A stretch of 20,000 nt of DNA from Rhizaria sp. SCN 62-66 (GCA_001724265.1 MEDY01000121.1:50926-70925), one strand, 5' to 3'; counted from the first letter of the stretch, positions 1 through 20,000 are shown. Numbers and translations: made by a program. Notes: generated by a model from the letters alone, not told the origin.

Positions 1-3000
1 CCCGTGGCGCAACTGCTGGCCATCGACCCCGCGCTCTACGATGCGCTGGCTGCGATGTCCCCGGCCGACGTGGCCGAGGTGTGTCTGCACATCAATAGCA
101 TTCTCGACCCCTCAACCGCGACGCCGCCCGCCCCCGCACAGCACCAGCAACAACAGCAGGAGGAGGCGGCTAGCAACGCCGCCCCCGCCACCACCGTGAG
201 TGACAAGAAGGACAAGAAGGACAAGAAAGACAAGAAGGGCGACAAGGCGGACAAGAAGGACAAGGATGACAAAAAGGACAAGAAGGACAAGAAGGACACG
301 TCGAGCAGCTCTAGCTCTAGCTCTAGCTCTAGCTCTAGCTCGAATGCCCCCGCGGCCGCTGCCTCTGCGTCTGCGCCTGCTTCCGCGGTGGACCCCCGCG
401 CGATGTGGATCAGCCTGCTCCGCACGGCCGCCGCGGCCGCCGGGCTGCGCGACTGCGGCTCGGGCTCATACTCGGTGCAGGAGCTGGTCCGCCTCAAGGA
501 CTTCCTCTCGGCGCAGCTCAGCCAGCACCATCACGCGCCCAACCCTCAGCTGCCCGGCAGCGCCGCGGGCGTCCTCACGGGCCCCTTCCTCGCCAGCGGC
601 CACGCCGGCAGCAGCGGCAGGGCCGGTCCGCACGGCGGCCGCAGGGTGAGTGGCGGCGGCGGCGCCGGTTACGAGTACGGCGGCTACCTGGCCCCGCCCG
701 GCAAGGCGCAGGCGCGCGGGCGTGGCCTAACTTCCAACGCCCCCAGCGCCAGCGCGAACAACAACAGCAACAGCAGCGGCAACGGCGCGAACGCTGCCGC
801 TGATCCCGCTGCCGCTGCCGCTGCGGCCGCCGCTGCTGCCGCCGCCGCCGCGGCCGCCGCTGCTGCCCAGAGCAATGCGGACAAGACCGACGCCGACGCC
901 GCCGCGGCCGCCATGGCCGCCGCCTCCGCCGCGGCCGCCGCAGCCGCAGCCGCAGCCGCAGCCTCCGCGGCCTCTGCCCCGTCCCAGTCCCAGTCCCAGT
1001 CCCAGTCCCAGCAGTCTCAGCAGGCGCAGGCGCAGGCGCAGTCGTCGCTGGGGCTGGTCCAGGGCCTGCAGGGGCTGCACCTGGCGCTGGCCGGTCCCGG
1101 TGTTAGCGCCCATGCGCCGCACCTCGCGTCCATGGCCGCCGCCGCGGCGGCCGAGGTCTCGGGCATTGCGGCCCTCGCGGCGTCCTACGGCCAGTCCGTC
1201 CCCGCCGCGGTCGCCGCTGGCGCCGGCGCCGCCGGCACCGCGAGCACCGCTGTGACGACCGTCACGGCTGGTACTGCCTCCGCTGCCTCTGCTGCTGGGT
1301 CTTCGCCGTACACGGTGGGCGGGCTGAATGTCAGTCTGGAGAACTCGCACCCGATGTTCTACACGCTCGCGCCCGACTTCCTCGTCCAGGAGTACCTCTT
1401 GCGCCAGGCCCGCCTCCAGGAGGCGCAGAACCTTGTACGTCGCACTTTCAACCACAGGCTATTTCTTTGATGGATTGCGTATTTTATCTTAAGTGGTGTT
1501 CATGATATTGTGTTAACCTACAATTTTGTAATATTATTCAGTTTCCTGCAGTTAGGTTATTTTATCTTGTTTGAACTCTTAACTCACTCGTGTCCGTGTT
1601 CTGTCTCTACTCAATGTTTTTTTCTCTCTTTCTTTTTCAGGCCGCGATGAACGCCGCGGCAGCCGTGGCCAACTCAAACGCCAGCGCGGGCAACAACTCG
1701 AACAGCAACAGCAACAGCAACGGCGCTGGTGCCGGCAGCAACGCTGGCGGCAACAACGCGGGCGCAGGCGGCAACGCCGGCGGAAACACCGGCGGCGGCG
1801 GCGGCGGCAACAACGCCGCGCTCTCCCGCCGCCCCGGCGCCAAGCCCTCTGCGGCGGCGGGCAGCGGCGGCGCGTTGGGCGGCGGCATGGGCGGGCTAGG
1901 GCTGGGCGAGGAGGCGCGGCGGCTCGAGGCCGAGGAGCGCGCGCGCCTGGCCGAGATCGCACGCCTCGAGCTGCTATCGGAGCTAGACGCCGAGGAGGAG
2001 GGCGGCCGCAAGGGCAAGGGCGGCAAGGGCAAGCGCAAGGGCGGACATGGCAACCAGAGCCACAACGAGGCTGCCTACGTCGCGCCTGCTGTCGAGCTTA
2101 CTGCGCAGGAGAAGAAGGCCGCCACCGCCGCGGCCGCTGCGGCCACCGCTGAGCGCGCCAAGGCCGAGGCCGCGGCTAAGGAGGCGGCGGCGGCGGTGCG
2201 CGCGCAGCAGCAGGCGGCGGCCGCCAAGGCCAAGGCTGAGGCCGAGGCCGCCGCCAAGGCCAAGGCGGAGGCCGAGGCTAAGAAGAAGGCGGCGGCCGAG
2301 GAGGAGCTCAAGAAGCGGCAGGAGCAGCAGCGCGCGGCTGCGGCCAAGGCTAAGGCCGAGGCCGAGGCTTTGGCGCGCGCTCGGGCAGAGGAGGACGCGA
2401 AGCGGCGCGCCGAGGCCGAGGCGCGGCGCGCGGCTGAGGACAAAAAGCGGGCCGAGGAGGCGGCGGCCAAGAAGGCCAAGGCTGAGGCTGAGGCCGCGGC
2501 CAAGGCCGAGGAGACGGCGCGCAAGAAGAAGAAGGCCGAGGAGGAGGCGGCCGCGGCCGCGGCCAAGAAGGCTGAGGAGGACGCCGTCAAGAAGCGCCGC
2601 AAGGTCGAGGAGGAGGCTGCGGCCGCCGCCAAGAAGGCCGCCGCCGCGACCGCAGCCGTCGAGGCTAAGGCCAAGGCTGAGGCGGCGGCCGCCGCCGCCG
2701 CTGCTGCTGCCGCGCCCGCCGCTGCCCCCGTCTGGGCCAAGATCGCCGCAGGCACCGCAGTCCCCGTCTCTATCCCCGCCCCCGCTGCCGCTGCCTCCGC
2801 CTCTGCTACAACGGCTGCCCTAGTTGCGCCTCTGGCCACCAAGTCGAGCAAGGCCACGAAGCCCGCCGACTCCGCCTCTGCCTCTGCCGCTGTCTCCGGC
2901 GCGGCCTCTGGCTCTGGTTCCGGGGCCAGCAGCGGCTCCGTCTCGGCCGCGCCGTCGCCGCCGCCCACACAGGCCTCGACCGCCGCCGCCACTGCCTCTG

Positions 3001-5585
3001 CTACTGCCACGAACACTGGCGCTGGCACTGGCTCTGGCACTCCGAGTAAGAAGGCTGCTGGCCCGGCTCCCGAGCCCGAGTCTGCTGATGCTGATGCTGA
3101 GTCATCTGCCAACACCGAGCCCGCCTCAACCAACGCCAACGCTGACTCTAGCTCGAGCTCTCGCTCCGGCTCTGGCTCGAGCGCTGGCGCTGCCGTCGAC
3201 GCCGTCACCGGCGCCGCGGCTACCGCGTCGATGGACGAGCGCCTGGAGGCGGTTCTCTCGCAGAACGCGCTGCTGCGGCAGCTGGCTGACAGCCTCGAGC
3301 GCAAGGTTCGGCAGCTCGAGGACCAGCTCGTCTGGGAGCGCCATTACCGCGAGGCCGCTGCGCTCAACAGCAACAACAGCAACAACAACAACGGCACTGG
3401 CGCGGGCTCTGCCTCGGGCGCCGGCACTGACTCTTCTGCTCCAGGTTCTGCCGTCGGCTCTGGCTCTAGCGCCTCTGCTGCCGGCGCCGTTTCAGTCGGC
3501 TCCGGCTCCGGCGCTGGCGCTGGATCTGGTGCCGCAAGCTCTGTGTCGGCGGTCGGCGACGGCCTCGGTGGCCTCGGCCTCAGCAGCCTCGGCCTCGGCG
3601 TCGGCGTCGGCGGTGGAATGGGCAGCATCGGCTTCGACCGGCTCGACGACATGCTTGGCGGTAGTAGCGGGGTCGCCAACGCTGGCAACGTTGCCCACGG
3701 TCACAGCGGTCCCCACGGCCTTCAGGGAGGCCCCGTCGGTCCCCACGGCCACATGGGCGTCGGCGACTCTCGCGGCGGCCATCCCGCTCACGGTCACCCC
3801 GCTCACGGTCACTCTGCCCACGGTCACCCCCACGCGCCCCCGATGCACCCTGCCCACGTTCACTCGGGCCTGAGCCTGAACCTCGGCGGCGTCGGCGTCC
3901 ACGGCCACAACCACATGCACGGTCCCCACGGCCACGGCCTCCACCCCGGCATGCACGGCGGCCACCTGCAACAGCAGCAACAGCAGCAGCAGCAGCAGCA
4001 GCCCCACCACATGCTGCCCCCGCAGCACGGCGGCCCTCACGGCCACGGCCCCCACGGCCACGGCCCCCACGGCCACGGCGGAATGCTTGGCATGGGCAGC
4101 CTCGGCATGGGCGGCTGGGAGGGTCTCTCAGACGCCAACGACAACGGCCCCGGCGGCAACTCCGGCTCGGCCGCCGGCAACAACACGGGCAGCGGCAGCG
4201 GCAGCGGCAGCGGCAGCGGCAGCGCGCCCGGCGTGGTGTCGCCGTCCAACTCTGCCGCCGGCGCCGGCTCCAGCGTGGCCGCCGCTGCCCGTCGCCCCTC
4301 GCTGCCCCCGTCGGCCGCCGGACCGGTCTCGGCCACCGGCGGCGGCGGCGGCGGCAGCGGCGGCAGCGGCTCGGATTCGGTGGCTCTCAGCAACCTCGGC
4401 CTGGGCTCTCTCAGCCTCGGCCTCGGCCCCGCCCTCGGCTCCAGCGCCGCCTCCACCGGCCTCAGCGGCCCCAGTGGGCTGACAGGTCCCGGCGGCCTGA
4501 CTGGCCTCGGCCTCGGCCCCTCTGGCCTGGGTGGCCCCGCCGGCCTCGGCGCCACCGGCCTCGGCACCAGCACCCTGGGCCTCGGCAGCGGCGTCGGCGT
4601 CGGCGTCGGCGGCGGCATCGGCGGCCTCGGCAGCGCTGCCAACCCAGGCTTCGGCATCGGCCTCCGCGCTTCGGCCTTCGGGCTCGACTTTTTCGGTCCC
4701 ACTGGCGCCATCACCGGCGGCTCCTCCGCGGGCAACAGCAGCGGCGGCGAGTTCGTGTTGGGCTCCCACGCACTGCCCCCCATGGGCGCCTCTACCGGCG
4801 GCCCCCACGGCCCCCACGGGTCTCACGGTACTCATGGTGGCCACGGTCACTCGTGGGCGCTGCTCGACCCCACGCATGCCGCCGCCGCCGCCGGCGCGGC
4901 CGCGGCCTCTGGCGGCAGCGGCTCCGGCCTGCTCGGCCCCAACAGTGGCAGCGGCAGCGGCATGATGGATAACAACGCCCGGTCGCAGTCGATGAACATG
5001 CGTCCCCCCAGCAGCGGCAACAACAACGGGCCCAACAGCGGGCGCGGGTCTTTCTCCGGCTCCGGCTCCAACAGCAACAACAGCAACAGCAGCGGTGCCG
5101 GCAACAACGGGAGCTTCGTCCTGGGCGGCGGCGGCGGCAATAACGGCCCCTACGGCGGCAACGGCGCGCTGCCGATGCAGATGCCGCCGATGACCGTCTC
5201 CATGAGCGGCAACATGGGCAACAACAGCGGCGGCCAGGGCGGGATGATGCCCCACCCGCTTGCGCACGGCCACAGCGGCCACGGCGGCCACGGCGGCCCG
5301 CACAGCATGCACATGCAGCAACAGCAGGGGCAGCGCGGCAACAACATGATGATGTCTGGCCCCCACGGCCCCCTTAACGGCCCCCACAGCGGCGGTATGA
5401 TGCACCCTCAGCAGCAGCAGCAGCAGCAGCAGGGCCAGCAGGGTCCGATGGGTGGCGACGGCAACATGATGATGTGGAGTAACAACAACGGTAGCAACAA
5501 CAGTGTCAACAACAACAACAACGGCAACTTTGCCCAGGGACAGCAGCAGCAGCAGCAGGGCCAGGGGAAGCCTGGTCGCCGCTAA
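1..5585 (+). CDS. 5'-truncated large low-complexity protein of unknown function; join(<1..1434,1641..5585), >1790 aa; KKD repeats, Ala/Glu/Lys coiled coil, short leucine-zipper-like helix, His/Gly/Pro-rich and Q/N/G/M-rich C-terminus
   Basis: Open frame from base 1 with strong GC3 bias. An AT-rich gap 1435-1640 is bounded by GTACGT and TTTTTCAG, phase 0 at both ends (...EAQNL|AAMNAA...). Stop TAA at 5583-5585. No catalytic domain recognised. Confidence 0.85.
202..340 (+). repeat. Coding tandem repeats: GACAAGAAG-like units (DKK) followed by TCTAGC units (poly-Ser)
   Basis: Directly visible 9-nt and 6-nt periodicity within gene 1 exon 1. Confidence 0.9.
1435..1640 (+). other. Spliceosomal intron (206 nt, phase 0)
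   Basis: GTACGT donor, CTCAC at 1583-1587, pyrimidine tract, CAG acceptor; frame preserved. Confidence 0.9.
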
Positions 5586-5618
5586 GCGCCTTGCCGTCTA
5601 AGCACCTTGCCGTCTAAG
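5582..5618 (+). repeat. 16-nt tandem duplication overlapping the gene 1 stop codon (CTAAGCRCCTTGCCGT, ~2.3 copies)
   Basis: ctaagcgccttgccgt / ctaagcaccttgccgt / ctaag. Confidence 0.9.
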
Positions 5619-6098
5619 TAGCTTGTTGTCGAAGTACCACTTCCAGCTTGTCACGTCAAGCTGTTGTTTGCTCGCTAAGATGCATTGCTCTCGGCTGTAG
5701 TTCCTCTTGCTGTCGATATAGAAGTGTCTCGTCCCTTTGTTGTTCTAACATCGGCGAGCAACACCGACTCTTCCAACACACACGCACATACGCACGCACA
5801 CAAAGAGACACACATTGCCTTTGATATACGTGTTTCATGCCATTTATTTGATATGACGAACGATCATATCCCTCACATAGTCCAGCTAAATATTGCGCAC
5901 GCTCAGTTCACTGCGCGCGCTATCTTTCACCTTGTCTACACTACGTTTGTTTTCTGTTTCACGTTTTGTTTTCACCTTTCCCCGTGACTGTCAAGAAATA
6001 CGCAGTCTTGGGGCTTTCATGGAGGACATTCGCTCCTCTAATTTACTTTACTACATCAAACACGTAGTAAATGACCGAGTATTTTAAGTAACATGACC

Positions 6099-6165
6099 TT
6101 TTTTTTTTTCTTTCGCTTTTTTTGGCTTTTTTTTTTTCTTTTTTTTTTCTTTTTTCTTTTTTCTT
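6099..6165 (+). repeat. 67-nt T-rich tract (poly-A-like on the minus strand)
   Basis: Nearly pure T with interspersed C/G, in the spacer between gene 1 and the TTLL gene. Confidence 0.9.
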
Positions 6166-7194
6166 GACCACGCTTTCAGGGGGGCAACTCCGAAACAATT
6201 TGTGACATGCATTTCAATACATCATTCCATGCTTGTTGGTCAAAACGATTCTCGCTTTATCCGCAATATAGCATCACGCATTGCTGTAACTAGCTTTGAG
6301 GGCGGCGCTTTTGATTGAGACGCTCTTGCTGACAAGATTCATCAAGTGTTTTTGCCCAGCATATCTCAAATCTAGTTTAATGTGATCTATATGCTGATGT
6401 GATTGTTCATGCGAAGCAATACTGTCCGTCGTTCGAGCACACCTTAGCTAGACCAACTTTAAGCATTTTTAAGTTGTCCTCACACCCTTCCCTACTGACG
6501 CACATTAACGATAAAAGCTCGGAGCAGCACAGCGCACTTATATCATATTAAGCGTATCACCAACTGATGTCGTACACTTTGTTTGTGTGTTCGCTTTTAA
6601 TGTCAATGCTTATAACGCTGCTCTTGTTCCGCATAACACTTCAGTTTATGCGGTGACAACTGACTCGATCTACTAATAAGATCTTGCTTGACGCAAGAAT
6701 AACAACGTGTTCTAAATAACATGCTAGATATTCAACAATATACCAAAAAATCAAGATGAGATATTGTAGTTGTAGTCATTTGAGGCGAAAGATGCACGGT
6801 GTGCGCACCAGTTACTCGTTCCTGGCTGCCACCCAACGGCCATGACCGCAGCGATGACGGACCGGGCAATTGCACTCTCGCCCTTGAAGAGCGCGTCGGC
6901 GCGAGTGGTCGGCACGCATTCTGGCGCCACAGAGCTTTATATCGGTTACTAATGACATTTTTTTACACGTGCACTTTTTATTTATAGATTGATTTCACCA
7001 CCATGTGCGTTCTATCACCTTTGCGCAGACTCCCAAATTCGCTAATTTTCCTGTCCGCATACTTCCTTCTCTTCTCTTCTGCACCAGACCTTCATCTTCA
7101 CTTTTCTATCTGCAAGTCAGAGCACAAGACATAGCTTTGAGTTTCATTGAGAAAACCGCACTTATTTTCTTCCAAGTCGGCTCTCTCGGCCACC

Positions 7195-9873
7195 ATGTCC
7201 ACCCCTCTGTACCTCGGGACGGGCGTGGGCGCACCCTCCGGCCCTAACAACGCAGCCGCAACGCCGGCCCCTGCGGCCGATGCTGACTCCGCCCTCAACA
7301 CCAGCACCACCAACGAGGTCGACGCGCTCCTCGCCTCTCTCTCTCCCCAGGGCTCGGTGACCGCGCAGAAGCCCATGAGCCTTAGCAGTACCGCCGCAAC
7401 TACTGCCGCAGCATCTGCCTTTTCCTCTGCCTCCGCGATTGCTACCGCCCCCGCCCCCGCGCCCGCCAAGAGCGGCGCCCTCGACTGCGATGCCGAAGAC
7501 ACGGCTTATACCCTGCTCACGGCCTCCTCTGCCTCCGCGGACGCGTCCTCGGTGCACATGCCCGCGAACGGCGACTACTCGCTGGTGCTGACGGAGCGCC
7601 GCCCCGGGCTCACGGCCGCGGCCGCCCTGCGCTTCGTCGGCCACGGCGCGCCCGCGCTGTCGCGGCCCGTGCGCGCGCCTGCGGCCTCGTTCTCCTCCAA
7701 GAAGGAATACGCGCACGCACGCCGCGCGGAGCGGCAGTTGGCGGCCGTCAACGACGCGCAGACGCGCGCCGCCGCGCTTAAGGGGCTCTGCAAGCTCGCG
7801 CGCACCACGGCCAAGGCCGCGTTCGCCCGCCTCTCCCGTAGTAACAACAGCAGCGCGGGTGTCATCACCACTGCTAACGCGAGCCCGAGTGGCACCGCTG
7901 CGCGCGACACGCCTTCAAGCGACGCGTCGTCGTCCTCATCATCATCATCATTATCGTCGTCGTCGTCATCGTCATCGCAGTCTGCTGCTGTGGCACTGCC
8001 GGCGGACGCGATCGCGGCTATCTACGCCGAGACGCACCGGCTCCGCGGCGAGGGCCTGCTGCCGCGGCCGGTGTGGGCTTACGGCGCGCCGTACCCTGCG
8101 GTGCAGGCGCTGGTGACGATGCACCCGCCGCCGCGCGTGCTGCCCGTCGGGGTAAGTGGCGACCCGCCGGGGTACTTACACTGTCTCGACCCCGTCGCCG
8201 CGATCGTCACCAACGCGGCGGCGCTCGCGCCCGCGGTCACGGCTGCGCTCAACAGCCAGCAAAACACTGCTACGGTCAGCAACAGCAACAGCAGCAGCAG
8301 CAGCACCACCACCGCGATTGCCAGCAATGATACCGACGCGGCTGTGGATGAGTCTGCCACCGCTCTTGTCCCCGCCGGTAGTAATGCCCTGAGCGCTTCC
8401 ACTGGCACCGGCGTGAGCGTGTCCGACTGGCTTTACGCGCTGCCCACCCAGCTCAAGTTCAAGGTCGGCGTCGAAACCTGCCGCTACTCGGTCGTGTGGA
8501 CCGCGCTCCAGAACGCCGGGCTCAGCGAGACGGCCGCCACGGACTGGGCGTTGCGCTGGGGCCGATTCCTCTCCCAGGACGAGGCCAAGGCCTTTGCGCG
8601 CTCCCAACGCATGAACCACTTTCCCGGTACGCTTACTCAATAACTACTAAAAATGTGGTGATATCTCTGTAGTGTTGATATTCCACCGAATTAATCTGCG
8701 TTATTCTGACAATCTGACAATTATTTTGCATTTTATACCGAACATTTATTCTCGATGTTGAATGTCGTTATGGCATCTAAACTCACATGTTCATCGACTT
8801 GTGTGTTTGTGTATCCCCCAAGGCATCTGGGCTTTGGGCCGCAAGGACATGCTGGTCAAGACCATCGCCCGCGCCCGCCGCACCCTCGGAAGCGACTACT
8901 TCCCTTACTTGCCCGAGACCTACACTTTACCGGCCGACGCATCGCTGCTGGAGGCCCGCATGGCCGACGCCGCGCGCTCCGCCGCACTCACACACTCTAA
9001 CTCTACCAGCAGCGGCAACGGCAGCAACGGCGTGCTGGTAGGCGGGGGCGTGACGTGCCCCGAGGCTGCGCTGCCGTTGTGGATTGCGAAGCCCGCGTCG
9101 TCGTCGTGCGGCCGCGGCATCCGTGTCGTGACCAAGTTTGCTGAAGTTGACCCCTCGCGGCTCAAGGCGCCCAAGGCCTCGGCCGCCGCCGCCGCCGCCG
9201 CCGCGCTGGCCGTGGCCGCGGACGGTGGCAGCGAGGCAGAGGCCGCCGCGGCGGGCACGGCGGCAGCTGCGGCGGCCGTGGCGGCGGCGCGTGGCAAGAA
9301 GATGGTTGTGTCGCGGTACATCGCTAACCCCTACCTCATCGGCGGCAAGAAGTTCGACATGCGCATTTACGTCTTCATTTCCTCGTTTTCTCCGCTCAAG
9401 GTCTACCTCTACGGCGAGGGGCTTGCTCGGTACGTATCACATGTAACATCGTTGCAAGAAGCAATGTTTACATGCAATTCATGTATATTCGTGTCACTGC
9501 ACTTGATTTAGCAGTGCATTCTCTTTATGGGAACTGGTTACTCACGCTTTTGATATTCTATTTGTTTGTTTTCTTTGCGCCATTTCAGCTTTTGCACGAT
9601 GCCATACTCTGCGTCGGCGGACAAAGACTCCCGCTCCGCGCGCTTTGCGCACCTGACCAACTTCAGCGTCAACAAGAAGAACGCCGCGTTCGTCAAGAAC
9701 CAGGACCAGGACAAGGCCGACGACGACGCCGACAGCAAGGACGCCGACGCGGAGGGAGAGGCCGACGCCGAGGTGGCGGCCGCGGTCGCCGCAGCGGTGA
9801 CCAAGAGCGGCAAGGGGGGCGCGGCTGCCGGCAAGAAGGCCAAGAAGGCGGGTGCGTTCGCTGCGGACGACCG

Positions 9874-9921
<48 letters not shown>

Positions 9922-12900
9922 CGACGATGATGATGACAGCAACAACAACGAAGAGGGCGACAACCTTGAGGAAAGCACCGACGGCACGATGACAACGACC
10001 GCTGGAAACACTACCGCTGCTGCTGCCGCGGCTGCCAGTGCCAATACGGATGTCTTCACCGGCGGATTGGCACCGGGCGCTGGTGTCAGGGGCAAGGTCG
10101 GCGTATGGGGAGACCTGTACCCTGGTACGTGTTTGACTCTAGATTTATTGTCGCAATACGACACAGTTAACTAAATATAGACGAAATGTATCCGAGGTAT
10201 TGCCATATCACGCAACGTTACGTTATTCACGATCGACTTGATGAAAACGGTTTGCTTATCTCTGCTCACTCTTCTGCTTTTTCGTCTCTTTTGTCCTGCC
10301 ATATTCACGCCCAGGCCGCCTGCGCTCCGGCCCCGACCCAGACCCCCGCGGCCTCTCCCCCAACAGCAGCAGCAGCAGTCATCGCCGCAGTGGCACTAGC
10401 TGCTCCCACCACTCCACAGCCGGCCTCTCGAAGCGCCGGTCCAACGCGACCCACAGCAACGCGTACAGCAACTACTCGGACGACAACTGCGGCGACTGCA
10501 GCAGCGGGAGTCTGCTCTCGGACGAGTCAGACTCGGACTACAACAGCAACGCTAACCCCTACACCGCGGCCACTGCCAACGCCACGGCTTCTGCGGGTGT
10601 GACCCACGGCCGCCGCTCAGCCGGCAACGCCGCCGCCACTGCTGCTGCTGCGGCGGCGGCGGCGGCGAGCGACGTCCCCGCCGACAAGGCCGCCGCGGCG
10701 GCGGCCGCGCTGTCGTCGCTTAAGGGCCTCGACTCGTCCAAGTGGCCGCTGACGGCGCTGAAGCAGTACTTCGCACAGGTCGAGGGCGCCACGGCCACGC
10801 GGCGGCTCTTCGCGCGGGTTAACGACCTGCTGCTGCGGACGGTGATCGCGTGCGAGGACGAGGTGGCGTCGCTGTCACTGCGCCGCGGCGTGCAGCCCGA
10901 TCAGAGCTTCGAGCTGCTGGGTTTCGACGTTATGATCGACTCGAACCTGACGCCGTGGCTCATCGAGGTCAACATTGGGCCCTCGCTGTCGGCGTCGTCG
11001 CCGCTGGACAAGCGCATCAAGACGGCGCTTCTGCGAGACGTGTTCAACCTTGTCGGCGTGCCCGTCGGCGGCGACGGCTCCGGACGCAACGCGCCCCCCG
11101 ACTTCGCGGCCGCCGCGGCCGCGGCGACGGCGCAGGCCAACAGGGACGCTGTCGCCATCAAGCGACTCAGGCTCGCAGAGTCCAAGGGGACCAACTTCTA
11201 CAGCGCCGTCAGTACCAACGCTCCCATCAACGCTGGCGCTGGCGCTGGCGCTGGCTCTGCAGGCGCTGGCAGCGGCAAGCGCGGCACCTGGGGTTCCGCT
11301 GCCAAATCCTCCAACACCGCCCTTGCTAACGCCGCCGGCGCGGGCGGCGCTGGCGCTGGCTCCCGCGCCGCCGCTGCTGCTGGCGGTGGCGCGGGTACGG
11401 TTGCGGTCGGCGCGGGCAAGGCCGGGCCCAGGGGCGAGGTGGGGGCCGTGGCGGCGGCGGTGGCCGCGCTCGAGTTCACGCCCAACGACCTCACGCTCAT
11501 TCGACAGGTACGCGTTGAGCTTGAAGCAAAACGCGAACAACTTGAATCAATTCTATTTTTAAATGCTGTAAACCGTGCTTGCTGCATACTTTATTAAACG
11601 TTCTATCACCACTCGCACTCATCTTCACTTCCACATAATCTCTTGTTTCTTTTTCGTCTCTGTTTCTTCTTTACTTCACGTCTCGCTCTCCCCCGCCCAG
11701 GTCGAGTTCGAGCACCTGCGCCGCGGCGCCTTCATGCGTCTCTTCCCGCACCCGGCGACGCACCGCCACTACGCGCAGTTCCTGTCGCCGCGCCGCCGCA
11801 GCAACCACGTGCTGCTGCGCTTCGCCCAGCTGCCGCTGCCCTCGGCGCTCGACCTGCTGGGCCCGCCCAGTGCCGAGTACTCCGACGCGGGGCTGCTGCT
11901 GACCTCATCGCTCCACAGCCACGCCAGCCACTTCACTGGCGGCTCAGCACAGGCGCAGCAAGCGTGTGCGAGTGCGAGCGCGGGCGCGGGCGCAGGTATG
12001 ATTACGACGGTCAGTGTAGCCGCGGTAGTGACTGCGCGCGCGGCCTCGGCTGCGGCCCGCCGTGCTCGCAGCGCCAACCTCAACAACAACAGTGGCCCTG
12101 GCGCTGGCGCTGGCGCTGGCGCTGGTAACGCTGCTGCTGCCACTGCTGCTGCAGCTGCCGTGCCTGCGGGGGCGAGAGACTCCGTCTTGCTCGCACTCTC
12201 GCGCAACAATAACGCCAACAACACTGCAGCTAATACCAACAGCAATGGCTACTACACGAGCGCGAACCCGTACAACAGCAACAACAACAGCAGCAGCAGC
12301 GGCAGCGGCAGCAACGCCGCCAACAGCGCGGGCGACGATAGTAATGGCGGCAACAACACCGGCAGCGACGCCGACGCCACTAGTCCGACCGTGGCCGCGG
12401 TGAACCATGCAGCGGACTCGACGGCGGCTGCTGCTGCTGCTGCGACACCGCCGACGACGGGCCCCTACGGCAGCGGCGGCATCAGCCTGACCGGCGGTAC
12501 CATGGGCAGCTCGATCAGCTCCGGCTACACACTGCGCTCGCGGCCGCCGTCCTCGTCCTCGTACTACAACAACGGCAACCGCGGCGTCGGGGGCAGTAGT
12601 CACGCTGGGCTGGGACTGGGGCTGGCCCACGGTCACGCTCACGGTCACTTTGCTGCCCACGGTCACCCCGCGTCCCGCGGCTCGGGCGCTATGGCCATGG
12701 CCGGCGCTGGCGCTGGCGCCGCGGCCGGGGCGGGGTGGTCTCGGCTGGCCGGCTCCGGCTCAGCCGCCGGCTCTCGGCCCGGGTCCCGCGGACTGGTCGC
12801 AATGGGCTCCGCCAACGCCAACGGCCTCGGCCTCGGACTAGGGGGCGTCAACATCGGCTACGGGCTCGGGCTCGAGACGCTCTCCCTGTCCAGCGGCGCC

Positions 12901-13620
12901 ACCAACGCGACTCAGGCGAGCGCAAGCGCAGGCAGCGCTGGCAGTCCAGGCTCCGGCGGCCCCCCGGCGCAGCCGATGCTAGTTGGCAACCGCGGCGGCG
13001 GGCTGTTGCTGGCGCCCGCGCGGCAGCTGCGACAGCGCGTCCTCGCCACCTACCAGCAGGAGGCGCTGGCCGAAACCACGGCCGCCGCCGCCGCCGCCGC
13101 CGCTGCGGCCGCCGCCGCGAACCGCGGGGAGGAGCTGAGACTGGCGCTCGAGGCCGCCGCGGCCGCGGGGTCGCCGGGCGAGGCCGCGGCGGCGGCGGCG
13201 GACGCTGCGGGCGCGCGGGGCCGCGCGGGCGTCGCGGCGCTGGCGCAGCAGCAGCAGCTACAGGCCATGATGTACACGAGAAACGCGGTTCTCATGCAGC
13301 AGCAGCAGCAACAGCAACAGCAGCAACAACAGCAGCTGCAGCAACAGAAGTTACTCCAGCAGCAGCAACAGCAACAGCAGATGCAGATGCAGACTCGCTA
13401 CGGACACCCTTGGCTGTCGCAGCAGCAGCAACTGCTCCAACAGCAGCAGCACCAGCTGCAGCATCAGGGCATGTCGTCCCTCAGTCTCGGCATCGTCGGT
13501 CAGGGGGTCAGCTCGGGCAGCGGCAACGGCGCCGGCGCTGGCGCTGGTGAGGGTGGCATGGGCTTTGCGGCGCCTGTGCCTGCCAAGAAACGCGCCGCTT
13601 TCCTCTCCGGCACGCGGTGA
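7195..13620 (+). CDS. TTLL4: Tubulin-tyrosine-ligase-like protein (tubulin glutamylase, TTLL4/TTLL5 class, closest to TTLL4); join(7195..8626,8823..9429,9589..10124,10315..11507,11701..13620), ~1895 aa
   Basis: GCCACCATG start. The spliced product gives ordered TTL motifs: [124 protein letters not shown], and the TTLL4/5-type EHLRRGAFMRLFP. All four intron phases match. The family call is firm; the subfamily and symbol are less certain. Confidence 0.92.
8627..8822 (+). other. TTLL intron 1 (196 nt, phase 1)
   Basis: GTACGC...CCCCAAG; CTCAC at 8782-8786; restores [13 protein letters not shown]. Confidence 0.9.
9430..9588 (+). other. TTLL intron 2 (159 nt, phase 2)
   Basis: GTACGT...TTTCAG; CTCAC at 9541-9545; restores GLARF. 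Confidence 0.92.
10125..10314 (+). other. TTLL intron 3 (190 nt, phase 1)
   Basis: GTACGT...CCCAG; CTCAC at 10265-10269; joins into the frame that encodes KWPL and FELLGFD. Confidence 0.85.
11508..11700 (+). other. TTLL intron 4 (193 nt, phase 0)
   Basis: CAG|GTACGC...CCCAG; restores LIRQ|VEFEHLRRGAF. Confidence 0.9.
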
Positions 13621-14042
13621 GCGGCAACACAATGAATCCCTAAACAACACGAGATTCAAGAACATATTTATAAAACGATAATGAATCCAAGAACAACTAT
13701 TTTTTTTCTTTTGTTGACCGTTAAATAAAACTTCCCCACTTTTTAACACAAATTAAAGTGTCTTTCAACATCATTTAATATTTGCTTGCATTCAGTGTCA
13801 GTGCAGAGTCTACTTCAGACACTTCAATTCAATGTGCATGTGTATTCATATTGCCGTCGCGACGATCATCATCACAGAACAGCGGCGCAGCTGGCCTTTT
13901 CTGAGGCCAATATAAATCTAAGTATGATGGAGGCAGAACAAATTCAAGACACACATGTCATCATCTCCAACTGACTGTGAGTATGATGTGACTGGCGGCG
14001 ACTGCGGCTTCCTGTGAGCCAAAGCGCAGAGCGTTATACAGC

Positions 14043-15717
14043 TCACTCGGCAAACGTGGCCCTAGCGCCGACAACGGGCCCAACGGCGTTGCTGTTGTTG
14101 CTGCTGCCGTAGTTGCCGAGCTTCTTGATGCCACCGCCAGCGGCACTCGCACTCGCCTGTTGCTGCGGTTGCTGCTGGTTGCTAAGAAGACTCAGGGGCA
14201 TGGTTGCAGCGCCAGCGGCCGCGGCAGCGCCGTCCTCGATAGGGAAGCGGGCCTCCTCGCGACCAGCCAGGCCAGCCTGTATGGAGAGAACAAAACAAAG
14301 CGAGAAAAAACATGGGAGATGCATAAGATGGCATATATGTGGGAATTTCAATGTTTCGAGTAGTGACGCACATAAGAAAGACGCCAATATAAGTTATATC
14401 ATAGCAATTCAACATTATATGCAGCGCCTATAGGCGATTACGAATTGGACAGCAATGGCGCTGAGATCCCAAGGTAGATCCCCAAGAGCGTATTTGAGCA
14501 TATTTTCATGAACGCCACTTGAAGTTGCATATGATCCAAAAATAACGCTTCCTGGATGCGCTATTATCGCTTTGGAATCGAACAAGTGTTCCCATTGGCT
14601 CCCGGTTCCATTCCTATCCAATTCGAAATCGCATAGAGACAAAAAAAGACTTCTGTTTCTTTCTGACAGCAAATATCACACGTACCTGACTGTAGTAGTA
14701 GCTGTAGAGCTCCTTGAGCGTCACGAACCCGGTCCCCGAGACGTTGATCGCGGCGAAGACCCCCGGCACGGCCTCCTTGGCGACGTGCGCGCCCAGCAGC
14801 GGCACGAACGCGGCGGCGACCTCGCTACGCGATAGCAGCCCGTCCCCATCAGTGTCTGCGGCGTGGAAAAGCCGCACGGCCAGCACCTTGAGCTTGCGCG
14901 CGGCGCGGCGGCGCTGGGCAGCGATGTAGCCGTTGTAGAAGTCGCTGAAGGTAATCTCGTCGCCGGACCGCGTCTTGCCGAGGCGCGCGAAGTAGAGCTC
15001 GACCTGCTCGGCGATCTGCTGGTCGTCGAGGCCATGTGTGAAGAGCATCTCGCCCAGTTCGTGCCGCGAGACCGTGCCGCTCGAGTCCAGGTCAATCAGA
15101 TTAAACTCAAGCTGCAGCTCCTGCACCGAGAGCGCGTCGACGTTGGCGCGGCGCACCAACCGCGGCGGGTGGCGCGCGGCAAAGGACTGCAGGTCGGTGA
15201 TGAAGATCACGCCCGTGTTGTCCTCGTCGACCTTGGCGAACACGTGCGAGACGAAGGCCTCAACGGCACGCGGCCGGTAGCCAAGGCGCGCGAGCGAGCG
15301 CGCAACGTCGGGCCGCGAGACGACCTGCGACGCGCGCTGCTGCTTGAGGTCGGCTACGAGGAGCTCGACGCGGGCCACCTCCTGCGCGCGCAGTGGCAGC
15401 GGCGTCGCGAAGAGAGTCGCCTGCACGTCGCGGTGCGCAACCTGCTCGGGCGTCAACTGCCGGTGCAGGCAGTCCTGGCAACGGATCCCGCCCGCGGGGA
15501 AGTGGCGCGCGCAGAAGGGCGAGGACTCGCGCGCCTTGGCCTCCTCGAGCAGGTCGGCAATCTTGGCGTCAATATCGGGCTTCTTGAACGGGTGGAAGTA
15601 GCTGATCTTCTTGCCCTGCATCGTGTCCTTGGCTACGCGGATCCACAGAAGGTCGATCTTCTTGCACCCCGCGCATTTGGGAACGATGCCCTTGTTGTGC
15701 TTCGGACAGCCGGGCAT
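14043..15717 (-). CDS. EF-hand calcium-binding protein with two N-terminal CHCC-type motifs; complement(join(14043..14276,14686..15717)), ~421 aa
   Basis: EF loops DEDNTGVIFITD, DLDSSGTVSRHE, DTDGDGLLSRSE and NVSGTGFVTLKE, plus two degenerate partners. CAG|GTACGT donor at 14685; pyrimidine tract and ACAG acceptor at 14277; phase 0. Exon 2 is low-complexity and ends in TGA at 14045-14043. Confidence 0.85.
14277..14685 (-). other. EF-hand gene intron (409 nt, phase 0)
   Basis: GTACGT...TCTCTCCATACAG on the minus strand; frame preserved. Confidence 0.8.
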
Positions 15718-16448
15718 GGGGGTTCCAGGGCCTGAGTGGTGTGTTGACTGGGAGGACTCTAGTAAACGGCAATCGGCGAGTAGACACAGTATTAGCAGCT
15801 TTGAGCGTATTAAAAGAAAAAAAGATGCGTGAAGACAATTTATTTCTGGAATTCACAAAAACTCTGCGAATAACGGATTCTGCGAGGTTGTAGCCGATGT
15901 GAAAGATGCCCCCCATTAGTAACCGTTGTTGACTCTGGTCGGTGGTGCGGTTTTGCGTTTGTGGTGGCTTGGGAAGTTAAGTCGGGTCGGTCGAAGACTG
16001 AGACCAACAGCTCTGGATGTGGTCGGCCTTGCGTCTGGAGCGATTTCGCGCTGAGTCTAAGCACTGGTTGAAATGTTATTTTATTATCAAAGTACTTCCA
16101 AGTGGATGCCACTTTCACTGAAGCCGCTAGCACATTAACGGATGTTTGATGGTGTTTAGGCTCGGTTTGTCGCTCGATGACGACCGCGGTCTCTCACATC
16201 GTTGACTCTCACTTTCTAAACCTCTAACATCTTAGAAATAGCCTGCGAGCAATCTGTTTCACGTCACACGCTTTAAATTACACTCATTCTACCACATATC
16301 GACGCTTATGTCTCACTGTCTGCTGTTATCGCCCGTTTGATTCACTCTTTCTCCTCCATCGCCGTCGTCTTCCCGTCCAGAACCCCTCTCTCCCGCCCGC
16401 GCTCTCTAGCCCCAGCCCTCGCTTGTTCCCCCGCTGCCTCTCTCCACC
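15718..16448. promoter_or_regulatory. Divergent (probably bidirectional) promoter/5'UTR region between the EF-hand gene and YIPF6
   Basis: Head-to-head start codons ~730 nt apart; lower GC; no credible ORF. Inferred from position only. Confidence 0.55.
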
Positions 16449-17512
16449 ATGGACAACCAACTTGGCGACATGGAGCTCGGCGTCATGGGCTCCTCCTCCT
16501 CCAACGTCGGCGCCGCCTCGCCCGCGCCCGCGCCCGCGTCGACCGTGAGCCTCGAGACGCTCGACGAGCCCGTCACCACCACGATCGTACGCCCCGCATC
16601 CCACCCCTGATCCGCAACAAAACGAGTTAAATCCCCGATATATCAAATGTCCTACGCTTTCTTCACCTACGAGTTTGGCATCGATTCTCTAAATATGCGC
16701 CCATCTCGCCGTAATCCTTGTTTCAGAACTCACCTCATGACACCTCTTATTCGCCGCCATTTCTCTCCGTCCCCGCGCCTTGCGCCCCCGCTAGGCGCGT
16801 GACTTGCGCCAGATCGGCCAGAAGATTGGCTACGTGCTGCTTCCGCGCCGCACTGACGCCTCGATGCGCGAGCTCCGCAACTGGGACCTCTGGGGTCCCC
16901 TCATCCTCTGCATGCTCCTGTCCGCCGCTCTGTACGTCCCGTGATCAAACACAAAACAAGATATATCTCGCGACGATTTCAATATATTGAAGTAGCTCTT
17001 TGACATTAAGTTAAATGGCATCTATTACATCACTCTTAGTTTTCATTGAAGTTGGCGAGAATCAAACACAACGGTGCTCCAATTTTCATACTCTGCTCAC
17101 TCTCGTCTGTCCTGTTTCTGTCCATATTTTTGTTATCCTTGCGGCTTCCCTGCTTAGCTCGTGGGGCAACAAGGAGCCCGGCGTGGTGTTTGCGGGCGTC
17201 TTCGTCATCGTCTGGGCGGGTGCCGCGGGCGTGACTGTCAACGCTGCGCTGCTGGGCGGCAAGATCTCGTTCTTCCAGTCTGTCTGCGTGCTTGGCTACT
17301 GCCTGGCACCGCTCAACATCGCTTCGCTCGCCGTGCGGCTGTGGAGCAACATCATCTTCCGCTTCGTCTTCACCGCTGTGTGCTATGTCTGGGCGACCCG
17401 CGCGTCGGTGGGCTTCATGGCGCAGCTGGTGCCTGATGACCGCAGGTTCCTGGGCGTGTATCCCGTCGTGCTCTTCTACTTCGTCATCGGCTGGATGATT
17501 CTCGTCAGCTGA
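16449..17512 (+). CDS. YIPF6: Yip1-domain Golgi membrane protein, YIPF6 (yeast Yip4)-like; join(16449..16586,16795..16931,17158..17512), 209 aa
   Basis: CCACCATG start. Motifs TLDEPVTTTI|ARDLRQIGQK, ELRNWDLWGPLILC, VTVNAALLGGKISFFQSVCVLGYC and YPVVLFYF; five hydrophobic segments. Exons 1-2 are missed by the ORF track. Confidence 0.95.
16587..16794 (+). other. YIPF6 intron 1 (208 nt, phase 0)
   Basis: GTACGC...GCTAG; CTCAC at 16729-16733. Confidence 0.92.
16932..17157 (+). other. YIPF6 intron 2 (226 nt, phase 2)
   Basis: GTACGT...CTTAG; CTCAC at 17096-17100. Confidence 0.92.
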
Positions 17513-18035
17513 AGTGAAGATATTGCGCGACTGCTATCAATCAGGCGCGATCTGATGCTGCTGGTGGGCGTCTCCAAGCCGCGTCTCCACAGAACGGCGA
17601 TTCAGAACGTTCTATCAAGTGATGACGCTGGCAAATGTAGGCGTGCGTGCAGGGGAGTATCAGCTCGTGGCAAGTTTCGCAAAGCTGTTGTTTAGTATTT
17701 CTATTGAAGTTGTGACTGTGTATTGTGTGTCATTGTACTCGCTAGTATTCGTCTCTTTATTAAAGCTATTAGCAAAAACAGGCCATTCATGGTGCTATTC
17801 TCGCTGCAAGCAAGCACAAATACAGAAGAGGATATAGTTATTCCAATTACGAATCCCTTCTCGGAACAACAAAGCAAAACTCTATATTAACAATTATATG
17901 ATGTATTTGACACTTTCAGGACTTTCTCTTATTTCATATCATCAGAAACAAAAACCGAGATAACACTCCTATTTTAATCCGGCCGGCCCTTTCGAGCTCG
18001 CTTTCACAGTGTTTGCCTGTTCCGTTCGCGGCCGC

Positions 18036-19436
18036 TCACTGCCAAAGGTGGGGGCGGTACGTCGAGTAGATGGCCTGCTTGCTGCCGATGCTCGTCTTGC
18101 GCCGCTTCTGCACGCGCGCCGCCTTGGCCCGCGCCTGCCGCTCGGCCACGATCAGCTTGATGCGTGCCTCGCGCTCGTCGACCTTGCGCCGGAGCCCCTC
18201 CTCCCATGTCTCACGGGCCATCTTCGCCGCCGCGGCCTCCGCGCGAGACGTCTCGTCCTCGATCTTCCACGGGTACAGTTCCTCGCCCTCGTCGTCGTCC
18301 TTGGCAGCAACAGCAGTAGTAGACTTGGAGTCAGTCTTCAGGCTTGCGATCTCACCAAGATCATCGTCATCATTGTCGTCGTCGTCGTCGTCGTCGTTAA
18401 CGTCCTCGTCCTCTTCGTCCTCGTCGTCGCTGTCGCCCTTGTGGCCAGCTTTGGAGGTCTTGCTGGCAGCGGCGGTGGGCTTCTTGGTGGCGGGGGCAGC
18501 AGGCATAGTACGCTTGTTGTTCGCAGGCTTGCTGTTGCTCTTGCTGTTGCTGCCTGAAATAAGGCCGGCCTCGCGCATCGCCTCCATCTCGTCCTCATCC
18601 TCCTCCTCGTCTTCGTCAGCCTCAGAGTCAGCATCAGCCTGACTGTCATCCTCGTCCTCGTCCTCCTCCTCGTCGTCGTCGTCTTCGTCAGCGTCGGCGT
18701 CGGCGTCGAACTCAATCTCAGCGTCCTCGTCGTCATCATAGTCATCACTGCCGTCCTCGTCATCGTTGGCCTCGGAGTCGGAGTCGGACGCGAGCTGCTG
18801 CGCGTGGAGCAAGAACTGCTTCACGAGGTCGTCCTTGACGCCGCCCAGCCCCTTGGACAGGTCCACGGTCACTCCATCATCATCGCCGTCCTCCTCCTCG
18901 TCGTCGTCATCGTCGTCATCGTCGTCGGAGGAGTTGGCCTCGCGGACCGAGTAGGACAGCCAATCGCCACCCTTCTTGCCGCTCGCCTTGGTCTTGGCAG
19001 CGGCGACAGGGGCGGCAAACTTGCCCCCCTTGGAAACAAGAGCAGCAGCTGCAGCCGCCTTCGACAAGGGCTTGGTGGCAGCAGCGGCGGGCTTGGCGGC
19101 GGCGGCAGCGGGCTTGACAGCAGCAGCGGGAGCAGCAGCAGCAACAGCCTTGGAGGGCTTGTTGGGGACGGCGGCAGCGGCAGCGGCAGAGGGAGCCTTC
19201 TTAGCAGCAGGAGCAGGGGCGACGGCGGGCTTGGAGCGGGCCTTGGGGGCAGGCGCAGCAACGGGAGCAGCCTAACACAGCAACAATAAGAAAGAATATA
19301 TGAAAATAAAGTAAGTTTGCAAGGAAATAAAGAGCGAGTGAGGAGAATAGATGACGTCGTAGGCTTTATTGCGTACCTTAGAAGGATGGGCCTTTTGGGC
19401 CTTAGCAGGAGTAGCGGCAGACTTCTTGGAAGACAT
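18036..19436 (-). CDS. Lys/Ala/Pro-rich and Asp/Glu-rich disordered protein, probably nuclear or nucleolar; complement(join(18036..19271,19377..19436)), ~431 aa
   Basis: Exon 1 encodes MSSKKSAATPAKAQKAHPSK, then AAG|GTACGC; GTTAG acceptor at 19272, phase 0, in frame with ORF 18036..19067. Long acidic tracts; basic C-terminal helix with KRRK. Confidence 0.85.
19272..19376 (-). other. Gene 5 intron (105 nt, phase 0)
   Basis: GTACGC...TGTTAG; CTCAC on the minus strand at 19342-19338. Confidence 0.88.
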
Positions 19437-20000
19437 TGTTATCAAGTTTAAATAAGGACTTTGATAGTGAAGTCTATGAACTTTGCAAGGGTAACCCGTG
19501 AAAAGAACTAGACGGTCAATACCGGTCGTTATTCACGTTTTCCGCCGGAAACTTTCAGGAGCTCTCTCTTTGCGTGTTCGCAGCAAGCAAGGCAAGTTCG
19601 CAAAAAATCGTCTCGTCGCTGCTGACAATGGACACCATGGACAGTGATACGCAGATCAAGAGCGGAGTGAAATGATCGTCAACCGAGCTAAAAAACAACG
19701 ACTAAGCCACAGTTGGCGGCTGTATGAGCTGTACACCCCAAATGATTAAATCTCTTAAGGTCGGCAGTAGTGATATTCTTTAACTGATGACAATGACAAA
19801 ACATGTAAGCTCATGATCACTTTTTGCGATTGCTTTGGTTAAGGGTATAAAAAGGAAACGTGTATATAAGTCGCCTCGTTTCTTGCAGTCGCGCGAATAA
19901 CAGTCAGTAATGTAATTCCCGGGTTCTAAGACACTTTTTTACAACTCAAAAACCTCTCATCAACCCATCGATTTCGATAGCCTCAAACACCTTTTCGACA

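Follow-up and report, generated by a model that had tools for sequence, protein, structure and literature searches.

Nine introns of a GC-rich eukaryotic locus start with GTACGY, probably a transformed donor consensus with C at position +4

A shift of the donor splice site away from GUAAGU is known in only a handful of lineages, and the question it poses for spliceosome evolution is whether the snRNAs track the shift, as in Entamoeba and Mastigamoeba, or do not, as in yeasts, Giardia, Thecamonas and Mamiellales. For C at position +4, the text of a preprint by Roy and Bowser (bioRxiv 10.1101/2022.06.08.495308) describes two states of U1: that of Thecamonas trahens and five Mamiellales is standard, and that of Mastigamoeba, whose donors prefer +4C, has the 5′ end ACGUAC. 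The same text gives a standard U1 for sixty-nine Saccharomycotina, Giardia and Trichomonas despite U at +4, and these +4U lineages, with GUAUGU donors, have been tied to the loss of METTL16 and SNRNP27K in the sections of Parker et al. (eLife 2023, PMC10581693) cited here. A full-text literature search for a GTACGY-type donor or a CTCAC branch consensus as a lineage trait returned none beyond the preprint.

The locus analyzed here, a stretch of 20 kb referred to as the window, contains nine AT-rich introns inside the GC-rich exons of five neighboring, unrelated genes, with at least one intron in each gene, four in gene B, and spacers of up to 1.6 kb between genes (Table 1). All nine introns, on both strands, begin with GTACGY and carry C at +4, and every donor position given in the preliminary description was verified. 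From nine of nine, the one-sided 95% lower bound for the true GTACGY share is 72%. Across the whole window the hexamer occurs 12 times against 14.9 expected from shuffles, so it is not enriched overall and its placement is what counts: nine copies are the first six bases of nine AT-rich islands that break five reading frames, and the other three (10461 on the minus strand, 18057 and 18508 on the plus strand) are antisense to exons. Excision of the nine introns leaves five frames with a terminal stop only in each. No further AT-rich islands are present within the coding frames of the window, and the nine are thus the full set of coding-region introns here. Other GT dinucleotides that would preserve the frame within 40 bases on either side of the donors begin hexamers unlike every known donor consensus. 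Coding sequence totals 14.26 kb, so the nine introns amount to 0.63 per kb; the locus is intron-sparse, and the contrast with intron-poor genomes that had been drawn for it was overstated.

Table 1. Introns of the window and look-alike donor hexamers in its exons, with the evidence on which each junction is based
Feature	Gene	Position	Strand	Length (nt)	GC	Donor	Acceptor	CTCAC motif	Basis or context
I1	A	1435-1640	+	206	34%	GTACGT	CAG	1583-1587	frames 1-1434 and 1641-5585 joined stop-free; frame and composition only
I2	B (TTL family)	8627-8822	+	196	36%	GTACGC	AAG	8782-8786	homologue P0006 contiguous across: residues 190-252 up to 8631, 251-398 from 8822
I3	B	9430-9588	+	159	37%	GTACGT	CAG	9541-9545	Pfam TTL profile 19-141 in exon 2, 143-182 in exon 3
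I4	B	10125-10314	+	190	41%	GTACGT	CAG	10265-10269	frame and composition only
I5	B	11508-11700	+	193	42%	GTACGC	CAG		relative P0031
I6	C (EF-hand)	14277-14685	-	409		GTACGT (14685)	CAG (14277)		relatives P0002-P0005, L001
I7	D (Yip1 domain)	16587-16794	+	208	53%	GTACGC	TAG	16729-16733	required for the 209-residue frame of gene D; frame and composition only
I8	D	16932-17157	+	226	39%	GTACGT	TAG	17096-17100	Yip1 profile in exon 2 (5-33) and exon 3 (65-173); unspliced frame stops at 16990
I9	E (acidic)	19272-19376	-	105		GTACGC (19376)	TAG (19272)	19338-19342	20-codon first exon and 411-codon frame 18039-19271; frame and composition only
Exonic GTACGG		675-680, 11395-11400	+			GTACGG			sole sense GTACG in exons; both G at +6
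Exonic GTAAGT		8152-8157	+			GTAAGT			inside continuous GC-rich frame
Exonic GTGAGT		196-201, 646-651	+			GTGAGT			inside continuous GC-rich frames
Exonic GTATGA		11996-12001	+			GTATGA			inside continuous GC-rich frame

Four of the nine junctions (I2, I3, I5 and I6) are fixed exactly by homologues or a Pfam profile, and the remaining five (I1, I4, I7, I8 and I9) are based on frame and composition. Removal of I2 restores a conserved TTL motif, NHFPG followed by ..RKD, and the frame 8762-9511 ends at a stop inside I3. Where I4 lies, the TTL domain carries a low-complexity insert. I5 is missing in P0031, a relative whose TTL core is 87% identical. P0031 runs uninterrupted as ..LVRK VEFEY.. and is matched by spliced gene B with ..LIRQ at the end of exon 4 and VEFEH.. 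at the start of exon 5. I6 is missing in all relatives seen, that is, in four of four homologues (P0002-P0005, P0005 being less clear) and in L001, which read ..Q/E AGL.. without interruption where the window is spliced between ..YSQ and AGL... P0002 and P0031 are carried by one 6.6-kb contig of a relative. The absence of these two introns in close relatives indicates recent intron turnover.

A branch-like motif, CTCAC, is present in one copy in seven of the nine introns, its A lying 37-67 nt from the acceptor, and the stretch from motif to acceptor is free of AG and 65-82% pyrimidine. I5 and I6 are the only introns with no exact CTCAC and are also the two missing in relatives. Together with GT...AG ends that restore the frames and junctions consistent with homologues, the branch-like motif and pyrimidine tract are those of major (U2-type) introns. 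Minor (U12-type) introns combine an extended RTATCCTT-type donor with a branch site near the acceptor, and this class was rejected given that the bases after GTACGY vary and that the motif lies well upstream, at the distances given above.

The preliminary description had proposed that splicing here is tuned to a +4C donor, and the distribution of the hexamer in exons bears this out. In 14,259 coding bases, sense-strand GTACGY was observed zero times against 2.1-6.4 expected, while the antisense count, three against 3.1-6.5, was as expected. The sense expectation was 6.35 under a codon-shuffle null, with none of 400 shuffles as low, and 2.1-4.6 under 3-periodic Markov nulls of order 1-3 (Poisson P from 0.01 to 0.12), so that the depletion is marginal under the strictest of them (order 3, P = 0.12). 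Even the shorter GTACG occurs on the sense strand of these bases only twice against 5.4-11.9 expected. The purging of GTACGY from sense exons implies GUACGY as the signal to which the splicing machinery responds. A counter-example is provided by L001, a 73%-identical relative with a sense GTACGC at 1096-1101 in an intact orthologous exon, indicating that the hexamer alone is insufficient there.

Exonic GTRAGT, in contrast, showed no depletion, with three copies against 0.9-1.6 expected, and if 8152 were used as a donor with the I2 acceptor, the phase would shift and the conserved TTL motif, which lies downstream of 8152, would be lost. The canonical-looking sites previously described as ignored do lie within reading frames as claimed, and that they are ignored is read from frame continuity and homology only. 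As evidence they are weaker than had been claimed, since three copies against an expectation of about 1-1.6 say little. To our knowledge, unused exonic GTRAGT is found in every eukaryote.

Four RNA runs were aligned to the whole window at 92% likeness. No spliced junction was found among the 15 of 298 joints listed, all 15 being low-complexity artefacts of coding repeats, and the only hint of splicing was a cDNA-library contig (record 30) that ends exactly at 14685, the I6 donor. At I3, I6 and I7, three contigs from a polyA library (records 12-14) extend into or across the intron with no splice; the library leaves intergenic DNA almost uncovered (bins 6004-7337), so these contigs are probably unspliced RNA and not DNA. 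The pieces of a further, divergent contig break off 1-3 nt from the ends of exon 2 in gene D, and this contig may be spliced RNA or the DNA of a relative. Among DNA runs, X1-X3 contain most of the window.

The four relatives of EF-hand gene C are all metagenomic, an Atlas search with its protein returned generic EF-hand clusters only, and a metagenome scan gave, among the matches listed, one relative of 2,006 nt that is intron-less. The TTL exons of gene B are at most 50% identical to all matches except one close relative, and the best named matches are a stramenopile and Thecamonas (TTLL4), both about 49% identical in the TTL core. No relatives were found in prokaryotic genome contigs.

Taken together, these observations probably reflect a real, lineage-wide transformation of the donor consensus, its genome-wide reach being extrapolated from nine introns in five neighboring genes at one 20-kb locus. 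The AT-rich islands would then be ordinary major-type, U2-dependent GT-AG introns of a GC-rich, intron-sparse uncultured eukaryote, with a donor consensus changed to GUACGY, branch motifs of the CUCAC type, an extended pyrimidine tract and YAG at the acceptor, and the sharp GC contrast between exon and intron would help to mark them. The phenomenon would be the same as +4C in Thecamonas, Mamiellales and Mastigamoeba and +4U in budding yeasts, Giardia and Trichomonas. We give about an even chance to the version in which a standard U1 was retained and +4C is imposed downstream. Here the U1 5′ end would still be ACUUAC, as in most transformed lineages, base-paired at +1, +2, +3 and +5 (also at +6 if this is U) and tolerating a mismatch at +4. 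The preference for +4C would be set later, as the donor passes to the ACAGA box of U6 and the proteins around it.

The same consensus could instead be read by a co-evolved U1 with the 5′ end ACGUAC, which would pair perfectly with GUACGU. A changed U1 was among the causes put forward in the preliminary description, alongside a U6 change and altered METTL16 or SNRNP27, and it is a serious candidate, if on balance an unlikely one. Five of the nine donors are exactly GUACGU (the other four are GUACGC), and exons avoid GTACGY but not GTRAGT, as expected if GTACGY were the best U1 site. A compensated U1 is reported in the preprint text for Mastigamoeba balamuthi and Entamoeba (bioRxiv 10.1101/2022.06.08.495308), and the statistics of the M. 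balamuthi genome, with 60.7% GC, 137-bp introns and 1.3-kb spacers (PMC8136499), are similar to those of the window. Against this, the U1 is compensated in only one of the three +4C lineages described in that text, Mastigamoeba donors are GUGCGC rather than GUACGY and its genes hold 3.4 introns each (PMC8136499), and protein comparison revealed no archamoebal affinity, the best named TTL matches being those above. The microbial-fuel-cell runs contained only small shares of the window, so habitat lends no support to a likeness with Mastigamoeba. At E ≤ 1, the window yielded no snRNA. Prokaryotic genome contigs, among which mis-binned eukaryotic DNA might occur, were searched for a variant-U1 pattern consisting of an ACGUAC-type 5′ end and a stem-loop I motif; the 120 matches were chance ones, all in bacterial contexts, and none combined an Sm-like site with a loop II motif.

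A more elaborate proposal, which we regard as doubtful, is a doubly retuned code in which a U1 matching GUACGU is joined by a branch reader that prefers CUCAC, by exon purging and by ongoing intron gain. The branch reader would be U2 or a branch-binding protein favoring CUCAC over CURAY, selection would have to be strong enough to clear all sense GTACGY from exons, and intron gain would be continuing, as the introns missing in relatives, I5 and I6, which lack an exact CTCAC, might suggest.

Whichever U1 reads it, a lineage-wide consensus would be illusory if donors across the genome were a degenerate, GTRNGY-like mixture, with GTACG no more than a common variant, and the window were unrepresentative. 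The sample is small and from one locus, and GTACGT is known as a minority donor in fungi. This is nevertheless very improbable, as nine of nine donors would be drawn with a probability of only 0.002 at a true share of 50%, the introns are spread over five unrelated genes on both strands, and sense-strand exons are purged of the hexamer.

Introner elements, known from Micromonas, Aureococcus and other lineages, are families of mobile introns, and the nine introns might likewise be young copies of one such element whose ends are shared by descent and not by a retuned spliceosome. As in introners, the introns of the window are lineage-specific and of similar length (six of nine are 190-226 nt), with I5 and I6 differing in presence between relatives. 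Unlike introners, they form no sequence family: all-against-all BLAST matches are no longer than 13 nt and fall in the branch and pyrimidine regions, no target-site duplication exceeds the 5-nt splice consensus (the longest in-register shared run being 5 nt), and terminal inverted matches reach at most 7/10, with no terminal inverted repeats. Descent from one element therefore does not account for the uniform ends, and this already remote explanation was rejected.

Least credible of all, and likewise rejected, is an origin of the contig from a GC-rich pandoravirus-type giant virus that relies on an amoebal host for splicing. Although pandoraviruses are GC-rich and have spliceosomal introns, these occur in only 7.5-13% of their genes at about 1.2 each (PMC5995976), compared to all five genes here, and the window has cellular housekeeping-type genes (TTL-family ligase, Yip1, EF-hand), spacers of up to 1.6 kb and no relatives in viral contigs (two scans).

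The +4C donor of the window is a further case and not a new principle, having already been described in three lineages; what is new is GTACGY with no sense-strand exonic copies in 14,259 coding bases. An invariant GUACGY, purged exons and exact complementarity to the one known variant U1 would make this a clean further test case once the genome is binned, one that would also broaden the METTL16/SNRNP27K link, so far concerned with an A/U switch, to include C. The doubly retuned code, if true, would be a second, independent and environmental instance of co-evolution between snRNA and splice site at +4C. In practical terms, gene finders trained on GTRAGT will mis-annotate such contigs, and a model with GTACGY, CTCAC and the GC contrast would call such genes correctly.

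Among known systems, the +4U lineages share with the window a near-invariant donor, a base other than A at +4 and an intron-sparse genome, and in both +4 lies opposite the central A of the U6 ACAGA box, as set out in the cited sections of Parker et al. (PMC10581693). Those sections concern an A/U switch and do not discuss C, whereas the +4C of the window cannot pair with the central A. Entamoeba, by the preprint text (bioRxiv 10.1101/2022.06.08.495308), is also an intron-sparse protist with a transformed, nearly universal donor, GUUUGU, and serves with its co-evolved U1 (ACAAAC) as a model of snRNA-donor co-evolution, but it has U at +3 and +4 and AT-rich genomes.

The three +4C lineages are closer, and each differs from the window in its own way. 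Mamiellales (Micromonas, Ostreococcus, Bathycoccus), with GYGCGY donors and a standard U1 according to the preprint text (bioRxiv 10.1101/2022.06.08.495308), share GC-rich exons and CGY at +4 to +6, but have G at +3 and are marine picoalgae, while the introns and spacers of the window are strongly AT-rich. Mastigamoeba balamuthi, in the same text, shares C at +4, G at +5 and a pyrimidine at +6, and its variant U1 would pair base for base with the GUACGU of the window; its genome is GC-rich with shorter non-coding DNA of lower GC (PMC8136499). It differs in having G rather than A at +3, and intron density per kb is roughly four-fold lower in the window. Thecamonas trahens, an apusomonad whose +4C preference is known from the text of the preprint, is counted there among lineages of massive intron loss (bioRxiv 10.1101/2022.06.08.495308), and common canonical branch motifs set it apart from the CTCAC of the window. 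Its genome, GC-rich at 55-65% and abundant in simple repeats that are themselves GC-rich (PMC6387519), is like the window, and its TTLL4 is one of the best named matches of gene B, at a protein identity in the TTL core of only about 49%, so that any affinity is tentative.

The nine introns of the window are real and their donors are uniformly GUACGY, which confirms and strengthens the claim of the preliminary description that every intron begins with this hexamer (9/9). The window contains 12 copies of GTACGY, just under the 14.9 expected from shuffles; nine of these are the first six bases of nine AT-rich, frame-interrupting islands on the coding strand, and the remaining three lie antisense to exons. 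Removal of the introns leaves five frames, each with a terminal stop only, and since no further AT-rich islands were found within the coding frames, the nine are the full coding-region intron set of the window. GC content is 34-53% in the seven introns on the plus strand. At +6 the donors have T five times and C four times, the signal on their exon side is weak (G at -1 in 6/9, AG in 3/9), and the acceptors are CAG (5), TAG (3) and AAG (1). We infer that the GUACGY consensus is lineage-wide, with nine of nine placing the 95% lower bound of the GTACGY share at 72%.

Genes and introns of the window, with exact CTCAC motifs (window positions)
Feature	Position	Strand	Description	CTCAC
Gene A	1-5585	+	5′ end open; nearly all low complexity	
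Gene B	7195-13620	+	tubulin-tyrosine-ligase (TTL)-family protein, 1,895 residues	
Gene C	15717-14043	-	EF-hand protein, 421 residues	
Gene D	16449-17512	+	Yip1-domain protein, 209 residues	
Gene E	19436-18036	-	acidic protein, 431 residues	
I1	1435-1640	+	206 nt	1583-1587
I2	8627-8822	+	196 nt	8782-8786
I3	9430-9588	+	159 nt	9541-9545
I4	10125-10314	+	190 nt	10265-10269
I5	11508-11700	+	193 nt	
I6	14685-14277	-	409 nt	
I7	16587-16794	+	208 nt	16729-16733
I8	16932-17157	+	226 nt	17096-17100
I9	19376-19272	-	105 nt	19338-19342

Four of the nine junctions (I2, I3, I5 and I6) are independently fixed. The alignment of P0006, a homologue of gene B, is contiguous across I2, whose junction restores the conserved TTL motif at the domain start, and at I3 the Pfam TTL profile is matched up to position 141 by exon 2 and again from 143 by exon 3. 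A close relative (P0031, TTL core 87% identical) has no I5 and continues through the predicted junction. I6 is lacking in all four proteins related to gene C (P0002-P0005, 72-45% identical) and in L001, an intron-less 2-kb metagenomic locus (at 1190-1210), all of which are continuous through the predicted junction; its absence from the four relatives speaks for a recent gain of the intron in the lineage to which the window belongs. The other five junctions (I1, I4, I7, I8 and I9) were placed by frame and composition, and at each of them no other GT within 40 bases that keeps the frame starts a donor-like hexamer. RNA read tables were swamped by joints linking low-complexity repeats and yielded no spliced junction reads among the joints listed (15 of 298). 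One cDNA-library contig ends exactly at the I6 donor. Three polyA-library contigs are unspliced, across I3 (9415-9672), into I6 (13998-14311) and into I7 (16177-16608), and since the same library leaves the spacer at 6004-7337 almost uncovered, unspliced RNA probably exists, possibly reflecting intron retention or slow splicing.

At least 90% of the window's sampled words are present in public runs labelled as bioreactor or wastewater metagenomes, one of which may have supplied the assembly, and one third in a polyA metatranscriptome, so the contig comes from an uncultured eukaryote, which protein searches with the window genes did not place taxonomically. GC-rich stretches (64-73% GC; third codon positions 76-89%) alternate with AT-rich ones, and a T-rich tract of ~70 nt (6101-6170) lies in the 1.6 kb that separate gene A from gene B. 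Low complexity encoded by simple repeats dominates genes A and B (Ala, Gly, Ser, Asn, Gln and His-Gly runs), and long inserts split the TTL domain of gene B. In gene C a cysteine-rich N-terminal part is joined to EF-hand pairs (14686-15717, minus strand). Among 5.8 billion proteins it matches just four relatives, each of them metagenomic, and its product is a predicted lineage-restricted calcium-binding protein. The EF-hand and TTL-family orthologues of one relative (P0002 and P0031) each lie on a 6,646-nt contig, probably the same one, so that the B-C gene order is probably kept there.

The best evidence here that the organism's spliceosome recognizes GUACGY is the hexamer's avoidance in exons, counted over the 14,259 coding bases of the window. 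On the sense strand GTACGY is absent, against 6.35 expected from codon shuffles (0/400 as low) and 2.1-4.6 expected from 3-periodic Markov models of orders 1-3 (Poisson P 0.01-0.12), whereas the antisense strand holds 3 against 3.1-6.5 expected. Sense GTACG occurs twice, each time followed by G (5.4-11.9 expected), and sense GTRAGT three times (0.9-1.6 expected). Selection against cryptic donors would produce such sense-specific purging. As a counter-example, L001, from a 73%-identical relative, carries a sense GTACGC in its intact orthologous exon (L001 1096-1101); codon choice in the window differs at the matching place. The earlier proposal of a spliceosome tuned to C at +4 is supported in part. 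Its companion argument, that canonical GTRAGT sites in exons are ignored, holds at the level of the frames and is weak as evidence, because unused GTRAGT sites are common to all eukaryotes.

A branch-like motif, CTCAC, occurs exactly once in seven of the nine introns (0/5,000 shuffles). T-rich pentamers reach seven introns by chance, so the case for CTCAC rests on its position and on the AG-free zone that follows: the distance from its A to the acceptor is unusually long (37-67 bases), the interval between them lacks AG, and the stretch 3′ of the motif is 65-82% pyrimidine. Canonical CTRAY motifs are absent from this zone. I5 has CTCAT instead and I6 has no close match; these two, missing from close relatives, are the only introns without exact CTCAC. 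In four introns the motif is extended to ACTCAC. Since this reads as the classical donor GTGAGT on the opposite strand, minus-strand GTGAGT turns up inside introns. In a full-text literature search, CTCAC/CUCAC appeared only as one among many human variants.

How such donors would be read can be judged from lineages with transformed donors. According to Roy & Bowser (bioRxiv 10.1101/2022.06.08.495308), a standard U1 accompanies the preference for C at +4 in Thecamonas trahens and for GYGCGY in Mamiellales, and Mastigamoeba balamuthi prefers GUGCGC with the U1 5′ end ACGUAC, the exact complement of GUACGU, a donor form of the window. The same text gives Entamoeba GUUUGU donors and a compensated U1, and sixty-nine Saccharomycotina, Giardia and Trichomonas a standard U1 despite U at +4. 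For this organism we put a standard U1 at roughly even chances; the +4 mismatch would then be tolerated and the preference imposed at the stage of U6 and proteins. A compensated U1, present in one of the three +4C lineages in that text, seems less probable. Both estimates weigh the +4C precedents and allow for the organism's open taxonomy. The window holds no snRNA, and a search of prokaryotic genome contigs for the variant-U1 pattern gave only chance bacterial matches. A giant-virus (pandoravirus-type) origin is probably not the explanation, as all five genes have introns, compared with 7.5-13% of genes in pandoraviruses (PMC5995976), the genes are cellular in type, and viral-contig scans for relatives of the window gave no match. 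An introner family was rejected, since the nine introns share only 13-base stretches (branch and pyrimidine regions) and lack target-site duplications and terminal inverted repeats, as was the U12 type, from whose minor-intron consensus the donors differ.

Co-evolution of U1, or of the branch-site reader, would make the case more interesting. In the accessible part of Parker et al. (PMC10581693), a yeast +4 switch is tied to loss of METTL16 and SNRNP27K, but that switch is between A and U, whereas the window donors have C. The phenomenon is of a known type, and the window is a further case, from an uncultured lineage. Mastigamoeba has 60.7% GC and introns of 137 bp, at 3.4 per gene (PMC8136499), the Thecamonas genome is GC-rich with GC-rich simple repeats (PMC6387519), and the window resembles either.
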